Assembly (NCBI GenBank): GCA_046597375.1
Contig: JBKJKM010000174.1
Span: 15,677-79,676, forward strand
DNA: 64,000 bases
Origin: Acidimicrobiales bacterium
GTDB lineage: Bacteria > Actinomycetota > Acidimicrobiia > Acidimicrobiales > CADCTF01
Direction of reading: 5' to 3'
Under the pieces are notes generated by a model. That model was given only the letters and a program-made list of their open reading frames with translations. It was not told the DNA's origin and made no database searches. How positions within the stretch are numbered: position 1 is the stretch's first letter; the number at the start of each line of letters is the position of its first letter. The position numbers and the translations under genes are program-made. Of the stretch, positions 1-64,000 are shown one piece after another.

Positions 1-142
1 GCAATCCACGGTCGGGCTCGAGGGCGAAGGCGAAGAGGACGAGGACGAGGACGGCGAACGGCGCCACCTGGTTGAGGGTCACACGCGACCGGAACTCGAT
101 GCGCAGATCCTTTCCGGCCACGAGAGCGGCGTCGCGCAACAT
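1..142 (-). CDS. ccmB: Heme exporter permease CcmB-like, N-terminal fragment (continues beyond window start)
   Basis: Reverse-strand ATG at 140-142 overlaps the ccmA stop (ATGA). Translation is MLRDAALVAGKDLRIEFRSRVTLNQVAPFAVLVLVLFAFALEPDRG. The KDLRIExRSR motif followed by a hydrophobic helix is typical of the CcmB/HelB N-terminus. The gene sits immediately downstream of a CcmA-like ATPase. Confidence 0.55.
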   Translation of the reverse strand, partial: MLRDAALVAGKDLRIEFRSRVTLNQVAPFAVLVLVLFAFALEPDRGL

Positions 143-828
143 CAGGGCGCGCCGACGAGCTGTGAGGCGAACGGCTGGGTCTCGTGCACCTGGCCACCGA
201 CCACCGTGAGCTGACGCTCGGCCAGCGCCGAGGCCCGGTCGAGCTCGTGGGAGGCGAAGACGATCGTCGTCCCGGCGGTCGCTGCCTCCCGGACGAGGCG
301 GTCGACGAGATCCCGTCCCGCAGCATCGAGACCGGCGTGCGGCTCGTCGAGGAGCCACAGTTCGGGGGCGCGTGCGACGAGCACGGCCAGCGCCGCACGA
401 CGGCGTTGGCCGGCCGAGAGCCGGGCGACGACCACGTCGGCCAGGCGGCCGTCGAGGCCGAGGCGGGTCAGCGCCGGATCGATGGTCGACGCCGGCGCCC
501 CGGCCGCCCGGACGGCGAAGCGGAGGTTGTCGAGCACGGTCAGCTCCTCGTAGAGGAAGCTGGCGTGGCCCAACAGCCCCACCTGGCGGCGGAGTGACCG
601 ACGGTCTCGTCGGAGGTCGGAACCGAGCACCTCGGCCTCCCCATCGACGACGGCGAGCAGGCCGGCGCAGGCGCGGAGAAGCGTGCTCTTGCCGGCTCCG
701 TTGGGCCCCGACAGGTGGACGATCTCCCCGTGCTCGACGAGGAGGTCGGCACCGGCGAGAGCGGGGAACCGGCCGAGCAGGACGACGGCTCGGGACAGAC
801 GGACAGCGGGCGCCATGGGCGGGCCCAT
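142..828 (-). CDS. ccmA: ABC transporter ATP-binding protein, CcmA-like heme exporter subunit
   Basis: Walker A GPNGAGKST, signature LSAGQRRR, Walker B LWLLDEPHAGLD. It has the single-NBD size and the LDxxG/LD motifs typical of CcmA, and is translationally coupled to the ccmB-like gene. Confidence 0.7.
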   Translation of the reverse strand: MGPPMAPAVRLSRAVVLLGRFPALAGADLLVEHGEIVHLSGPNGAGKSTLLRACAGLLAVVDGEAEVLGSDLRRDRRSLRRQVGLLGHASFLYEELTVLDNLRFAVRAAGAPASTIDPALTRLGLDGRLADVVVARLSAGQRRRAALAVLVARAPELWLLDEPHAGLDAAGRDLVDRLVREAATAGTTIVFASHELDRASALAERQLTVVGGQVHETQPFASQLVGAP

Positions 829-917
829 GGTACGACCGGCCTGGTCACAACTACCAGGCAGGCGCAGGGCGGGTGGGGCCGCCCAGGCGTCCGCGAGCGG
901 TACCCTCCCCTCCCGAC

Positions 918-1898
918 ATGGGCGTGCGACGGATCATCGCTGGCATCGGCCGTACGTGCATCGCCTCCGGCGTGCTGATCCTGTTGTTCGTCGCCTACCA
1001 GTTGTGGGGCACCGGGGTGGCCGAGGCGAGGAGCCAGGATCGCCTCCGGTCGGACTTCCTCGATGCCCTGGAAGCGCCGGTGATCACCACCACGTCGACG
1101 GCGCCCGTCGTCACGATCCCCGGCCAGGCGACGACGACAACCACCGTGTCCCCCGCACCGCCGACGCCCACCGGCGAAGCCGTCGCCATCATCCGCATCC
1201 CCAAGATCGGGGTGGAGAAGGCGGTCGTCGAAGGCGTGGGCGTCAACGCACTGAAAGAGGGGCCAGGGCACTACCCGACCACTCCCCTTCCCGGCCAGCC
1301 GGGCAATGCCGCCATCGCCGGCCACCGCACCACCTACGGCGCGCCCTTCTACCGGACCGACGAGCTGGTCGCCGGCGACCTCATCCAGGTGACGACGCGC
1401 CAGGGTGAGTTCACGTACAAGGTCCGTGAGAAGAAGATCGTGCGCCCCACGCAGAACGAAGTGCTCGACGCCTCGGACGAGAACCTACTGACGTTGACGA
1501 CCTGCAATCCGAGGTTCAGCGCCGCCCAGCGCCTGATCATCGTTGGTGAGCTGATCGACAACCCGGCGCCGGCCACACCGCTGCCCGCGCCGGTGCCGGA
1601 GCCCGCCGACCCGGCCGAGCCCGACCTGGAGCCCGACCTGGAGCCGGAAGAGTCGACGATCCCCGACGAGGAGGTCGCGACCCCGTCCCTCGACGAGGCC
1701 AGCGTGTCGGGCGATGCCACGGCCAAGGGCCCGGCGATCCTGTGGGGTCTGCTGGCGGCCTTCGTCTGGCTCGTGACGTGGCTGCTGTCCCGCCGGTGGG
1801 GCCGCCTCACCGCCTACGCCATGGGCACGCCGGTGTTCCTCGTCGTTCTCTTCGTCTTCTTCGAGAACTTCGCCCTCCTCCTGCCCGCCAACGTCTGA
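918..1898 (+). CDS. Class E sortase with N-terminal TM anchor, acidic Pro-rich linker and two extra C-terminal TM helices
   Basis: ATG at 918 lies in frame within the 372..1898 ORF; the upstream part is Arg/Pro shadow sequence. Motifs are AIAGHRTTYGAPF and LLTLTTCNPRFSAAQRL (TLxTC catalytic Cys), matching the SrtE pattern. The N-terminal TM is IASGVLILLFVAYQLW. Confidence 0.85.
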   Translation: MGVRRIIAGIGRTCIASGVLILLFVAYQLWGTGVAEARSQDRLRSDFLDALEAPVITTTSTAPVVTIPGQATTTTTVSPAPPTPTGEAVAIIRIPKIGVEKAVVEGVGVNALKEGPGHYPTTPLPGQPGNAAIAGHRTTYGAPFYRTDELVAGDLIQVTTRQGEFTYKVREKKIVRPTQNEVLDASDENLLTLTTCNPRFSAAQRLIIVGELIDNPAPATPLPAPVPEPADPAEPDLEPDLEPEESTIPDEEVATPSLDEASVSGDATAKGPAILWGLLAAFVWLVTWLLSRRWGRLTAYAMGTPVFLVVLFVFFENFALLLPANV

Positions 1899-2019
1899 GC
1901 GGAGCCCGTCGGAGCGACGGGTACGGACCGCGGCGTCGGGAGCGCCAGCGAGCAGCCGCTGTCGAGCGGCAAGGCCTCGGCCCGGAGGGCGCCGCCGCAG
2001 AGCGAGACCAAGAACGCCG

Positions 2020-2754
2020 TCAGATGTTTGCGAGGCGGCCGAGGCCGATGTCCTGCATGAAGCGCTGCATGGCGCCGGCGAGGGGGCCGAGGCGGTTGGT
2101 GAGCAACAGCACCCCGAAGACGACGAGGAACGATCCGGACACGAGGTTGAGCACTCGGAAGTGGCGCTTGACCCACCCGAAGACGCCGGTGAGACGCCCG
2201 AGGGCGAGGCCGGCGGCCACGAAGGGCACGCCCAGGCCGAGCGAGTAGGCGATGAGGAGGAAGATGCCGCGGGCCAACGTCGATTGCGTGGCCGCCGTGC
2301 TGAGCACCACCGACAGAATCGGTCCGATGCACGGCGTCCAGCCGAAGGCGAAGGCCATGCCCATGAGCGGCGGGGCAAAGGTGCCGAGCGACTGGGGCAG
2401 GACGTGGAACCGGCGCTCGCGCTGCATCGCTGCCGGCGCAACGGCGCCGGCGATGAAGAGACCCATGACGATGGTGAGGATGCCGGCGGCTTGGTTGAGC
2501 CCTTGTTGGTGACGGAGCAGCGACTGCCCGATGGCGCTGGCGCCGGCGCCGAGCAGGGTGAAGACCACGGTGAACCCGAGCACGAACAGCAGGGTGCTGC
2601 GAAGCAACCGCCGGGTCTCGTCGCCCCTCGCCGTCGAGAGCTCGGTGACGCTCACGCCGGACATCAGCGACAGGTAGCCGGGGACCAGCGGCAGCACGCA
2701 CGGGGAGAGGAACGACAGCATCCCGCCAGCGAAGGCAAGCAGAAAGATTCCCAT
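2020..2754 (-). CDS. ccdA: Cytochrome c biogenesis thiol-disulfide transporter CcdA (DsbD-family membrane protein)
   Basis: The N-terminus FLSPCVLPLVPGYLS and a second motif GWTPCIGP are the two conserved Cys motifs of CcdA. The protein is polytopic and hydrophobic, and GGAAAGAGG lies upstream of the ATG. Confidence 0.85.
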   Translation of the reverse strand: MGIFLLAFAGGMLSFLSPCVLPLVPGYLSLMSGVSVTELSTARGDETRRLLRSTLLFVLGFTVVFTLLGAGASAIGQSLLRHQQGLNQAAGILTIVMGLFIAGAVAPAAMQRERRFHVLPQSLGTFAPPLMGMAFAFGWTPCIGPILSVVLSTAATQSTLARGIFLLIAYSLGLGVPFVAAGLALGRLTGVFGWVKRHFRVLNLVSGSFLVVFGVLLLTNRLGPLAGAMQRFMQDIGLGRLANI

Positions 2755-2768
2755 CCTCTTTCCTACGG

Positions 2769-2815
2769 TTCTGGGTGGGTTGGTGTACCGATTCGGTACG
2801 CCAACCCGCCCAGAA
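2769..2815. terminator. 47-nt near-perfect inverted repeat (22-bp arms) between the enoyl-CoA hydratase stop and the ccdA start
   Basis: TTCTGGGTGGGTTGGTGTACCG-ATT-CGGTACGCCAACCCGCCCAGAA. The arms differ at only 2 positions (T versus C). There is no U-tract. Confidence 0.5.
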
Positions 2816-2833
2816 CGAGGAGGGAGGGCGGAA

Positions 2834-3559
2834 TCATCGGCCCTGGAAGTTCGGAGTGCGCTTCTCGGCGCGAGCTCGCTGACCCTCGGCCAGATCGTCG
2901 CTGGTCCAGGCGCGGTCGAAGGCGGCCGTGACCTCCGGGTCGTCGAGTGCAGGCTCGAGTCGGTTGAGCGCCAGCTTGTGGCCGGCGATGGTCAGGGGCG
3001 CCAGCCTCGAGATCTCCCCCGCCCAGGCCTGCGCACCCTCGAGGTCGCCGCCCCGGTTGGCCAGGCCGAGACGCAATGCCGTCGGCGCGTCGAGCTCCTC
3101 GCAAGCCAACAGCACGGCGCGGGCCGGACCGGGACCGGCCAGGAGGGCCAGACGCTGCGCCGTCCAGTGATCGGTCATCAGGCCGAGCTTGGCCGCCGGG
3201 ATGCCGAATCGGGCGTCGTCGGCCACCACCCGGAGGTCGCACGCGATGGCCAGCTGCGTGCCGGCGCCGAGGGCGGCTCCGTGCACGGCGGCGATGGTGA
3301 CGATCGGGACGTCCTTGAGGACGGCGAGCGTGCGGTAGAGGGTGGCCACGAAGCCGTCGGACTCCACACCGGACAGGTCGGCGCCCGAGCAGAAGTTCGT
3401 GCCCCGGCCCGTAAGGACCAGGGCGCGCGCACCAGCGTCGACGGCGTCGGCCACGGCGGTGGCGATGTCCTCGCAGGCCCGGGTGTCGACGGCGTTGCGC
3501 TTCTCGGGGCGAGCGAGGGTGACGACGGCGACCCGGTCGTGCAGCTCGAGTTCGATCAT
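2834..3559 (-). CDS. Enoyl-CoA hydratase/isomerase family protein
   Basis: MIELELHDRVAVVTLARPEKRNAVD...LTGRGTNFCSGADL...AAVHGAALGAGTQLAIACDLRV are classic crotonase-fold motifs. Confidence 0.85.
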   Translation of the reverse strand: MIELELHDRVAVVTLARPEKRNAVDTRACEDIATAVADAVDAGARALVLTGRGTNFCSGADLSGVESDGFVATLYRTLAVLKDVPIVTIAAVHGAALGAGTQLAIACDLRVVADDARFGIPAAKLGLMTDHWTAQRLALLAGPGPARAVLLACEELDAPTALRLGLANRGGDLEGAQAWAGEISRLAPLTIAGHKLALNRLEPALDDPEVTAAFDRAWTSDDLAEGQRARAEKRTPNFQGR

Positions 3560-3699
3560 GAGGTTCGGATCTCCATGGCGGCGGGAACGCTACCGATCGT
3601 GCTCGTCAGCGGCGCCAGCGCCGCGGGCTGCTCGGTGGTGACCGGCGGGGCGGTCTGCTCAGCGGTGGCCCGCGGCGCGGCGGGATGTTCGAACGCTGG

Positions 3700-5188
<1,489 letters not shown>

Positions 5189-5206
5189 CCCCAGGATTCG
5201 ACTCGC

Positions 5207-6106
5207 TCAGTTCTGGAGGCTGAGGACCTCGGACGCCACCTCGCCGAGCTCGTCGTCCCACGACGCCGGCTCGCCGGCGGGCACGAGGACGAACTTGGAG
5301 AACCCGACCTCGCAGAAGCGCTCGAGGTGGGCGCGGAGCGCCGGAAGGCCGGCCGGCACCACGTCACCGGGATCGGCGTCGGGGTTGCGGGCCCGCAGCA
5401 CCGACGCCAACCGTTCCGGGAGCTCCGCGCTCCGCGTGTAGATGACGAGGGCTCCCCAGTGTTCGGCGTCGACCTCGCGACCGGCGGCCGAGGCCGCTTG
5501 CTCGACCACGGTCCGTCCGGCCGCCGCCTCGGCCGGCGACGAGAACGAAGGGAGCCAGCCGTCGCCCAGGCGGCCGACCCGGCGCAGCTCGCTCGGCGCC
5601 CGACCGCCCAGCCAGACCTCGAGGGGCGACTGCACCGGCTTGGGCCGAACGCCGATGCCTTGGTAGGAGAAGAACGGGCCCTCGTGGTCGACCGTGTCCT
5701 CGGTCCAGAAGCGCCGCAGCAGCGGGAGGGCCTCGTCGAAGCGCTTGGCCCGCTCCGTACGCTCGACGCCGAAGGCCTGTTGCTCGGCGCCATCGGCCAC
5801 GCCGAGGCCGAACGCCGGCAACAGCCGGCCATTGGAGAGGTGGTCGAGCGAGGCGAGTTCCTTGGCCAGCAGGACCGGGTTGCGTCCGGGGAGCACGAGG
5901 ACGGAGAAGCCGAGCTTGAGCTTCTTCGTGCGGCCCGCGGCGACGGACAAACCAACGATCGGGTCGACGGCTCCGCCGGTCACCCGTTCGCTCAACCACA
6001 GCGAGTCGAACCGGTTGGCCTCGAGACCGTCGACCAGCGCCGCGAAGCCGGCACCCCCAGCAGTGGAGGTGCCGGTACCCAGGCCGTAGCCGACGCGAAT
6101 CTTCAC
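5207..6106 (-). CDS. LLM-class (luciferase-like) F420-dependent oxidoreductase
   Basis: GTG 6104-6106 overlaps the stop of the upstream gene (GTGA). VKIRVGYGLG...FDSLWLSERV...LGFSVLVLPGRNPVLLAKELASLDHLSNGRLLPAFGLG matches the LLM family pattern. The 621-aa track ORF is an artefactual fusion. Confidence 0.8.
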   Translation of the reverse strand: MKIRVGYGLGTGTSTAGGAGFAALVDGLEANRFDSLWLSERVTGGAVDPIVGLSVAAGRTKKLKLGFSVLVLPGRNPVLLAKELASLDHLSNGRLLPAFGLGVADGAEQQAFGVERTERAKRFDEALPLLRRFWTEDTVDHEGPFFSYQGIGVRPKPVQSPLEVWLGGRAPSELRRVGRLGDGWLPSFSSPAEAAAGRTVVEQAASAAGREVDAEHWGALVIYTRSAELPERLASVLRARNPDADPGDVVPAGLPALRAHLERFCEVGFSKFVLVPAGEPASWDDELGEVASEVLSLQN

Positions 6107-7023
6107 GAGACCTTCAGTGTGCCCTCCATGTCCGGGTGGAGGCTGCAATAGAAGCGGTAGGCGCCGGCCTCGAGGTCGAATTCGGCACGACCCGCCTTCT
6201 GGCCCGGGACTTGCTCGGCCACCACGCCGTTGATGGTGAAATCGTGGTGTGCGACGTCGTCGTTCTCGACGAACACGGTGATGCGGCCGGCGTCGGCGTC
6301 GAGGGTCGAGGCGCTGAACTCGAAATTCTTCGCCTGCAGCGTCAGATCGCCGGGCATGCGGGTCGCTGATCCGGTCAGCGAGCCCGCCACGATGCCGACG
6401 ACCACCAGGACGGCGATGACGGCGCCGGCGACCTTCGGGGCCACGCCGGCCATTGGTCCCCCTTGGCGACGCAGGGCCCCGACCGTTGCCACGAGACCGA
6501 GGACGCTGACGACGAACAAGCCACCGAAGAGGATGAGCTCGAACGTGCTCTCTGCCCGGGTCAAGACGGTGAGGCCTCCAAACATGGCGACCATGGCGAA
6601 CAGGAGGAGGCTGACGATGCCGGCGTAGACCACGCCTCCCCGTCCCTCCGACCGGTGCAGCCAAACGACGCCGCCGGACACGATCACTCCGATCACGAGA
6701 GGCATGGGATCGAGACGCCCCTCGAAGAGGAGGGTGATGACGGCCATGAAGGCCGCCATGATCGCCTGTCCGACGGCTGCCCCCCGCAGGACGTCTCGCC
6801 ACGTCCTGTCCGTCGTCGGGGTGATCGGGCTCGTCGTGGTCGGGATCGGGGTTGTCGTGGTGCTGGTCGTGCGCACTGCCGCCTCCTGCGGGATGGTCTG
6901 ACCTCCCCAGCGTGCGCCGCCGACGCCGACCGGCGCAGGAGTGCCAGCCAGCGTTCCTGCTGGGGGTGCTAGCCCCACCCCCGCAGCCGGGCGGATGGGG
7001 GGGGTGCTCAGCGTCCGGTCCAC
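6103..7023 (-). CDS. Polytopic membrane protein with C-terminal cupredoxin (amicyanin-like type-1 copper) domain
   Basis: There are about 4 predicted TM helices, then FEFSASTLDADAGRITVFVENDDVAHHDFTI...YRFYCSLHPDMEGTLKVS. The H...C-x2-H-x2-M ligand spacing matches amicyanin (YHCTPHPFM). The start codon is uncertain because it overlaps the upstream gene by 16 nt. Confidence 0.7.
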   Translation of the reverse strand: MDRTLSTPPIRPAAGVGLAPPAGTLAGTPAPVGVGGARWGGQTIPQEAAVRTTSTTTTPIPTTTSPITPTTDRTWRDVLRGAAVGQAIMAAFMAVITLLFEGRLDPMPLVIGVIVSGGVVWLHRSEGRGGVVYAGIVSLLLFAMVAMFGGLTVLTRAESTFELILFGGLFVVSVLGLVATVGALRRQGGPMAGVAPKVAGAVIAVLVVVGIVAGSLTGSATRMPGDLTLQAKNFEFSASTLDADAGRITVFVENDDVAHHDFTINGVVAEQVPGQKAGRAEFDLEAGAYRFYCSLHPDMEGTLKVS

Positions 7024-7808
7024 TCCGGACGACGCTTTTCGGCGAAGGCGGCCAGGCCCTCCTTGGCGTCATTCGTGAGCGTGGTGAGCGTGAGCATCGG
7101 ATGGAGGTACTCGAGGGCGTCAGCGGCGGCCCGGTCCCAGACGGCGTAGAACGAGTCCCGTCCGAGCTTCACGATCGCCGGTGACTTGGTCACCAGTGCT
7201 CCTGCCAACTCGGCGACGGCTTCGTCGAGGCCGTCGACGGGGACGACCCGGTTGACGAACCCCACGCGCTCGGCTTCGGCGGCGCCGACACGGCGACCGG
7301 TGAGCATCAGCTCGAGCACCTTCTTCGGCGGCATCGAACGCACCAGCGGCACGGTGATCATGAACGGCCAGAGCCCCACGTCGATCTCGGGCGTCCCGAA
7401 CTGGGCATCGTCGGCAGCGACCACGAAGTCGCAGGCGAGGGCGAGGCCCATACCGCCGGCCAACGCGTAGCCCCGCACGCGGGCGATCGTCGGCTTGCCG
7501 AGCGACCATAGGTCGAGAAAGAGGCCGGCCAACCCGCCTCGACCCTCGTGGAGTTCGAGGAACCCCGTCGCCGATCCCGCCTCGGCCGTCGGGCCGGCCA
7601 TGCCATCGAGGTCGGCCCCTGCGCAGAACGCCCGATCCCCCGCTCCGGTGAGCACGACCACACGCACCGAGTCGTCGTCGCGCAAGGTCGCCAGCACGGA
7701 CCGGAGCTCCCCGATCACCGCCCACGACAGTGCGTTGCGCCGCTCCGGGCGGTTGATGGTCACCGTCGCCACGCCTCCTGCGGTCGTGCAGAGGACCTCG
7801 TCGGTCAT
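7008..7808 (-). CDS. Enoyl-CoA hydratase/isomerase family protein
   Basis: VATVTINRPERRNAL...VLTGAGDRAFCAGADL...ARVRGYALAGGMGLALACDF is a crotonase fold. Confidence 0.85.
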   Translation of the reverse strand: MTDEVLCTTAGGVATVTINRPERRNALSWAVIGELRSVLATLRDDDSVRVVVLTGAGDRAFCAGADLDGMAGPTAEAGSATGFLELHEGRGGLAGLFLDLWSLGKPTIARVRGYALAGGMGLALACDFVVAADDAQFGTPEIDVGLWPFMITVPLVRSMPPKKVLELMLTGRRVGAAEAERVGFVNRVVPVDGLDEAVAELAGALVTKSPAIVKLGRDSFYAVWDRAAADALEYLHPMLTLTTLTNDAKEGLAAFAEKRRPEWTGR

Positions 7809-7842
7809 CGTTGGATCACAGCTCGGACGCTACCGTCGGTTC

Positions 7843-8388
7843 GTGTTCATCGCCGTGGCCATCGTGGCCGGCATCGTTCTCGGGTTGGCGCGAGGCGGGC
7901 GGTTCGAGAACCTCGGCGAGGCGGCCTTTCGCCTGTGGCCGCTGCTGATCCTGGGCGTGGTCGTCCAGGGCGCCGCCGCCTTCACCGGCGACGGTGCCGT
8001 CATCATGATCCTGGCCAGTTACGTGCTGCTGCTCCTCTTCGCAGCTGCCAACCTGCACTTCGCAGGCATGGGTGTCGTGTTCGTCGGCATCGCCCTCAAT
8101 GTGGCCGTCATCGGCGTGAACGGTGGCATGCCCGTTCGCGACGACGCCATCGTGGCGGCGGGCATCGTCGAGCGGGCCGAGATCGCCACCCTCGACTTCG
8201 GCGCCAAGCGTCATCTCGAGACCGACGACGACCGACTCACGTTGCTGGGCGACATCGTCCCGGTTCCGCTGGCCGGGGAGGTGCTGTCGTTCGGCGACCT
8301 GGCGATGAGCGTCGGCGTCGCCACCGTCCTGGTGACGCTCCTCAGACGGAGAGGGCGGGGAGGGTCTGCGTTGACAAGTAGCGGTTGA
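7843..8388 (+). CDS. Small polytopic membrane protein (DUF5317-like, tentative)
   Basis: GTG 7843 is the first plausible start in the frame of the 7495..8388 ORF after the upstream gene ends. The protein has hydrophobic helices, NVAVIGVNGGMPV and a GDIVPVPL...SFGDL motif. The family name is from memory only. Confidence 0.55.
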   Translation: MFIAVAIVAGIVLGLARGGRFENLGEAAFRLWPLLILGVVVQGAAAFTGDGAVIMILASYVLLLLFAAANLHFAGMGVVFVGIALNVAVIGVNGGMPVRDDAIVAAGIVERAEIATLDFGAKRHLETDDDRLTLLGDIVPVPLAGEVLSFGDLAMSVGVATVLVTLLRRRGRGGSALTSSG

Positions 8389-8923
8389 GGGCGTGCAGCG
8401 TGGCCCGGACTGCGGCCTGCTCGACGTTGGTGCCGGCGGCCACGCCGTAGCGCTGGCCCGACTGCTCTGAGCCGAGCACGATCATCACGCCCTCACCGAG
8501 CACGTGCTCGAACAGGGCGGCCGCTTCCACCTGGAAGGGCACCTTGGCCCCGAGCCGCTGCAAGGCGTCGAAGGTCGCCGCCGCCGCCGCCGTCGGATCG
8601 TCGCCGTTGGCCCGTCCCACCGTGCGGACGCCCTCGAAGCCGAGGTGAACCTCGATGGCCACGGGCTCGGCGTCGCGGTCGACGAGGTGCACGTCGAGGA
8701 GCCGGATGCGCGAGGGACGAGTGCCGCCGGCGATCTCCACCACGAACGGTCGATCGAGGTGGGCGCGACACGAACGCTCGGCCTGGTGGCGCAGCGTGGA
8801 GGGGTCGGGGCTGGCGAGAGCGAGCACTTGGACCACGAGAGTGTCGGTCCGCTCATGGAACCCGACGAAGGCCACGTTGGGCAGGCGTCGCAGATCGAGC
8901 TCGAGGAGGTCGAGCGACTTCAC
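8342..8923 (-). CDS. Hypothetical protein (paralog A of 12949..13677); last gene of the c-di-GMP operon
   Basis: The start GTG overlaps the GGDEF gene stop (GTGA). Third codon positions are G/C-rich. It shares domain order and conserved positions with the 12949..13677 product. I recognise no family. Confidence 0.6.
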   Translation of the reverse strand: MKSLDLLELDLRRLPNVAFVGFHERTDTLVVQVLALASPDPSTLRHQAERSCRAHLDRPFVVEIAGGTRPSRIRLLDVHLVDRDAEPVAIEVHLGFEGVRTVGRANGDDPTAAAAATFDALQRLGAKVPFQVEAAALFEHVLGEGVMIVLGSEQSGQRYGVAAGTNVEQAAVRATLHALNRYLSTQTLPALSV

Positions 8924-9807
8924 GGGCGCTTCCCCTGGGAGAGGCGGGCATCGGCCGTGGAAAAGAGGTCCTCGGGCCGGAAGCCGTCGTCGGGCGAGAC
9001 GGCGTAGCCGGCGCTCAAGGTGACCCCGGCGTTGGGCACGGCCGATTCGATGGTCCGCTCGATGCGGTCGACCAACTCGGCGACGGCCGCCTCGCCGACA
9101 TTTGGGAGCACCAGGGCGAACTCGTCACCACCGATGCGGGCGGCGACATCACCTCCCCGCAACCGGAGTCGCAGCTCACTCCCCACGGCCTGGAGTGTTG
9201 CGTCCCCGGCGTCGTGCCCGAAGCGGTCGTCGGCCATCTTCACATCCCCCAGATCGAGCACGACCAGCGCAAACGGCCAGCCGTAGCGCTGGGACTGGGC
9301 GCACGACCTCGCCAGGGCCTCATCGAACGCGCGCCGGTTGAGCAGGCCCGTGAGGGCGTCGTGCCGCGAGTCGTGGCGAGCCACGTCGAGTTGGAGCGCC
9401 AGCGAGCAGAGCTGCATGACGCTTCCGGCCACGGCGATGTCGATCGGTGCCGGCGTGGCGTGAATGCCTGCGGTACCGCTACGGACGAGCTCTTGGGCCC
9501 AGCTCGTCTCGATGGGACGGCGACCGGCCCGGAAGGCTTGGCGGCCGAGCGGACCGTCATCGACGATGACGAGCACGTCCTCGGCCTCGCTGCTCCGCTG
9601 CATCCGATCGAGGGACCGGTAGACGAACTCCACACCGCTCTCGGCGGCGGCGAGGTCGGCGGTCACGGAGCCCAACGAGGAGTCGGCCTGGGAATCGATG
9701 GTCGGCAGGAGCGAGAGCGGAGGCTCGGCGACGAGGGTCGCGTCCGGCGGGTCGGCCACGCCAGGACCGTTCTCCCCGAGCTTCTTCCGCCAGGCCACGT
9801 TCGACAT
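8920..9807 (-). CDS. Diguanylate cyclase (GGDEF domain) with uncharacterised N-terminal domain
   Basis: HDALTGLLNRRAF...LVVLDLGDVKMADDRFGHDAGDATL...ARIGGDEFALVLP shows an intact GGDEF active site. Confidence 0.9.
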   Translation of the reverse strand: MSNVAWRKKLGENGPGVADPPDATLVAEPPLSLLPTIDSQADSSLGSVTADLAAAESGVEFVYRSLDRMQRSSEAEDVLVIVDDGPLGRQAFRAGRRPIETSWAQELVRSGTAGIHATPAPIDIAVAGSVMQLCSLALQLDVARHDSRHDALTGLLNRRAFDEALARSCAQSQRYGWPFALVVLDLGDVKMADDRFGHDAGDATLQAVGSELRLRLRGGDVAARIGGDEFALVLPNVGEAAVAELVDRIERTIESAVPNAGVTLSAGYAVSPDDGFRPEDLFSTADARLSQGKRP

Positions 9808-9867
9808 TACTCGCCGCCTTGTCGGCGACCTCCTGCCCGGATGGCCGGGCTCCGTGACAACTGCCCG

Positions 9868-11082
9868 TTACCGGCAGTCGTGGGCATCGTGATCGTCGTG
9901 GCCGTCGTGGCCGTCGTGGCCGGCGCCGGCGGCGACGAGCGACAGGATGCGGCTGGCCGCTCGAGCCTCCTCGACGATGGCGGGGCGGCGATCGTGGAGG
10001 CGGAGCAATGCGATGGCGGCCGTCCGTTCGAGTCCTTCGCCGTGATGGGCGAGGAGGGCGGCGAACGGGTCGTCGGGTCCCTGTTCGCCCTCGGGGTCAG
10101 CGAGATCGTCGAGGGTGCTGCAGACCCGGATGGTGGCGGCCTCCAGGGTCCGGATGGCGTGGCCCCCGAGCAGCGCTTGCTCGACGAGGTCGGCGACGTC
10201 GGCGAGAAAGCCGGTCTCGCGAAGGAGCTCACCGCTCACGCGGCTGATCTCCGTGGTATCGAGCGGGCCGTTCCGCTCCTCCGGTTCGTGCAGCGAAATG
10301 TGTCCGATGTGATGGAGTCGAGCGGCCGTGGTGACGCGGTCGACCGTGACGGCGTCGAAGCCAAGCTCGTCCGCCAACGCCGCGGCGTACACGGCCGTCC
10401 GCTCGCCGTGGCCGAGCGGCGTTAAGCCCGCGACCTCCGGCAACAGGCTCAGCGCCCTCGTCGTCTGGGCGTAGGTGCGGCGGGCCTGGCTGAATCGCCC
10501 GAAGGAATACTTGGTCACGAGCAGCGGCACGGCAGCGATGAGCGAGAGCACGGGGCTCTGGCGGAAGGCAACGGCCAGGAGGGCGGCGGCGCAGAGGAGG
10601 GTGACGTAGAGCGGACCGACCTGGGCGAGGTGGCGCCGGCCGAGCGCGAGATCGACCAGCAGGAAGGCGGAGCCGGTGATGGCGACCTCGACGAGGATCT
10701 GGAGGTCTCCGCCGCCTTCGCCCACGACCGACTCCAGCCCAAGCTGGGCCACAGCCGCAGCCGCCGCTCCGCCGGCCACCACCACGAGACCCTGGCGCCC
10801 CGAACGTGCGGCCGCCACGACGACGATGGCCGCACCGGCCACGGCGAGGCCTTCGGCGGGGTGCATCAAAACGGCGACGGCGATCAGGATGGCGTGGCCC
10901 AGCGGCACGGCGCCGCCCCAGGGGAGGTCGACCTCGAGCAGCAACCCGGCGGCCACGACGAGGGCGGCTCCAGCCAGCGCCGCAAGTCGTTGTTGGCCGT
11001 CGACCTGGAGGGCGACCACAACGAGCGTCAGGATCGCGGCCGGGCCGGACCGCAGAACGAGCACCCCTCGGTGACCGGTCAC
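9868..11082 (-). CDS. Polytopic membrane protein with degenerate HD-GYP-like C-terminal domain and His/Asp-rich tail
   Basis: About 7 N-terminal hydrophobic helices are followed by GHGERTAVYAAALADELGF...ARLHHIGHISL, where HD-GYP proteins have HDIGK. There is no HHExxDGxGYP. The C-terminus is GHDGHDGHDDHDAHDCR. The start GTG overlaps the upstream stop (GTGA). Confidence 0.7.
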   Translation of the reverse strand: MTGHRGVLVLRSGPAAILTLVVVALQVDGQQRLAALAGAALVVAAGLLLEVDLPWGGAVPLGHAILIAVAVLMHPAEGLAVAGAAIVVVAAARSGRQGLVVVAGGAAAAAVAQLGLESVVGEGGGDLQILVEVAITGSAFLLVDLALGRRHLAQVGPLYVTLLCAAALLAVAFRQSPVLSLIAAVPLLVTKYSFGRFSQARRTYAQTTRALSLLPEVAGLTPLGHGERTAVYAAALADELGFDAVTVDRVTTAARLHHIGHISLHEPEERNGPLDTTEISRVSGELLRETGFLADVADLVEQALLGGHAIRTLEAATIRVCSTLDDLADPEGEQGPDDPFAALLAHHGEGLERTAAIALLRLHDRRPAIVEEARAASRILSLVAAGAGHDGHDGHDDHDAHDCR

Positions 11083-12443
11083 GCTTCGCCGGCCGACACC
11101 AGGGCCGGCGGCGACGCGACCGTCGGCGGCATCTGCATTCGGTCGCCGAGACCCGCCGACCCGACACCGGCCACGGGCGGGGCGACGTCGAACTCCACGG
11201 CGTCCTCCTCGTAGCCGAGGCCGTGCCGCTCGCCCCGTTCCTCGATGGCGGTGATCAAGGCGGTGACGCAGTCAGGGTGGAACTGGCTGCCCGACTTGGC
11301 TCGCAACTCGTCGAAGGCAACATCCATCGGCAGCGCCCGACGATAGGAGCGCGTCGACGTCATGGCGTCGAAGGCGTCGGCTACGGCCACGATGTAGGCC
11401 TCCAGGGGACGGTCGGCCGTGCCGCCGTACCCACCACCGTCGAAGCGTGCGTGGTGACCGGAGGCGGCGGCGGTCATCGGCTTCAGGAAGTCGACGAGTC
11501 CGAGGATGTCGATGCAGACGTGGGCGTGTCGCTGCACCCGCTCGAACTCGCCGTCGGTGAGCTTGCCCGGCTTGTTCAACAGGTGCTTCGGGACGGCCAG
11601 CTTGCCGATGTCATGCATCAGAGCGGACTGGCGGAGGTGTTCCAGGCGCTGATGGGAGAACCCGAGCTTCTCGCCCATGGCCAGGCTGTAGTTGCAAACC
11701 CGCTGGGTATGGCGTGCCGTATAGGTGTCCTTGGCCTCGATCGCCCGCAGGAAGACCCGGATCGTCGCCTCGTGGGCCTCGTTGAGCTCGAGGAACGAGG
11801 TGAACGTCTGCCGGGCGATCACGACGGGGGCCAGGAGCAGCAGCACGGCCAAGGGCCCGAGGTTGGCGTAGAGCTGGCCGACGAACGTGCCGAGGAGGCC
11901 GAAGGCGAGGTAGTTGGGCAGCGCCGGGTACATGTCGGCCCAGACCCGGCGGGCCGGCTGGCCATGGACGACCACGATGCCCGGCAGCACCAGGCTCACG
12001 TTCACGATGCCGAACACCAGGCCGGTGACGAGAACTCGCACGATCGCCGGCAGGCCTATGCCGGCCTGGTAGGCGCTGGCCGCCCCAACCGAGGACACCA
12101 GGTACTGGGTGCAGTTGGCCACGACGACAGAGAAACGACGTTGGCGGAGGTGGGTGAGGCTGACTCCGCTGCAGGCGCCGACGATGGCGGCGCCGATCAC
12201 GAGACCCCGTTCATCGAAGGCGGCGATCGCCGCCATCACCACCATGAAGCTCGGGCTCACATCGATCTTCGACGGGAGCAGGACGGCGCCGTGCTCAGCC
12301 CACAGGATGAGGGCGATGAAGAAGGCCAGGGTCAGGGGATGCGGCAACTCGTTGTCGAAAGCGCAGCCGACGATGGCAACGAGAAGGGCCGTGGCCGCCG
12401 ACGCGAGGGCCAGGCCGCGGGTGCGGCGTGAGGCGCTGGTCAT
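11079..12443 (-). CDS. Membrane-anchored HD-GYP domain phosphodiesterase
   Basis: YTARHTQRVCNYSLAMGEKLG...ALMHDIGKLAVP...GHHARFDGGGYGG is an HD-GYP signature following about 7 TM helices. The start is taken at ATG 12443 (MTSASRRTRG). An alternative in-frame ATG lies at 12542. Confidence 0.85.
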   Translation of the reverse strand: MTSASRRTRGLALASAATALLVAIVGCAFDNELPHPLTLAFFIALILWAEHGAVLLPSKIDVSPSFMVVMAAIAAFDERGLVIGAAIVGACSGVSLTHLRQRRFSVVVANCTQYLVSSVGAASAYQAGIGLPAIVRVLVTGLVFGIVNVSLVLPGIVVVHGQPARRVWADMYPALPNYLAFGLLGTFVGQLYANLGPLAVLLLLAPVVIARQTFTSFLELNEAHEATIRVFLRAIEAKDTYTARHTQRVCNYSLAMGEKLGFSHQRLEHLRQSALMHDIGKLAVPKHLLNKPGKLTDGEFERVQRHAHVCIDILGLVDFLKPMTAAASGHHARFDGGGYGGTADRPLEAYIVAVADAFDAMTSTRSYRRALPMDVAFDELRAKSGSQFHPDCVTALITAIEERGERHGLGYEEDAVEFDVAPPVAGVGSAGLGDRMQMPPTVASPPALVSAGEA

Positions 12444-12549
12444 CTCGTCCGACTGTCCCACCACATCTCCTGAATACGACGGTCCCCGCACCGTGACGAC
12501 TGGATCGAGAAAGAGGCGGCAGAAGCTCACCTGAGTGGTCATGATCGAT

Positions 12550-12642
12550 CTAGCCGATCTTGAAGCCGGCGCCGCCGGCCAGAAGCAGGCCGGCAAGGCT
12601 GGTTGCGATAGCAGCCACGCGGACAATGAGCTTCTTCTTCAT
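12550..12642 (-). CDS. Unannotated 30-codon ORF encoding a small hydrophobic peptide, first cistron of the c-di-GMP operon
   Basis: GGGGAGGTG lies 8 nt upstream of ATG (12640-12642). The peptide is MKKKLIVRVAAIATSLAGLLLAGGAGFKIG, with stop TAG at 12550-12552. Third positions are mostly G/C. It is too short for the ORF track. Confidence 0.45.
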   Translation of the reverse strand: MKKKLIVRVAAIATSLAGLLLAGGAGFKIG

Positions 12643-12948
12643 GTGTTGCACCTCCCCTCGAATGTCACTTGCCCCGTGTCCGCTAGGACGGGGTGCGATC
12701 CGCTCCGCTGGTGAGGCACGCAGGCATGAGCCCCTGCCGTCTCCCTCTCTCTCCAGTTGTCAAGGTGCTGTGATGCTCGGACTTCCCACTGGTCAGCCCG
12801 CGGACGAGGGTCCCTCGTCCCCCATGGATCGGCATCCGCGCCTCCCAACAAAAGGGGGAAGACGGAAGAAATCGGGCCGGAGCCGTTTCCGCCTCCACGG
12901 TAATGAACAACGTCAACGCCGTCAACATGTCCAACATCGTCCCCATGG

Positions 12949-13677
12949 GTGACATCCTCCGTTCGGCGCTGGTGCCCCGGTACGGTGGGCCTGGTGCAGA
13001 CAGCCAGCGGGGTCGACCTGGACGAACTCGAGCACGAGCTCTGTCGGATCGTCGAGGTGACTGCGGCGCGGATCGTCGCTGATGGCGACGGGCGCATCGC
13101 CGAGGTCCACATCCTCTCGTTGCCCCACAAGCACGCCAAGCAAGTGGTGCGCGACGTCCAGTCCGTGGCCATGGCCACCTTCGGGCTCGATCTCGACCGT
13201 CGAATCGTGTCCGTCGTCCAGCTCGATGCCGTTGCGTCGAGCTCGATCACCGGGCCGGACCTCGATGTCGACCTCGAAGGTGATCCGCCGAACACGCGCA
13301 TCCACGTCGACGGCGTGACCACCGACCGCAATGGGCTGCAGTGCACGGCGCGCGTCGTGCTCACCCAAGGCGATCAGCGAGCGACCGGGGCGGCCGAGGG
13401 CCTCGTCGCCACGAGTAGCGTCCTGCGCCTCGTCGCCCAGGCGACGATCGCCGCCCTCCGCCACCTCGAGCCGGCGGCGATCCGCTCGGACGTCGAGACC
13501 GCCAGCCTCATCCGGATCGGTGACCGGGCCGTGGCCGTGACGACGGTCGTCGTCGTGGTCCCGCCTTACGAAGAGGTCATCTCCGGCTCCGCCGTGGTCC
13601 GCTCCGCCGGCGAGTTCGATGCCATCGCCAGGTCGGTGCTCGACGCCACCAACCGGCGCCTCCCCAAGCTCCGCTGA
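12949..13677 (+). CDS. Hypothetical protein (paralog B of 8342..8923)
   Basis: The long ORF has G/C-rich third positions. It has the same two-part architecture as 8342..8923. The start is uncertain (GTG at 12949, 12985 or 12994). The stop TGA at 13675-13677 overlaps the probable CTG start of the next gene. Confidence 0.65.
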   Translation: MTSSVRRWCPGTVGLVQTASGVDLDELEHELCRIVEVTAARIVADGDGRIAEVHILSLPHKHAKQVVRDVQSVAMATFGLDLDRRIVSVVQLDAVASSSITGPDLDVDLEGDPPNTRIHVDGVTTDRNGLQCTARVVLTQGDQRATGAAEGLVATSSVLRLVAQATIAALRHLEPAAIRSDVETASLIRIGDRAVAVTTVVVVVPPYEEVISGSAVVRSAGEFDAIARSVLDATNRRLPKLR

Positions 13678-14624
13678 CCCGCACCGCCGCCGTCGTCTCG
13701 TACCGCCTCGGCGGCACCGACGGGGTGTCGGTCGAGGCGGCCAAGTGGACGGGGGCGCTCGAGGCGCTCGGTTTCGCGGTCCGCCCCGTTGCGATCTGGG
13801 CGGACGCCACCACGGCCATCGAGGAGGCCATCGACGGGGTGGAGGTGGTGGTGGTGGAGAACGTGCTCTCGCTGCCGCTCGATCCTTCGGCCGCACACCG
13901 GTTGGCGCAGGCGCTGCGGGGCCGCCCCGCCATCGTGCGCCACCACGACCTGCCGTGGCAGCGGCCGGCCTGGCCCGATGGCGTCGTGGCCGACGACCCG
14001 GCCTGGACCCACGTCGTTCTCAATTCGATCGCCGCCGCCGAGCTCTCGGCCCGCCAGGGCATCCGAGCCAAGGTTCTTCCCAACCGTTTTCCGCTCGACG
14101 GATGGCTCCCGGCGAGACCCCACGACGGGCGGGTGCTGCTCCACCCCGTGCGCGCCATCGCCCGCAAGGACGTGCCCACGGCCGTTGCTCTGGCGGAGCG
14201 CCTCGGGGCCACCTACTGGCTCACCGGACCGGCTGAGGACGGCTATGACGACGAGCTTCGTCGGATACTCCGCGGCGCCCGATGCCCGGTCCGCCACGAG
14301 GCCGCCGCATCCATCGCGACGGCCTACGCCGCCTGTGACGCCGTCGCCTTCTCCTCGACCCTCGAAGGCTTCGGCAACCCGGTGATCGAGGCCGCCCTCG
14401 CCCGTCGGCCCCTGGCCGTGCGCCCGTACCCGGTGCTGGTGGCCGACCTCGCGCCTCTGGGGTTCCGCTGGTTTGCGGCGGACGACGACGACCGACGACT
14501 GGCCCGCTTCCTCGACGATCCTGACGCCAGACTGCTCGACCACAACGAGGCCCTCGCCCAGGCCCATTTCGGCCTCGACCGCCTGCCGGGCGAGCTGTCC
14601 GCCGTGCTAGATCGGGTCCTGTGA
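13674..14624 (+). CDS. GT-B fold glycosyltransferase (GT4-like)
   Basis: The C-terminal half has AFSSTLEGFGNPVIEAAL (the E-x7-E region of GT4). The conserved first beta-strand and Gly-rich loop (AAVVSYRLGGTDGVSVEAAKW) lie upstream of the first canonical start (GTG 13725). The start is therefore placed at CTG 13674, within the CTGA overlap. Confidence 0.75.
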   Translation: MTRTAAVVSYRLGGTDGVSVEAAKWTGALEALGFAVRPVAIWADATTAIEEAIDGVEVVVVENVLSLPLDPSAAHRLAQALRGRPAIVRHHDLPWQRPAWPDGVVADDPAWTHVVLNSIAAAELSARQGIRAKVLPNRFPLDGWLPARPHDGRVLLHPVRAIARKDVPTAVALAERLGATYWLTGPAEDGYDDELRRILRGARCPVRHEAAASIATAYAACDAVAFSSTLEGFGNPVIEAALARRPLAVRPYPVLVADLAPLGFRWFAADDDDRRLARFLDDPDARLLDHNEALAQAHFGLDRLPGELSAVLDRVL

Positions 14625-14902
14625 ATGACGGGCGAGGGAGCGACACCGCGGGCGACCCGGTGCTGGTGCGGCGGGCGCAGCTCGAGCGGTTGGCCGTTCT
14701 CGGGCAACGGGTCGGCTACGTGTTCCTCCTCGTCGCCGTGGTCGCCTTCTTTTTGGGCCTAGCCGCGGGGTACGGCACCTGGGGTCGTGTCGTCATCGCC
14801 GCCATGGCCCTGTGCACCCTCACGCTGGCGCCGGCCATCGTCTTGGGCTACGCCGTCAAGGCGGCAGCCCGGGAAGACCGCCAGGCCGGGCGCCCCTCCT
14901 GA
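14621..14902 (+). CDS. Small membrane protein with two TM helices, hypothetical
   Basis: GTGA overlap with the glycosyltransferase stop. VGYVFLLVAVVAFFLGLAAGY and VVIAAMALCTLTLAPAIVLGYAV are the hydrophobic helices. Confidence 0.55.
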   Translation: MNDGRGSDTAGDPVLVRRAQLERLAVLGQRVGYVFLLVAVVAFFLGLAAGYGTWGRVVIAAMALCTLTLAPAIVLGYAVKAAAREDRQAGRPS

Positions 14903-15030
14903 AAGAACCCTCGGCCTGCCCAAACCCTGCGCCCGGCTGATCGAACGAGAGATAGGCGCGTCTGCGGTCGAATGTGGAACGATCGGACCGCTACTGACCG
15001 CTTCGGCATCGAACATCACAAGGGGAACGC

Positions 15031-16134
15031 ATGAGTAAGGCCGCCGTCCACGTCGGGCTCGACCAACCGCTGGAGATCCGCGACGACATCGAGGTCGCGG
15101 CGCCCAAGGCGGGTGAGCTGAAGGTTCGCATCGCCGCCTCCGGCGTCTGCCACTCCGATCTGTCCGTCCAGAACGGCACCATCCCGCTGCCGCCGCCGAT
15201 CGTGCTCGGCCACGAAGGCGCCGGCGTCGTCGAAGAGGTGGGCGAAGGCGTCGAGGGGTTCGAGGTGGGCGACCACGTCGTGTTGACCTTCGTGCCCGAG
15301 TGCGGCGAGTGCTTCTTCTGCCAGCGCGACCAGGGCTTCATGTGTGAAAAGTCCTCGATGCTCAACATGGGAGGCATGCTCGACGGCACCAAGCGCCTCT
15401 CGTCCGGTGGGTCGCCGCTGAGCCAGATGGCCGGTTGCGGCACCTTCTCCGAGGTCACCGTTTGCCCCGCCATCAGCGCCGTGAAGATCGACAAGGACGT
15501 ACCTCTGAAGATCGCCGCCCTTCTCGGCTGCGGTGTGCAGACCGGCGTCGGTGCGGCGATGAACACCGCCTCGATCCGCAAGGGCGACACCGTGGCCGTC
15601 ATCGGCTGCGGCGGCGTCGGCCTCAACGTGATCCAGGGTGCCCGCATCGCCGGCGCCGAGAAGATCATCGCCGTCGACATGATCGAGTCGAAGCTGCAGC
15701 TGGCCAAGGAGTTCGGCGCCACCGACTTCGTCAACGCCGGTGACGGCAACCCCGTCGCCGCCGTGCAGGCCCTCAGCGAGAATCGCGGCGTCGACGTGGC
15801 CTTCGAGGTCATCGGCCTCGGCCCGACCATCGAGCAGGCGATGCAGATGACCCGCGTCGGCGGCGAGACGATCCTCGTCGGCGTGCCCCGCATGGACGTC
15901 ATGCTCAACATCAACCCGGCGTTCAACTTCATCTACACGGCCAAGACGGTGAAGGGCTGCTGGTACGGCTCGTGCAACGTGCACCGGGAAGTGCCGAAGC
16001 TGATCGCCCTCTACAAGTCCGGAGAGCTCAAGCTCGACGAACTCATCTCACGCGAGATCAGCATCGACGACGTCAACTCCGCCTTCGACGCCATGAAGAC
16101 CGGCGAAGTCGCCCGAACGGTCATCGTCTACTGA
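15031..16134 (+). CDS. Zinc-dependent alcohol dehydrogenase (class III / NDMA-dependent ADH-like)
   Basis: GVCHSDL, GHEGAGVVEEVG, CGECFFCQ (structural Zn Cys cluster) and VIGCGGVGLNVIQG (Rossmann). AAGGGGA lies upstream of the ATG. Confidence 0.9.
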   Translation: MSKAAVHVGLDQPLEIRDDIEVAAPKAGELKVRIAASGVCHSDLSVQNGTIPLPPPIVLGHEGAGVVEEVGEGVEGFEVGDHVVLTFVPECGECFFCQRDQGFMCEKSSMLNMGGMLDGTKRLSSGGSPLSQMAGCGTFSEVTVCPAISAVKIDKDVPLKIAALLGCGVQTGVGAAMNTASIRKGDTVAVIGCGGVGLNVIQGARIAGAEKIIAVDMIESKLQLAKEFGATDFVNAGDGNPVAAVQALSENRGVDVAFEVIGLGPTIEQAMQMTRVGGETILVGVPRMDVMLNINPAFNFIYTAKTVKGCWYGSCNVHREVPKLIALYKSGELKLDELISREISIDDVNSAFDAMKTGEVARTVIVY

Positions 16135-16146
16135 AGTCGCATCTCG

Positions 16147-16193
16147 TTCTGTGAAGGTCTGTCCGTCTCTAGGACGGCAAGACCTTCACAGAA
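16147..16193. terminator. 47-nt inverted repeat downstream of the ADH gene
   Basis: TTCTGTGAAGGTCTGTCCGTC-TCTAG-GACGGCAAGACCTTCACAGAA forms 14 bp, a 2-nt internal mismatch and 5 bp. It starts 13 nt after the ADH stop and has no U-tract. Confidence 0.55.
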
Positions 16194-16454
16194 CGGCTCA
16201 GTACGTGCCGCCGATCCGGTAACGGACGCGCCTCGCCTTGGCGGCGAGAAGGGTCACGCCCGGCCGGAGGGCCGGCTCGGGGCGGAGCGGCTCGGGCGGA
16301 CGCCTCGCACTTCGGGGCGGTTCCTGCTTTGGCGGCCTGGTCACGAACAGGGTTTCGGCGTCGAGGCGCCCTGTCCTTCCTTGGCGCCCAAAACGGGCAG
16401 AGCAGACCATCCGGCCAGGTCGGTGCACGGCGGGTTGTTACCGTTTGGCTCCTC

Positions 16455-17057
16455 ATGGCCGAACCTGCCCCTGCGCCGCGCCTGCCGGCCGCCCGTCGTC
16501 GCCGCCAACTGCTCGACGTGGCCCTCGACCGCTTTGCCGCCAAGGGCTTCCACGCCACGTCGATGGAGGAGATCGCCGAAGCGGCCGGCGTAACCAAGCC
16601 CGTGCTCTATCAGCATTTCCGCTCCAAGCGGAAGCTCTACCTCGAGCTCCTCGACGACGTGGGCGGACAACTCATGGAGGCGATCGGGAAGGCCACGGCC
16701 GCGGCCGACACCCCCCGTCGGCAGGTCGAGTCGGGCATGGCCGCCTACGTCGCCTTCATGACCGACCGGCCCCAGGCCTTTCCCCTGCTCTTCGGAAGTG
16801 GCGCGCGCCGCGACCCGGAGTTCGCCGACGCCGTCCGCAGAGTCGAGCACGTCATCGCGGGTGCCGTCGCCGCGCTGATCGAGGCCGATGTCGACGACGA
16901 CCATCGACAGGTGCTGGCCGCCGCCATCGTCGGCATGGCCGAGGGAGTGCTGCGCCATTGGATCGCCGAGGCGCCCGACCTGACCCCGGACGCGCTCGTG
17001 GCCCAGCTCGCCGATCTGGCGTGGGCCGGACTCCGAGGCGTCCGCCGACGCGACTGA
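16455..17057 (+). CDS. TetR/AcrR family transcriptional regulator
   Basis: ATG 16455 is in frame in the 16329..17057 ORF. LLDVALDRFAAKGFHATSMEEIAEAAGVTKPVLYQHFRSK is a TetR HTH. Confidence 0.85.
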   Translation: MAEPAPAPRLPAARRRRQLLDVALDRFAAKGFHATSMEEIAEAAGVTKPVLYQHFRSKRKLYLELLDDVGGQLMEAIGKATAAADTPRRQVESGMAAYVAFMTDRPQAFPLLFGSGARRDPEFADAVRRVEHVIAGAVAALIEADVDDDHRQVLAAAIVGMAEGVLRHWIAEAPDLTPDALVAQLADLAWAGLRGVRRRD

Positions 17058-17061
17058 AACG

Positions 17062-18045
17062 TCAGAGCGGGCCGGGCTGCAGGCCGAGCAGCACCTGGCG
17101 GAACTCACCGGAGCCCTGCCCGCTGGAGATCGTGCCGCTCACCTCCACGTCGAGGCCGTGCCTCGGGGAGAAAAGTGCCACCGCCGTGGACTCACCGGAC
17201 GCGCCGGCGCCGGAGAGCTTCTCGACGCGCCGGATGGCCCAGACATCGATGACCTGGCCGTCGATGCGAACCCGCCGGAGGCCGATGACCTCGGCCCGTA
17301 CCGATCGCGAGAGCGGGATCGGTGTCGGCGCCACGCCGCTGACGGCGCAGCTGCTCTCGGACGACCAGCTCGCACCGGGCCGAAGCGGGAACTGCAGATC
17401 GACGACGTCGGGTTCCCAATCGCAGTCGCCTCTCGACTCGCCGAACGTGAACGTCGTGCGGAGCGTGCGGACACCGTCAGGTCGCCAGGCAACCTCACTC
17501 GTACTCGTGAGACGTCCGCCGGCGGTGGTGACGCTCAGGCGGACCTCGTCGCCACTGCGGCCCCGCTCCTCGACCCGCAACGTCGTGTCCTCTTCGCCAC
17601 GCTCGCCGGCGCCGGCGCCGGAGGTGCGATAGCGGTACACGCCCGATCTCGGCGGGCTGGCCGGGCCGGGGTCGACAGGCTCGCCGAGGTCCTCGAGCGG
17701 CGCCGTCGTCGGCGCCTCGGTGCCAGGCGCGGCCGCCGCACCCGGTGCGGCTGCGCCCGTCGGCGTCGTCGTCGCGTCGGCTCCGACCCCCGTGGTCGTC
17801 GGGGCCGCAACCGCGCCTCTCGAAACCGAGTCGTTCGGCTGCAGACCCTCAGCTCCTGGGATCGTCACCTCTTCGCCGTCGCCGGGCGAAGGGACGGATG
17901 TTGCGCCGAGCTGATCCGTGGCGACGACGCCCTCGGTCGGGCCCCGATCGTCGCCGACCACCGGCAGGGCGACGATCGCCACCATCGCCAGGATCGATGT
18001 CATGGCCCAGAGCAGGCGACGAAGCAGCTGATGATGGTGCGCCAT
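17062..18045 (-). CDS. Membrane-anchored/secreted hypothetical protein with Thr/Ala/Pro-rich linker
   Basis: The N-terminal TM/signal anchor is LLWAMTSILAMVAIVALPVV, followed by a low-complexity linker and a C-terminal globular region. No family is recognised. Confidence 0.55.
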   Translation of the reverse strand: MAHHHQLLRRLLWAMTSILAMVAIVALPVVGDDRGPTEGVVATDQLGATSVPSPGDGEEVTIPGAEGLQPNDSVSRGAVAAPTTTGVGADATTTPTGAAAPGAAAAPGTEAPTTAPLEDLGEPVDPGPASPPRSGVYRYRTSGAGAGERGEEDTTLRVEERGRSGDEVRLSVTTAGGRLTSTSEVAWRPDGVRTLRTTFTFGESRGDCDWEPDVVDLQFPLRPGASWSSESSCAVSGVAPTPIPLSRSVRAEVIGLRRVRIDGQVIDVWAIRRVEKLSGAGASGESTAVALFSPRHGLDVEVSGTISSGQGSGEFRQVLLGLQPGPL

Positions 18046-18054
18046 GGCGAGAGG

Positions 18055-18261
18055 CTACGAGTTGGTGACGCCCTTGTCGCCGTGCTCGATGCGAATCTGC
18101 TCCTCGACCTCTTCCGGCGTCTCGGCTTCGCTTTCCGCCCGACCCTCGGCCTCGACGCTGCGATCGCCGGTCGCCCACCCGGTGACTTCCTTGACCTTCG
18201 CCTTGAACGACTGGTCGTCGCCACCCTTGGGCACTGCGTTCTCGTTTGCTTCTTCGGTCAT
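18055..18261 (-). CDS. CsbD-family stress-response protein
   Basis: KAKVKEVTGWATGDRSVEAEGRAE matches the CsbD repeat pattern (KGKxKExxGxxTGD). The protein is small and acidic. Confidence 0.7.
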   Translation of the reverse strand: MTEEANENAVPKGGDDQSFKAKVKEVTGWATGDRSVEAEGRAESEAETPEEVEEQIRIEHGDKGVTNS

Positions 18262-18340
18262 GTGCGGTTCCTACCCCGAGACGACGTGGAATGACCGCTC
18301 GGGCTGGCGCCGTTCGTCCCACCGCCCGTAACTTCGGCCC

Positions 18341-19570
18341 ATGATCGAGTGGTCCGACGAGCAACTGATGATCCGCGACGCCATCCGGCAGTTCGTGGAC
18401 AAAGAGATCAAGCCTCACGTCGAGGAACTGGAGCACGGCGACCTCCCGCCGTACGCCATCCTCAAGAAGCTCTTCTCGACCTTTGGCATGGACGCCATGG
18501 CCAAAGCCGGTTTCGAGAAGACGATCGCCCGCGAGAAGGCGATCGCGGCTGGCGAACCCGTCGAGGAGCGCGGCGGGCGAGGCGGCGACGGGGGCGGCGG
18601 CATGACGCTGATCCCGATCATCGAGCTGTGCCGCTACTGCCCCGGCATGGTGACGGCCATGGGGGTGTCGATGGGCCTCACGGCCAGCGCCATCATGAGT
18701 CGAGGAACGACGCGCCAAAAGGAGCGCTGGGCCCTCGACCTCCTCACCTTCGACAAGGTCGGCGCATGGGCCATCACCGAGCCCGACTCGGGCAGCGACG
18801 CCTTTGGATCGATGAAGTCCACGGCCAAGCGCGACGGCGACGAGTACCTGCTGAACGGTTCGAAGACGTTCATCACGAACGGGCCCTACGCCGACACGAC
18901 GGTGTTCATCTGCAAGCTCGACGAGGGCAACCCGCCGGCCGAGCGCAAGGTGTTGAGCTTCGTGCTCGACAAGGGGATGCCCGGCTTCGAGCAGTCGAAG
19001 CCGTTGCGCAAAATGGGCATGCACTCCTCACCCACCGGCCAGCTCTTCCTGAGCGACGTGCGCGTCGGCATCGACCGACTCATCGGCGAGTCCGAGGAGG
19101 CGGCGGCCAGCGGTGGCCGCAGCGCCGCCAAGGACACCTTCTCGATGGAGCGGAGCGGCGTGGCGGCCATGGCCCTCGGCATCATCGAGCAGTGCCTCGA
19201 GGTCTCGGTGGAGTACGCCAAGAACCGCGTGCAGTTCGGTCAGCGCATCGGCGACTTCCAGCTCATCCAGCTGAAGCTGGCGAAGATGGAGGTGGCCCGC
19301 CTCAACGTGCAGAATCTCGTGTTTCGCAGCATGGAAATCGGGGCTGCGGGCAAGGGCCTGAGCCTGGCCGAGGCGTCGGCCATGAAGCTCTACTCGGCCC
19401 AGGCCGCCACCGAGGTCGCACTCGAGGCCGTCCAGCTCTTCGGCGGCAACGGCTACATGGCCGAGTACCAGGTCGAGCAACTCGCTCGCGACGCCAAGGT
19501 GCTGCAGATCTACGCCGGCACGGACGAGATCCAGATCACCCACATCGCCAAGGATCTGCTGAACCGCTGA
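18341..19570 (+). CDS. Acyl-CoA dehydrogenase
   Basis: WAITEPDSGSDAFGSMKSTA, FITNGPYAD and QLFGGNGYMAEYQVEQLARDAKVLQIYAGTDEIQ are ACAD family signatures. Confidence 0.9.
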   Translation: MIEWSDEQLMIRDAIRQFVDKEIKPHVEELEHGDLPPYAILKKLFSTFGMDAMAKAGFEKTIAREKAIAAGEPVEERGGRGGDGGGGMTLIPIIELCRYCPGMVTAMGVSMGLTASAIMSRGTTRQKERWALDLLTFDKVGAWAITEPDSGSDAFGSMKSTAKRDGDEYLLNGSKTFITNGPYADTTVFICKLDEGNPPAERKVLSFVLDKGMPGFEQSKPLRKMGMHSSPTGQLFLSDVRVGIDRLIGESEEAAASGGRSAAKDTFSMERSGVAAMALGIIEQCLEVSVEYAKNRVQFGQRIGDFQLIQLKLAKMEVARLNVQNLVFRSMEIGAAGKGLSLAEASAMKLYSAQAATEVALEAVQLFGGNGYMAEYQVEQLARDAKVLQIYAGTDEIQITHIAKDLLNR

Positions 19571-19572
19571 GG

Positions 19573-20469
19573 ATGAGCGAGTCCTGGGACGGAGAGCGGG
19601 TCACCCGCTGGATCCGGCAGTCCGAGGGCCTCGAGCGCCAGCTGGCGCCCGTGTCGGCGGTGCTGTTGGGAGCGGCCGAGCTGCGGCCTGGTGAGGTCGT
19701 CCTCGACGTCGGCTGCGGCACCGGGCCGACCACGTGGGCCGCCGCCCGCGCCGTCGGCGCCGGCGGACGGGTCTACGGCCTCGACGTGTCCGCCGAGATG
19801 CTGGCGGCGGCCGCGAAGGCGCCGGTCGGCGACCCGGGCGCCCTGGCGCCGGTCGATTGGATCACGGCGGACGCCGTCACCTGGACTCCCGAGGGTGGCG
19901 CATCGTTCGACGTGGTCTTGTCCCGCTTCGGCGTCATGTTCTTCTCCGACTCGGCGTCCGCCTTCGCCCATCTGGCGGAGGCGACCCGCCCCGGACGCGG
20001 CCGGCTGGCCGTCGCGGTCTGGGCCAAGCGCGACGAATCCGCACTGTTCGCCGTGCCGCTTCACGCCGCCGTCGGCGCTCTTCGCGCCCGCGGCCTCGAC
20101 CGCACGACCAGCGGCGTCTCGCTCGACGACTTCCTGGCTGACGACGAATCTGGGCCGTTCTCACTCCACGACCCGACCTCGCTCACGGATCTGCTGACGA
20201 GCGCCGGGTGGGAGGACGTCCGGGTCTCGTTCCACCTCCTTCCCTTGCTTTTCGCCGGCGGGGTATCGCCCGCGGTCGCCGGACGCGCCGCCCTCGACTT
20301 CGGGCCGACCCGCGCCCTTCTCGTCGGCCTCGACGACTCGTCCGTTGCGGCGGCCGAGGCTGCCATCGTCGAGGCGTTCGCCGGCAACGTCGACGACGAC
20401 GGGCAAGTGGTGTTGAGCGGTGCCGTTCGCCTTGTCACCGCCCTGAGGTCACAAGTCACGTCGCCGTAG
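19573..20469 (+). CDS. Class I SAM-dependent methyltransferase
   Basis: ATG 19573 is in frame in the 18349..20469 shadow-fused ORF. VLDVGCGTGPTT (motif I) and RVYGLDVSAEML. Confidence 0.8.
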   Translation: MSESWDGERVTRWIRQSEGLERQLAPVSAVLLGAAELRPGEVVLDVGCGTGPTTWAAARAVGAGGRVYGLDVSAEMLAAAAKAPVGDPGALAPVDWITADAVTWTPEGGASFDVVLSRFGVMFFSDSASAFAHLAEATRPGRGRLAVAVWAKRDESALFAVPLHAAVGALRARGLDRTTSGVSLDDFLADDESGPFSLHDPTSLTDLLTSAGWEDVRVSFHLLPLLFAGGVSPAVAGRAALDFGPTRALLVGLDDSSVAAAEAAIVEAFAGNVDDDGQVVLSGAVRLVTALRSQVTSP

Positions 20470-20497
20470 CGGCCGCGGAGTGAGACGGTTATGTCTC

Positions 20498-22048
20498 ATG
20501 ACCACGACCGAACAACCTCCCGCCGGAGGAGATGCGGCCGGCACCACCGTCGAGGAGAAGCGGTGGTGGATCCTCGGCGTGTTGTGTCTCAGCCTCGTCA
20601 TCGTCATCGTCGGAAACACCGTGCTGAACGTGGCCCTTCCGACCCTCGTGCGGGAGCTGCAGGCGACGCAGACCGAGCTTCAGTGGATCGTCGACGCCTA
20701 CGCGCTCGTCTTCGCCGGACTGCTGCTCACGGCCGGGGCCCTGGGTGACCGCTTCGGGCGAAAGGGTGCCCTCACCGTCGGCCTCGTCATCTTCGGCGGC
20801 GCCTCAGCCGCCAGCGCCTTCGTCGACAGCCCCGCCGGTCTGATCGCCGGCCGGGCCGTGATGGGCCTCGGCGCGGCGTTCGTCATGCCGGCCACACTGT
20901 CGATCCTCACCACGGTGTTCCCGCCACGCGAACGGGGTCGCGCCATCGCCATCTGGGCCGGCCTGGCCGGCGCCGGGGCCGCCATCGGTCCCATAGGCAG
21001 CGGCTTCCTCCTCGAACACTTCTGGTGGGGTTCGGTGTTCCTGATGAACCTCCCGATCATCGCCATCGCGTTGATTGCCGGACTGATCCTGGTTCCGTCG
21101 TCGAAGGACCCGGACGAGGCACCTCTCGATCCGATCGGAGCGGGGCTCTCCATCGCCGGCCTGGCCTCGCTGCTCTACGCGATCATCGAGGCACCGAGCC
21201 ACGGCTGGACGGCGCCCGAGACACTGGCGGCGTTCGCCGCAGCCGCCGCCCTTCTCAGCACGTTCGCTTGGTGGGAGCTGCGTTCGGCAGCGCCGATGCT
21301 GCAGCTCCGTTGGTTCAAGAACCCTGGTTTCAGCACGGCGAGCGGGGCCATCACCCTCGTGTTCTTCGCCATGTTCGGCACGTTCTTCCTCTTCAGCCAG
21401 TACCTCCAGCTCGTGCTTGGCTACGGCACCCTCGAGGCGGGCTTGCGGATGCTGCCGATGGCTGTCGTGATGATGATCGCGGCCCCCAATAGCGCACGGC
21501 TGACCGAGCGCTTCGGACCCAAGCGGGTCGTGGCGGGCGGGCTGGCCACGGTCGGGCTCGGCCTCACGCTCATGTCCTTCGCCACGGTGGACTCCGGCTA
21601 CCTCCCGGTGATGATCGCCCTGATGGTGATGTCGGCTGGCATGGGCTCGTCGATGGCGCCGGCGACGGCCACGATCATGACGTCGCTTCCGATGGGGAAG
21701 GCCGGCGTGGGATCGGCGGTCAACGACACGACCCGCGAGTTGGGCGGAGCCCTCGGCGTGGCCGTACTCGGCAGCCTGGCGGCGTCGGCCTACTCGCGAG
21801 GGGTCGGCGACCTCGCCGCCTCTCTCCCGGCCGAAGCGGCGGCGGTGGCTCGCACCTCACTCGGTGCCGCCATCGAGGTAGGCCGCCAGATCGGCGGGCC
21901 GGCCGGCGAAGTCGTCGTGCGCACCGCCCAGGTCGCCTACGTCGACGGGATGTCGAACGGGTTACGGGTCGGCGCGATGGTCGTGTTCATCGCCGCCGCC
22001 CTCGTCTTCCGGTTCCTCCCGGCGGTGCCGGCGGCGCACGACGCATGA
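20498..22048 (+). CDS. MFS transporter, DHA2 (EmrB/QacA, 14-TMS) type
   Basis: LNVALPTLVRELQAT...LQWIVDAYALVFAGLLLTAGALGDRFGRKG is DHA2 motif A/D2. The length and hydrophobicity fit 14 TMS. Confidence 0.85.
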   Translation: MTTTEQPPAGGDAAGTTVEEKRWWILGVLCLSLVIVIVGNTVLNVALPTLVRELQATQTELQWIVDAYALVFAGLLLTAGALGDRFGRKGALTVGLVIFGGASAASAFVDSPAGLIAGRAVMGLGAAFVMPATLSILTTVFPPRERGRAIAIWAGLAGAGAAIGPIGSGFLLEHFWWGSVFLMNLPIIAIALIAGLILVPSSKDPDEAPLDPIGAGLSIAGLASLLYAIIEAPSHGWTAPETLAAFAAAAALLSTFAWWELRSAAPMLQLRWFKNPGFSTASGAITLVFFAMFGTFFLFSQYLQLVLGYGTLEAGLRMLPMAVVMMIAAPNSARLTERFGPKRVVAGGLATVGLGLTLMSFATVDSGYLPVMIALMVMSAGMGSSMAPATATIMTSLPMGKAGVGSAVNDTTRELGGALGVAVLGSLAASAYSRGVGDLAASLPAEAAAVARTSLGAAIEVGRQIGGPAGEVVVRTAQVAYVDGMSNGLRVGAMVVFIAAALVFRFLPAVPAAHDA

Positions 22049-22104
22049 CCGCCGTCATGGCCAGCGTTCGCAGCTGAGGTACCGCCGTCTGGGACGATGG
22101 CGTC

Positions 22105-23511
22105 GTGCGACTCGAGCGGGACCGGCGGGGCCTCTGCACCCTCGTGCCTCTTCTCGCCCTCAGCATCATCGTCCTCGCCCTGGCGCCGGCACGACCGGCG
22201 GGCGCCACCATCGCCTCGATCTCGCCGTCATCGGCGACGGTCCAGCCGGGAAGCAGCATCACCACGACCGTCCGGGTGCAGGCGGCCGGCCTCACGTGCC
22301 TCTCCGCCCGACCCTCCACGACCGCCCTCACGGTCGAACTCGCTCGGGAGTGCGACGACACCTCTTCCTGGTCGTCGTTGCTCACGGTGACCGCCAGCGA
22401 GTCGATCACCCCTGGTACGTACTCGGTTCGGGTCACCGACCAGGAGTCGGGGGACGGTGGCGGGAGGACCTTCACCGTGCGGGTCGGGCCGGAGCCGACG
22501 ACGGCACCCCCCGTTACAACGACCACGCTGGCCGCGACCACGACGGTTCCGCCCACCACGACGACGTCTTCGACGACGACCACGCGGCCCGCCACCACCA
22601 CGGCGCCCAGCACCGTGACGACGTCTGCGGTGGCGGCCTCCACGACGACGTCGAAGGCTCCACCACCTCCGGGCGGCGGGTTCTTCAACGTCGCTTCGTT
22701 GGTGGATGCCGGCGTCCCGGACGAGGGCCTGTTCCTGCCACTCACGACCGCCGGCTACCTGTCGTGCCTCCCCCTGACCGAAGCGTGCGTGGACGAAGCC
22801 TCGGGCGTCGTGCTCGTCCCGGCGCGCACCACCGAAGTGGCGTGGCGCGTGGCCGGCCCGGACGAGACGACGGCACCGCGCACCCAACTGCAGGGCCTGC
22901 GACCTCTCACGCCGGTCGGTCGAGCACCGACTGACCCCGGCGCTCAGGACTATGCCCTCCCGGTCCTCGACCTCTCGACCGAGGGGGGACAGCTCCGCAC
23001 CATCGTGCGCGGCCTCGACGAGCGGGGGCAGTTGGTCGCTCCCCGAGCCGGACCGACCTTCGCCGTCCCCGTGGCCGAAGGCCCGATGGCGCAGCCGAAC
23101 GCATCGACGTTCGTGGCGTCGGCCCCGTTTGGACGACCGCGCCTCGCCACCAAAGGCCAGTTGACCGAGGCGTCGCCCGTCATCGCACTCTTCGCCGCTA
23201 CGGAGTTGCAGGTGATCTACGCCCTTCGGCCCGATCCGACCTGGGGTCTGAACGTCGACCTCCTCCCCCTGCTCGGCGACGGCATCGTGCCCTACCTCGT
23301 TCGAGGAGTCGACGGCCCGCCCGGCCTCTATGTGGCTCGGCCGGAAGGGCTGCGGGTTCCCACCGCCGGCAGCACCCTGGCCACCGAACCGCAGCCCTCC
23401 GGTCGATCCGCTGGCGGGATCTCACCGGCGCTGCTCCTTGCCGGCGCCGTCGGGACCGGCATGCTCGCCACCATCGCCTTGGCTATTCGGCGCCGGCGAG
23501 ATCCCCACTGA
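22105..23511 (+). CDS. Secreted Thr/Pro-rich surface protein with C-terminal TM helix and RRRR tail
   Basis: Signal peptide LVPLLALSIIVLALAPARPAGA, a long T/P/S linker, and the C-terminus ...STLATEPQPSGRSAGGISPALLLAGAVGTGMLATIALAIRRRRDPH. Confidence 0.6.
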   Translation: MRLERDRRGLCTLVPLLALSIIVLALAPARPAGATIASISPSSATVQPGSSITTTVRVQAAGLTCLSARPSTTALTVELARECDDTSSWSSLLTVTASESITPGTYSVRVTDQESGDGGGRTFTVRVGPEPTTAPPVTTTTLAATTTVPPTTTTSSTTTTRPATTTAPSTVTTSAVAASTTTSKAPPPPGGGFFNVASLVDAGVPDEGLFLPLTTAGYLSCLPLTEACVDEASGVVLVPARTTEVAWRVAGPDETTAPRTQLQGLRPLTPVGRAPTDPGAQDYALPVLDLSTEGGQLRTIVRGLDERGQLVAPRAGPTFAVPVAEGPMAQPNASTFVASAPFGRPRLATKGQLTEASPVIALFAATELQVIYALRPDPTWGLNVDLLPLLGDGIVPYLVRGVDGPPGLYVARPEGLRVPTAGSTLATEPQPSGRSAGGISPALLLAGAVGTGMLATIALAIRRRRDPH

Positions 23512-23548
23512 ACCTGAAAGGTGTCGGGCTCCGTAGGATCCGTCGCAC

Positions 23549-24307
23549 ATGAGCGACGGCATGCAGGCAAAGACGATCTCGATCACGGGACACGGCGGTG
23601 ACCACATCGAGGCGTACCAGGCCCGCCCCACCGACGAGGCGCCGGCCCGGGGCGGGGTCGTCGTTATCCATCACATGCCCGGCTACGACCGCGCCACCAA
23701 GGAAATTGTTCGCACCTTCGCGGTGTACGGCTACGACGCGGTCTGTCCCAACCTGTTCCACCGCTATGCGCCGGGCGCCAAGCCCGGCGATGCCGCGGCG
23801 GCAGCGCGCGCCGCCGGCGGCGCACCCGACGACCAAGCCATGGGCGACATCGCCGGCGCGGCCGCCCACCTGCGAGCCCTTTCCACCTCGAACGGCAAGG
23901 TCGGGGTGATCGGCTACTGCTCCGGCGGCCGGCAGGCTTGGCTGGCGGCTTGCCTGCTCGACATCGACGCCGCCGTCGATTGCTACGGCGGTCGCGTCGT
24001 TGTCTCGGCCGAAGATCTGAGCCCTGAGCGACCGACGGCGCCTCTCGACCTGGCTCCCCAGATGCGAGCCCCGTTGCTCGGTCTCTTCGGCGCCGACGAC
24101 CGCAACCCGTCGCCCGAGCACGTGGCCCGGATGGACGCCGAACTGGCGGCGCTCGACAAGCCGTTCGAGTTCTACTCCTACGACGGCGCCGGCCACTCGT
24201 TCTTCTCCGTCGATCGACCGAGCTACCACCTCGACGCATCGAAGGAAGGCTGGAAGCGGATCTGGTCGTGGTTCGGCACCCACCTTTCGACGGACGGAAC
24301 AGTTTGA
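23549..24307 (+). CDS. Dienelactone hydrolase family protein
   Basis: GVVVIHHMPGYD...VGVIGYCSGG (nucleophile Cys elbow)...YDGAGHSF. Confidence 0.85.
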   Translation: MSDGMQAKTISITGHGGDHIEAYQARPTDEAPARGGVVVIHHMPGYDRATKEIVRTFAVYGYDAVCPNLFHRYAPGAKPGDAAAAARAAGGAPDDQAMGDIAGAAAHLRALSTSNGKVGVIGYCSGGRQAWLAACLLDIDAAVDCYGGRVVVSAEDLSPERPTAPLDLAPQMRAPLLGLFGADDRNPSPEHVARMDAELAALDKPFEFYSYDGAGHSFFSVDRPSYHLDASKEGWKRIWSWFGTHLSTDGTV

Positions 24308-24576
24308 TGTGCACGTACCTGACCCTCTCGACCGACGTGGCCGGGAGCGGGCTGCAGGGAGGCGACGACTGGTTCGGCGTCGAACGCGCCGTCGTGTACT
24401 TCGACCACCCACAGGACGCGTCGCTCGAGCATGCGCTGTGCGTCGATGTGCGCGGTCGTGACGTGGGCCAGCGCGTCGCCGTCGAGCTCGATGCCTCCTC
24501 GGCTCGTCGACTGGCCGAGACGATCCTCGCCGTCCTCGACGACGCCGAGACCCGCACGCTCGTCGACCCCTCATGA
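24307..24576 (+). CDS. Small conserved hypothetical protein (DUF6295-like, tentative)
   Basis: ATG 24307 overlaps the upstream stop by 1 nt (TGATG). The sequence is MCTYLTLSTDVAGSGLQGGDDWFGVERAVVYFDHPQDASLEHALCVDV. The family name is from memory only. The stop overlaps the next start (ATGA). Confidence 0.5.
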   Translation: MCTYLTLSTDVAGSGLQGGDDWFGVERAVVYFDHPQDASLEHALCVDVRGRDVGQRVAVELDASSARRLAETILAVLDDAETRTLVDPS

Positions 24577-26840
24577 AACTGCAGGGCACGGCGGTCACGA
24601 GGACCGAGGACCACCACCTGCTGATCGGGGACACAACGTTCGTCGGCAATGTCGACCTCCCGGGCGCGTTGCACGTGGCCTATGTGACCTCGACGGTCGC
24701 CCACGCTCGACTCACCACGGTCGACGTGACGGCCGCCCGTGCTGCGCCCGGGGTGGTGTTGGTGCTGACGGCCGCCGATCACGGCCTCGCTCCGCTGACA
24801 CCGATGGTGGCGGGCGCGCCGGCGGCCATGACGCGCCCGTTGCTGGCCGACGGCATCGTGCGCTACGTCGGCGAGCCGGTCGTGGCCATCGCCGCCGAGA
24901 CGGCGGCGCAGGCGGCCGACGCCGTCGACCTCGTCGAAATCGACTACCTCCCCCTCCCTGTGGCCGTTCGGCCCGAGCACGCACTGGCCGAGGGCGCACC
25001 ACTGCTCTTCCCCGACGCCGGAACGAACGTCGTCGCCCAAGGCAGGGGGGGCGCCGCCGATGAGCTGCCGTTCGCCGAGTGCGACGTGGTCGTCGAGGGC
25101 ACCTTCCTCAACCAACGCGTGGCCCCGTGCCCCATCGAGACCCGCGTCGCCGCATCGACCTGGACCGACGACGGCCGGCTTCTGCACTACGCCTCCTGCC
25201 AGGGCGCCCATCCCATCCGCACGCAGCTCGCCGCCATCCACGGACTCGATGCCTCGCAGATCCGCGTCGTGACCTCCGATGTCGGTGGCAGCTTCGGGGC
25301 CAAGGGACGGGCCTATCCCGAAGAACTGCTTCTGCCCGTGATCGCCAAGCGCGCCGGCCGACCGGCTCGCTGGACGCCCGACCGCTCCGATGACATGGTC
25401 GGTCTCGGCCACTCGCGCGCACAACGGCAATCGGTGCGCATGGGAGGGCGTCGAGACGGCACGATCACCTGCCTCGAGGTGCACGTGCTGGCCGACTGTG
25501 GTGCCTATCCGGGCATCGCTCCGAACCTGGCCAACAACACGGGGAACCTGCTCCCCGGTCCGTATCGCATCGCCAACGTTCGATGGACCAACGAGTGCGT
25601 GGTCACGAACACCACACCGATCACCGCCTACCGCGGTGCCGGCCGGCCCGAGGCGGCGGCGCTCGTCGACCGGGCCGTCGACCTCTTCGCCGCCGAGCTC
25701 GGACTCGACCCCGTCGATGTCCGACGGACGAACCTCCTGCGACCGGACGAGTTCCCGTGGAAGAGCCCGACAGGACTCACCTACGACAGCGGCACCTACG
25801 AGCGGGCCCTCGACAAGGCGCTGACCACGGTCGGGTACGACGAGCTCCGGAAGGACCAGGCCGCCCGACGGGAACGTGGCGACACCACCGTGCTCGGTAT
25901 CGGCGTGTCGGTCTTCATCGACCGCACGGCCGGCGTGCCGGGGAGCGAGTACGGCGCAGTCGAGCTGCGAGGTGACGGCACCGTGCTCGTCAAGACCGGA
26001 TCGTCGCCCTACGGCCAGGGCCACTACACGGCGTGGGCCATGCTCGTAGCCGATCGGACCGGACTTCCCATGGAGCAGATCACGGTCGTGCACGGAGACA
26101 CCGACGTCGTGCCCCGCGGCGGCGTCACCGGTGGCTCGCGTTCGGCGCAGAAGGCCGGCACGGCCGTCGCCCAGGCGACCGACGCGTTGGTCGACGAGGC
26201 CCGCCGCATCGCCGCCGACCACCTCGAGGCGTCCCCGGACGACATCGTGCTCGACACAACGACCGGACGCTTCCACGTGACCGGCTCCCCCGGGGCGACG
26301 ACGATCGGATGGGCCGAGGTCCCCGCCGACGTCGCCGCCATACCCGAGCGCGACGCGCTCCGCTGCGAAGCCGACTTCGAAGGCGAGGGCCCGACCTTTC
26401 CGTTCGGCGCGTACGTCGCCGTCGTCGAGATCGACACCGAGACCGGACGCCTCACCCTCGAACGGATCGTCACCGTCGACGACGCCGGCACGATCCTCAA
26501 CCCGCTCCTCGCCCTCGGGCAGGTGCACGGGGGGCTGGGCCAGGGCATCGCCCAGGCCATGTTCGAGGAGTTCGTCTATGACGACGACGGCAACCCGCTC
26601 ACGTCGACGTTCGCCGACTACGGGCTGCCGACGGCAGCCGACCTCCCCTCGTTCGATTGCGAACTCACCGAGACGCCCTCACCCAACAACCCGCTCGGGT
26701 TCAAGGGCATCGCCGAATCGGGCACCATCGGTGCTCCGCCTGCCCTCCAGAACGCCGCCGTCGATGCGCTGGCCCACCTCGGCGTCCGCCACCTCGACCT
26801 GCCCATCACCCCCGAGCGCATCTGGCGGGCGCTGCGCTGA
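24573..26840 (+). CDS. Xanthine dehydrogenase/CoxL-family molybdopterin-binding large subunit (form II-like, AYRGAGR)
   Basis: The N-terminus is TRTEDHHLLIGDTTFVGNV. The active-site loop is TTPITAYRGAGRPEAA, not the VAYRCSFR of true CO dehydrogenases. DDAGTILNPLLALGQVHGG is also present. Confidence 0.9.
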   Translation: MKLQGTAVTRTEDHHLLIGDTTFVGNVDLPGALHVAYVTSTVAHARLTTVDVTAARAAPGVVLVLTAADHGLAPLTPMVAGAPAAMTRPLLADGIVRYVGEPVVAIAAETAAQAADAVDLVEIDYLPLPVAVRPEHALAEGAPLLFPDAGTNVVAQGRGGAADELPFAECDVVVEGTFLNQRVAPCPIETRVAASTWTDDGRLLHYASCQGAHPIRTQLAAIHGLDASQIRVVTSDVGGSFGAKGRAYPEELLLPVIAKRAGRPARWTPDRSDDMVGLGHSRAQRQSVRMGGRRDGTITCLEVHVLADCGAYPGIAPNLANNTGNLLPGPYRIANVRWTNECVVTNTTPITAYRGAGRPEAAALVDRAVDLFAAELGLDPVDVRRTNLLRPDEFPWKSPTGLTYDSGTYERALDKALTTVGYDELRKDQAARRERGDTTVLGIGVSVFIDRTAGVPGSEYGAVELRGDGTVLVKTGSSPYGQGHYTAWAMLVADRTGLPMEQITVVHGDTDVVPRGGVTGGSRSAQKAGTAVAQATDALVDEARRIAADHLEASPDDIVLDTTTGRFHVTGSPGATTIGWAEVPADVAAIPERDALRCEADFEGEGPTFPFGAYVAVVEIDTETGRLTLERIVTVDDAGTILNPLLALGQVHGGLGQGIAQAMFEEFVYDDDGNPLTSTFADYGLPTAADLPSFDCELTETPSPNNPLGFKGIAESGTIGAPPALQNAAVDALAHLGVRHLDLPITPERIWRALR

Positions 26841-26858
26841 CCCAACAAAGATGGGCGA

Positions 26859-27740
26859 ATGCCCACGTGCAAGTCCAACGGGATCGAGCTGTATTACGAG
26901 ACGCACGGGCAGGAGGACGACCCGGCACTGTTGCTCGTGATGGGTCTGGGCGCCCAGATGATCGCCTGGGACGAGGAGTTCTGCGACACCCTCGTCGATC
27001 GCGGGTTCTTCGTCATCCGTTTCGACAATCGGGATGTCGGCCTCTCGTCGAAGATCGAGGGCGGCGGAGGGAGCTTCATCGAGTCCTTCGCCAAAGCCCA
27101 GCAGGGGGAAGCCATTCCGGCGCCCTACCTCCTCACCGACATGGCCGCCGACGCGATCGGTCTTCTCGACCACCTCGGCATCGAGCGCGCCCACGTCGTG
27201 GGCGCGTCGATGGGGGGGATGATCGCCCAGACGATCGCCATCGAGCACCCCGAGCGGGTGCGCTCCTTGACATCGATCATGTCGACGACCGGCGAACCCG
27301 ACGTCGGCCAGCCAACGCCGGAGGCCATCGCCCGCCTCGTCGTTGCTCCGCCGGCCGATCGGGCCGCGGCCATCGAGGCATCCGTCGCCAGCTCCAAGGT
27401 GATCGGAAGCCCCGACCACTTCGACGAAGATCGGGCGCGACGGAAGGCGGCCGAGACGTACGATCGGGCCTTCACCCCGGCCGGAACCGCCCGCCAAATC
27501 CTGGCGATCATGGCCTCGGGCTCACGCGCTGACGCATTGGCCCGCCTCGAGGTTCCGGCCGTCGTGATCCACGGCGAGGTCGATCCCCTCGTCACGCCGA
27601 CCGGCGGCGCCCGCACCGCCGAACTCATCCCCGGCGCCGAGCACGTGGTGATCGAGGGAATGGGCCACGACCTACCCCGAGCGCTGTGGCCGCAGGTCGT
27701 CGAGGCGATCACGGCGGTCGTTCGGCGCGCGCCGGACTGA
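26859..27740 (+). CDS. Alpha/beta-fold hydrolase
   Basis: LLLVMGLG...HVVGASMGGMIAQ (GxSxG nucleophile elbow)...VIHGEVDPLV...GMGHDLP. Confidence 0.85.
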   Translation: MPTCKSNGIELYYETHGQEDDPALLLVMGLGAQMIAWDEEFCDTLVDRGFFVIRFDNRDVGLSSKIEGGGGSFIESFAKAQQGEAIPAPYLLTDMAADAIGLLDHLGIERAHVVGASMGGMIAQTIAIEHPERVRSLTSIMSTTGEPDVGQPTPEAIARLVVAPPADRAAAIEASVASSKVIGSPDHFDEDRARRKAAETYDRAFTPAGTARQILAIMASGSRADALARLEVPAVVIHGEVDPLVTPTGGARTAELIPGAEHVVIEGMGHDLPRALWPQVVEAITAVVRRAPD

Positions 27741-27859
27741 ATCCGGCACAAGGGCCGAATCGGGCATGTGATTCTTTTCACTACCGCCCGAAGCGAGAGG
27801 TCCGTAACCTCATCGGTGCGGTGTGACGATTGATTCGTCACAACAGTCAGGAGCTGCAC

Positions 27860-30184
27860 GTGCTCGGTCGTCTCGGTCGTTGGTGCCACAACCGGCGGGG
27901 CATCGTCGTGTTGGCGTGGATCGGTGCGCTCCTTCTCTTCGGTGGCATCTCGGGTGCCACCGGGAGCGGGTTCAGCACCGCCTTCTCCTTGCCGGACGTC
28001 GAGAGCTCGCGCGGCTTCGACATCATCGAAGAGCACTTCGGGGGGCGCGGCGGAGGCTCTGGTGGAACGGTGGTGTTTCGCTCGGAGGCCGGCATCGACG
28101 ATCCCGCCGTCAAGGCGGCCATGACAGCGTTCTTGGCCGACATCGACGCCATCGAGCCACTGCAGGTCATCAGTCCCTACGAACCCGACGGCGCGCAACA
28201 GATCGCCCGCCAAGGCGAGCAGGCGGGGCGAATCGCCTACGCCCAGGTCGAGATCCCGAGCGACTTCTCCATCGAGGACAGCGCCGCCGTCACGAAGGAC
28301 GTCACGGCCATCGAGCCCGACCTCGAGGGTCTCCAGGTGGAGTACGGCGGCCAACTCTTCGCCGAGTTCGCTCCGCCCGAATCCGAAGTGCTGGGCCTGG
28401 CTTTCGCCATCTTCATCCTCGTGCTGGCCTTTGGATCGGTGTTGGCGATGGGCCTGCCGATCGGAACTGCCATCTTCGGCATCGGCCTCGGCGTCACCGT
28501 CGTGACCATCCTTTCCAACGTCATCACGATGCCGGACTTCACGACCGTCCTCTCCGTCATGATCGGGCTGGGCGTCGGCATCGACTACGCCCTCTTCATC
28601 GTCACCCGCTACCGCGAAGGGTTGCATGGCGGCATGTCGACCGAGGATGCGGTGGCCGCCGCACTGAACACGGCCGGGCGGGCGGTGCTCTTCGCCGGCA
28701 CCACGGTCGTCATCTCCTTGATGGGCATGTTGTTGATGAAGCTCCAGTTCGTGAACGGACTGGCCATCGGCGCTGCTACCACGGTCCTCATGACGATGCT
28801 GGCGTCGGTCACCCTCCTCCCCGCCCTCCTCGGTTTCGCCGGTGCGCGGCTCGAGGTCACCCGGTGGCGCGGCCTCATCGCCACCGGACTCGTCGCCGTC
28901 GCCCTCCTCGGCGTCGGTCTCGGCATCCAGGCACTCCTGATCGCCCTGCCGATGGCTGTCGTCGTGATTGTCGCCGGCCTCTTCGTCGGCCCGCTCAAGC
29001 GGGAGGTGCCGAAGCGGGCACCGAAGCCCGTCGAGCGGACGCTCGCGTTTCGCTGGAGCCACCTCATCCAAGCCCGGCCGTGGCCGTTCGTCATCCTCGG
29101 CACGGCCGTCCTGGTGCTCCTCGCCGTCCCGCTGTTCTCCCTCCGCCTCGGGTTCTCCGACGAGGGGAACTACCCGAAGGACACCTCGACCCGCAAGGCC
29201 TACGACCTCCTCGCCTCCGGCTTCGGGCCGGGCTTCAACGGTCCTCTGGTCCTTGCCGCCGAACTGCCCGAGGGAGGCGACACCGCCACCATCGAGCGGG
29301 TCAGCGCGGCGCTGACCGACACCCCCGGTGTCGCCTTTGCCAGTCCTGGCTTCCCCAACGACCCAGCCGACCCGGAGGCTGTGCTCTGGCGCGTCATCCC
29401 CACCTCGGCGCCCCAGGACGAGTCGACGAGCGACCTCGTCGGCCGTCTCCGCAACGACGTCCTCCCGGCGGCGACGGCGGGTAGCGACCTCGACATCGCC
29501 GTCACCGGTTTCGTCGCCGTGAGCGTCGATTTCTCGAGCTACCTGGCGGCCCGCCTGCCCCTCTTCATCGGCGTGGTGCTGGCCCTGTCGTTCCTCCTCC
29601 TCATGGCCGTGTTCCGGTCGATCCTCGTACCCCTCAAGGCCGTGCTGATGAACCTCATTTCCATTGGCGCGGCCTACGGGCTGGTCGTCGCCGTCTTCCA
29701 ATGGGGCTGGGGCAAGGAACTCATCGGGATCGGCAAGGGCGGCCCGATCGAGCCCTTCGTGCCGATGATGATGTTCGCCATCGTGTTCGGCCTGTCGATG
29801 GACTACGAGGTCTTCCTGCTGTCACGAGTGAAGGAGGAGTACGACCGGACGGGCGACAACCGCGCGGCCGTCGCCGACGGCCTCACCGCCACGGCGCGGG
29901 TGATCACCGCCGCCGCCGCCATCATGGTGTTCGTCTTCGGCAGCTTCCTGCTCGAGTCCGACCGGGTCATCAAGCTCTTCGGCCTCGGACTGGCCAGCGC
30001 CGTGTTCCTCGACGCCACCATCGTCCGCATGCTGCTCGTCCCGGCGACCATGGAGCTCCTCGGCGACCGCAACTGGTGGCTGCCCGGTTGGCTCGACCGA
30101 CTGCTTCCCCGCATCGACGTCGAAGGCACGGCCGAGATCCCGACCACCGACCCGGTGGAAGAGCGGATTCCGACCCCGGTCTGA
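27860..30184 (+). CDS. MMPL-family (RND superfamily) membrane transporter
   Basis: The start is taken at GTG 27860, 6 nt after AGGAG and in frame with the track ORF 27830..30184. LGRLGRWCHNRRGIVVLAWIGALLL is a typical MmpL N-terminus. Two 6-TM bundles carry GxGxDYALF (GVGIDYALFIVTRYRE; GLSMDYEVFLLSRVKE). Confidence 0.85.
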   Translation: MLGRLGRWCHNRRGIVVLAWIGALLLFGGISGATGSGFSTAFSLPDVESSRGFDIIEEHFGGRGGGSGGTVVFRSEAGIDDPAVKAAMTAFLADIDAIEPLQVISPYEPDGAQQIARQGEQAGRIAYAQVEIPSDFSIEDSAAVTKDVTAIEPDLEGLQVEYGGQLFAEFAPPESEVLGLAFAIFILVLAFGSVLAMGLPIGTAIFGIGLGVTVVTILSNVITMPDFTTVLSVMIGLGVGIDYALFIVTRYREGLHGGMSTEDAVAAALNTAGRAVLFAGTTVVISLMGMLLMKLQFVNGLAIGAATTVLMTMLASVTLLPALLGFAGARLEVTRWRGLIATGLVAVALLGVGLGIQALLIALPMAVVVIVAGLFVGPLKREVPKRAPKPVERTLAFRWSHLIQARPWPFVILGTAVLVLLAVPLFSLRLGFSDEGNYPKDTSTRKAYDLLASGFGPGFNGPLVLAAELPEGGDTATIERVSAALTDTPGVAFASPGFPNDPADPEAVLWRVIPTSAPQDESTSDLVGRLRNDVLPAATAGSDLDIAVTGFVAVSVDFSSYLAARLPLFIGVVLALSFLLLMAVFRSILVPLKAVLMNLISIGAAYGLVVAVFQWGWGKELIGIGKGGPIEPFVPMMMFAIVFGLSMDYEVFLLSRVKEEYDRTGDNRAAVADGLTATARVITAAAAIMVFVFGSFLLESDRVIKLFGLGLASAVFLDATIVRMLLVPATMELLGDRNWWLPGWLDRLLPRIDVEGTAEIPTTDPVEERIPTPV

Positions 30185-30217
30185 CGCTCCACAGTTGGAC
30201 TCTTGGGCGAATTTGGT

Positions 30218-30233
30218 TGTTAGGTCGACCTAA
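30218..30233. promoter_or_regulatory. Perfect 16-bp palindrome upstream of the iron ABC importer (candidate metalloregulator operator)
   Basis: GTTAGGTCGACCTAAC ends 15 nt upstream of ATG 30249. The outer half-sites TTAGG/CCTAA equal the outer arms of the IdeR/DtxR iron box TTAGGTTAGGCTAACCTAA. Confidence 0.4.
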
Positions 30234-30248
30234 CGACAAAGTGGTGCC

Positions 30249-31262
30249 ATGCCGAAGAAGTGGTTGGTCTCCTTCCTCGCCGTCCTCGTGCTGGGCACAG
30301 GCCTGGGCGCCTGCTCGTCGGGCGGGGACGAGAAGTTGGTCATCTACTCCGGCCGCTCCGAGAACCTCGTGAAGCCGATCCTCGACCGTTTCGCCAAGGC
30401 CTCCGGGGTCGAGATCAGCGTTCGCTACGGCGACACGGCCGAACTGGCCGCCAGTATCCTCGAGGAGGGCGACAACACCAGGGCCGACGTCTTCTTCAGC
30501 CAGGACGCGAGCGCCCTGGCTGCGCTCTCCGACCGCGACCGGCTGGTGGCACTGGCCCCGGCCGCCCTCGACTCCGTGCCCGAGCGCTTCCGCGATCCGG
30601 ACGGACATTGGTTGGGCGTCACCGGGCGGGCCCGCGTGCTGGCGTACAACACCGACAAGCTGACCGAGAGCGATCTCCCCGACGACATCTTCGAGTTGAC
30701 CGATCCGAAGTGGAAGGGGCGGGTCGGCCTCCCGCCCACCAACGCCTCGTTCATCGCCTTCGTCTCGGCCCTCACCGAGCAATACGGCGCCGACCGGACG
30801 AAGGCCTATCTGGAGGGCCTCAAGGCCAACGGCGTCAAGACCTACGACAACAACGTGATCGCCATCGAGGCGGTGGCCGACGGCGAGATCGACGTCGCCC
30901 TCGTCAACCACTACTACCTGTACAGCGAGTTCGAGGAGCGGCCCGACCTGCCGGTGCAGAATTACTTCCCTGGCCAGGGGAGCGGCGGCACCGGCACGTT
31001 CGTGAACGTGTCCGGGCTCGGCATCCTCGAGGGCACGAAGCAGCGAAAGGCGGCCAACAAGCTCGTGGCGTATCTGTTGTCCACCGAGGCCCAGGAGTAC
31101 TTCCGGGACGAGACGACCGAGTACCCCTTGCGCACCGGTATCAGCGCCAGCGACGAGCTGCCTCCGTTGGACTCGATCGCCACGTTCGATGTCTCGTTGG
31201 CCGACCTCGGCAAGGACCTCGAGGCCAGCCTCGATCTCATCAACGAAGTCGGTCTGACCTGA
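30249..31262 (+). CDS. Ferric-iron ABC transporter substrate-binding lipoprotein (FbpA/AfuA-like)
   Basis: Lipobox LGTGLGAC. LVIYSGRSENLVKPILDRFAK...DVFFSQDA...VNHYY is the FbpA-family pattern. Confidence 0.85.
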   Translation: MPKKWLVSFLAVLVLGTGLGACSSGGDEKLVIYSGRSENLVKPILDRFAKASGVEISVRYGDTAELAASILEEGDNTRADVFFSQDASALAALSDRDRLVALAPAALDSVPERFRDPDGHWLGVTGRARVLAYNTDKLTESDLPDDIFELTDPKWKGRVGLPPTNASFIAFVSALTEQYGADRTKAYLEGLKANGVKTYDNNVIAIEAVADGEIDVALVNHYYLYSEFEERPDLPVQNYFPGQGSGGTGTFVNVSGLGILEGTKQRKAANKLVAYLLSTEAQEYFRDETTEYPLRTGISASDELPPLDSIATFDVSLADLGKDLEASLDLINEVGLT

Positions 31263-32809
31263 CCCGCCGGCCGCCGGCGGCCCTGATCGCCGTCGGGCTC
31301 GTGGTGGCTGCAGGGATGGCATTGCCCCTCGTTCACCTCACGCTGCGGGCGGCCGAGGCCGACGATCCCCTCGGCGTGTTGCAGTCATCGCGCGTCGGCG
31401 GGGCAGCCATGTCGACCCTGGCGCTCGGGCTCACGGTGACGGCCGCCGCAGCCGTGTTGGGCGTCGCCATCGCCTGGCTCCTGGAGCGCACCGACCTACC
31501 AGGGCGGCGGGCTCTCGGGGCCTGGGCGGCCCTGCCGCTGGTCGTGCCGACCTACGTCGCCGCCGTGGCGTTGAAGGACGCCTTCGGGCCGCGCGGCCTC
31601 GTTGCGACCGTCCCCGGCATCGTCGGCTTCTTCGGGGCCGCCGCCAGCTTGACCTTGTCGACCTTCCCTTACGTCCTGCTCCTCGTGCGGGCCGCCCTGG
31701 CCGGTAGCGACCCCGCGCTGGAAGAAGCCGCACGGTCACTGGGCGACTCCCGCCGGCGGGTGCTGTGGCGCGTCGTGCTCCCACAGCTCCGCCCCGCCCT
31801 CGCCGCCGGAAGCCTGCTGGTGTTCCTCTACGTGCTCTCCGACTTCGGAGCGGTGACGATCCTGCGCTACGAGACGATCACGCTCCGGATCTTCGCCGAG
31901 TACCGCACGTCATTCGAGCGGGCGCCGGCCGCCCTCCTCGGGCTGGTGCTCGTGGGTTTGACCCTGGTGGCGATCGTGGTCGAGCGTCGGGCTCGTGGCC
32001 GAGGCACGCCGGCTCGTATCGTCGGGGGCTCACGTCCGCCGGTGCGGCGATCGCTGGGTCCCTGGCGGTGGCCGGCCGTCGGCGGCGTCGTGCTGGTCGG
32101 GTTCCTGGGCACCGGTGTGCCGGTGCTCGTCCTCGTCTACCGCACCTTCATCGCGGCCTCCCGCACCGTCCAGGCCGACGTGGTGGCGCGCGCCGCGATG
32201 ACCTCGATCCTCCTCGCCGCCGCCGCCGCCTTGGTGGCGGTGACGCTGGCGGTACCGGTGGCCACCTTGTCCGTCCGCTTCCGCTCCCGATTCGCCGCTA
32301 CCGTCGAGACCTTGTCGTCCGCCGGCTACGCCCTTCCCGGCCTCGTCATCGCCCTGGCGCTGGTGTTCTTCGCCGCCAACTACCTGCCGTGGCTCTACCA
32401 GACGGTCGGGTTGGTCGTCGTGGCCTACGTCATCCGGTTCTTTCCTGAGGCGCTCGGCGCCGCTCGAAGCGGCCTGGCCGGCCTCGATCCCGGTGTCGAG
32501 GACGCAGCTCGTTCGCTCGGCGATGGGCGCCTGGCCGTCGTCCGGCGCGTGACGGTTCCCCTCATCCGCCGCAGCCTCGTGGGTGGCGGCCTCCTGGTGT
32601 TCCTGACCTCGATGAAGGAACTCCCGGCGACCCTGCTCCTCCGCCCCGCCGGCGTCGACACGCTGGCGACCCGGGTCTGGACCGGGGCGGCCGAAGGCCG
32701 GTATGCCCAGGCGGCTCCAGCTGCGCTGGTGCTCGTGCTCCTCTCCGGGGTCGCGCTCACCCTGCTGCGCAACGAACGGGGCGCCGACGCCGCCACCCCC
32801 TTGTCGTGA
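31259..32809 (+). CDS. Iron ABC transporter permease (FbpB-like, duplicated 6-TM domains)
   Basis: It has two EAA-loop regions (LEEAARSLGDSRRRVLWRVVLPQLRPAL; VEDAARSLGDGRLAVVRRVTVPLIRRSL). The conserved N-terminus TRRPPAALIAVGLVV...LPLVHLTLRA requires a start at CTG 31259 (CTGA overlap). The first canonical start, GTG 31301, would cut TM1. Confidence 0.8.
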   Translation: MTRRPPAALIAVGLVVAAGMALPLVHLTLRAAEADDPLGVLQSSRVGGAAMSTLALGLTVTAAAAVLGVAIAWLLERTDLPGRRALGAWAALPLVVPTYVAAVALKDAFGPRGLVATVPGIVGFFGAAASLTLSTFPYVLLLVRAALAGSDPALEEAARSLGDSRRRVLWRVVLPQLRPALAAGSLLVFLYVLSDFGAVTILRYETITLRIFAEYRTSFERAPAALLGLVLVGLTLVAIVVERRARGRGTPARIVGGSRPPVRRSLGPWRWPAVGGVVLVGFLGTGVPVLVLVYRTFIAASRTVQADVVARAAMTSILLAAAAALVAVTLAVPVATLSVRFRSRFAATVETLSSAGYALPGLVIALALVFFAANYLPWLYQTVGLVVVAYVIRFFPEALGAARSGLAGLDPGVEDAARSLGDGRLAVVRRVTVPLIRRSLVGGGLLVFLTSMKELPATLLLRPAGVDTLATRVWTGAAEGRYAQAAPAALVLVLLSGVALTLLRNERGADAATPLS

Positions 32810-33855
32810 CTCCTGCCATCGAGTTGGTCGGGGTCTCGAAGTCGTACGGCGCCGTGCCCGCCGTCGTCGACGTCGACCTGCGCGTCGAGGCGGGCGAGTT
32901 CCTGACGCTGCTTGGTCCATCTGGCTGCGGGAAGTCCACGCTGCTGCGTTTGGTGGCCGGGTTCGAAACGCCCGACGCCGGCACGGTTCGGCTCTTCGGA
33001 GACGACGTCGTCGATGTCCCCGCCGAGAAGCGGGCCGTCGGCCTCGTGTTCCAGCAGCTCGCCCTGTTCCCCCACCTCGACGTGGCCCGGAACGTGGCCT
33101 ACGGGCTGCGCGAACTCTCCAAGAGCGACCGTCAGATGCGGGTGCGCGAGCTGCTGGCGTTGGTCGACCTTCCCGGCGCCGAACGCCGGTACCCGGACCA
33201 GCTCTCCGGCGGCCAAGCGCAGCGCGTGGCGCTGGCCCGGGCCTTGGCGCCCCGACCGCGGGTCGTCCTTCTCGACGAGCCGTTCTCGAGCCTCGACACC
33301 ACGCTGCGGGCCAGCTTGCGGGAGGAGGTGCGGACGATCCTGCGATCGGCCGGGGTGACCGCCATCCTCGTCACCCACGACCAGGACGAAGCGCTGTCGC
33401 TCGGCGATCGCGTGGGCGTGATGTTCGACGGAAGAGTTGTGCGTCACGGTGCGCCCCGTGAGGTCTACACCGAGCCGCGTTCCGTCGCCGTCGCCGCCTT
33501 CGTGGGTGACGCCAACCGGGTGCCGGGTCGTCGCCAGGGCAACCGGCTCGTGACCGAGTTGGGATCGCTCGCCTGCGACAGCGACGCTGGCGCCGACGGC
33601 GACGGCGACGGCACCGGGCAAGGCGACGTCGCCCTCGTCCGGCCGGAGCACGTCCTGCTCGACGACGCGCCCGGTGGTGCCTCGGTGGTCATCGACGTGG
33701 CGTACTACGGGCACGACCAGTCGGTCTCGGTGCGCCTCAGCTCCGGCCTGATCGTGCGCGCCCGGCTGGGAACGGGCCGGACGTTCACGCCGGGCCAGAC
33801 GGTCTCGGCCAAGGCGTCGACCGCAATCGTGGCCGATGGCGTTTCGTCCCTTTGA
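32806..33855 (+). CDS. ABC transporter ATP-binding protein (FbpC/PotA-like) with C-terminal TOBE-like domain
   Basis: GTGA overlap with the permease gene. [39 protein letters not shown] and LVTHDQDEAL. Confidence 0.9.
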   Translation: MTPAIELVGVSKSYGAVPAVVDVDLRVEAGEFLTLLGPSGCGKSTLLRLVAGFETPDAGTVRLFGDDVVDVPAEKRAVGLVFQQLALFPHLDVARNVAYGLRELSKSDRQMRVRELLALVDLPGAERRYPDQLSGGQAQRVALARALAPRPRVVLLDEPFSSLDTTLRASLREEVRTILRSAGVTAILVTHDQDEALSLGDRVGVMFDGRVVRHGAPREVYTEPRSVAVAAFVGDANRVPGRRQGNRLVTELGSLACDSDAGADGDGDGTGQGDVALVRPEHVLLDDAPGGASVVIDVAYYGHDQSVSVRLSSGLIVRARLGTGRTFTPGQTVSAKASTAIVADGVSSL

Positions 33856-34046
33856 CCGAAGGGCACATCTGGGACATGGGTGACCGGCGAGCCAACGACG
33901 ACCGCGACGATCTCGTCTCCACCGACGAGGTGCTCTCGGAGAGCGTGGAGCGCGTGCGCTCGTCCCGAGAGCTGATCAACCAGATCGACGAGCAGCTGGC
34001 CCGCGGTCAAGAACTGCTCGGGGGAGATCAGCCCAGGTTGAAGTAG
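33852..34046 (+). CDS. Possible small acidic protein (hypothetical)
   Basis: The TTG start overlaps the upstream stop (TTGA). Third positions are predominantly G/C. No family is recognised. The 3' end overlaps the convergent gene by 19 nt. Confidence 0.3.
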   Translation: MTEGHIWDMGDRRANDDRDDLVSTDEVLSESVERVRSSRELINQIDEQLARGQELLGGDQPRLK

Positions 34047-35965
34047 CGCGCCATCGATCCGCTGCCCGGGCAGGCGATGTTCGGGTCGTACTGGCCCGGA
34101 AGCAGCTGGACGAGGGCGACCGGCCCGCCGCCAAAACCACGGGTGACGCAGTACTCGGCAACGGCGGGAAGTCCGTTGGCGCCGGCCGTCCAGACGGGAA
34201 GTCCCGGCTGCTCGTCGCCCATCAGCTTCTGGAATTGGAAGGGTGTCGAGTAGATCCCCGGTTCGAGGCCAGCCTCGCGCACGGCATCGATGGCACCGCG
34301 CAGCACGATGGCGTTGAGGGGCTGGTTCCGAGTCCAGTAGTTGAGATGTTCGACGTCGAGCCACGCGAACGGCGCCTCGACACCCTGCGAGCGGGCGTAG
34401 TCGAGGGAATCGCGCACGCCGTTGAGTCCGAAGTTGTAGGCCACGCAGCCGAGGGCGTCGGGCCCGCAGGCGGGCTGGCGATCGCTGGTCGCCCCGCGGG
34501 CGAGCTCGTCCTCCGACCGGGGAAAGTTCACGTTGAGGTAGATGCCGGCGGCGCCGCGTTGGCGGGCCCATCTCCACTGGTCGGCCAGGCACCGGTTGTG
34601 GCGGAAAGCCCGCCCTCCGTTGACCCCGATGATGGCGTAGGCCGAGGGAGCGCTCGGGTAGGGGCCGTCGCACTGCGGATACGAGATGTCCCACCCGAAC
34701 TGCCTGTCGAGGCGCCGGGGAGCCCACGCGCCTCTTGCCTTCTCCCTGGCATGGTCCCTGGCGTCGTCCCTGACCCTCTCCTTCGCCGCCGCTCGGCTGG
34801 TGTCGCCGCCGGCGGCGGCGGCGGTGACGGTGGCCGACGCAGCCGAGACTTCCGGGGCGGGCTCGCCGGTGCTCGCAACCGTCGCCGGTGGCGACGCCAG
34901 CTCGGCGGTGGCGGGTTCGGCTGCGAGCGGTGGGGGCGTCTGACGACCGACGCCGGCGGCGATGGCGGTGAAAGGTCGCCCGGTGCGCTCGGAGGCGGGA
35001 GCGCCGAGGAACGGCGCAGCGCCGTAGGAATAGACGCCGCCGTCGCCGGAGAGCAGCCAGTAGCCCGATCCGTCCGGGAGGAGAGCCATGTCGACGATCG
35101 GCTTGGTGAGCCGCTCGTCGATGGCGGCTCCATGAAACGGCGCGGAGCCGAAGGTGAAGATCCCGCCATCGGCGCCGACAAGGTAGTAGCCGCCGTCGTC
35201 GGCCGTCGGCACGAGGTCGATGATCCGACCGTTCACGGCGGTGTCGCCCAACGAACCGAGGAAACCCGCGTCGCCAAACGTGAACACGCCGCCGTCCGAG
35301 CTGACCAGCCAGTAACCGAGACCGGTGGCCGTCGGGGCCAGTGACACGACTCGAGACGGCATGCCGACTTCGGGCCCCGCGCCGAAGTAGCCAGCGTCAC
35401 CGAAGGCGAAGACCCCGCCATCGGCCGCAACCAGCCAGTAGCCGAGTCCGGTCGGCGTGGCCGCAATGTCGACGACTCGCTCGGTGCTGTCGCCGGCGGC
35501 CGAACCGAGGAACTCGGCCGTCCCGAACGCGAAGACACCGCCGTCGGCACTGGACAGCCAGTAGCCCTCGCCGTCGGGCGTGTGAGCGAGACCGACCATC
35601 GGCGATCCCGTTTCGCCGGCGGCGCTCCCGGCGAATCCGAACCAGCCATGCGTGAATACGCCCCCATCGGCACTGGTGATTCGGTAGCCGGGCCCGGCTG
35701 TCGGAACAGCAGCCTGCATAGCGGCGCCGATCGGGGCGCCCACAGCCCTGCTCGGAACCTCGCCGTCCGGCGCCTGGGCTTCGCCCGCAACGGGTGCGGC
35801 CGGCGGGTCGAGCTCGGGGCCGCCCAACTGATCGGCCGCCGCCACGAGCGTCCCCGTCAGCGCCGTGGCCAGAGCGGCCACCACAGCCGTCCGGCGCCAC
35901 CACGAGGCCACCCGGCCATGGGCGTCCGGCAGGCCGGCAGGCGCGAGGAGCAAGGGACGTCTCAC
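34028..35965 (-). CDS. Secreted protein: six-repeat (beta-propeller-like) domain plus C-terminal glycoside-hydrolase-like (GH25/DUF1906-like) domain
   Basis: The signal/anchor is TAVVAALATALTGTLVAAA. Six repeats of about 41-42 aa follow, with consensus GYWLVxxDGGVFxFGDAxFxGS. The C-terminal region is FGWDISYPQC...YAIIGVNGG...IYLNVNF...AWLDVE. The hydrolase assignment is tentative. Confidence 0.7.
   Translation of the reverse strand: MRRPLLLAPAGLPDAHGRVASWWRRTAVVAALATALTGTLVAAADQLGGPELDPPAAPVAGEAQAPDGEVPSRAVGAPIGAAMQAAVPTAGPGYRITSADGGVFTHGWFGFAGSAAGETGSPMVGLAHTPDGEGYWLSSADGGVFAFGTAEFLGSAAGDSTERVVDIAATPTGLGYWLVAADGGVFAFGDAGYFGAGPEVGMPSRVVSLAPTATGLGYWLVSSDGGVFTFGDAGFLGSLGDTAVNGRIIDLVPTADDGGYYLVGADGGIFTFGSAPFHGAAIDERLTKPIVDMALLPDGSGYWLLSGDGGVYSYGAAPFLGAPASERTGRPFTAIAAGVGRQTPPPLAAEPATAELASPPATVASTGEPAPEVSAASATVTAAAAGGDTSRAAAKERVRDDARDHAREKARGAWAPRRLDRQFGWDISYPQCDGPYPSAPSAYAIIGVNGGRAFRHNRCLADQWRWARQRGAAGIYLNVNFPRSEDELARGATSDRQPACGPDALGCVAYNFGLNGVRDSLDYARSQGVEAPFAWLDVEHLNYWTRNQPLNAIVLRGAIDAVREAGLEPGIYSTPFQFQKLMGDEQPGLPVWTAGANGLPAVAEYCVTRGFGGGPVALVQLLPGQYDPNIACPGSGSMARYFNLG
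34952..35689 (-). repeat. Six tandem coding repeats of about 123-126 nt (41-42 aa blades)
   Basis: Repeat starts fall at residues 93, 134, 175, 217, 259 and 301 of the 645-aa product: GYRITSADGGVFTHG, GYWLSSADGGVFAFG, GYWLVAADGGVFAFG, GYWLVSSDGGVFTFG, GYYLVGADGGIFTFG and GYWLLSGDGGVYSYG. Confidence 0.85.
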
Positions 35966-36112
35966 AGGTCGACCGGCCTCCGACCGGGGCGCGCCTCACC
36001 CAGGGAGGCGGCGCCCTTCCTGGATCGGCACGTCTGCGCCTCCAATGGACTCGTTGACGCCGTTCATTTTTGAAGAACGACCTTCACCGGGGTTTCAAAC
36101 TGGGAACTCCGG

Positions 36113-38023
36113 CTAACCCACTTCGGCCGCGGCAGCAGCAAACTGGGCGTTGTAGAGGTTCGCGTAGGCGCCGCCCAGCGCCAGAAGCTCGGTGTGGTGT
36201 CCCTGTTCGACGATCTGGCCGCCGTCCATCACCAAGATCGTGTCGGCGTCGCGGATCGTGGAGAGCCGATGGGCAATCACGAAGCTCGTCCGTTGAGACC
36301 GAAGGGCCGCCATGGCCTTCTGAATCAGCACCTCAGTGCGGGTGTCGACCGAGCTGGTGGCCTCGTCGAGGATGAGAATCGTCGGGTCGGCCAGGAACGC
36401 ACGGGCGATGGTGAGCAGCTGCTTCTCGCCGGCGCTGACCGAGGAGTCCTCGTCGTCGATGTGGGTGTCGTACCCATTGGGGAGCGAGTGCACGAACCGG
36501 TCGACGTACGTGGCGCGGGCAGCGGCCTGGATCTGCTCCTCCGTCGCCTCCGGATTGCCGTAGGCGATGTTCTCTCTGATCGTGCCACCGAAGAGCCACG
36601 TGTCCTGGAGCACCATCCCGAAGTTCGAACGCAGCTCCGACCGCGCCATCGTGGACACGTCGGCCCCGTCGAGGGTGATGCGGCCGCCGTCGAGTTCGTA
36701 GAACCGCATCAACAAGTTGACGAGGGTCGTCTTCCCCGCGCCCGTCGGGCCGACGATGGCCACGGTCTGGCCCGGCTCGGCCACGAGCGAGAGATCGGTG
36801 ATGAGCGGACGATCCGGGTCGTAGCTGAACGTGACCGACTCGAAGGCGACGCGGCCCCGCGGCGAAGGCACCGTTGCCTCGAGGACCTCGGGTGTCTGCT
36901 CCTCGGCGTCGAGGAGCTCGAAGACCCGCTCGGCCGATGCCACGCCCGATTGGAACGTGTTGACCATCGACGCCACCTGGGTGAGAGGTTGGCTGAATTG
37001 GCGTGAGTACTGGATGAACGCCTGCACCGACCCGAGGCTCATCGTGCCCGAGGCGACCCGCAGTCCGCCGATGACGGCGATCCCGACGAAATTCAGGTTG
37101 CCGATCAGCATCATCGCCGGCTGGATCACGCCGGAAATGAACTGCGCGCCGAAGCTGGCTCGGTACAGATCGTCGTTCATGGATCGGAAGCGTTCCTCGA
37201 CCTCCCGCTGCCGGCCGAACGCCTTGACGATGGCATGGCCGGTGAACGACTCCTCCACCAACCCGTTGAGCTGGCCGGTGTGGCGCCACTGGGCGATGAA
37301 GCGTGGCTTCGATCGGCCGGTGATGAACCGCATGGTGCCGAGTGAGAGCGGCACCGAGACGAGCGCCACGATGGCAAGCACTGGCGAGATGATGACCATC
37401 ATCACGAGCGTGCCGACAAGCGTGAGGATGGACGTCAGCAGCTGGCTCATCGTCTGCTGCAGGCTCATGGCGATGTTGTCGATGTCGTTGGTCACGCGGC
37501 TCAGGAGATCGCCTCGCGCGTGCTGGTCGACGTATCGGAGCGGGAGCCGGTTGAGCTTGTCCTCGACGTCGGCCCGCAGGCGGTACATGGTGCGCTGCAC
37601 GATGCCGGCGAGGAGGTAGGACTGCAGGAACCCGAGCACGGCCGACGCCACGTAGAGGCCGAGCACGACGAGCAGGACCCGGTGGAGTGCGTCGAAGTCG
37701 ATGCCGGCCCCGCCGTTGCGGCGACGAAGCAACCCGGTGATGAGGATGTCGGTCGCGTCGCCGAGCAAGCGGGGACCGAGCACCGACAAGATCACGCCGA
37801 CGAGAGCGAAGATCGCCACCACCCCGAGGCCGAGGCGGCCGCCCTCGAGGCGGCCGATCAGTCGGCGGGCAGAGGCGCCGAAGTCGCTCGACGCCTCGAC
37901 CGGCATGCCGATGCCACCCCACCGGGGCTGTCCCGCCTGCGGCGTCGGCGCCTTCGTCTCTGCCTCGGCGTGTTGCGCTTCGCTCGGCGTCGCCGTGAGT
38001 TCAGGTTCTGTCTCGGTGCTCAT
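36113..38023 (-). CDS. ABC exporter, fused permease/ATPase (type I exporter half-transporter)
   Basis: An N-terminal 6-TM domain is followed by [41 protein letters not shown] and VIAHRLST. Confidence 0.9.
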
Positions 38024-39753
38024 GCTGCGTCCTCCTGCGTCGTCTGGGACTCGACGATCTCCACGTACGTGGGACAGGTCCTGAGCAACTCCTCGTGGCG
38101 ACCGAGGCCGACGGGACGACCGTCCTCCAACACCAGAATCTGGTCAGCGCCCGAGATCGTCGACACCCGCTGGCCGACCACGAGGACGGTCGCGTTCCGT
38201 GTGTAAGGGACGAGCGCCGCTCGTAGACGAGCATCTGTGGCCAGGTCGAGGGCGGAGAACGAATCGTCGAAGAGGTAGATGTCCGGCTGGCGTACGAGCG
38301 CCCGAGCGATGGCCAGGCGCTGCCGCTGTCCGCCCGAGACGTTCGAGCCCCCTTGGTCGATCGATGCATCGAGGCCACCGGGCATGGCCGTGACGAAGTC
38401 GGCGGCCTGGGCGACCTGCAGCGCTTTCCAGAGTTCCTCGTCGGAGGCGTCGGGCTTGCCATAGCGGAGGTTGCTCGCCACCGTGCCCGAGAAGAGGTAC
38501 GGCCTCTGAGGGACGAGGCCGATGCGGGTCCATAGGAGGTGCGGGTCGAGCTCTCGCACGTCGACGCCACCGACCAAGACGGATCCGGCGGTGACGTCCA
38601 CCAGGCGAGCGACCAGGTTGATGAGCGTCGTCTTGCCCGAGCCCGTGCTGCCGATGATCGCCGTCGTCTGCCCGGCCAGCGATCGGAGCGAGACGCCGCT
38701 GAGCACGGGCTCCTCGGCTCCTGGGTAGCCGAACGTCACGTCCCGGAGTTCGAGCGTGCCGCGGGTGCGCAGCTCGGCGACGGCATTGGGCGCCGCCGTG
38801 ACCGACGACGCCGTGTCGAGCACTTCCTGGATCCGCTCGGCCGACACGGCCGCGCGCGGTGCCATGAAGGCGACCCAGCTGGCCATCATGACGGCGAAGA
38901 GAATCACGGTGAAGTAGGTGAGAAAGGCGACGAGCGAGCCGATCGTCATGTCGCCGGCGGCCACGCGATCGCCGCCGAACCAGATCACGGCACCACACGA
39001 CACATTGATGATCAGCAGCACCGTCGGGAACATGAACGACATCAGCCGGCCCGCCGTCAGGGAGGTGTCGGTGACCAGCTGATTGACCTCGCCGAAACGC
39101 TCGGCTTCGAGCGGCTCGCGCACGAACGCCCGCACGACCCGCATCCCGGCGATCTGCTCACGAAGGACACGGTTGATCCCGTCGACGCGTTCCTGCATGA
39201 GCCGGAACGTCGGCACCATGCGCGTCACGATGAGGCTCAGGCTCCCCGCCAGCAGCACGAGGGCGACGCCCAGCAGCCAGGTCAGACCGGCGTCCTGACG
39301 CAGCGCCATGATCACGCCGCCGACGATGGTGATCGGCGCCGCCAGGAGCATGGTGCAGGACATGGCCACCAACAGCTGCACCTGCTGCACGTCGTTGGTG
39401 ATCCGGGTGATGAGCGACGGTGCGCCGAACACATTGACCTCGCGCGCCGAGAAGTCCGTCACCTGATGGAAGAGGGCGTTGCGGACATCGCGCCCGAAGC
39501 CCATGGCCGCCCGCGAGCCGTAGTACACGGCAGCGATGTTGAAGGTGATCTGGATCACCGTGACGAGCAGCATGAAGCCGCCGGTGCGCCAGATGAAGTC
39601 GGTGTCGCCGGGAATGATGCCCCTGTCGATGATGTCGGCGTTGAGGCTCGGGAGGTAGAGCGAGGCGACGGCCTGCACGCTTTGGAGCACGATGACGGCG
39701 ATCAGCAAGTTGCGGTACTTGCCGAGGAACGTCCGGAGGAGGCGGATCAGCAC
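38020..39753 (-). CDS. ABC exporter, fused permease/ATPase (partner half-transporter)
   Basis: [41 protein letters not shown] and VVGQRVST. The stop overlaps the downstream partner's start codon by 4 nt (38020-38023), so a heterodimer is likely. Confidence 0.9.
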
Positions 39754-40349
39754 GAGTTCCCTCGCTTCGTTCGGGGTCGGCGGATGCCGTCGAGCAGGAG
39801 GCTCACGATCTCCGTCGGGGACAGGGGTTCATCGGCGTAGAGCGCCGGATGGCTCACGGCCAGCGTCAGGGCCAGCAACTGCCGGGCGGCGATGGCCGGT
39901 TCGTGTCGAACGACGGCTTCGTGGCCTTCGAAGAGTTCGGCGAGGGCGACGAAGTCGGGCGGAGGAGTCCGCTTCCGATCCTTGACGGCTTCGGACTCGC
40001 CGACCGTGGTCACCAGCCGCCAGATGTCCTTGAGGCGGCGCTGCATGATCTCGACGGCATCGACGAGCTGGTCCTCGAATGCCTGGGTACGGTCGATGGC
40101 GGCCAGGGCCCGTTCCGTCGGCGCCGTGTCGAAGGCCAGGTCGACCGCCGCCCGCAGCACGGCTTCTTTGTCGGCAAAGACCCGGAAGATGGTGCCCTCG
40201 GCGATGCCAGCGGCCTCGGCGATCTGTCGGGTCGTGACCGCCGGACCGCGCTCGAGCAGCAACGGCAGCGTGGCGGCCACGATGGCCGCTCGTCGCTCGT
40301 CGGGCGGGAGGGCGGCCGCTCGCGTCGAGCGTTGGAGGATCGTCGACAT
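39747..40349 (-). CDS. TetR/AcrR family transcriptional regulator (first gene of the ABC exporter operon)
   Basis: ATG 40349 is preceded by GAAGGG. RRAAIVAATLPLLLERGPAVTTRQIAEAAGIAEGTIFRVFADK is a TetR HTH. The stop overlaps the next start by 7 nt. Confidence 0.85.
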   Translation of the reverse strand: MSTILQRSTRAAALPPDERRAAIVAATLPLLLERGPAVTTRQIAEAAGIAEGTIFRVFADKEAVLRAAVDLAFDTAPTERALAAIDRTQAFEDQLVDAVEIMQRRLKDIWRLVTTVGESEAVKDRKRTPPPDFVALAELFEGHEAVVRHEPAIAARQLLALTLAVSHPALYADEPLSPTEIVSLLLDGIRRPRTKRGNSC

Positions 40350-40364
40350 GCCCTTCAACCTACC

Positions 40365-40382
40365 TGAGTGAGTGCTCACTCA
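40365..40382. promoter_or_regulatory. Perfect 8-2-8 palindrome upstream of the TetR gene (candidate autoregulatory operator)
   Basis: TGAGTGAG-TG-CTCACTCA lies 16 nt upstream of ATG 40349. Confidence 0.45.
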
Positions 40383-40524
40383 TGCAGTCGTGCGGCACGG
40401 CACGTTGGGGTTGCCGTTCCGGTCGTCAAACGGCACTGACGTTGCCCTTGAGGCCGCCGGAAGGGCAACACCAACGTCGATGGAGAGGCTCGTCGGCGAC
40501 TGTTCTTTGCCCGAGTCGGACTAC

Positions 40525-40977
40525 TCAGCGGGACAGGTCGCTCCGTCGATGGTCGTCGAGGTGACGGACCACCTGATCGAAGTAGTCGGCGTGCATCGTG
40601 GCTTCCTCGTCGGTGACGGAGCCGAGGAAGACACGGAGATCGGCCGCTGCGGCGCGGAGACGTTCGAGGACGACGTCGGCCGATTGCTGGCGAGCCCAGA
40701 GCGCCTCCCGGGCGTTGTGGGTGTCGGCATCTGGCCAGTCGCCGTCTCTGGCGGCGTAGCCGCTCGGGAACGTGATGGCGAAGGCCGACGGGTCGCCGCG
40801 GAACGCCCCCGACACGAAGGCCGGCACGGTCTCGAGCCAGAAAGCAACGTGGGCGAGCATCTCCTTGGTCTGCCACCCTGCGAGGAGTTCGTCCTCCGAC
40901 AACCCGCCGTCGAGTGCTTCCGCGAACCGTCGCCACGCCTCGTCGATCACCGCACGAAGGTCAGACGAGGTGGCCAC
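40525..40977 (-). CDS. DinB-fold / mycothiol maleylpyruvate isomerase N-terminal domain-like protein
   Basis: WQTKEMLAHVAFWLETV and C-terminal DYFDQVVRHLDDH show a helical-bundle His pattern resembling the DinB superfamily. The assignment is tentative. Confidence 0.6.
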   Translation of the reverse strand: MATSSDLRAVIDEAWRRFAEALDGGLSEDELLAGWQTKEMLAHVAFWLETVPAFVSGAFRGDPSAFAITFPSGYAARDGDWPDADTHNAREALWARQQSADVVLERLRAAAADLRVFLGSVTDEEATMHADYFDQVVRHLDDHRRSDLSR

Positions 40978-40979
40978 CG

Positions 40980-41435
40980 TCAGCGACCGCCGCGTCGACC
41001 GGTGGGCCGAGGGCGCTCTTCACGCTCGACCCCGAGCCGGTCGAGTTGATGAGTCACCACGGCGACGACGGCGTCGACCCGCGCATCGGGACGCTCGCCA
41101 ACGCCATCCACCGCCCATTCGGCGAGATCGTCCGCCAGCGAGTCGAGTTCGAGCAACGCGCGGAGCACGCCGACCATCACGACGTCCTCATCGCTCGGAT
41201 CGCTGTCGGCCATCACCATCTTCCAGATGTCCGGACCCTCGCGTTCGAACCGCTTCGCGTGGGGGTGGAGCGCCGACTCGATCCTCCGGACGAGCTCGAT
41301 GACGGCGCTGGCTCGCTGCGGCTGCGGTTGGGCGTAGCGAGTCAACGCCGCCCGCAGACTCCATTGCTGCGCTCGGGGTCGCTCGGCCGCGTCGAGCAAC
41401 TGGGCCAGTGCGATCGGTGCGACCTCGGCCACCAT
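40980..41435 (-). CDS. Hypothetical protein
   Basis: Third positions are G/C-rich throughout, and the stop lies 2 nt before the downstream GTG start. No family is recognised. Confidence 0.5.
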   Translation of the reverse strand: MVAEVAPIALAQLLDAAERPRAQQWSLRAALTRYAQPQPQRASAVIELVRRIESALHPHAKRFEREGPDIWKMVMADSDPSDEDVVMVGVLRALLELDSLADDLAEWAVDGVGERPDARVDAVVAVVTHQLDRLGVEREERPRPTGRRGGR

Positions 41436-41470
41436 GGCGTCTCAGCGTACGACGCCTCCGGGCCCTGGCC

Positions 41471-41887
41471 ATGCTGGTATCGGCGGGGCAGACTCAGGGC
41501 GTGTCGATCCAGCTCAACCACACGATCATCCCGGCTCGCAACGGCGAGGTGTCGGCCAGGTGGTTCAGCGAGCTGTTCAGCATGCCGGAGCCGACGCCCT
41601 TCGGTCCCTTCTGGCAGGTGACCATGGCCAACGACGTCGACCTCGACTTCGACTCCCGTGGCGACGACCAGGGCCCGTTCACGCTTCAGCACTACGCCTT
41701 CCTCGTCGGCGAGGAGGACTTCGACAGCATCTACCGGCGCATCCGCGAGCGAGGCCACGACCACTGGGCCGACCCCGCCCGCACGAAGGCCGGCGCGATC
41801 AACGAGCACGATGGCGGACGGGGTGTCTACTTCCCGAGCAACGACGACCACCTGCTCGAGATCATCACCCGCCCCTACGGCGGCTGA
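41471..41887 (+). CDS. VOC (glyoxalase/bleomycin resistance/dioxygenase) family protein
   Basis: LNHTIIPARNGEVSARWFSELF...HYAFLVGEEDFDSIYRRIRERG...GGRGVYFPSNDDHLLEIIT is the VOC beta-alpha-beta3 pattern. The start is taken at ATG 41471. Confidence 0.75.
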   Translation: MLVSAGQTQGVSIQLNHTIIPARNGEVSARWFSELFSMPEPTPFGPFWQVTMANDVDLDFDSRGDDQGPFTLQHYAFLVGEEDFDSIYRRIRERGHDHWADPARTKAGAINEHDGGRGVYFPSNDDHLLEIITRPYGG

Positions 41888-41902
41888 CGCGGTCGACGTC
41901 GA

Positions 41903-42883
41903 TCAGAGACACCGGCCGGCGACCTCGAGGAACGCCAGGCCGCCCTCGCCGTCGAACTCGCGCAGGTTGGCCAGGCCGGTCGACACCCGCTCGATGAAGC
42001 CCCACTGCAACACCGGTTCAGGATCGATTCCGCAGGGCGCGGCGAGACTCTCCGCCCGTTCCCGTACGAGACGGACCGTATCCCCCGCCAGCAAAGGCTC
42101 GTTGTACTCCCGCATCGGAACACTCAAGTCGTGGGCCGGCTCGGAGCGCAGGCCCTCGGGGTCGACGAACTTGAAGGAGCCATCGCCGGCATCAACCGTG
42201 TTCCATCCGTGGGCATCACCGTGCACCAACACCGCATGCTCCGGGTCGAAGGCGCCAGCTCGCGCGTCGCAGTACGACACGGCGTGGTCGATCACCGCTC
42301 TCGGGCAGGGCCGACCCAGCTCATCCCACGTCCGGGTGATGTACTCGACGAGCCAGGCCGCCTTGTCGGCCCCGGTCGGCAGGCCACAATCTGCGGGTGC
42401 CGGTCGCCAGAACGTACGCAGGGTCGCTCCAATGGCGTCGAGAACCAGCGGGAGCGGCCGGCCGAGGTCGGCCAGGTTCGGCCCGAGGCGTTCGAGCAAC
42501 ATCGCGTACGCCGCATCATCGTGGGCCAGGAGCTCGACGCAACCAGAACCGTCCGCCAGGCGATGGACGGTCACGCTCCGGTGGAACGCCTCCTGGCCCT
42601 CGAGATCCAACGGCATGGCTACTTTGAGCACGCAGTCGCGACCGACGCCATCAGTGGCTGAGGCCACGAACGAAGCGGTGCCACCGTGCATCGTCGAGCC
42701 AAGTTCGAGGTCCCACTGCGCCATCAGGGTGAGAACGACCTCCGGGAGCTCGTCGAGCCACGTTCGTCCGGCGGCGCCGTTGGCCCGCGCTCGCTGCTGC
42801 ACGCGCGCAGGAATGACGAGAGGTGACGGCACGATCGGCTCAGTTGGTTGCGGCAAGAGAAGGACCCGCCCGGAGATGGTCAT
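41903..42883 (-). CDS. Aminoglycoside/streptomycin phosphotransferase-like kinase (APH family)
   Basis: ATG 42883 is in frame in the 41903..43084 ORF. VLVHGDAHGWNTV (Brenner HxDxxxxN) and FKFVDPEGLRSEPAHDL (DxD region). Confidence 0.8.
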   Translation of the reverse strand: MTISGRVLLLPQPTEPIVPSPLVIPARVQQRARANGAAGRTWLDELPEVVLTLMAQWDLELGSTMHGGTASFVASATDGVGRDCVLKVAMPLDLEGQEAFHRSVTVHRLADGSGCVELLAHDDAAYAMLLERLGPNLADLGRPLPLVLDAIGATLRTFWRPAPADCGLPTGADKAAWLVEYITRTWDELGRPCPRAVIDHAVSYCDARAGAFDPEHAVLVHGDAHGWNTVDAGDGSFKFVDPEGLRSEPAHDLSVPMREYNEPLLAGDTVRLVRERAESLAAPCGIDPEPVLQWGFIERVSTGLANLREFDGEGGLAFLEVAGRCL

Positions 42884-42977
42884 CCGGACGGGATCGCCGC
42901 CACACCTTTTCCACCAAGCCCCGGAACACGATCCTCCTCGTTCAGCCGGCGGCGACGATAGCGGGGAGACTGCGGGA

Positions 42978-43467
42978 ATGGACGCGTGCCGAACGTGCGA
43001 ACTGGTCGATCGCCGCGATCGAGGGATGGCACCTCGCTGGGACAACATCTGGCGCACCTCGCTGGGACAACATCTGGCGCACACCGTCGTGGGACGTCGT
43101 CCACTGCGACGCCACGTCGGTCGAGGGTTGGCTCGTTCTCGCGACGCGGGAGCACCGGAGCGCCATCGCCGACGTCGATGACGCCGCCATGCTCGAGCTC
43201 GGAACGCTTCTGAAACGTGCCTCGCGCGCGCTGCACGATTTGCTTGGGTGTGAGAAGACCTACGTGGTGCAGTTCGCGGAACACCCGCTGCACCCGCACG
43301 TGCACTTCCACGTGATCCCCCGCCACCCGAACCACAGCGACGCGCACAAGGGGCCAGCCGTCTTCGATCTCCTCGGTCTGCCAGACGACGAGTGCGTCCC
43401 CGAGGCCCGCAGGAACGAGATCAGCGAGGGGGTCGCGCCCTACTTTTCCGACGACACCAGCGCGTAG
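42978..43467 (+). pseudogene. HIT-family hydrolase disrupted by a 25-bp tandem duplication (frameshift)
   Basis: ATG 42978 gives MDACRTCELVDRRDRGMAPRWDNIWRT and then runs out of frame. The +1-shifted frame resumes at APRWDNIWRTPSWDVVHCDATSVEGWLVL...HPHVHFHVIPR (HxHxHxx HIT motif). Removing one repeat copy fuses both parts into one 154-aa ORF. Confidence 0.75.
43030..43079 (+). repeat. Perfect 25-bp direct tandem duplication inside the HIT gene
   Basis: CACCTCGCTGGGACAACATCTGGCG occurs at 43030-43054 and again at 43055-43079. It is flanked by the shared G...CAC microhomology (43029 and 43080-43082). Confidence 0.95.
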
Positions 43468-43658
43468 CCGGCCTCGTCGATGGCGGCGGCAACGGTCTCT
43501 TGATCCAAGGGTGCGTTGCTGGAGACGGTAGCTCGGCCCGAGTCGAGGTCGACGCTGACCTCGGTGACACCCTCGATGGCCGAGAGCTCCGTGGTGACGG
43601 CGTTGACACAGTGACCGCAGGTCATGCCGGTGACGGTGTAGGTGGTAGAGGTGCTCAT
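43440..43658 (-). CDS. copZ: Copper chaperone CopZ (heavy-metal-associated domain)
   Basis: MSTSTTYTVTGMTCGHCVNAVTTEL carries the MxCxxC motif. The protein is 72 aa and lies downstream of copA. Confidence 0.85.
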   Translation of the reverse strand: MSTSTTYTVTGMTCGHCVNAVTTELSAIEGVTEVSVDLDSGRATVSSNAPLDQETVAAAIDEAGYALVSSEK

Positions 43659-43714
43659 GGCAAGCTTCGCTTTCGTTCCGAGGACGTCAGGTGACGTCGG
43701 GACAAGAGTGGACT

Positions 43715-45928
43715 TCAACCTGCGACTCGCCGCCGCCCGAAACGGGCCAGACGGAGACTGTTGGTGACGACCGAGACGCTCGAGAAGCCCATTGCGGCAC
43801 CGGCCAGGATCGGGTTGAGGAGCCCGAGCGCAGCCACTGGGATGAGCACCACGTTGTAGCCGAAGGCCCACGCGAGGTTCTGCAGGATCGTGCGGAACGT
43901 TCGTCTCGAAAGCTGAATGGCCGTGGCGACCCCGGCGAGGTCGGCCGAGAGCAGGGTGATGTCGGACGACTGGATGGCGACGTCGGTCCCGGTGCCGATG
44001 GCGATGCCGAGATCGGCCTGAACGAGGGCGGGAGCATCGTTCACGCCGTCGCCGACCATCGCAACGACCTTTCCCTCGTGCTGCAGGCGGCGCACCTCGT
44101 CGACCTTGTCGGCGGGAAGCACCTCGGCCAACACGCGACCGATGCCCACCTGGGCGGCCACGGCTTCGGCGGTACGGCGGTTGTCGCCGGTGATCATCAC
44201 GACGTCGATGCCCATCGCCCGGAGCCTGGCCACGGCGCCAGGAGCGTCGTCGCGCATCGTGTCGGCAACGGCGAGCACGCCGCGGACCTGGCCGTCCCAA
44301 CCGGCGAAGACGGCCGTCTTTCCTTCGCCCTCGAGCTCGGCCGCCGCCGCTTCGAGCTCGGCCGGCAGGACAAGCCCGGCTTCGGCCATCAGCTTTCGCC
44401 GCCCGACATGGACGTCGAGGCCGTCGATCGTGGCCCGGACCCCGTGACCGGCGACCGACGTGAAGTCGACTGCCGTCGGCAGATTCGGGGTGCGAAGGCG
44501 GGCGCCGTCGACGACGGCCCGTCCGACGGGATGCTCCGAGCCTTGTTCGGCGGAACCCGCTCTGGCCAACAGTGCGGCCTCGTCCGTACCCGCCCCTGGG
44601 TGGACGTCGGTGAGCGACATCTGCCCCTTGGTGAGCGTTCCGGTCTTGTCGAAGACGACGGTGTCGACCTTCTTCGAACGCTCGAGGACTTCGCCTCCCT
44701 TGATGAGCACGCCCATGGCCGCGCCGCGACCAGTCCCCACCAGGATGGCCGTCGGCGTCGCAAGGCCGAGAGCGCACGGGCAAGCGATGATGAGTACGGC
44801 CACGGCGCTGATCAAGCCTCGGGTTGCGTCACCTGACAGCGCCCACCCGAGGAACGTGACCGCCGCCAACACGAGGACAACCGGGACGAAGACGCCGGCG
44901 ATCCGGTCGGCGAGTTGCTGCACGGGGGCCTTGGTCCCCTGGGCCTCCTCGACCAGCTTCACGATCTGGGCGAGCGCCGTGTCGGTGCCGACGGCGGTCG
45001 CCTCGATCGTCAAGACGCCTTGGGCGTTGATGGTCGCACCGGCGACCTTGTCACCCGGAACCTTGTCGACCGGGACGGACTCCCCCGTCAACATCGACTC
45101 ATCCACGGCCGATGAACCGTCGACGACCCGACCGTCGACCGGGACCTTTTCGCCCGGACGGACACGCAGTCGATCTCCGACGCGTACATCCTCGACCGGG
45201 ACCATCCTCTCCTCCCCGTCGACGACGGTACGAGCCTCCTTGGCGCCGAGTTCGAGGAGCGAGCGGATGGCGCTCGATGCGCGGCCCTTGGCTCTCGCCT
45301 CGAAATACCGGCCGAGCAACAAGAAGGCGATGATCAGCGCCGCGGTGTCGAAGTAGTGGTCGGAGTGACGGTGGCTGAACACGACCTGATAGGTCGAGAA
45401 CGCGAAGGCGGCCAGCGTGCCGATGGCGATGAGGGTGTCCATGTTCGCCTGGCGAACTCGGGCCCTCGCCACGGCCTGGCGGAGAAACGGCCACCCGGCC
45501 CAGAACTGGATGGGCGTGGTCAGGACGAGGGCGCTGAAACGGGCCCACGGCTCCATCATCCAGAACAGCGACAAGACGAGGACGACCAGGCCGAGGGGCC
45601 AAGCAACCAGTACCCGACGGAGCCACATGGCTTGCAAGGCGGCCTCGCCGGCGCCGGCGTCGTCTTCGGACTCGGGACTGACGGGGGCCAGCCCGTACCC
45701 GGCCTTCCCCACTGCGGCGATGAGCTGTTGGGTCGACACCGCACCGGGATCGAAGGCGACGATGGCCTTCGTGGTCGCAAGGTTGACTGCCACCTCGGTG
45801 ACGCCGTCTTGGCGAGTGAGAACCTTCTCCACCCGGGCCGCGCACGACCCGCAGGTCATGCCGGTGATGGTGAACTCCATCTCGGTGCCGGCCTCAACTC
45901 CGGTGCGTCCCACGTTCGTCGCGGTCAT
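43715..45928 (-). CDS. copA: Copper-translocating P1B-type ATPase
   Basis: N-terminal [17 protein letters not shown] motif ([12 protein letters not shown]), [17 protein letters not shown], and HP in SEHPVGRA. Confidence 0.95.
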
Positions 45929-46239
45929 GCTTGCTCCTCGCTCGACAGTGCCAGCTCAGGACCGGGCGCAGTAACGGTCCGGTCGTACCGCAACGCCTCC
46001 ATCAACTCCGCCACGATCTCGTCGGTGCGCCCGGCGACCATCGCGGCGGCGACGCACGTCTCGAGGTGGTTCTGCAGGACGATGCGGCTGGCCCGCTCCA
46101 ACGATCCCTGCACCGCCGAGAGCTGCTTCATGAGGTCGGGGCAGTAGGTGTCGTCCTCCACCATCCGAATGACGGCGTCGAGGTGACCCCTCGCCGTCTT
46201 CAACCGAAGCAACACCGACCGCTCGTGGACTTCCTTCAT
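45925..46239 (-). CDS. csoR: CsoR-family copper-sensing transcriptional repressor
   Basis: [51 protein letters not shown] shows the C-H-C ligand pattern of CsoR. It overlaps the copA start. Confidence 0.85.
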
Positions 46240-46249
46240 GCTCCGACTC

Positions 46250-46270
46250 TACCCCACCTGGGGTGGGTAC
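46250..46270. promoter_or_regulatory. Candidate CsoR operator (G/C-tract pseudo-palindrome)
   Basis: TACCCCACCTGGGGTGGGTAC lies 11 nt upstream of the csoR start. It resembles the M. tuberculosis cso operator GTAGCCCACCCCCAGTGGGGTGGGATAC (from memory). Confidence 0.55.
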
Positions 46271-46389
46271 GCAAGGCGTGTCCACCGAATTGGGAGACTG
46301 CCCAGCCTCACCGTCCCCTGGCCTGGTGACCACTAGGTTCACCCTTTAGCCATCTCCCGATCGGCTCCACACAACCCAAGGCGGACCTT

Positions 46390-46944
46390 GTGCCCAAGAC
46401 GTTCACTCGCATCGCGCTCGGCATCCTTCTTGCGCTGGCTTTCGGCTCGGGAGCGTGCGGTGGCGGCGATTCGAACGACGGGAATGTTCCCGCCGAGGAC
46501 GCCGGGTCCGGCGACCAAACGTCCGACGACCAAGCGTCCAACAACGATGGTGACGACTCGAAGGACGACACCGGCAAGGTGGAGATCCCGAAGGAAGTGT
46601 GCGACATCCTCTCGGCCGAAGAGGTCGGCGCCGTCGTTGGAACGGTGACGTCGAAGCCCGGGCCGCAAGGATCATGCACGTACGACAGCGAAGCCCGAGA
46701 CGGTCTCTTTCCGACGATCTACCTCAAGGACGCGGCGGATTTCGCCATCAAGGGCATCGGTCAGCCGTTCGAGATTGACGGCAACCCTGGGTACGTCAGC
46801 GCCGTCGCCGAGTCCACCCAGGTGCAGCACGGCGTTCTCATCGTGGATGGCATTTACATCGAAGTCGTCGTGAACTCCACGGATCTTGCCGCTGCCACGC
46901 CCAAGATCAAAGAGCTCCTCACGCTGACGGCCAGCAAGCTCTAG
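46390..46944 (+). CDS. Lipoprotein with acidic low-complexity linker (DUF3558-like, tentative)
   Basis: Lipobox LAFGSGAC, an Asp/Ser/Asn-rich linker, and a globular C-terminal domain containing two Cys residues. Confidence 0.6.
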   Translation: MPKTFTRIALGILLALAFGSGACGGGDSNDGNVPAEDAGSGDQTSDDQASNNDGDDSKDDTGKVEIPKEVCDILSAEEVGAVVGTVTSKPGPQGSCTYDSEARDGLFPTIYLKDAADFAIKGIGQPFEIDGNPGYVSAVAESTQVQHGVLIVDGIYIEVVVNSTDLAAATPKIKELLTLTASKL

Positions 46945-47019
46945 ACCCTCGACGCTCTTGCGACGATCATCGTCGGCACGGCGAAAGGAGTTCGCGGCAG
47001 CGAGCGTCGTCCGAGGAAC

Positions 47020-47658
47020 TCACTTGCGCAGTGCAGCCCCGAACGCAGAGGCGACCGCTGCGTGACCTGCGGAGTTGGGATATCGCCCGTCATCGCTGGC
47101 GATCGCTGCGCCAGCGAGGTTGACCAAGACGGCGCCCTCGGCGTCGGCCGCTTCGGCGATCACGGTGTTGTATTCAGCGGTTGGCGCGCTGGCGACGGCT
47201 TGTAGTGGTGCCACGTTGGCCACCAACACCTGAGCGCGACCGCTCTGGCGAAGGCCGTGGAGAAACTGCCGCAGTGCAGACCCGAAGGTCTCTGGCTCGG
47301 TGCCGGCCAAGAGGTCGTCGGTGTTGAGCCAGACGGCGACGATCGTGGGCGACAAGGCCAGAACCTCGGGGAGCGCCTCGGAGACGGCGTCCGATGCCAG
47401 GAGTTGCGGGCGCGCCACATTCACGAACTGCGTCGCCCGCGGCAGCGATTCCCGGTAGAAGCGCTGCGCCCAGCCGTCGCGAAGGCGTACGTCCGCACCC
47501 TCACCCACCGTTTCTCCCGAGCCCACCGCCACGTACGACGTGATCGGACCACTCGGTGTCGGCGGCAACGCAGTGTTGCGAGCAGGTGCGAAGCAGGCGC
47601 CACCGATCAGAACGGGAATGGCGACCAACACCTTCCACGCTCGGCACCGCACTCTCAC
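47020..47658 (-). CDS. SGNH/GDSL-like hydrolase-fold lipoprotein (motif I atypical)
   Basis: The lipobox-like sequence is LIGGAC. YVAVGSGETVG occupies the GDSxT position. VAVWLNTDD and the C-terminal DGRYPNSAGH (DxxH-like) are also present. GTGA overlap with the upstream permease gene. Confidence 0.5.
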   Translation of the reverse strand: MRVRCRAWKVLVAIPVLIGGACFAPARNTALPPTPSGPITSYVAVGSGETVGEGADVRLRDGWAQRFYRESLPRATQFVNVARPQLLASDAVSEALPEVLALSPTIVAVWLNTDDLLAGTEPETFGSALRQFLHGLRQSGRAQVLVANVAPLQAVASAPTAEYNTVIAEAADAEGAVLVNLAGAAIASDDGRYPNSAGHAAVASAFGAALRK

Positions 47659-49010
47659 GTGTCGACCGCTTCTCTTGCCGGGAGGCGCGCGGCCCTCCAG
47701 GCGGGGAGACTTCCGGCGAGGACAGCGAGCACGGTGGCCCCGACGACGCCGGCGACGAGCACGCCGACCGGCGAGGACGCCTTGACACCGACCAGACCCT
47801 CGCTCGTCAGGTAGCCGTTGACGACCGCGCCCACGGTCTTGGCGATCACGACGCCGGCAGCGGTGCCGGCCACTCCGCCGATGATGCCGACGACCGCGGC
47901 TTCGAGGAGGAAGACCCGGAGTATGTCGCGGTCGCGCGCGCCGATCGCCTTGAGAACACCGATCTCCCTTCGCCGCTCCCGCACCGCAGCCAGCAACGCG
48001 TTCGTGATCCCCAGTGAGGCGATCATCAACGCGATCGCGCCGATGCCGCTGAGCACGATCTCCACCACTCGCAGGTAACGCTGCACCGAGGCAATCAGGT
48101 TCTCGGGTGCGCTCGTCGCATAACCGACCTCGGTGATCGCCGCACGTACTTGCGGCACCCGATCAAGGCTCGAAGCGACCACGAAGAGTCCGGCGTAGGT
48201 CGAGCGGTCGCCGGGGTCGCCGTCGAAACGGTCGCCGCTGGCAGCCCACTCCTTGGCGGCCGCAACCTGTTCGGCTGATGCCAAGAGACCGCCGGGCGCC
48301 GCTTCCTGGGCGACGACCCCGACAACGAGCACCCGAGTCCACCGGCCCTGGAAGCGCGGTCCCTCCGACGTCGAGGTCACCCGTGCCGATCCGAGTTCCA
48401 ACTCGGTCCCGACGATCGATGCAGCTCGCTCTCTGGGAACGCCGACACGCTCCAGCCAGGTCGGCGTCACGGCCACTTCGAGCATCGAGCGCGCCGCTGG
48501 GAGCCGCCCGACCACGAGGGTGACCGGCAGTTTGGTTGCCGCCCCGAGGTCGACACCGACCACGGTTTCGCCCAGTCCGCCGGCGAAGCGTCGGTTGCGG
48601 CGGGATCGCGACGATGTGTCGGCGCGGGACAGGTCGATGCCGCCGCCCGGGCCGTGGTTCGATGCGATCACGAGTACGTCGGTCGTCGTGATGGGCACGA
48701 CCGAGCGAACGCCCGGTATTGCGCGTATCCGGGTCAACGACTGCTGATCGATGGCGCGAGCCCCGGCGGTCTGTGCGGCGTCGGAATCGAGTTGACCTGG
48801 ATCCGGCGCGGCGGCGACGACCTTGATGCCGGAAAGCGGTCCGCCCTTCGACAGTTCGTTGAGCACTCTCGTTTGTGCGGTGTCGGCGATGAGCAAGAGT
48901 GCGCTGAACAGTGCAGCAGCCAGCGCCACCGCGGCAATGGTGATACCTGTCCGTCCGAGCCGGCGGGACACGCTGCGGGTCGCCAGTCCGACAGCATCGA
49001 TCCAGGTCAC
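47655..49010 (-). CDS. FtsX/MacB-type ABC transporter permease
   Basis: GTG 49010 overlaps the ATPase stop (GTGA). The N-terminal TM is followed by a large periplasmic domain and a C-terminal FtsX domain (RRREIGVLKAIGARDRDILRVFLLEAAVVG). Confidence 0.8.
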   Translation of the reverse strand: MTWIDAVGLATRSVSRRLGRTGITIAAVALAAALFSALLLIADTAQTRVLNELSKGGPLSGIKVVAAAPDPGQLDSDAAQTAGARAIDQQSLTRIRAIPGVRSVVPITTTDVLVIASNHGPGGGIDLSRADTSSRSRRNRRFAGGLGETVVGVDLGAATKLPVTLVVGRLPAARSMLEVAVTPTWLERVGVPRERAASIVGTELELGSARVTSTSEGPRFQGRWTRVLVVGVVAQEAAPGGLLASAEQVAAAKEWAASGDRFDGDPGDRSTYAGLFVVASSLDRVPQVRAAITEVGYATSAPENLIASVQRYLRVVEIVLSGIGAIALMIASLGITNALLAAVRERRREIGVLKAIGARDRDILRVFLLEAAVVGIIGGVAGTAAGVVIAKTVGAVVNGYLTSEGLVGVKASSPVGVLVAGVVGATVLAVLAGSLPAWRAARLPAREAVDT

Positions 49011-49774
49011 GCCGGGAGGTGAGCGTCGGTCGCCGTACGGCCGTCGATGAGATGCAGGCGGTGCGGTGCCCGCGCCGCCAGCTTCCGATTGTGAGTCACG
49101 ACCACCAGCGTGCATCCACGCTCGGCGACCGCCATCTCGAGCAGGTCGATCACGGTAGCCGCCGAGTCTTCGTCGAGGTTGCCAGTGGGCTCGTCGGCCA
49201 GGATCACCCGGGGTTCGTTCGCAAGGGCTCTCGCCAGCGCGACGCGCTGCCGCTCGCCGCCGGAAAGGGCGACCGCACGATGGTGAAGGCGGTGCGACAG
49301 CCCGACGTCGCACAGCAACGCGGTAGCCACTCGAGCCCGCTGGCCACGACGAAGGCCAGCGAGGGTGAGAGCGACCTCCACGTTCTCGAGAGCGGTGAGC
49401 GTCTCCAACAACCCGAAGTGCTGGAACACGAAGCCAACGGTCCGCCGTCGGAACTCCGCCAAGTCGTTGCGATCGAGCGCCGTCAGATCAACGTCGCCGA
49501 CGCGCACGCTTCCGGTCTGCACTTGTTCCAGACCGCCGATGACCGAAAGAAGCGTGCTCTTCCCGGCTCCAGAGTTCCCAGTCAGCGCGAGGTAGCCGCC
49601 CGCAGGGAGGGATAGGTCGATATGGCGCAGCACCTCCACACGCCCTTCGGTCGGAGACGGGTAGTGGTGGGAGAGCGTCACGACCTCGATGGGTTCCCCG
49701 GTCGGCGCCACGACATCATTGTGTCTGGCGCTCGTCACCTTTCGACCGCGGACTGTTCCCCATCTTGGGGTCAC
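49007..49774 (-). CDS. ABC transporter ATP-binding protein (MacB/LolD-like)
   Basis: [58 protein letters not shown] and VVTHN. Confidence 0.9.
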
Positions 49775-49813
49775 CAGGCTTCATCCACTGGTCCGACAAG
49801 GTCATCCTCGGCC

Positions 49814-52800
49814 TCACTCGTCGCGGAGGAGCTCGGTCGGTTCGAGTCGATTGACCATTCGCGAGGCGACGGTGGTCGAGGCGATGGTGGCGATGAACAC
49901 CAGAACCACCGCGATGGCTACGCCGCCGATAGGGACGGCATAGGCGGGGGTGAGGACGAAGAGGGGTCGGAGAACGGCCACGAAGTAGGCGCCCATGACG
50001 ACACCTACCGCGACGCCGGCCAGAGCGCCCACGACCGCCACCGTGGTGGCTTCAAGGGTGATGAGCCATCGGATGGTGGAAGCCCCGAGGCCCTGGGCGC
50101 GGAGGGTGATGTACTCGCGGCGACGCAGGAGGAGAAGGCAGAACACGAAGATTGCGATGGTGACGACGGCCATGGCGAGGGAGAACGTGGAGTCCAACTG
50201 GACGAGGCCGGCGATGTTCAGCGCGGCGAGGCTCGACTGGTCGCTCGCGAGCGTGGTGGTGCGGGTGTCGATCTGGAGCTCGCCGTCGTTCGTCGCGTCG
50301 GCTCGGATCGAGTCGACCGCCGCGCGCAGTCCGGCGTTGCCGGTGCCCGCCGCCGTGGCGAGGAAGAAGTCGGGGACCTTCGACGGCACGGCGGACGTGT
50401 GCTCGGAGATGGCCATCACGGCGTCGGCGCCGTCGGGGAACCCCGGGAGGCGTTCGAACAGCGCCGTGATGTGGAGCGGAACCTCTACCTGAGCATCGGT
50501 GGCGCGGGCCAGCACAACGTCGAGCGTGTCGCCGACCTCGACTTTGAGGAACGCCGCCATGTCCTCGCTGACGAGGATGGCGCTGGGGTCGTTGCGAAGT
50601 TCTCGGAAGGCGACGTCTGGACTGCCGTCGGTGAAGCGGCTCCCGGTCAACGGAGCGATCGAGGGGTAGGTGGCGGGATCGACAGCGGCCAGGTTCGCGG
50701 GGTCGGAGGTGCGGGCGCTGCGAAGGATGACGTTGCTGAGCTCGTACACGACTGGGGTGGCGGCGGCGATACCCGGGGTCTGGAACACCTTGACGTCGTC
50801 GACGGTGTAGCGCCGTCCGGACGTGGGACTGGGGGTGATGCGGATGTCGGCACCGTTCGCGTAACGGGCGTCCCGGACCTTGGCGGCGTCGTAGGACGCA
50901 GTGAAGGCCGCTAGGCAGGTCGCCAACGCAACGATGAGGGAGACGATGAAGGCTCCGTTGCTGATGGACCAGGGGCGCCGTCCGATGCTGAGTCGGTAGA
51001 GGCTGGGCACCGGGCGCCCGAGGGCTGAGGTCGACTGCGGCTGGGTCCGCCCGAGAAAAGCGCCGACCGCGCGGGCGCCGAGCAGGCCGCCGGTGATCCA
51101 GACCGCGAGAGGCAGCACGAGGAGGGCCACGTTGAGGGTGACCTTGCGGCCGAAGTACACCGAGCCCGGGACGCCCGCGAAGGCACCGGCGCGCACCGCC
51201 ACTGCGGTCCCGACGGCCACGACCGCCACCCCGATGATGTCCAGACGGGCGCGCCTCCAGACGGGGACGCCAAGAGTATGACGGGCCCGATCGCCGATGA
51301 TCTCCCGGTCGATGGAGCGGCGGCCTGTCAGGTACAGGGCCAGGCCTGTGGCGGCGAACCCTCCGAAGGTGCCCAGGATCGCCGAGGTGGCAAGGCTCGA
51401 CGGGTTGGCCCGGTCGAGCGATTCCTTGCCGAGGATCGCCGCCGCGAGGAGGTAGCCGCTCACCAGCCCGGTCGCCGATCCGACCGCGGTCAATGCGCCG
51501 GTTCGCAATGCGAGCATGCGCAGCAAGTGCCTGCGGGCGGCCCCACGGACCCGCAGCATGGCCTGCTCGCGACGTTGGGCCTCCGCAAGCACCGTGCCGG
51601 AATAGGCGGCCAGCATCGCCGCGAGGAAGCCGCCGGGAACACCGAGGAACAGGAAGAGCCGCTTGGCCACGTCGGCGTCCCCAGCGGCGACCCCGAGGGT
51701 GTTGGAGATGTTGTCGAGGAGATAGTCCGAGTTGGAGGCGACGGCGACGACGTCACCTCCGAGTCGGCCGGTCTCGAGCTTTGCCGTGGCGGGATCGGCG
51801 TCGAGCAGGCTGCGGTCCAGCGCGATGTCGACCTCGCGGATGGGGGGAGTCTTGACCCGTCCCGTGCCCGCCGCGGCGGCGCGGTCGAACGCGGGTTGGA
51901 CGACGTCGGCAAAGGTGCCCGGCGAGACCACCACACAGTTGGCGGTGTAGACGAAGGTCTCGAGGTCGCCGCCGCGCCGGCTCGAGAACAGAGACCGGGC
52001 CCTTGACAGGTCCGCAATGCCGCTGACCACCAGATCGATCGTCGAGTCGTCGGGCAGGTGCACCGAGAGGGTGTCGTCCGGCGCCAGCCCCAGCGCCGCG
52101 GCCACCTCTGCGCTGACGACCGCTCCGTCGGCCGAGAGGGTGCCATCGACAATGCGAATGGAGTCGTCCCTCGCCGCATACTCGTCGTCGAAGGCGAAGA
52201 TCTTGGCCGGGCCGGACAGGGTGGTTCCGGCGCCCGTGAGCCGGGAGACGCCGAGGTCGGCGATCGACAGCGGACTGGCTGCGGCGACGCCGTCGACTGC
52301 GGCGATCCTGGTCGCCAGATCGCGTAGATCGACCTGTGCTGCCTCGTTGGCGGTGCCCGGGATCGGGTTCTCGCGACTCGAATAGGTCGACGCCACGGTG
52401 GACGCGTCAACCCTGACCTCGGCGGCCGCCCTCGCCCGGTAGGTGACGCGCCGGGAGCTACCTGGTGCGAGCGTGCCCAGGTTGAAGCCGGTGCGCGCTT
52501 GGCCGTGGGCGAAGGGGTTGCCGTCGATTCCCTCGAGGGGGATCCCGTCGACGCTGGCCGAGTGGGGGACGAAGGGCACCTCGTCGACCGGCACGGACCG
52601 AATCGTCACGTCATGGGCGTCCACCTCACCGGTGTTGGCGATCTCAAGGGTGACGGCCGTCTCGCCGCCGGCGGGCGGCCGACCGGACGGTTCAAAGGTC
52701 TGCGTCATGCGCAGGGAGGCCCCGATCGGCTGGGTGACGATCAGCTGCATGTCGATGGCCAGCGGCGCCACGGCTCGTTGCGTCATGGAGGCCGAGAGAC

Positions 52801-52918
52801 CGTCCACGAAGAACAGCACTCCGCAGAACAGCCCGACTCCCAGAGTGACGCCGACTGTCGTCGAGAGGGTGCGGCGCGGGTTGCGGAGGAGATCGGCGAG
52901 CACGTACCTAACCAACAT
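49814..52918 (-). CDS. Giant (1034 aa) FtsX-family ABC permease with two FtsX domains and a large extracytoplasmic region including a DUF11/CARDB-like repeat
   Basis: The N-terminus is LADLLRNPRRTLSTTVGVTLGVGLF. An Ig-like segment is GETAVTLEIANTGEVDAHDVTI...LAPGSSRRVTYRA. The internal and C-terminal FtsX modules are REQAMLRVRGAARRHLL and REYITLRAQGLGASTIRWL. Confidence 0.85.
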   Translation of the reverse strand: MLVRYVLADLLRNPRRTLSTTVGVTLGVGLFCGVLFFVDGLSASMTQRAVAPLAIDMQLIVTQPIGASLRMTQTFEPSGRPPAGGETAVTLEIANTGEVDAHDVTIRSVPVDEVPFVPHSASVDGIPLEGIDGNPFAHGQARTGFNLGTLAPGSSRRVTYRARAAAEVRVDASTVASTYSSRENPIPGTANEAAQVDLRDLATRIAAVDGVAAASPLSIADLGVSRLTGAGTTLSGPAKIFAFDDEYAARDDSIRIVDGTLSADGAVVSAEVAAALGLAPDDTLSVHLPDDSTIDLVVSGIADLSRARSLFSSRRGGDLETFVYTANCVVVSPGTFADVVQPAFDRAAAAGTGRVKTPPIREVDIALDRSLLDADPATAKLETGRLGGDVVAVASNSDYLLDNISNTLGVAAGDADVAKRLFLFLGVPGGFLAAMLAAYSGTVLAEAQRREQAMLRVRGAARRHLLRMLALRTGALTAVGSATGLVSGYLLAAAILGKESLDRANPSSLATSAILGTFGGFAATGLALYLTGRRSIDREIIGDRARHTLGVPVWRRARLDIIGVAVVAVGTAVAVRAGAFAGVPGSVYFGRKVTLNVALLVLPLAVWITGGLLGARAVGAFLGRTQPQSTSALGRPVPSLYRLSIGRRPWSISNGAFIVSLIVALATCLAAFTASYDAAKVRDARYANGADIRITPSPTSGRRYTVDDVKVFQTPGIAAATPVVYELSNVILRSARTSDPANLAAVDPATYPSIAPLTGSRFTDGSPDVAFRELRNDPSAILVSEDMAAFLKVEVGDTLDVVLARATDAQVEVPLHITALFERLPGFPDGADAVMAISEHTSAVPSKVPDFFLATAAGTGNAGLRAAVDSIRADATNDGELQIDTRTTTLASDQSSLAALNIAGLVQLDSTFSLAMAVVTIAIFVFCLLLLRRREYITLRAQGLGASTIRWLITLEATTVAVVGALAGVAVGVVMGAYFVAVLRPLFVLTPAYAVPIGGVAIAVVLVFIATIASTTVASRMVNRLEPTELLRDE

Positions 52919-53609
52919 TGACCGGCTCCCGCGCTCGGACGGGTCGCCGCAGCTCGACGGTTCGGTCGAGGTGGGCGGCGATCGCCGGGTCGTGGGTGAC
53001 GAGCACCAACGTTGCGCCCATCTCTCGCTGCACCTCGACCAGGAGCTCGATCACGACCCTGGCGCTGCGTTCGTCGAGGGCGCCGGTGGGTTCGTCGGCC
53101 AGGAGCACCGAGGGGCGGTGGATGATGGCCCGGGCCACCGCCGCCCGTTGACGCTGCCCTCCGGACAGCTGATCAGGAAGCCGGGTCGCGAGCTCGCCGA
53201 TCCCGAGTCGGTCCAACACCTGGGCCACGTCCTGGATCGAGCCGGCTGATGTCTCGCCGTGGCAAATCGCGAGCTGCAGACCTACGTTCTCCTCGACCGT
53301 CAGGTGGGGAAGCAGGTTGTCGGCCTGGTACACCATCCCCAGGCGCTCCCGTCGGAATCGGACCCGGCGCCGCTCGTCGAGGTTGGAGACCGTTGCGGCA
53401 CCGATGGCGACGGTGCCCGCCGTGGGGAGAGCGAGCCCGGCGAGGAGGCCGAGGAGCGTCGACTTGCCACAGCCGCTGGACCCCATCACCGCCACGCTGG
53501 CTCCTGCATCGACCGTCAGCGACACGGGATCGAGTGCCCGCACGACTTCGGCGCGGCTCCGGTGCTCGACCATGAGATCGACGGCGACGATCGTGTTGTC
53601 GGTGGTCAT
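52908..53609 (-). CDS. ABC transporter ATP-binding protein (NBD 2 of a heteromeric pair)
   Basis: GSSGCGKSTLLGLL, LSGGQRQRAAVARAI, LLADEPTGALD and LVTHD. ATGA overlap with the upstream NBD gene. Confidence 0.9.
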   Translation of the reverse strand: MTTDNTIVAVDLMVEHRSRAEVVRALDPVSLTVDAGASVAVMGSSGCGKSTLLGLLAGLALPTAGTVAIGAATVSNLDERRRVRFRRERLGMVYQADNLLPHLTVEENVGLQLAICHGETSAGSIQDVAQVLDRLGIGELATRLPDQLSGGQRQRAAVARAIIHRPSVLLADEPTGALDERSARVVIELLVEVQREMGATLVLVTHDPAIAAHLDRTVELRRPVRAREPVNVG

Positions 53610-54280
53610 CTCGTCACGACCGCTCCGCCATCGAGCGCGTAGCGGTGCTCGGCCAGATCAGCCAGGGCCAGGTCGTGGGTGACGAACAACACGGCAAAGT
53701 CGGCGTCCATCACCTCATCGACCACGCGCGCGGCCGTCTCGCCGTCGAGCTGGGCGACGACCTCGTCGGCCAGCAGAAGCGCGGGCTCGTTGGCCATCGA
53801 CACGGCCAGCGCCACCCGCTGGGCCTCGCCGCCGGACAGATGGCGGGGACGGTGACCGGCGCAGTCGGCGACATCGAAGCGCTCAAGCAGGCCCATGGCT
53901 CGGGCTCGGGCGGCTGGGCGCGAGCGGCGTCCTCCGAAGGCCAGTGCCACCTCCACGTTCTCGCGAGCGGTGAGGAACGGGATGAGGTTGTCGGATTGGA
54001 GGGCGATGCCGATCCGGTCGGCCCGCAGCCGAGCGCGATGGCGGTCGTCGAGCTCGCTCATTGCGACGCCATCGATCTCCACGGTCCCGGAGTCGGGCTG
54101 GAGAAGACCCGCGAGAAGGGAAAGGAGCGTGGACTTCCCGCTGCCGGACGGGCCGACGAGGCTGGCCTTCTCGCCCGGCCGGATCGCCAGGTGCACATCA
54201 TCGAGCACGAGGGTCGCAACAGTGGCGCTCTCGAAGGACTTCGACACACCGTTGAGCTGCGCGATGGGGGTCGTGATCAC
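53606..54280 (-). CDS. ABC transporter ATP-binding protein (NBD 1; atypical D-loop region ADEVVAQLD)
   Basis: GPSGSGKSTLLSLL, LSGGEAQRVALAVSM, LLLADEVVAQLD and FVTHD. GTGA overlap with the lipoprotein gene. Confidence 0.9.
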   Translation of the reverse strand: MITTPIAQLNGVSKSFESATVATLVLDDVHLAIRPGEKASLVGPSGSGKSTLLSLLAGLLQPDSGTVEIDGVAMSELDDRHRARLRADRIGIALQSDNLIPFLTARENVEVALAFGGRRSRPAARARAMGLLERFDVADCAGHRPRHLSGGEAQRVALAVSMANEPALLLADEVVAQLDGETAARVVDEVMDADFAVLFVTHDLALADLAEHRYALDGGAVVTR

Positions 54281-55218
54281 GAGGCGCGCCTTGCTGGGGG
54301 AGCGCTTGCGAACACCTCGGGGGCGGTCTCGAGGGCGTGGGCCTCGATGGCGAGGACCGTCTGGCTGGCCTCGGCGAGTGCGTCGGCGCTGAGCACGAGG
54401 AAGTTCAGGAGCTCGAAGCGGTCCTGGTGGAGGCTGGCGTCGAGTGGGACGTTCTTGATCACGCCGACACCAGGGGCGTAGTACTTGTTCTCGTTGTCAG
54501 GTGCCCCGACGTTGCCTTCCTGGACCACGAGCACGTCATCGAAGCACCCGAAGATCACGCACTCGCGCACGCCAACCCGCACTGGTTCGCCGACCGAACC
54601 CGCTTCCTCCGGGGCTTGGCCGATGAACCACCGTGGCGTTTCGATGGTGACATCCATGGGCGAGAGGATGCCGACGATCTGCCCGTCGCCCGAGCCCAGC
54701 CAGGCGGTGTCGATGTTGGTGTACTCACCGCCCTCGAAGTCCTCGTCGTAGCCGCCCAGGATCCAGACGTTGCCGTGCTTGTCGAGCGCCATGTAGTCCA
54801 TGCCGATCTGTGCGACCTCCCCGGAGTCTGTCGACTCGCCCAACATGGCCACGGTGGGCACGCCATCGATCTCGCGGATGACATCGGTGATGGTGACGAT
54901 GATCCCGTGGGGAACCGTGCGTGAGCCGACCTCGGTACTGCCGCCGTACACCCATTGCGTCCCCGGCTTCAGTGGGTGGTAGAGGTTGGTGGAGAGGGTC
55001 GGGTCGACGAAGTTCGCCGGATCGAACTCGATCTTCGTGCCCTCGTTGCCCGGATCTGTGGCCAGCCCCTCGTTCTTGGTGCCCGACCCGCTACAGGCGG
55101 ACACCACGAGCATGGTTGCCATCACCGGCACCACAATCCTGCGCCATCGGTCCAGGCTCGTCCTGCTGCGGAAGTACCGGATGTCGGACCTCGTTGAGGA
55201 CGATGCCGTAGGGAACAT
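54277..55218 (-). CDS. Lipoprotein, hypothetical (first gene of the ABC operon)
   Basis: Lipobox MLVVSAC. The mature part is globular and rich in Gly, Asp and Val. No family is recognised. Confidence 0.6.
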   Translation of the reverse strand: MFPTASSSTRSDIRYFRSRTSLDRWRRIVVPVMATMLVVSACSGSGTKNEGLATDPGNEGTKIEFDPANFVDPTLSTNLYHPLKPGTQWVYGGSTEVGSRTVPHGIIVTITDVIREIDGVPTVAMLGESTDSGEVAQIGMDYMALDKHGNVWILGGYDEDFEGGEYTNIDTAWLGSGDGQIVGILSPMDVTIETPRWFIGQAPEEAGSVGEPVRVGVRECVIFGCFDDVLVVQEGNVGAPDNENKYYAPGVGVIKNVPLDASLHQDRFELLNFLVLSADALAEASQTVLAIEAHALETAPEVFASAPPARRAS

Positions 55219-55322
55219 GAAGCCCCTATACAGGACCGTTCCTGAAGATCGCCTGAATGCCGGCGATCAGGTCCGACGAAGTGTGCCCGAGCCCGCGGCT
55301 GCACGGACGGCTTCGTGCACGA

Positions 55323-56150
55323 TCATGGGAACTCCGGCATGACCTCCGCAGCGAATGCTTCGACGCGAGCGCGCCCTTCTTCGGGCCATCCGCAGACGAG
55401 GTAGCCCCACCCGCCGTCGCGCCACTTGGCGATGTATCTGCGGAGAGTGTCGAACGGGTCGGACAGCGACACCGAGGCGGCGCGGAGGACTGACGCGGGG
55501 TCGCGACCGCCTTGCTCCGCGAGCTCGTCGATGCGGGCAGAGGATTCCCGCAGGGAGTTGGGCGTGCCGAACCCGTGCCACACGTCCGCGAAGCGGGCCA
55601 CCAGCGGCAGGGTCCGTCGCGGTCCGGTCCCGCCGATCCACAACGGCGGGTGCGGCCGTTGCACCGGCAGCGGCAGCATCCGGGCGTTGGCCAACGACAC
55701 GACGTGGCCCTCGTAGGACACGGTCTCACCGGTCATCAGTCGCTTGATGATCTCCAAGGAATCCTCGAGCAGGTCGAAGCGGGCTCCCCGGTCGGGAAAC
55801 GGAATGCCTAGCGCCGAGTGCTCGGGCTCGAACCAAGCGGCACCCAGCGACAGCTCGAGCCGGCCCTGCGACGCGTGATCGATCGTCATCGCTTGCGTCG
55901 CAAATACGGAGGGGTGACGATATGTCGCGCCGGCCACCAGGAGGCCGAGCCGGATGCGGCTGGTCTGACCGGCGAGGGCGGCCAGTGTCGTCATGCCGTC
56001 AAAGCATTCGCCGGGTCCATCGCCATACATCGGCTGGAAGTGGTCGAAGCCCCAGGCGCCGTCGAAGCCGAGGGCTTCGCCGAACTGGGTCCGACTGACG
56101 ACCTCATCCCATGGCATGCGCTGCTGACCGACATCGATACCGAATCGCAT
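55323..56150 (-). CDS. LLM-class F420-dependent oxidoreductase
   Basis: MRFGIDVGQQ...FDGAWGFDHF...LGLLVAGATYRHPSVFATQAMTIDHASQGRLELSLGAAW matches the LLM family. Confidence 0.85.
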   Translation of the reverse strand: MRFGIDVGQQRMPWDEVVSRTQFGEALGFDGAWGFDHFQPMYGDGPGECFDGMTTLAALAGQTSRIRLGLLVAGATYRHPSVFATQAMTIDHASQGRLELSLGAAWFEPEHSALGIPFPDRGARFDLLEDSLEIIKRLMTGETVSYEGHVVSLANARMLPLPVQRPHPPLWIGGTGPRRTLPLVARFADVWHGFGTPNSLRESSARIDELAEQGGRDPASVLRAASVSLSDPFDTLRRYIAKWRDGGWGYLVCGWPEEGRARVEAFAAEVMPEFP

Positions 56151-56314
56151 CGCCGCTTTCTAGCCTCCGCGCCGGCCCTTCGAGGCAGTAGAGCGTGTGC
56201 ATGTCAGCCCGCAACGCCGGGCCGCTCGATCCGAGAACACCAGGCCCCGAGAAATCTCCGCGATCGAGGTGAACATCGCTCCGTTTCCCATCTCGATAGT
56301 GAAGTGCCGCTCGC

Positions 56315-56343
56315 TTGACATCATCGATATACGAACCTACGTT
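56315..56343 (+). promoter_or_regulatory. Candidate sigma-70-type promoter for the VOC gene
   Basis: TTGACA (56315-56320), a 17-nt spacer, then TACGTT (56338-56343). AAGGGAGG is the SD before ATG 56368. Confidence 0.35.
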
Positions 56344-56367
56344 CCCCTCTGACGAAAGGGAGGCTTC

Positions 56368-56841
56368 ATGGCTATCGACCCCATCCCGGAGAACTATCCG
56401 CAGGTAATCCCGTACCTCACGGTCGACGGTGCCGCGCAGGCGATCGACTTCTATGTCTCGGTGCTCGGCGCCAAGGAGCGCATGAGGATGCCGGGTCCTG
56501 ACGGCAAGATCGGCCACGCCGAGCTCGAGATCGGCCGAGGCATGGTGATGCTCAGCGATGAATTCCCCGACATGGGCGGCAAGAGTCCCAAGACCGTGGG
56601 CGGCAATCCGGTCACGGTGATGACGTACGTCGAGGATGTCGACGCGGTCTTCGAGAGAGCGCTTCGCGCGGGTGCGACGGAACGTCGCCCGCTCGAAAAC
56701 CAGTTCTACGGTGACCGCTCGGGACAGTTCGAGGATCCTTTCGGTCACCTCTGGTACGTCGCATCGCATATCGAGGATGTCTCCGAAGAAGAGATGGCGA
56801 AGCGCTCGGCCGACCTCATGGCTGGAGACGCACCGGCCTGA
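56368..56841 (+). CDS. VOC family protein (PhnB/glyoxalase-like)
   Basis: VIPYLTVDGAAQAIDFYVSVLGAKE...IGHAELEIGRGMVMLSDEFP...FYGDRSGQFEDPFGHLWYVASH is the PhnB-like pattern. Confidence 0.85.
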   Translation: MAIDPIPENYPQVIPYLTVDGAAQAIDFYVSVLGAKERMRMPGPDGKIGHAELEIGRGMVMLSDEFPDMGGKSPKTVGGNPVTVMTYVEDVDAVFERALRAGATERRPLENQFYGDRSGQFEDPFGHLWYVASHIEDVSEEEMAKRSADLMAGDAPA

Positions 56842-56888
56842 CACCTCGTCCAACGGGAGCATGCCTTCGAGCAGCAGGAGTGGCGGCG

Positions 56889-57524
56889 TCAGGAGGTGGG
56901 CCGCGCCGGAGCTGCCCGGGTTTGCCATGCGGCGGCAACCGAGTGTTCTGCGTTCTCGCGAGTGTCGCCGGCTGCGGTGAAGATCGCGATCGCCATCGCC
57001 GGCGCGTGGGTTCGGAGGTCCGCCTGTGTCAGTACGCCAGACACTGCGAGGGATGTCAGCCCATGGCCGCTGGCCCAGTAACGCAGCGCAACGTCGCGAG
57101 GATCGACGTCTTCGCTGAATCTGCCGGCGCGCTGTGCCTGGCCTGCTCCGCCGACGAGGAGCTCAAGGCCGGCCGCGGCGCTCTCGGGATCGGGTAGGTC
57201 GAATGCCGCGTCGAACATCACTCGGTAAAGGTCAGGATTCGCGAGGGCATGCTCGACGTAGGCCATACCGAGAGCCGCGAGGTGGCGAACGGGATCGCGG
57301 GTAGGTCGCACCGTGGCGAGGCGGTCACCGAGGCGGATAAAGCCCTCCTGACGGACGGAGCTCCACAGTCCCGGCATCCCACCGAAGTAGGTGTAAACGG
57401 CCATCGTCGACACGCCGGCTGCGTGGGACAGGGAGCGGAGCGTTACCGGCTCGCGCCGAGCGAGCATGGCCGCGGCATGCTCGATCAGGGCTTGCCGCAC
57501 CGCCGGGGATGGCGCTCGGGGCAC
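56889..57524 (-). CDS. TetR/AcrR family transcriptional regulator
   Basis: VRQALIEHAAAMLARREPVTLRSLSHAAGVSTMAVYTYFGG is a TetR HTH. Confidence 0.85.
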   Translation of the reverse strand: MPRAPSPAVRQALIEHAAAMLARREPVTLRSLSHAAGVSTMAVYTYFGGMPGLWSSVRQEGFIRLGDRLATVRPTRDPVRHLAALGMAYVEHALANPDLYRVMFDAAFDLPDPESAAAGLELLVGGAGQAQRAGRFSEDVDPRDVALRYWASGHGLTSLAVSGVLTQADLRTHAPAMAIAIFTAAGDTRENAEHSVAAAWQTRAAPARPTS

Positions 57525-57535
57525 GGCAGTGAACG

Positions 57536-57551
57536 TAGCATGGATATGCTA
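57536..57551. promoter_or_regulatory. AT-rich inverted repeat in the TetR / RidA divergent region (candidate operator)
   Basis: TAGCAT-GGAT-ATGCTA lies within the 59-bp intergenic region. Confidence 0.35.
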
Positions 57552-57583
57552 TGGTATGTGCCTCCCAAGAATGGAGTGAGCCC

Positions 57584-57991
57584 ATGACTGTCGAAGTACT
57601 GAACCCTGACGGCTTGCCAAAACCGGACGTCTACCGTCAAGTCGCCGTTGCCACGGGAACGCGCATCGTGTTCATGGCCGGGCAGGTGGCGCGAGACGCT
57701 GACGGTGCACCGGTGGGCCCCGGCGACCTCGCGACACAGGTCGAGCAGGCCTTGCGAAACGTCAACACCGCCATCGAGGCTGTTGGTGGCACGTTTGCGG
57801 ACATCGCGAAGCTGACCGTCTACGTGGTCGACTGGACCACGGACAAGATGCCGGCGCTCGGCGAGGGAGTCGGAACGGCGGCCTCCGCGCTCGGCATCGA
57901 CCCGCTGAAGCCCATCACGCTCATCGGTGTTGCCGCCTTGGGGGAGCCCGACCTCCTCGTCGAGATCGAGGCCATTGCGGTGCTTGCCTGA
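57584..57991 (+). CDS. RidA/YjgF family protein
   Basis: ATG 57584 follows GGAGTGAG. YRQVAVATGTRIVFMAGQVARDADG...ALRNVNTAIEAVGGTFADIAKLTVYV...LVEIEAIAV. Confidence 0.85.
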   Translation: MTVEVLNPDGLPKPDVYRQVAVATGTRIVFMAGQVARDADGAPVGPGDLATQVEQALRNVNTAIEAVGGTFADIAKLTVYVVDWTTDKMPALGEGVGTAASALGIDPLKPITLIGVAALGEPDLLVEIEAIAVLA

Positions 57992-58243
57992 CTGGGGCGT
58001 GGGTAGCGGAACCACCGACTTGCAATGTCAGACCAATCCGACACCCACTGTTCGGTTCTCGAGCACAACCCGAGGTGGGACTTCGATGGCCACCAACGCT
58101 GGGCTCGGAGAGGGCGCTGCTGGTTCAGCGTTTGCCCCGATGGGCTCGGCACCGCTCCTTCGGTCTCGGTCCTACCGCCGGACTACGCCCAGTTCATAAC
58201 CAGCACTGCATCCCGAGTACGAACAGGCGATCGACAAGCACCG

Positions 58244-59476
58244 CTAGAGATCTGATGCGGGGTGAATGCCCAGCGCGGTGGGTCCGATGTACTCCATGAC
58301 CTCGTTCGGCGAATAGCTCTGCATGAAGGGACCTGCGCGCACGTCCCGGTAGAGCCGAGAGAGACGGCTCGCGTTCATGTAGCCCGCGCCTCCGGTCATC
58401 GTCATCGCGTTGTCCACGACGTCGATCGCCTTCTGGTTGATCGTGAACTTCGCCGCTTGAAACTCGACGAACAGGTCCTCGAGCTCTTCTCGCCGCTCGT
58501 CACCCATCGGGTGCGAGTCGAGGTAGGAGTCGATCAGCGAGGTGACCCGATCAAGCATCGACCGGCAGATCGACAAGTCGATCTCGATCGTTGCGGCATG
58601 TCTCTGCACGCCCGGGAGCGACGCCGCCAATGTCCCTCCTGACGGCAGCTTTGTCCTCGATGTCACTACGGCATAGGCATCGTCCCGCGCCGACTCGGCT
58701 ATGCCCACCAAGCCGCCGAGGAGACCGGACACCTGCGCCATCACGGAGATGAGCACCATGTCGGGCATTGTGCCCCACGGGTGGGTCAGCACGACGGCCT
58801 CGTCCGGGACCTCACAGTCTTCGAACAAGATGTCGTTGCTGCCCGAGGCGCGCATGCCGAGGGCATCCCAGTTCTCGACCACGGTCATTCCCGGCGCGCC
58901 GCGCGGCACCGAGCAAACGGCGGTCGTGCGCATCCCGTTCTCGTCGACCACCGCCGTCACCGAGAACAGGTCTGCAGCGGGTGAGAGCGTTCCGAACACC
59001 TTTCGCCCAGTCAGCGTCCAGCCTCCAGCACGTCTGGTGGCCTGCAACATGGGGTGGAGCAGCGTCGTCCCCCGCTCCGTGAGCGGCGCACACACCACCT
59101 GGTCACGAACTCGCCGGCGCAGTACTCGATCGAAGAACTCGGTGACACCATCGTTTCCGTGCCGAGCCATACCCGCTCGCATGCGCACGAGTCCGAAGGT
59201 CGACCCCAGATGCATGTTCACGGCGATCGCAGTCGACCCGTCGCCACGCCCGAGGCGGTTCATTCCCACCGCCCAGTCGTGCACGGAGGACACGCCCATA
59301 CCGCCGAGTTCTTCCGGGATCAGGGCTCCCAGGAATCCTGACTGCCGCATCTCGGTGATCGTCTCGTGCGGGAATGTTCCGTCACGATCGTGCTCCTCGG
59401 CCCGCTCTGCCGCACTTCTCCCGTGGACAGTCGCCAACTCGGCGAACCGTCTTCCCTCCTCGCTCGTGGGCGTCAT
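58244..59476 (-). CDS. Acyl-CoA dehydrogenase family protein
   Basis: ATG 59476 is in frame in the 58244..59590 ORF. FPHETITEMRQSGFLGALIPEELGG and MTMTGGAGYMNASRLSRLYRDVRAGPF show ACAD-fold N- and C-terminal motifs. Confidence 0.8.
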   Translation of the reverse strand: MTPTSEEGRRFAELATVHGRSAAERAEEHDRDGTFPHETITEMRQSGFLGALIPEELGGMGVSSVHDWAVGMNRLGRGDGSTAIAVNMHLGSTFGLVRMRAGMARHGNDGVTEFFDRVLRRRVRDQVVCAPLTERGTTLLHPMLQATRRAGGWTLTGRKVFGTLSPAADLFSVTAVVDENGMRTTAVCSVPRGAPGMTVVENWDALGMRASGSNDILFEDCEVPDEAVVLTHPWGTMPDMVLISVMAQVSGLLGGLVGIAESARDDAYAVVTSRTKLPSGGTLAASLPGVQRHAATIEIDLSICRSMLDRVTSLIDSYLDSHPMGDERREELEDLFVEFQAAKFTINQKAIDVVDNAMTMTGGAGYMNASRLSRLYRDVRAGPFMQSYSPNEVMEYIGPTALGIHPASDL

Positions 59477-59583
59477 CGCGCGACGCCACGGCTCATCCCC
59501 CCCTACAAATCCTCGCACGCCGGCGAGTTCGCTGCTCGGCGAAGGGCAAATCCGATGGCAGAGAAAAGGTGCAGCATTGGGCG

Positions 59584-60117
59584 ATGCCAAACAGGGTTGT
59601 CCTTGTCACCGGTCCATCTGGTGCCGGTAAGACCGTGACCGCTGAGACCTTCGCCGCGACGAGGCAGTCGCCGACGGCTCTCCTCGATCAGGATCTGGTG
59701 CGGACCTTCGTGAAGTCTGGCTTCGCTCGGCCAGATGTCGAATGGGGTCCGGAGGCAGAACGGCAGTGGCTCTTGAGTCGGTCGATCTGTCTCGATGCGA
59801 TCGGCCGCTACCTCGACGAGGGCTTCGACTGCGTGATCGACGTCTACGCGCCAGGTCCGGATGAACTTTGGCGCGGGCCCGTTCGGAAACGAGGTGCCCG
59901 TTTCGACACGGTGGTCCTTCGACCGAGCCACGAGATTGCAGCTGCGAGGAACCAGATCCGGTCAGACCACGAGCCGACCGATGCTGCCGCCCACCGGCGG
60001 AACTATGAAACCTTCGGCGGACAGGCGCCCGTGCCGGGTGCAGTTCTCATCGACAACACCTCGATGTCGGTGGTGGAAGTCGTTCGCGCGATCGAGCACC
60101 TTCTGAACTGGTCTTGA
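59584..60117 (+). CDS. P-loop kinase / AAA-family ATPase (chloramphenicol-phosphotransferase/zeta-toxin-like fold, tentative)
   Basis: ATG 59584 is in frame in the 59374..60117 ORF. VVLVTGPSGAGKTVTAE is a Walker A. The small size fits small-molecule kinases. Confidence 0.6.
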   Translation: MPNRVVLVTGPSGAGKTVTAETFAATRQSPTALLDQDLVRTFVKSGFARPDVEWGPEAERQWLLSRSICLDAIGRYLDEGFDCVIDVYAPGPDELWRGPVRKRGARFDTVVLRPSHEIAAARNQIRSDHEPTDAAAHRRNYETFGGQAPVPGAVLIDNTSMSVVEVVRAIEHLLNWS

Positions 60118-60192
60118 CCGAGTTGCTGCGCGCCCGGCGATGAGGAACAGCGCAGAATCGCCCGGAGGTCGTTCACTGACCGCTTGAACTCT

Positions 60193-60744
60193 TCACCGAA
60201 CGGCGCGGCGCTCGGCCAGAGCCAGCCGCCGACGGGCCATGTAGCGCAGTCCCGAAATCGGTTCGCGGTCCTCGACTCCAGCGAGGGCTTGCACCGCTGG
60301 CGACGCGGGATCGGCTGACCGCTGGACGGCCTTTCCGAGAGCGTCGATGGCCCCGGCCCGCACCCCGGGATCCGGGTGGTCCAGCATCTCGACGGCCCGC
60401 GGGACGAAGAGGTCGTCGCTCGGGCGGCACGCGTTCTCCTTGCACGCATCGCAAGCGAGCGCATGGAGGGCTCGCTTCAAGACATCCGGGTCCTCGTCGT
60501 CGAGAGCCGCGACGAGATCCGGTAGCGACGCCTCGTCGACGAGGTGGTCGAGGATCGAGGCGCATCCCCGACGGACGAAGGGATCGGCGTGCCGCAGGCC
60601 TCGCCGCAGCGCCGGCAGGGCCTCGGGCGACCCCGCCCGCATCAGATGGCGCCGAGCCCGCTGACGGGTGCCGGCCTGAGCCAACAGCCTCACCCACCCT
60701 TCAAAATCGCCACCGGCCGGCGTCTCTCTCTGCATCCCCGGCAA
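60193..60744 (-). CDS. HEAT-repeat domain protein
   Basis: Repeated motifs of the form ALxxxLxHxDPxVRxxAxxAL occur (RHADPFVRRGCASIL, DDEDPDVLKRALHAL, DHPDPGVRAGAIDAL). Confidence 0.6.
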   Translation of the reverse strand: MPGMQRETPAGGDFEGWVRLLAQAGTRQRARRHLMRAGSPEALPALRRGLRHADPFVRRGCASILDHLVDEASLPDLVAALDDEDPDVLKRALHALACDACKENACRPSDDLFVPRAVEMLDHPDPGVRAGAIDALGKAVQRSADPASPAVQALAGVEDREPISGLRYMARRRLALAERRAVR

Positions 60745-60839
60745 ACGCTACGGAGACGGGATCCAAGCCACCAACGAATTCTTGATCGACCCACGAGCTG
60801 CACAGGACGGCCCCCGCTCCTCACCGGTAGGTTACGAGG

Positions 60840-61319
60840 ATGTCGACCCACGAGCCCATCGAGACCGGGATATCGGCACCGAGCTTCGCGCTATCGGACG
60901 CAGGCGGCACGTCGCTCCAGGTGCCCACTGGCGAACCGACCGTGCTGGTCTTCTACCGGGGCTTCTGGTGACCGTTTTGCCGAAACGAGTTGGCCGGTCT
61001 GGCCAGCCTCAGCGACGAGATCACCGCAGCCGGCGGACGGATCATCGCCGTATCCCCTGACCAGCCCGAGCAGAACGGCGAACTGATCGCCAAGCTTGGC
61101 CTCGACTTCCCGGTCCTGAGCGACCCCGAAATGGAGGTCACCGACCTCTACGGGGTACGACACAAGGCAGCCATGGGACCGAAGGACCTGCCCTATCCGA
61201 CGACATTCGTCATCGATGCAGACGGGCTGCTGCGTCGTCGGTTCGACAATGCCACCTACAAAGACCGGCCCGAGCCGCGCGTCGTCACCGACGCTCTCCT
61301 CAAGGTCATCAGGGCCTAG
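60840..61319 (+). CDS. Peroxiredoxin-like (AhpC/TSA, PRX-like) protein with in-frame TGA at the catalytic Cys position: probable selenoprotein (159 aa, U44)
   Basis: The sequence from ATG 60840 reads ...TVLVFYRGFW-TGA(60969-60971)-PFCRNELAGL... and continues in the same frame into track ORF 60990..61319. The family motif is FxRGxWCPxC, so TGA replaces the peroxidatic Cys. A SECIS-like hairpin follows. Confidence 0.65.
60987..61010 (+). promoter_or_regulatory. Candidate bacterial SECIS hairpin
   Basis: It begins 15 nt after the TGA. The upper stem is UGGCC/GGCCA (60991-60995 pairing with 61001-61005). The apical loop is GGUCU (60996-61000). The lower stem is G87-C10, A88-U09, G89-C08 and U90-G06, with C07 bulged. 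E. coli fdhF SECIS has the same GGUCU loop (GGUUGCAGGUCUGCACC, from memory). Confidence 0.55.
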
Positions 61320-61447
61320 TTTCCCCAGTCGTCACGCGCTCGACTCGCGAGCAATGGAAGTGCGTATGAGCGGCTGCAACACGCGTGACATCCGTCCACT
61401 CCGGGGGCCAAGATGCGGTCACGGACTTCGGCGATCTCGCTACGTGG

Positions 61448-63715
61448 TCAATGCCTTCGGGAAGCGTCTCGGCGGATCAGATTGAGAGCGCTTCCGGCTC
61501 GGAACCACTCGAGTTGTAGTTCGCTCATCGTGTGTTTGCATGAGAACAGGGTCGAGGTTCCGTCCGGTCGGTCGATGCGGCAAGGCACCGGCCGGCCGGG
61601 GGCGAGGTCGGCGAGTGCGAGGATCGAGATGCGGTCGCGCTCGCCGATGGCCTCGTAGGTCGTCGGATCCTCGAACGTGAGGGCGAGCAGGCCCTGCTTC
61701 TTGAGGTTGGTCTCGTGGATGCGGGCGAACGACACGACGAGCAGGGCTCGGGCACCCCGGTGCCTCGGCTCCATCGCGGCGTGCTCCCGCGAAGACCCCT
61801 CGCCATAGTTGGCGCCGCCGACAATGCACCAGGACACCAGCGCGTCGGCCAGCCGGCGGGCGATTTGGGGGAATGGACGGACCTCGCCGTCGAGCGGGTC
61901 GCGCCCTTCACCGACGGCGCCGCTGAAGGCGTTCGTGGCGCCGAGGAAGAGGTTGTCGGAGATGCGGTCGAGGTGTCCTCGATGACGAAGCCAGTGACCG
62001 GCGGCGGAGATGTGGTCGGTCGTGCAGCGGCCGGCGGCCTTGACGAGCACGGGCATCTCGAGAAGGTCGTTGCCGTCCCACGCCGGGAAGGGTTGCAGGA
62101 GTTGGAGGCGCTCGGAGTCAGGAGCGACCACCACTGCCCTCGCTGCTGGCAGGGCGTCGACGGTGGCGCCGGCGGCGAACCCGAGGGGCGGCAGGGCGTC
62201 GCCCCGGGGAGGGTCGAGTGTCACGGGGCGCCCGTCGTTCCCGATGAGGGCGTCGGTGCGGGGGACGAAGTCGTGCGTCCCGGCGAGGGCGTAGGCGACG
62301 ACGAGCTCTGGTGAGGTCACGAATGCCTTGGTCTGAGCGCTGCCGTCGTTCCGCCGGGGAAAGTTGCGATTGAAGCTGTTGACGATCGTGTTAGGCGTGC
62401 CCGGCGCGACGTCGCTCCGGTCCCACTGGCCGATGCAGGGCCCGCAGGCGTTGGCGAGCACTGTTGCGCCGATGGCCTCGAGGTCGGCGAGGAAGCCGTC
62501 ACGTTCGATCGTCGCCCGCACCCGCTCCGAGCCGGGTGTGACGAGCAGCGGCGCCTTGGCCCGCAACCCGGCAGCGGAAGCAGTCCGAGCAATCGAGGCA
62601 GCGTGGGCGATGTCCTCGTACGACGAGTTCGTGCACGAGCCAACGAGGGCAGCCGAGATTGTCGTGGGCACGCCGTTGGCCTGCGCCCAGCGCCCGACAT
62701 CCCCGACGGTGTGAGCGAGGTCGGGCGAGTCGGGTCCGTTGATGCCGGGCTCGAGGGCGGACAGGTCAATGCGGACCACCCGATCAAAGAATCGCTCGGG
62801 GTCGAGCGTGACGGCTTCGTCGGCGCAGAGGTTGCGTGCTTCAGATGACGCGGCGTCGGCGGCATCGGCGCGGCCGGTGGCGCGGAGGTAGGCGGCGGCG
62901 TTGGCGTCGAACGGGAACAATGAGGTGGTGGCGCCGAGTTCGGCACCCATGTTGCAAATCGTGGCTCGGCCGGTTGCCGAGAGGCTGGCGACGCCTGGCC
63001 CGAAGTATTCGACGATGGCGCCCGTTCCGCCGCTCGTGGTGAGCAGACCGGCGAGGTGGAGGATCACGTCTTTGGGCGTGCACCAGTCCGAGAGCATTCC
63101 GGTGAGCTCGATGCCGATGAGGCGGGGCCATCGCAGGTTGAACGGGGATCCCGTCATCACGTCGATGGCATCACCCCCGCCCACGCCCACGGCGACCATG
63201 GCGAGCCCGCCGGCATTCGGGGTGTGGCTGTCGGTACCGATCATGAGCGCGCCCGGCATCGCGTACTGCTCGAGCACGACTTGGTGGATGATCCCCGAGC
63301 CCGGGGGCCAGAATCCAATCCCGTAGCGGCTGCAGGCCGATCTGAGGAAGTCGTAGACCTCGCCGTTGTCCTCTTCCGCTCGGGCCAGGTCGGCGACGGC
63401 TTCGGTCCTGGCTCGGATGAGATGGTCGCAGTGGACGGTCGTCGGCACGGCCGTATCGTCGAGTCCGGCGAGCATGAACTGGAGGACGACGATCTGGGCG
63501 AGCGCATCTTGCAGCGCGACCCGGTCCGGCAGGAGGTCCACGTCCTCCTCGCCTCGCGTGGCCGGGACTGCCGGTTGGCCCGGCGGGCGGTGCGCCGCGA
63601 GCACCTTCTCGGCGTAGGTCAAGGGGCGACTGACCTCGAGGCGAGCAGCGTCGATGCGGTGGGACAGGGCGGAGTAGAACTCTCTTGACATCAAGATAGC
63701 ATGCGATGAAGTCAT
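61448..63715 (-). CDS. acn: Aconitate hydratase, mitochondrial-type (about 750 aa) aconitase family
   Basis: RPLTYAEKVL...PDRVALQDALAQ...TVHCDHLI...GTDSHTPNAGGL...VGSCTNSSYEDI...NACGPCIGQW...SFNRNFPRRNDG show the Fe-S ligand Cys pattern of aconitases. The start is ambiguous (ATG 63715 or ATG 63691). Confidence 0.9.
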   Translation of the reverse strand: MTSSHAILMSREFYSALSHRIDAARLEVSRPLTYAEKVLAAHRPPGQPAVPATRGEEDVDLLPDRVALQDALAQIVVLQFMLAGLDDTAVPTTVHCDHLIRARTEAVADLARAEEDNGEVYDFLRSACSRYGIGFWPPGSGIIHQVVLEQYAMPGALMIGTDSHTPNAGGLAMVAVGVGGGDAIDVMTGSPFNLRWPRLIGIELTGMLSDWCTPKDVILHLAGLLTTSGGTGAIVEYFGPGVASLSATGRATICNMGAELGATTSLFPFDANAAAYLRATGRADAADAASSEARNLCADEAVTLDPERFFDRVVRIDLSALEPGINGPDSPDLAHTVGDVGRWAQANGVPTTISAALVGSCTNSSYEDIAHAASIARTASAAGLRAKAPLLVTPGSERVRATIERDGFLADLEAIGATVLANACGPCIGQWDRSDVAPGTPNTIVNSFNRNFPRRNDGSAQTKAFVTSPELVVAYALAGTHDFVPRTDALIGNDGRPVTLDPPRGDALPPLGFAAGATVDALPAARAVVVAPDSERLQLLQPFPAWDGNDLLEMPVLVKAAGRCTTDHISAAGHWLRHRGHLDRISDNLFLGATNAFSGAVGEGRDPLDGEVRPFPQIARRLADALVSWCIVGGANYGEGSSREHAAMEPRHRGARALLVVSFARIHETNLKKQGLLALTFEDPTTYEAIGERDRISILALADLAPGRPVPCRIDRPDGTSTLFSCKHTMSELQLEWFRAGSALNLIRRDASRRH

Positions 63716-63729
63716 CTTGATGTCAAGAT
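63683..63729. promoter_or_regulatory. Two related AT-rich palindromes (TCTTGA-N2-TCAAGA) in the aconitase / MarR divergent region (candidate MarR operators)
   Basis: TCTTGACATCAAGA (63683-63696) and ATCTTGATGTCAAGAT (63714-63729) have centres 32 bp apart. Each is followed by TAG and each contains one of the two candidate aconitase start codons. Confidence 0.5.
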
Positions 63730-63736
63730 AGATTGT

Positions 63737-64000
63737 ATGGATGCCGACGAAGTCGATCGCCTGGTCGAGGGATGGCGCACGGTCCTGCCTGACGTGGACG
63801 TGTCACCGCTCGAGATCCTGTCCCGAGTCGACCGCTTGGCCCGCCACCTCGAGCGCCAGCGGACCGCAGTGTTCGCTCGACACGACCTCGAGACGTGGAC
63901 GTTCGACGTCCTGTCGGCGTTGCGGCGGGCCGCCCCCGACGAGCTCTCCCCCGGTCAGCTCTTGGCCCAGACCCTGGTGACGTCTGGAACCATGACCAAC
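63737..64000 (+). CDS. MarR-family transcriptional regulator (5' part; runs off the window end)
   Basis: ATG 63737 gives MDADEVDRLVEGWRTVLPDVDVSPLEILSRVDRLARHLERQRTAVFARHDLETWTFDVLSALRRAAPDELSPGQLLAQTLVTSGTMTN, a typical MarR wHTH lead-in. It is not in the ORF track because it has no stop. The track's 63741..63980 ORF is an alternative frame. Confidence 0.8.
   Translation, partial: MDADEVDRLVEGWRTVLPDVDVSPLEILSRVDRLARHLERQRTAVFARHDLETWTFDVLSALRRAAPDELSPGQLLAQTLVTSGTMTN

Follow-up and report, generated by a model that had tools for sequence, protein, structure and literature searches.

A proposed signalling island of Acidimicrobiia with a structured leader RNA, paired membrane HD proteins and two putative regulatory subunits

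Results

The window, i.e. the whole 64,000-nt stretch analysed here, belongs to an Acidimicrobiales bacterium MAG (GCA_046597375.1, contig JBKJKM010000174.1, forward-strand positions 15,677-79,676). The gene order that an earlier note had described was borne out, with every named gene found at or near its place, and the GTGA start/stop overlaps joining the degenerate HD protein to HD-GYP, protein A to the GGDEF cyclase and the 2-TM protein to the glycosyltransferase (GT) were confirmed. The cluster, which recurs throughout the class Acidimicrobiia (soil Acidimicrobiia), is a probable membrane-associated signalling island. One side of its class-wide core comprises a leader RNA, a 30-aa membrane peptide and a translationally coupled pair of polytopic HD-domain paralogues, of which one is degenerate in every case; the divergent side carries protein B, a GT4-like or DHPS-like gene and a 2-TM protein gene. 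In the clade of the window, a two-gene cassette of GGDEF cyclase and protein A is inserted downstream in the HD operon. The far side of the core is formed by a DUF5317 membrane protein gene (7816-8388, plus strand; PF17248 3.6e-23, 82.7 bits against a cut-off of 25), which was missing from the earlier note and converges on the gene of A, with a 47-nt overlap of the two 3' ends. Its start is uncertain and hydropathy points to about 5 TM segments; the gene is present in 58 of 61 B loci and adjoins A in many A loci.

The leader and the membrane peptide of 28-31 aa heading the HD operon are new findings, the leader being previously undescribed. In the window, the small ORF (12550-12642, minus strand) follows a GGAGG Shine-Dalgarno sequence and encodes a 30-aa peptide with a single TM segment, MKKKLIVRVAAIATSLAGLLLAGGAGFKIG. 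Peptides of 28-31 aa with the consensus MKKxYVRxA..S.AALLLAGGA occur in 69 loci, and the cross-locus nucleotide alignment displays third-position variation. The conserved 5' leader of about 110 nt (12643-12751, minus strand) was delineated with nhmmer and a covariance model, the latter giving 73 matches, one per locus; the 200-nt region found no family match in Rfam 15 even at E <= 10. On the minus strand it contains a first block, GAGACGGCA(A/G)GGCCUC, a second block, AGCGGAGCGG (12700-12709), a CCCCG/CGGGG hairpin with a YAGCG loop (12672-12693) and the Shine-Dalgarno sequence GAGGGGAGGUG (12649-12659). The hairpin is 97.9% paired with 96 double-change cells, its covariation of 0.834 compares with 0.257 in shuffles (reached in 0 of 500), and RNAalifold returned the identical 5 pairs. 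AGCGRAGCG and the YAGCG loop are invariant in the 73 leader loci. The 5' arm of the hairpin is C-rich, and its 3' arm is GGAGG-like and lies beside the real Shine-Dalgarno sequence, which suggests translational control. In the alignments, a TTGACA hexamer (12758-12763, minus strand) that precedes the leader by about 20 nt is conserved only in the clade of the window; it may represent a -35 element or an operator, and a promoter scan of this region gave no full sigma-70 match.

The first HD gene (11079-12542, minus strand, start ATG at 12542) encodes a predicted membrane HD-GYP phosphodiesterase of about 487 aa with about 6 TM segments (HD_5 2.4e-27). The metal ligands H..HD..H..HH..D are present and the signature reads DGGGYGG, hence GYG rather than GYP. 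The domain aligns over its whole length with V-cGAP3 (5Z7C, 4.6e-31), PmGH (4MCW, 9e-24) and PA4781 (4R8Z, 4e-18), and all metal ligands are kept, including those of V-cGAP3 and PmGH. Since the closest solved relative is a 3'3'-cGAMP phosphodiesterase, the substrate of the window enzyme may be other than c-di-GMP. Its degenerate paralogue (9868-11082, minus strand; 404 aa, about 7 TM segments by hydropathy) has no Pfam match and was recognised by a NosR-family HD-GYP model (7e-6) and by BLASTP to the window HD-GYP (2e-5). Its description as a degenerate HD-GYP-like protein holds, as HD is replaced by HH (LHHIGH), HHxxDGxGYP is missing and the C-terminal tail is His/Asp-rich; the degenerate form is itself conserved, with LHH[IL]G retained in a motif alignment of 20 loci. 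The combination of a predicted active HD-GYP with an inactive paralogue echoes known non-catalytic HD-GYP variants, of which PA2572 is an example of a degenerate protein. Unlike known HD-GYP proteins, both window proteins have an uncharacterised N-terminal domain of 6-7 TM segments where REC or GAF would stand, GYG replaces GYP in the signature, and HH and GYP are both lost in most orthologues from Acidimicrobiia. The HD pair adjoins B in 58 of 61 loci. Among 58 loci, the HD-GYP orthologue keeps HH..DGxGY only in the clade of the window (10 loci) and has lost it in 48. All eight loci with A-GGDEF fall among these ten; this correlation lies within one clade and may therefore reflect a single evolutionary event.

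The cytosolic diguanylate cyclase (8920-9807, minus strand; 295 aa; PF00990 2e-33, PDB DGC domains 4e-20) consists of an N-terminal region of about 145 aa and of unknown type, in which Pfam and PDB searches recognised no known sensor domain, followed by a GGDEF domain that retains both the GGDEF motif and the RxxD I-site (LRGGDVAARIGGDEF). It is followed by the gene of protein A (8342-8923, minus strand), a soluble protein of 193 aa. A GGDEF gene lies directly upstream of A in all 31 testable loci, including those without shared synteny, at an intergenic distance of -10 to +43 nt, and both motif and I-site are intact in 30 of the 31 cyclases. A profile search with A yielded 576 clusters at 50% identity, and the pair occurs in unrelated contexts as well (L081, L082, L101-L129). 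GGDEF-A is a clade-specific two-gene insertion at the locus of the window; in other genomes it sits elsewhere, so that it functions independently of this locus.

Protein B (12994-13677, plus strand) is soluble and has 227 aa, as has an identical database protein; the alternative start at 12949 is probably too long. It has 1221 homologues, every one annotated as hypothetical, and is present in at least 566 species genomes. The next gene encodes a soluble GT of about 316 aa (13674-14624, plus strand), which probably starts at a CTG overlapping the TGA of B. This CTGA overlap had been proposed before and was borne out: no in-frame ATG, GTG or TTG exists upstream, the overlapping CTG recurs in L001-L005 and L053, and a start at the annotated GTG (13725) would cut off the conserved AVVSYRLGG at the N-terminus. 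Taken on its own, the window protein supports a GT4-like classification weakly (Glyco_trans_1_4 8e-5, 23.3 bits, cut-off 27), but many orthologues carry PF13692/PF00534. Of the curated families, that of a compatible-solute synthase comes nearest (MggS model, 5.5e-20), far under its cut-off (71.5 versus 640 bits), and for this soluble enzyme an identity as EPS synthase was rejected. In 18 of 69 loci a DHPS-like gene replaces the GT, and B and the 2-TM gene remain. The latter (14621-14902, plus strand; 93 aa, TM segments by hydropathy) lies downstream of B in 67 of 69 loci, including those with replaced GT. B is also kept where the HD protein lost HH/GYP or the HD pair is absent altogether (L011, L055), hence B is tied neither to the c-di-GMP enzymes nor to the GT.

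The earlier note had regarded A and B as paralogues. Pairwise BLASTP failed to detect homology (E = 2.2), but profile-profile comparison with hhalign (91.8% probability, E 7e-7, 181 collinear columns), profile cross-scores of up to 31 bits and the same topology of the AF2 models (pLDDT 91.8 for A, 88.8 for B) support that they are very distant homologues. In the models, both combine a ferredoxin-like N-domain with a (beta-beta-beta-alpha)x2 C-domain, with a disordered linker at residues 80-96 in B. Among solved structures, Foldseek matched both proteins best to the LeuA and citramalate synthase allosteric domains (for A, MtLeuA 2.8e-6 and the LiCMS regulatory domain with TM 0.61-0.67; for B, MtLeuA 1sr9_B 2.8e-5), i.e. 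regulatory ligand-binding domains and not a housekeeping enzyme. With the LeuA/CimA domain (PF08502; PDB 1SR9, 3FIG, 3F6G, 3F6H; Foldseek probability 1.0), the C-domains share the two-fold beta-beta-beta-alpha architecture and the terminal helix motif R-A-x-L-x-A-L/T-N-R-Y/R-L. LeuA_dimer sequence matches, all below the Pfam threshold, were found in 18 of 30 A members and weak AsnC/RAM matches in 8 of 30 B members. In contrast to LeuA/CimA, A and B are standalone proteins fused to a ferredoxin-like N-domain without an HMGL-like catalytic domain, and their gene partners are a diguanylate cyclase (A) or the GT/2-TM operon (B), not leucine/isoleucine biosynthesis genes. Domain searches including 30 members of each family detected neither PilZ nor MshEN nor any other signature known for c-di-GMP binding.

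Discussion

The presence of an HD paralogue with the full HD-GYP metal-ligand set together with the inserted GGDEF-A cassette indicates that the locus of the window encodes enzymes both to make and to hydrolyse c-di-GMP or a related cyclic dinucleotide. Hence, the self-contained c-di-GMP circuit proposed in the earlier note is plausible here, but it does not extend to the class, given that GGDEF-A is clade-specific, HH..DGxGY is kept in only 10 of 58 loci and the GT is exchangeable. Control of a glycosylation or EPS step by this circuit goes beyond the evidence, regarding the replacement of the GT and its rejection as EPS synthase. Turnover genes for c-di-GMP also stand beside glycosyltransferase operons in the BcsA-PilZ, Alg44, PelD and Gram-positive Pel systems (PMC7112168); unlike these, the locus has neither a synthase-type membrane GT nor export genes, and its GT is small, soluble, free of a receptor domain and dispensable at its position. 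The expected co-occurrence of the A/B family with signalling genes was found for A with GGDEF as well as for B with the membrane HD pair. Synteny is as strong for the ECH and ADH flanks as for the module, hence the linkage may in part reflect no more than conserved gene order, which taken by itself is weak evidence.

The LeuA-like fold of the models and the strict pairing of A with its cyclase favour a sensor or regulatory-subunit role of A and B. The whole is best explained, with a probability of roughly 0.45, by a signalling island in which A and B act in trans as small-molecule-binding regulatory subunits, built from a LeuA/citramalate synthase-like allosteric domain and a RAM/CDF-CTD-like dimerisation domain. 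A would bind its cognate cyclase, itself devoid of a recognisable sensor domain, and, on sensing a metabolite, gate the dimerisation or activity of this enzyme. B might be a paralogue that has been rewired either to the HD pair or to the divergent GT/2-TM operon, the inactive HD paralogue could serve as heterodimer partner or receptor for the active HD-GYP, and the leader may control translation of the operon via its anti-SD/pseudo-SD hairpin. Accessory regulators are encoded with diguanylate cyclases in the cases of YfiR with YfiN/TpbB and SiaABC with SiaD. The likeness consists in a small co-transcribed protein dedicated to one cyclase that has an I-site; unlike YfiR and SiaABC, A is of unrelated fold, cytosolic and, judged from its model, similar to amino-acid-binding allosteric domains.

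Alternatively, A and B could be cyclic-dinucleotide receptors downstream of the messenger, effectors as the earlier note had proposed, with A capturing the product of its own cyclase in local signalling and B passing the signal to the GT or the 2-TM protein. The strict linkage of A to a predicted active cyclase, the position of B in the GT operon and the ligand-binding regulatory fold suggested by both models would fit, and new c-di-NMP receptor families are still emerging, with inactivated HD-GYP domains accepted as receptors and counted among the c-di-GMP targets (PMC12448109). We nevertheless consider this rather unlikely, because the known binding signatures are absent from A and B, their closest fold binds amino acids, and B is universal in lineages that lost the HD-GYP signature and have no cyclase in the locus. 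Moreover, in known systems strict operon coupling to a single cyclase is commoner among accessory regulators than among effectors.

The leader invites comparison with the c-di-GMP-I/II riboswitches, which likewise are structured 5' UTRs upstream of cyclic-dinucleotide turnover genes; its AGCG repeats and YAGCG-loop hairpin differ from them, the architecture not being GEMM-like, and a protein-binding leader is equally possible as a ligand-binding one. TRAP and HutP recognise repeated triplets in RNA. By analogy, B and perhaps A might be ligand-gated RNA-binding proteins for the three AGCG repeats, which are invariant in a leader encoded directly opposite B and missed by the covariance model in the four B-less loci scanned (L083, L084, L088, L093). 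Secondary Foldseek matches of A and B to dsRBD, PUR and ribosomal S5 folds point the same way, but these are weak (E 1e-3 to 1e-2, TM about 0.2) compared with E 1e-5 to 1e-6 for LeuA/CMS, B occurs without leader in L011 and L055, and the co-occurrence of B and leader is confounded with the presence of the HD operon, which makes such a function improbable.

Finally, the divergent operons could be functionally independent and neighbours solely by conserved gene order, with B-GT/DHPS-TM2 belonging to a cytosolic glycoside or folate-like pathway, the HD proteins being unrelated membrane hydrolases and GGDEF-A being present by chance. The equally conserved ECH and ADH flanks, the alternation of GT and DHPS-like gene, the 48 HD orthologues without GYP signature, the other genomic sites of GGDEF-A and the loci having B without the HD pair are all compatible with this scenario. 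It is still unlikely, since A and B are homologous proteins within one island and the four B-less loci have GGDEF-A in the same slot, between DUF5317 and GT/TM2. Furthermore, the HD pair of L077, although inverted, still lies beside B and is co-directional with it, and in L100, which lost the HD pair, the leader still adjoins B and drives GGDEF-A.

Gene organization of the locus

Gene calls were derived from codon-position G+C analysis, an ORF listing and searches against Pfam and NCBIfam, which together upheld the gene order proposed in the earlier note for this window of about 69% G+C. The minus strand encodes a small ORF of 30 aa (sORF, 12550-12642), a membrane HD-GYP protein (11079 to about 12542; HD_5, 2.4e-27), its degenerate HD paralogue (9868-11082, GTGA-coupled), a GGDEF cyclase (8920-9807; PF00990, 2e-33) and the 193-aa protein A (8342-8923, GTGA-coupled). 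The divergent plus-strand operon consists of protein B (12994-13677), a GT4-like glycosyltransferase (GT, 13674-14624) and a protein with two TM segments (TM2, 14621-14902, GTGA-coupled). The most likely start of B is the GTG at 12994, giving 227 aa, and that of the HD-GYP protein the ATG at 12542, 7 nt past the sORF stop codon. A further membrane gene of the DUF5317 type (7816-8388, plus strand; PF17248, 82.7 bits against a cut-off of 25) is convergent on A and was absent from the earlier account. The 3' ends of these two genes overlap by 47 nt (8342-8388), an adjacency that was seen again in many A loci. A kinship between DUF5317 and the TM domain of the HD proteins was also considered, and similarity was absent. 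The flanks at 3700-7072 and 15031-16134 encode a GDP-mannose 4,6-dehydratase-like epimerase, an HTH regulator, a luciferase-like monooxygenase and an NDMA/mycothiol-type Zn alcohol dehydrogenase.

Protein A and its cyclase

The cyclase gene upstream of A encodes a protein that scores 115.9 bits with PF00990 (gathering threshold 23.8) and matches diguanylate cyclase domains in the PDB at 4e-20. Both the GG(D/E)EF active site and the RxxD inhibitory site are intact in its motif RGGDVAARIGGDEF, and it is predicted to be a diguanylate cyclase forming c-di-GMP from GTP. The pairing with A is obligate. Further A members and the loci of a metagenome scan were considered where 850 nt or more of sequence precedes A; in 31 of 31 such loci a GGDEF gene was found directly upstream on the same strand (gap of -10 to +43 nt), and 30 of these 31 cyclases kept both the GGDEF motif and the RxxD I-site. 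The same pairing holds for A-like proteins of 33-35% identity, which occur in contexts without DUF5317 or enoyl-CoA hydratase (ECH) genes. The full-library profile search returned 576 clusters at 50% identity, hence the A family is large.

At the B locus the A-GGDEF pair is limited to the eight closest loci among the 80 mapped. In the close relatives L004 and L008 precisely A and GGDEF are missing, and the L004 genome carries the pair on another contig among unrelated neighbours. In the B-less lineages L083, L084, L088 and L093, GGDEF-A fills the same slot, with DUF5317 on one side and GT (or a DHPS-like gene) with TM2 on the other. The sole Rosetta-stone case joining GGDEF and A is the library protein P0365 (629 aa) with a truncated GGDEF match (125-235) and an A-like region (319-502), which may be a rare fusion or a frameshifted or otherwise artefactual gene call.

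Homology and fold of proteins A and B

Proteins A and B had been regarded in the earlier note as paralogues, which pairwise BLASTP does not detect (E = 2.2). The relationship is supported by the comparison of family alignments with 30 members each (hhalign probability 91.8%, E 7e-7, 181 collinear columns), and the B profile scores some A-type proteins at up to 31 bits. Confident AlphaFold2 models (pLDDT 91.8 for A and 88.8 for B) display the same topology, i.e. an alpha-beta-beta-alpha-beta N-domain, a variable linker and two beta-beta-beta-alpha units. Hence, A and B are distant homologues with a common fold.

The fold search, which had likewise been proposed, led to the regulatory domain of LeuA/citramalate synthases. 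With Foldseek against the PDB, LeuA of M. tuberculosis tops the list for both proteins (A: 3fig_A, 2.8e-6; B: 1sr9_B, 2.8e-5). Protein A also matches the regulatory domain of citramalate synthase from Leptospira, solved in isolation (TM 0.61-0.67, rmsd 3.4-4.2 Å), and its superposition with 3f6h, which includes the two beta-beta-beta-alpha units, gave a TM score of 0.67 and an rmsd of 3.4 over 120 columns. On the sequence level, LeuA_dimer (PF08502) scores A below gathering (20 bits versus 24.9); such sub-threshold Pfam matches occur in 18 of the 30 A members (best E 1.2e-4) and in none of the 30 B members checked, eight of which match the Lrp/AsnC ligand-binding (RAM) domain weakly. PDB sequence searches with the A and B profiles gave nothing significant, and all database copies of both are named 'hypothetical protein' and have no Pfam domain. 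The N-domains are akin to cytoplasmic domains found in CDF transporters such as MamM, MamB and ZnT. In LeuA/CimA synthases the regulatory domain is joined to an HMGL-like catalytic TIM barrel, whereas A and B have no catalytic domain. Together, the folds and the N-domain resemblance indicate that A and B, as modelled, are standalone proteins of two regulatory or ligand-binding modules and not enzymes.

The membrane HD pair

The HD-GYP protein of the window scores 96.2 bits with HD_5 (cut-off 27.2), and its metal ligands H..HD..H..HH..D align with those of 5z7c and 4mcw. Its signature GHHARFDGGGYGG keeps HH, DG and GY and carries G for P in comparison with HHExxDGxGYP. Solved relatives are V-cGAP3 of V. 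cholerae (4.6e-31), PmGH (9e-24) and PA4781 (4e-18), the closest of which, V-cGAP3, is a 3'3'-cGAMP phosphodiesterase; the window protein may thus hydrolyse c-di-GMP or another cyclic dinucleotide. The signature is clade-restricted: HH..DGxGY is kept in 10 of 58 orthologues, while the other 48 lack the motif and read, for example, SDNTRFDP..D, yet retain HD[IV]GK and DAMTSTRSYR. All eight loci bearing A-GGDEF are among the ten with HH..DGxGY, a single-clade correlation that fits a functional cyclase/phosphodiesterase pair in the window's clade.

The two HD proteins are paralogous across their TM and HD regions. The downstream protein is degenerate in every lineage examined, with LHH[IL]G for MHDIGK, the middle His gone and no HH..DGxGYP. 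In the window it reads LHHIGH, has no Pfam match and is linked to the family only by BLASTP (2e-5) and NCBIfam (7e-6). Its C-terminus (9868-9930, minus strand) forms a His/Asp-rich tail, GHDGHDGHDDHDAHDC, whose composition suggests putative metal binding. A presumably active and a dead HD protein conserved together, with the signature lost outside one clade, offer a natural experiment on the transition from phosphodiesterase to pseudo-enzyme.

Synteny around protein B

Protein B is encoded in at least 566 genomes (one genome per species), all of them Acidimicrobiia or unclassified Actinomycetota, and the relatives of A, B and GT come from MAGs named Acidimicrobiales or Acidimicrobiia. When the proteins of the window were mapped on 80 loci, a class-wide arrangement emerged: ECH(-) DUF5317(+) [A(-) GGDEF(-)] HDdeg(-) HD(-) / B(+) GT(+) TM2(+) ADH(+), where HDdeg is the degenerate HD protein and ADH an alcohol dehydrogenase. 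In 58 of the 61 loci with enough sequence, both membrane HD genes are found no more than 5 kb upstream of B, and in 67 of 69 B is followed by TM2; the synteny of HD pair, B and TM2 is thus class-wide. One sub-clade (L022, L067, L069, L075 and L078) has about 3 kb extra, at around 7000-10000, between the leader/HD operon and B.

A conserved leader RNA and micro-protein

When the 350-nt divergent region was aligned in close relatives, the sORF and about 110 nt upstream of it on the minus strand were conserved. This leader (12643-12751, minus strand) was traced with nhmmer and then with a covariance model in 73 loci across Acidimicrobiia, in one copy per locus and always 5' of the membrane HD operon. 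It moves with the inverted operon in L077, L086 and L087; in L100, where the HD pair is lost, it lies 5' of GGDEF-A. Its parts are, in order, a nearly invariant 5' block, GAGACGGCA(A/G)GGCCUCGG, a variable region, an AGCG(G/A)AGCG repeat (AGCGGAGCGG at 12700-12709 in the window), a universal hairpin with a YAGCG loop (12672-12693) and the Shine-Dalgarno sequence. The leader contains three AGCG motifs.

The universal hairpin is 97.9% paired over 69 distinct sequences, and all five modelled pairs show two-sided changes (96 cells). Its covariation, in an alignment fitted to the model, is 0.834 versus 0.257 in shuffles (0/500) and at most 0.10 with the partner slid; RNAalifold predicts the same five pairs, and the operon-sense strand is the one favoured by 28 G·U cells. 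When run on a simple MAFFT alignment, RNAalifold gave no structure because the hairpin arms are misaligned, hence a structure-aware alignment was required. In one sub-clade the variable region forms a second hairpin with a GAAG loop and compensatory changes (93.9% paired, 18 double-change cells, covariation 0.418 versus 0.208 in shuffles). Scanning covariation all against all revealed no helix other than the main hairpin, and a P1 helix around the 5' conserved block was unsupported. The 5' arm of the universal hairpin is C-rich and could therefore serve as an anti-SD, and GGAGG often follows on from the 3' arm, beside the true SD. This arrangement hints at possible translational control of the operon.

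The first gene behind the leader is the sORF, which encodes a single-TM peptide of 28-31 aa in 69 loci (consensus MKKxYVRxA...S.AALLLAGGA...R/K) with an invariant LLLAGGA core. No Rfam 15 family, including c-di-GMP-I/II, matched at E <= 1 over 8 kb or at E <= 10 over 200 nt, and the covariance models gave no support for a likeness of the divergent region to GEMM-I. We regard the leader as a candidate for a new cis-regulatory RNA, which may work as a riboswitch or by binding a protein. A scan of the intergenic region for sigma-70 promoters and terminators was empty. The window's clade, and no other, conserves a TTGACA hexamer (12758-12763, minus strand) within CCTTGACAAC about 20 nt upstream of the leader; a matching -10 element was not found, and either a -35 box or an operator is conceivable.

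Possible function of the module

We propose that A would act in trans as the sensory or regulatory subunit of its cyclase, which has no recognisable sensor domain, that B, the paralogue of A, would have been rewired, either to the divergent operon or to the HD pair, and that the dead HD protein would be the partner of the active one. Instead of sensing metabolites, A and B could be receptors of cyclic dinucleotides. Their ligand-binding type of fold is compatible with this role, and Pfam/NCBIfam searches at E <= 0.1 found none of the known c-di-GMP receptor domains (PilZ, MshEN and others) in either protein; we regard a receptor role as rather doubtful, though worth keeping in mind. It is also conceivable, and in our judgement unlikely, that the two operons are merely syntenic. 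The flanking ECH and ADH genes match the module itself in their degree of synteny, which would be expected from such simple co-location. We consider it very improbable that B recognises the AGCG repeats in the leader. The proposed role of A as a cyclase subunit can be extended to a bolder picture, in which the leader represents a novel type of regulatory RNA (a riboswitch that senses a cyclic dinucleotide or its degradation product, or an RNA recognised by B as a new type of ligand-gated RNA-binding protein with a LeuA-type allosteric domain) and A, with its 576 clusters, a new widespread family of dedicated cyclase sensors; this combination seems quite improbable.

Modules of diguanylate cyclase and HD-GYP proteins as well as degenerate HD-GYP domains are of known kinds (PMC12448109, PMC6205966). 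New are the standalone LeuA-allosteric-like fold of the A/B family with the strict A-cyclase coupling, the joint conservation of a presumably active and a dead membrane HD protein together with a micro-protein, and the leader absent from Rfam. Acidimicrobiia are an abundant and mostly uncultured class in soil and freshwater, and to our knowledge c-di-GMP signalling is almost unexplored in them; literature searches on DUF5317, on LeuA_dimer and on diguanylate cyclases in Acidimicrobiia gave nothing useful. If A indeed couples a fold of the amino-acid-sensing type to an active cyclase, it would represent a new route from metabolic information to c-di-GMP synthesis, or else a new receptor class. 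The covarying leader and the 30-aa membrane peptide are concrete candidate regulatory elements.

The glycosyltransferase

The earlier note had connected the locus to a glycosylation or exopolysaccharide step, and the exopolysaccharide link is unsupported: GT is a small soluble GT4-like enzyme, it is dispensable at its position, and the nearest curated model is a compatible-solute synthase, the Mannosylglucosylglycerate synthase (NF041101), with 71.5 bits in three stretches versus an equivalog score of 640. The Glyco_trans_1_4 score is 23.3 bits versus 27, many orthologues carry PF13692/PF00534, and a sequence search against the PDB gave nothing significant. GT is present in 48 of 69 loci and is replaced in 18 of the 69 by a DHPS-like gene of the pterin-binding type (TIGR01496, 1.3e-40, below cut-off; e.g. 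10667-11569, minus strand, in L013 and 4107-5027 in L083), the two being mutually exclusive. This replacement is reminiscent of the gene neighbourhood of folP2 and gpgS in mycobacteria, although searching the literature on folP2 with gpgS gave nothing useful. In the window GT probably starts with a CTG that overlaps the TGA of B (CTGA, 13674), because no canonical start codon lies upstream of the conserved N-terminus. The deposited call (299 aa, GTG at 13725) drops the conserved N-terminal AVVSYRLGG. The CTG-over-TGA arrangement was found again in L001-L005 and L053, and distant orthologues start with ATG after a spacer.

What the first reader, a model, noticed from the sequence alone, without database searches (positions are those of the whole stretch)
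60840..61319. Peroxiredoxin-like gene with TGA exactly at the catalytic Cys codon, followed by an fdhF-type hairpin: probable unannotated selenoprotein
The ORF track shows only the C-terminal two thirds of a redoxin (60990..61319, beginning at an internal TTG). Reading upstream in the same frame, ATG 60840 opens MSTHEPIETGISAPSFALSDAGGTSLQVPTGEPTVLVFYRGFW. Then comes TGA (60969-60971), then PFCRNELAGLASL... AhpC/TSA PRX-like proteins have F-x-R-G-x-W-C-P-x-C at this point, so the stop codon replaces the peroxidatic cysteine and gives a U-P-F-C redox motif. Third-position G/C bias is coding-like on both sides of the TGA. Fifteen nt after the TGA a hairpin starts (60987-61010). Its 5-bp G/C upper stem closes a GGUCU loop, the same loop sequence I recall for the E. 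coli fdhF SECIS, and the lower stem carries a single-nucleotide bulge. Prx-like Sec/Cys pairs are known in bacterial selenoproteomes, but standard gene callers would split or miss this gene. Sec use is uncommon in this kind of high-GC actinobacterial genome.
Basis: partly seen in the sequence, partly recalled or inferred. Interest (0 to 1): 0.8.

Follow-up and report, generated by a model that had tools for sequence, protein, structure and literature searches.

The report
Unannotated Prx-like selenoprotein gene (UxxC)
This is a real but mis-annotated gene for a small thioredoxin-fold redox protein whose in-frame TGA very probably encodes selenocysteine; it belongs to a selenoprotein family predicted since 2004, so it is an annotation fix and not a new kind of biology.

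Summary
ATG 60840 to TAG 61319 (+) is one 159-codon AhpC/TSA-fold gene with a single in-frame TGA (60969-60971), followed by a hairpin at 60987-61010 with a GGUCU loop.

It is not a pseudogene. Four further relatives keep the TGA: three in the same clade (91% nt, 88% and 63% aa identity) and L004 at 38% aa identity. Both halves are under purifying selection (dN/dS 0.2-0.5, dS about 1). The stem changes by compensatory substitutions.

About 85 species-representative genomes from several phyla carry the same FYRGxW-U-P-x-C gene with a hairpin at the same distance. Two synonymous third-codon positions covary. Cys-containing homologues lack the hairpin.

The family is already known: "Prx-like thiol:disulfide oxidoreductase" (PF00578, UxxC).

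It does not replace the peroxidatic Cys. Three of the four Prx catalytic residues are absent, and a ResA-type P-T-T-F cis-Pro motif is present.

The source is an uncultured Acidimicrobiia-like actinobacterial MAG. Its Sec machinery could not be checked. NCBI holds only the truncated 109-aa product.

Verdict: new member of a known kind, modest interest.

The parts
60840..61319 (+). Full selenoprotein CDS: 159 codons plus TAG, with Sec at codon 44. Thioredoxin-fold Prx-like thiol:disulfide oxidoreductase.
   Evidence: Translation. Pfam AhpC-TSA E=1e-27 spanning the TGA. Orthologues L133, L002 and L003 are colinear from the start codon to the stop. dN/dS is 0.34-0.51 upstream of the TGA and 0.21-0.25 downstream.
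60969..60971 (+). In-frame TGA = Sec44, the first residue of the U-P-F-C redox motif.
   Evidence: TGA is conserved in L001, L133, L002, L003, L004 and about 85 genome loci. Cys homologues have TGC/TGT here. It aligns with the N-terminal Cys of the ResA CxxC and with the Thr of the BCP TxxC.
60978..60980 (+). TGC = Cys47, the resolving partner of Sec44. This is the position of the Prx peroxidatic Cys.
   Evidence: Invariant in alignment A2. Aligned to the Cys of TPGC in 5enu and to the second Cys of ResA.
60987..61010 (+). SECIS-type hairpin: lower stem GAG/CUC with bulged C61007, upper stem UUGGCC/GGCCAG, apical loop GGUCU (60996-61000).
   Evidence: Folds. Compensatory changes in L003 (GCUCUCC/GGAGAGC). 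Family covariation: 89% of cells paired against 12-49% when slid, with covariation between two wobble positions. A covariance model built without the window clade scores 52.7 bits, E=1e-19, at 60969-61016. Same GGUCUG as the E. coli fdhF SECIS.
61197..61208 (+). P120-T-T-F, a thioredoxin-type cis-Pro motif. It occupies the position of the catalytic Arg of peroxiredoxins.
   Evidence: Aligned to PLPTTF of ResA and to E-R-S-T-F of BCP 5enu. Invariant in the clade.
60990..61319 (+). Truncated 109-aa ORF (TTG start), the only product on record for this gene (P0001, sources NCBI and Logan).
60828..60833 (+). TAGGTT, a possible -10 element 6 nt upstream of the start codon. This suggests a leaderless mRNA (inference only).
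   Evidence: TAGGTT is conserved in L002 and L133, and L003 has TAGCGT 7 nt upstream, although the other upstream DNA is only 47% identical between window and L002. The sigma-70 consensus scan found nothing.

Best explanation
The gene at 60840-61319 encodes a cytoplasmic (no signal peptide), 159-residue thioredoxin-fold protein of the 'Prx-like thiol:disulfide oxidoreductase' selenoprotein family.

How UGA is read. During translation, UGA at codon 44 is read as selenocysteine. The hairpin that starts 15 nt after the UGA presents a GGUCU apical loop, which is the SECIS. It would recruit SelB bound to GTP and Sec-tRNA(Sec) to the ribosome, as in E. coli fdhF.

How the protein works. The product has a U44-P-F-C47 redox centre. 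By homology to ResA/TlpA this sits at the N-terminus of the first helix, opposite the cis-Pro loop (P120-T-T-F). Sec44 is the exposed nucleophile. It attacks an oxidised substrate, either a disulfide or possibly a peroxide or sulfenic acid in the way the GPx UxxT motif does. Cys47 then resolves the intermediate to a selenenylsulfide, which a thioredoxin-type reductant reduces again. My estimate is about 55% for a disulfide or mixed-disulfide reductase role and about 35% for a peroxide-reducing role.

Shown here: one gene, TGA and hairpin conserved under selection, membership of the UxxC Prx-like family, and loss of three of the four Prx catalytic residues. Inferred: actual Sec insertion (the machinery was not seen), the substrate, the reductant and the leaderless transcript.
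For: 1. TGA is kept in every member of the window clade, recovered from four other sequencing runs: L001 (identical), L133 (91% nt), L002 (88% aa) and L003 (63% aa).
2. It is also kept in L004 at 38% aa identity. There the JGI gene call has W at that position, and the locus does not translate to the recorded protein under table 11.
3. Purifying selection acts on both sides of the TGA. Window vs L003: dS 0.97 and dN/dS 0.34 upstream; dS 1.25 and dN/dS 0.23 downstream. Flanking DNA is 32-47% identical against 88% in the CDS.
4. The L003 stem differs by two double compensatory changes, with amino-acid changes A->S and A->E, and keeps the same loop.
5. The pattern scan of species-representative genomes gave 101 hits against roughly 9 expected by my own estimate. 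About 85 are FYRGxW-U-P-x-C genes in Acidobacteriota, Chloroflexota, Myxococcota, deltaproteobacteria, Binatia, Verrucomicrobiales and Nitriliruptorales.
6. 75 of 87 distinct sequences have a contiguous stem of at least 5 bp next to the loop.
7. The pair between two synonymous third positions takes GC 7, CG 6, AU 3, GU 2, UG 2 and other 2. The covariation score is 0.323 against 0.173 for shuffles (0 of 500 reach it). Slid controls give 12-49% paired against 89% observed.
8. Cys forms lack the structure. Mean z is +0.05 against -0.87 for Sec forms, Mann-Whitney p=3.5e-4. None of the 17 Cys forms has G-L/GGUCUG at that site.
9. A covariance model built without the window clade finds the site at 52.7 bits, E=1e-19. 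The next hit scores 13.9 bits.
10. TGA is the normal stop codon in this genome: 13 of 15 Pfam-supported genes end in TGA.
11. The family is described in the literature: PF00578, UxxC (PMC1088965, PMC2398784, PMC9312934, PMC13188914).
12. Active-site alignment to solved ResA and BCP structures.
Against: 1. No tRNA-Sec was found in the window. None of about 50 window ORFs scanned matches selA, selB or selD. The rest of the source genome could not be reached.
2. The hairpin alone is not more stable than shuffles (z=-0.28). It is also not more stable than synonymous recodings of the same peptide (p=0.08-0.30).
3. No Rfam SECIS model matches. Bacterial SECIS elements are poorly represented in Rfam.
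4. Most family members used for the covariation count were found with a DNA pattern that fixed GGTCTG and the spacing. Only the stem positions are free of that ascertainment. The three loop-proximal pairs were also used to choose the rows of A3.
5. No experimental evidence exists for Sec insertion or for the function of any member. The reviews list the family as 'predicted with high confidence'.
Confidence: 0.88

Rival explanations
1. Pseudogene. A TGC-to-TGA nonsense mutation inactivated an ordinary CxxC Prx-like gene, and the hairpin is a by-product of the ELAGLAS peptide in a high-GC genome.
For: The hairpin is not significantly more stable than synonymous recodings of the same peptide (p=0.08-0.30). 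No Sec machinery was seen in the window.
Against: TGA is retained across dS of about 1 in four further assemblies, with dN/dS 0.2-0.5 on both sides and no other stop or frameshift. The stem in L003 shows compensatory changes. About 85 other genomes have the same arrangement. No TGC-containing close relative was found: the nearest Cys forms are 42% identical or less.
Confidence: 0.03
2. Recoding without selenocysteine. UGA is read through by a near-cognate tRNA (Trp or Cys) or another mechanism, with the hairpin as a stimulator, in a lineage that has lost or never had SelB and tRNA-Sec.
For: The Sec machinery is unverified for this genome. The gene is not syntenic in the nearest relatives (L131, L132), so it may have arrived by transfer into a genome of unknown Sec status.
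Against: The element has the same loop hexamer as the SelB-binding fdhF SECIS. It is shared with lineages that the literature lists as Sec users (deltaproteobacteria, Chloroflexi, Acidobacteria; PMC1794560). Long-term retention of TGA instead of TGC or TGG is hard to explain without a benefit specific to Sec. Sec machinery is documented in class Acidimicrobiia (bioRxiv 10.64898/2026.04.03.716425).
Confidence: 0.05
3. Two independent products: a 43-aa peptide, and a 109-aa protein started at the internal TTG 60990, as currently annotated.
For: Gene callers produce exactly this.
Against: The 109-aa piece would lack the CxxC centre and the first beta-alpha unit of the thioredoxin fold. The Pfam domain spans residues 12-133, across the TGA. 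The called internal start differs between relatives: TTG here, and a different position giving 92 aa in L003. The upstream 43 codons are conserved in the same frame.
Confidence: 0.02
4. It is a true peroxiredoxin in which Sec is the peroxidatic residue.
For: Pfam AhpC-TSA is the best domain hit. BCP-type peroxiredoxins are the best PDB sequence hits (5enu E=2.5e-11).
Against: In that same alignment Sec44 matches the Thr, and Cys47 matches the peroxidatic Cys. The Prx Pro corresponds to R40 and the Prx Arg to P120. Sec-peroxiredoxins are TxxU (PMC1088965, PMC2398784). NCBIfam PrxU scores 26 bits against a cut-off of 270.
Confidence: 0.1

Closest known systems
Prx-like thiol:disulfide oxidoreductase selenoprotein family. 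Defined as PF00578 with UxxC/UxxU, with WP_010940744.1 as the example accession in the review tables; Geobacter sulfurreducens is among the listed carriers. Called 'Prx-like 1' in the GOS study.
   Same: Same Pfam domain, the same UxxC motif at the same position, a SECIS hairpin directly downstream with G in the apical loop, and Cys-containing homologues with CxxC (PMC1088965, PMC2398784, PMC13188914).
   Different: The window clade is 45% identical or less to the Sec forms found in species-representative genomes. It comes from an Acidimicrobiia-like actinobacterial MAG. It has no signal peptide or N-terminal extension. I did not align it directly to the Geobacter reference protein.
E. coli fdhF SECIS
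   Same: A stem-loop just downstream of UGA, inside the coding region, with the identical GGUCUG hexamer (encoding Gly-Leu in both genes) in and next to the apical loop.
   Different: The loop is GGUC closed by A-U at +22 in fdhF. Here it is GGUCU closed by C-G at +28. The bulge is in a different place. Binding to SelB was not tested.
ResA/TlpA/CcmG thiol-disulfide oxidoreductases (PDB 1st9, 3c71, 4nmu)
   Same: W-C-P-x-C aligned to W-U-P-F-C, and the P-T-T-F cis-Pro motif aligned. E=1e-9 to 1e-8.
   Different: Those proteins are extracytoplasmic, membrane-anchored and contain Cys. The window protein has no signal sequence. NCBIfam ResA scores 52 bits against a cut-off of 170.
BCP/PrxQ peroxiredoxins (PDB 5enu, 2cx3) and Sec-peroxiredoxin PrxU (TxxU)
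   Same: Overall AhpC/TSA fold and the FY..G/D..C framework. Best PDB sequence hit at E=2.5e-11.
   Different: Three of the four Prx catalytic residues (Pro, Thr, Arg) are replaced by R40, U44 and P120. Sec sits three residues before the peroxidatic position.

Membership tests
Prx-like thiol:disulfide oxidoreductase selenoproteins (PF00578, UxxC) | AhpC/TSA (PF00578) domain | tested here: met
   E=1e-27, 97 bits against a cut-off of 26, residues 12-133.
Prx-like thiol:disulfide oxidoreductase selenoproteins (PF00578, UxxC) | In-frame UGA as the first residue of a thioredoxin-like UxxC motif. Cys homologues have CxxC, and the motif is not TxxU. | tested here: met
   W-U-P-F-C here. Cys homologues have W-C-P-[YF]-C. 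Alignment to ResA and BCP.
Prx-like thiol:disulfide oxidoreductase selenoproteins (PF00578, UxxC) | Sequence similarity to other Sec-containing members | tested here: met
   38-45% identity, E=1e-33 to 1e-42, to about 85 UxxC genes in other phyla. Not compared directly with the Geobacter reference WP_010940744.1.
Bacterial SECIS element | Stem-loop immediately downstream of the UGA within the coding region, with a small apical loop containing G | tested here: met
   Hairpin at 60987-61010 with loop GGUCU. The criterion is as described in PMC1088965.
Bacterial SECIS element | Structure conserved by covariation, beyond what the encoded protein requires | tested here: met
   Compensatory changes in L003. 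Covariation between two wobble positions, and slid and shuffled controls. Absent in Cys forms. Caveat: the single-sequence synonymous-recoding test is not significant.
Bacterial SECIS element | Binding by SelB and Sec insertion | not testable with these tools
   Needs biochemistry or proteomics.
Sec-decoding organism | selA, selB, selC (tRNA-Sec) and selD present in the genome | tested here: inconclusive
   None in the 64-kb window. The genome is not among the species representatives and its contig could not be retrieved. There is precedent in the same class (bioRxiv 10.64898/2026.04.03.716425).
Peroxiredoxins proper (Prx, BCP, AhpC) | Catalytic Pro-x3-Thr-x2-Cys plus a conserved Arg | tested here: not met
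   Pro corresponds to R40, Thr to U44 and Arg to P120. Only the Cys (C47) is retained. NCBIfam BCP scores 51.5 against 140, PrxQ 28 against 260 and AhpC 20 against 272.
ResA/TlpA/DsbE thiol-disulfide oxidoreductases | W-C-x-x-C, a cis-Pro loop, and a membrane anchor or signal peptide (the anchor criterion rests on general knowledge of the family) | tested here: not met
   The motifs align. The protein starts MSTHEPIETG with no hydrophobic N-terminus. NCBIfam scores are far below the cut-offs.

The most novel reading that the evidence does not exclude
The source lineage lacks a canonical SelB/tRNA-Sec system, and the conserved UGA-plus-hairpin module is decoded another way: SECIS-like stimulated read-through, or insertion of a different residue. 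That would make this a transferred recoding cassette working outside the Sec pathway.

A milder version is much more likely (about 0.5). In that version the gene marks a previously undocumented Sec-decoding trait in soil Acidimicrobiales, acquired together with its SECIS by horizontal transfer.
Probability: 0.04. Interest if true: 0.75.

Novelty: new member of a known kind. Interest (0 to 1): 0.3.

Why it matters
**Annotation.** The public record holds only a 109-aa fragment that lacks the redox centre (P0001). No NCBIfam model reaches its cut-off. As a result this gene, and by implication its whole clade, is invisible to automated selenoproteome counts.

**Biology.** It implies that an uncultured, soil-type Acidimicrobiia-like actinobacterium decodes UGA as Sec, and it adds a divergent actinobacterial branch to an abundant family that has never been characterised experimentally.

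**SECIS constraint on the protein.** The family data show how a coding-region SECIS constrains the protein. Gly-Leu, encoded as GGU-CUG, is present in all five protein-ascertained members of the FYRGxW-U-P-x-C type (window, L133, L002, L003, L004) and in none of the 17 Cys forms. In the pattern-derived members it was fixed by the search pattern.

None of this is new in principle.

Tried and rejected
- **Rfam.** Searches at gathering and at E<=10 gave no SECIS hit. The only match was a chance sRNA hit at E=4.6 on the other strand.
- **First genome scan.** The protein-based scan of genome contigs found no relative, so the source genome is not a species representative.
- **Source contig.** Retrieving the NCBI contig through the aconitase P0024 failed because it is not on record. 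Cluster look-up gave no accession or organism name.
- **tRNA-Sec.** None was found in the window or in 95 related loci.
- **Sec machinery in the window.** Pfam survey of about 50 window ORFs found no SelA, SelB, SelD or formate dehydrogenase. One further batch failed on a frame error and was not repeated.
- **Synteny.** The nearest aconitase relatives (78-79% identity, L131 and L132) have no Prx-like gene next to the aconitase.
- **Synonymous-recoding null for hairpin stability.** Not significant (p=0.08-0.30). I report this as a weakness of the single-sequence argument.
- **Structure prediction.** The active-site analysis therefore rests on sequence alignment to solved structures.
- **My own error.** An off-by-one in the L003 start coordinate made the L003 comparisons meaningless. 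It was corrected.
- **Altered genetic code.** Rejected, because 13 of 15 confident genes end in TGA.
- **Second candidate TGA at 26838.** This is the stop of the Mo-hydroxylase gene, directly followed in frame by the next gene.

Full report
**Observation.** The + strand from ATG 60840 to TAG 61319 reads as one 159-codon frame with a single stop, TGA at 60969-60971. The mechanical ORF list splits it into a 43-aa ORF (60840..60971) and a 109-aa ORF that starts at TTG 60990. With Cys at the TGA position the protein matches Pfam AhpC-TSA at E=1e-27 over residues 12-133, so the domain runs across the stop. GC3 is 0.85 before the TGA and 0.80 after it. A scan of all six frames of the window found only one other TGA with coding-like sequence on both sides, at 26838. 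That one is the stop of a molybdopterin hydroxylase gene followed in frame by the next gene. Its upper stem is UUGGCC/GGCCAG, its loop is GGUCU, and C61007 is bulged. On its own the hairpin is not unusual: z=-0.28 against dinucleotide shuffles and p=0.08 against synonymous recodings of the same peptide using this genome's codon usage.

**Is it a pseudogene?** No. A search of 5.8 billion protein clusters returned three close homologues, at 99%, 90% and 64% identity. All three are truncated gene calls covering only the C-terminal 56-69% of the query. Their DNA (L001, L002, L003), and a further member L133, all read TGG TGA CCG TT[T/C] TGC in frame, with an intact N-terminal part. Between the window and L003, dS is about 1.0-1.25 and dN/dS is 0.34 upstream of the TGA and 0.23 downstream. 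Between the window and L002 the CDS is 88% identical, while the 100 nt on either side are 47% and 32% identical. So both halves are translated in one frame, and the TGA has been kept over a long time. TGA is the usual stop codon in this genome (13 of 15 Pfam-supported genes), so an altered genetic code is not the explanation.

**The hairpin in relatives.** In L003 the stem is GCUCUCC/GGAGAGC in place of GUUGGCC/GGCCAGC. That is two double compensatory changes, accompanied by amino-acid changes (A->S, A->E), with the same GGUCU loop and spacing. A protein hit at 38% identity (P0007, JGI) has W at the critical position, and its locus does not translate to the recorded protein under table 11. The DNA (L004) has TGA followed by CUGGCC-GGUCU-GGCCGC.

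**The wider family.** I wrote a DNA pattern for W-TGA-P-[FY]-C, then 15 nt, then GGTCTG, and scanned one genome per species. There were 101 hits against roughly 9 expected by my own estimate from pattern degeneracy. About 85 of them are FYRGxW-U-P-x-C genes, found in Acidobacteriota, Chloroflexota (Tepidiformaceae, Dehalococcoidia), Myxococcota, deltaproteobacteria, Binatia, Verrucomicrobiales and one Nitriliruptorales. The pattern fixed the loop but left the stems free, and 75 of 87 distinct sequences have at least 5 contiguous pairs next to the loop. These fall into three registers: CUGCA/UGCAG, NNGCC/GGCNN and CUGCGC/GCGCAG.

For the 22 sequences in the window's register, 89% of cells pair, against 12-49% when the partners are slid. 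The covariation score is 0.323 against 0.173 for shuffles (0 of 500 reach it). The pair that joins two synonymous third-codon positions takes GC 7, CG 6, AU 3, GU 2, UG 2 and other 2. The three loop-proximal pairs were used to pick these rows, whereas the outer four were not.

**Sec forms against Cys forms.** A protein-based metagenome scan gave 19 Cys forms and three Sec forms of a different branch (T-U-G-M-C), which have their own hairpin at the same distance. After removing duplicate sequences, 17 distinct Cys forms were compared. They show no excess structure downstream (mean z +0.05, against -0.87 for Sec forms; Mann-Whitney p=3.5e-4), and none has G-L/GGUCUG at that site.

**Covariance model and fdhF.** A covariance model built without the window clade hits 60969-61016 at 52.7 bits (E=1e-19), and the next hit in the window scores 13.9 bits. 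That score reflects the conserved codons as well as the structure. The real E. coli fdhF sequence has UGA at codon 140 followed by GGUUGCA-GGUC-UGCACC. It therefore carries the same GGUCUG hexamer, at +22 instead of +28.

**What kind of protein.** The best solved relatives by sequence are BCP-type peroxiredoxins (5enu, E=2.5e-11) and ResA (E=1e-9). Against BCP, FYRGFW-U-PF-C aligns with FYPKDN-T-PG-C. So Sec44 sits on the conserved Thr, Cys47 on the peroxidatic Cys, R40 on the Prx Pro, and P120 (in P-Y-P-T-T-F) on the catalytic Arg (E-R-S-T-F). Against ResA, both Cys of W-C-P-H-C align, and so does P-L-P-T-T-F. The protein therefore keeps one of the four Prx catalytic residues, and it has the full thioredoxin-type CxxC plus cis-Pro arrangement.

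This matches the literature. [quoted passage not shown] The GOS study lists "Prx-like 1, pfam00578, UxxC" with 225 Sec sequences and 2,740 Cys homologues (PMC2398784). Later surveys and reviews list "Prx-like thiol:disulfide oxidoreductase, PF00578, UxxC/UxxU" as predicted with high confidence (PMC5029168, PMC9312934, PMC13188914). No NCBIfam model reaches its cut-off: SelL-related redox protein 51.8 against 120, ResA 52 against 170, BCP 51.5 against 140. That fits the truncated public annotation (P0001, sources NCBI and Logan).

**Source organism and Sec machinery.** The adjacent aconitase has its own record (P0024, NCBI, contig of 80,808 bp). Its closest homologues, at 78-79% identity, come from unnamed soil metagenome contigs. 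Every homologue that carries an organism name, at about 64-68% identity, is from an Acidimicrobiales or Acidimicrobiaceae MAG. The window is 68.5% G+C. The genome is not among the species representatives, and the contig could not be fetched.

The window has no tRNA, and none of about 50 ORFs scanned matches SelA, SelB, SelD or a formate dehydrogenase. There is precedent. All 84 complete Actinomarina genomes (class Acidimicrobiia) are reported to carry selA, selB, selC and selD (bioRxiv 10.64898/2026.04.03.716425), and Actinobacteria were counted among the selenoprotein-rich phyla in 2006 (PMC1794560). The gene is not syntenic in the nearest relatives (L131 and L132, soil metagenomes). Its closest Sec-form relatives in other phyla share the same loop and spacing. 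I read this as transfer of the gene together with its SECIS, which is an inference.

**Mechanism (inferred).** SelB carrying Sec-tRNA(Sec) is recruited by the hairpin and inserts Sec at codon 44. The U44-x-x-C47 centre cycles between selenol/thiol and selenenylsulfide, with Sec as the attacking residue. I favour a disulfide-reductase role over a peroxidase role. The substrate and the reductant are unknown.

**Verdict.** It is a new member of a known kind. Its value lies mainly in annotation, and in flagging Sec use in an uncultured actinobacterial lineage.

Noticed in passing
window 60828-60833; L002 1977-1982; L003 about 1819-1824: A TAGGTT (TAGCGT in L003) hexamer sits 6-7 nt upstream of the start codon in all clade members, although the rest of the upstream DNA has diverged. 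L133 uses GTG at the same start position. This suggests a -10 element and a leaderless mRNA.
   Followed up: partly
L004 1103-1621 (JGI 3300056996, P0007): The database protein has Trp at the Sec position, and the locus does not translate to it under table 11. The DNA has TGA there. Sec forms can therefore hide in protein databases as apparent W-P-x-C proteins.
   Followed up: yes
L116, L117, L118 (JGI metagenomes): A different Sec branch of the same fold, FYMVGT-U-[GA]-M-C, with an N-terminal membrane anchor and its own hairpin GCAGCU-CGNGA-AGCUGC starting about 17 nt after the UGA. It was found only through the C-terminal peptide pattern.
   Followed up: partly
L044 about 7112, L056 about 6388 (+ strand); L094 about 882 from the 5' end of the minus strand (Cloacimonadales MAG chromosomes): Large secreted proteins (300 to more than 580 aa after the motif) that begin with a signal peptide followed by ...EVFTExW-U-P-Y-C-PRARTGLF. 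The TGA is followed by GAACA-GGUC-UGUUC, an fdhF-like hairpin. This is probably a separate selenoprotein family with an N-terminal thioredoxin-like motif.
   Followed up: no
L007, L039, L078, L086, L098, L101: Pattern hits that are not Prx genes. On the opposite strand they read ATGAAAGTTTATTACGACAAAGATGCAGACCT... (MKVYYDKDADL...), which I recognise from memory as the N-terminus of ketol-acid reductoisomerase (ilvC). They are chance matches inside a conserved gene. There was no Rfam hit.
   Followed up: partly
L011, L032, L034, L037, L077 (Pyrinomonadaceae): These Sec forms (…WUPFCARQLAGLRSF…) lack the stem adjacent to GGUCU that the other members have. A possible alternative is GCAG/CUGC closing a 9-nt loop UUGGCCGGU. 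Not analysed further.
   Followed up: no
Family-wide, position U+9/U+10: Gly-Leu (GGU CUG) follows the Sec codon at a fixed distance in all five protein-ascertained members of the FYRGxW-U-P-x-C type. Cys forms have A/K/S/Q followed by V/L/F there. This is an example of a coding-region SECIS constraining the protein sequence. E. coli FdhF also has A-G-L encoded by GCA GGU CUG.
   Followed up: partly
window 26838-26843: The TGA stop of the molybdopterin hydroxylase gene (24462-26840) is followed immediately, in the same frame, by the alpha/beta-hydrolase ORF (26841-27740). It superficially resembles a read-through site but is an ordinary gene junction.
   Followed up: yes
window 21873-21899 (-): Second-best hit of the family covariance model (13.9 bits, rough E=7e-4). 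It matches the hairpin part only, with no UGA context, and lies antisense to the MFS transporter gene. Probably a chance GC-rich hairpin.
   Followed up: no
window 2020-2991 (-), 6103-7068 (-), 43715-45955 (-): Other redox or metal genes in the window: a DsbD/CcdA-type transmembrane thiol-disulfide transporter, a cupredoxin-domain protein and an HMA-domain P-type ATPase. No link to the selenoprotein gene was examined.
   Followed up: no
L131, L132 (ENA forest and farmland soil metagenomes): The closest aconitase relatives (78-79% identity) come from soil metagenomes and have a MarR-family gene upstream of the aconitase. They have no Prx-like gene nearby, so the selenoprotein gene is patchily distributed in this lineage.
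   Followed up: yes
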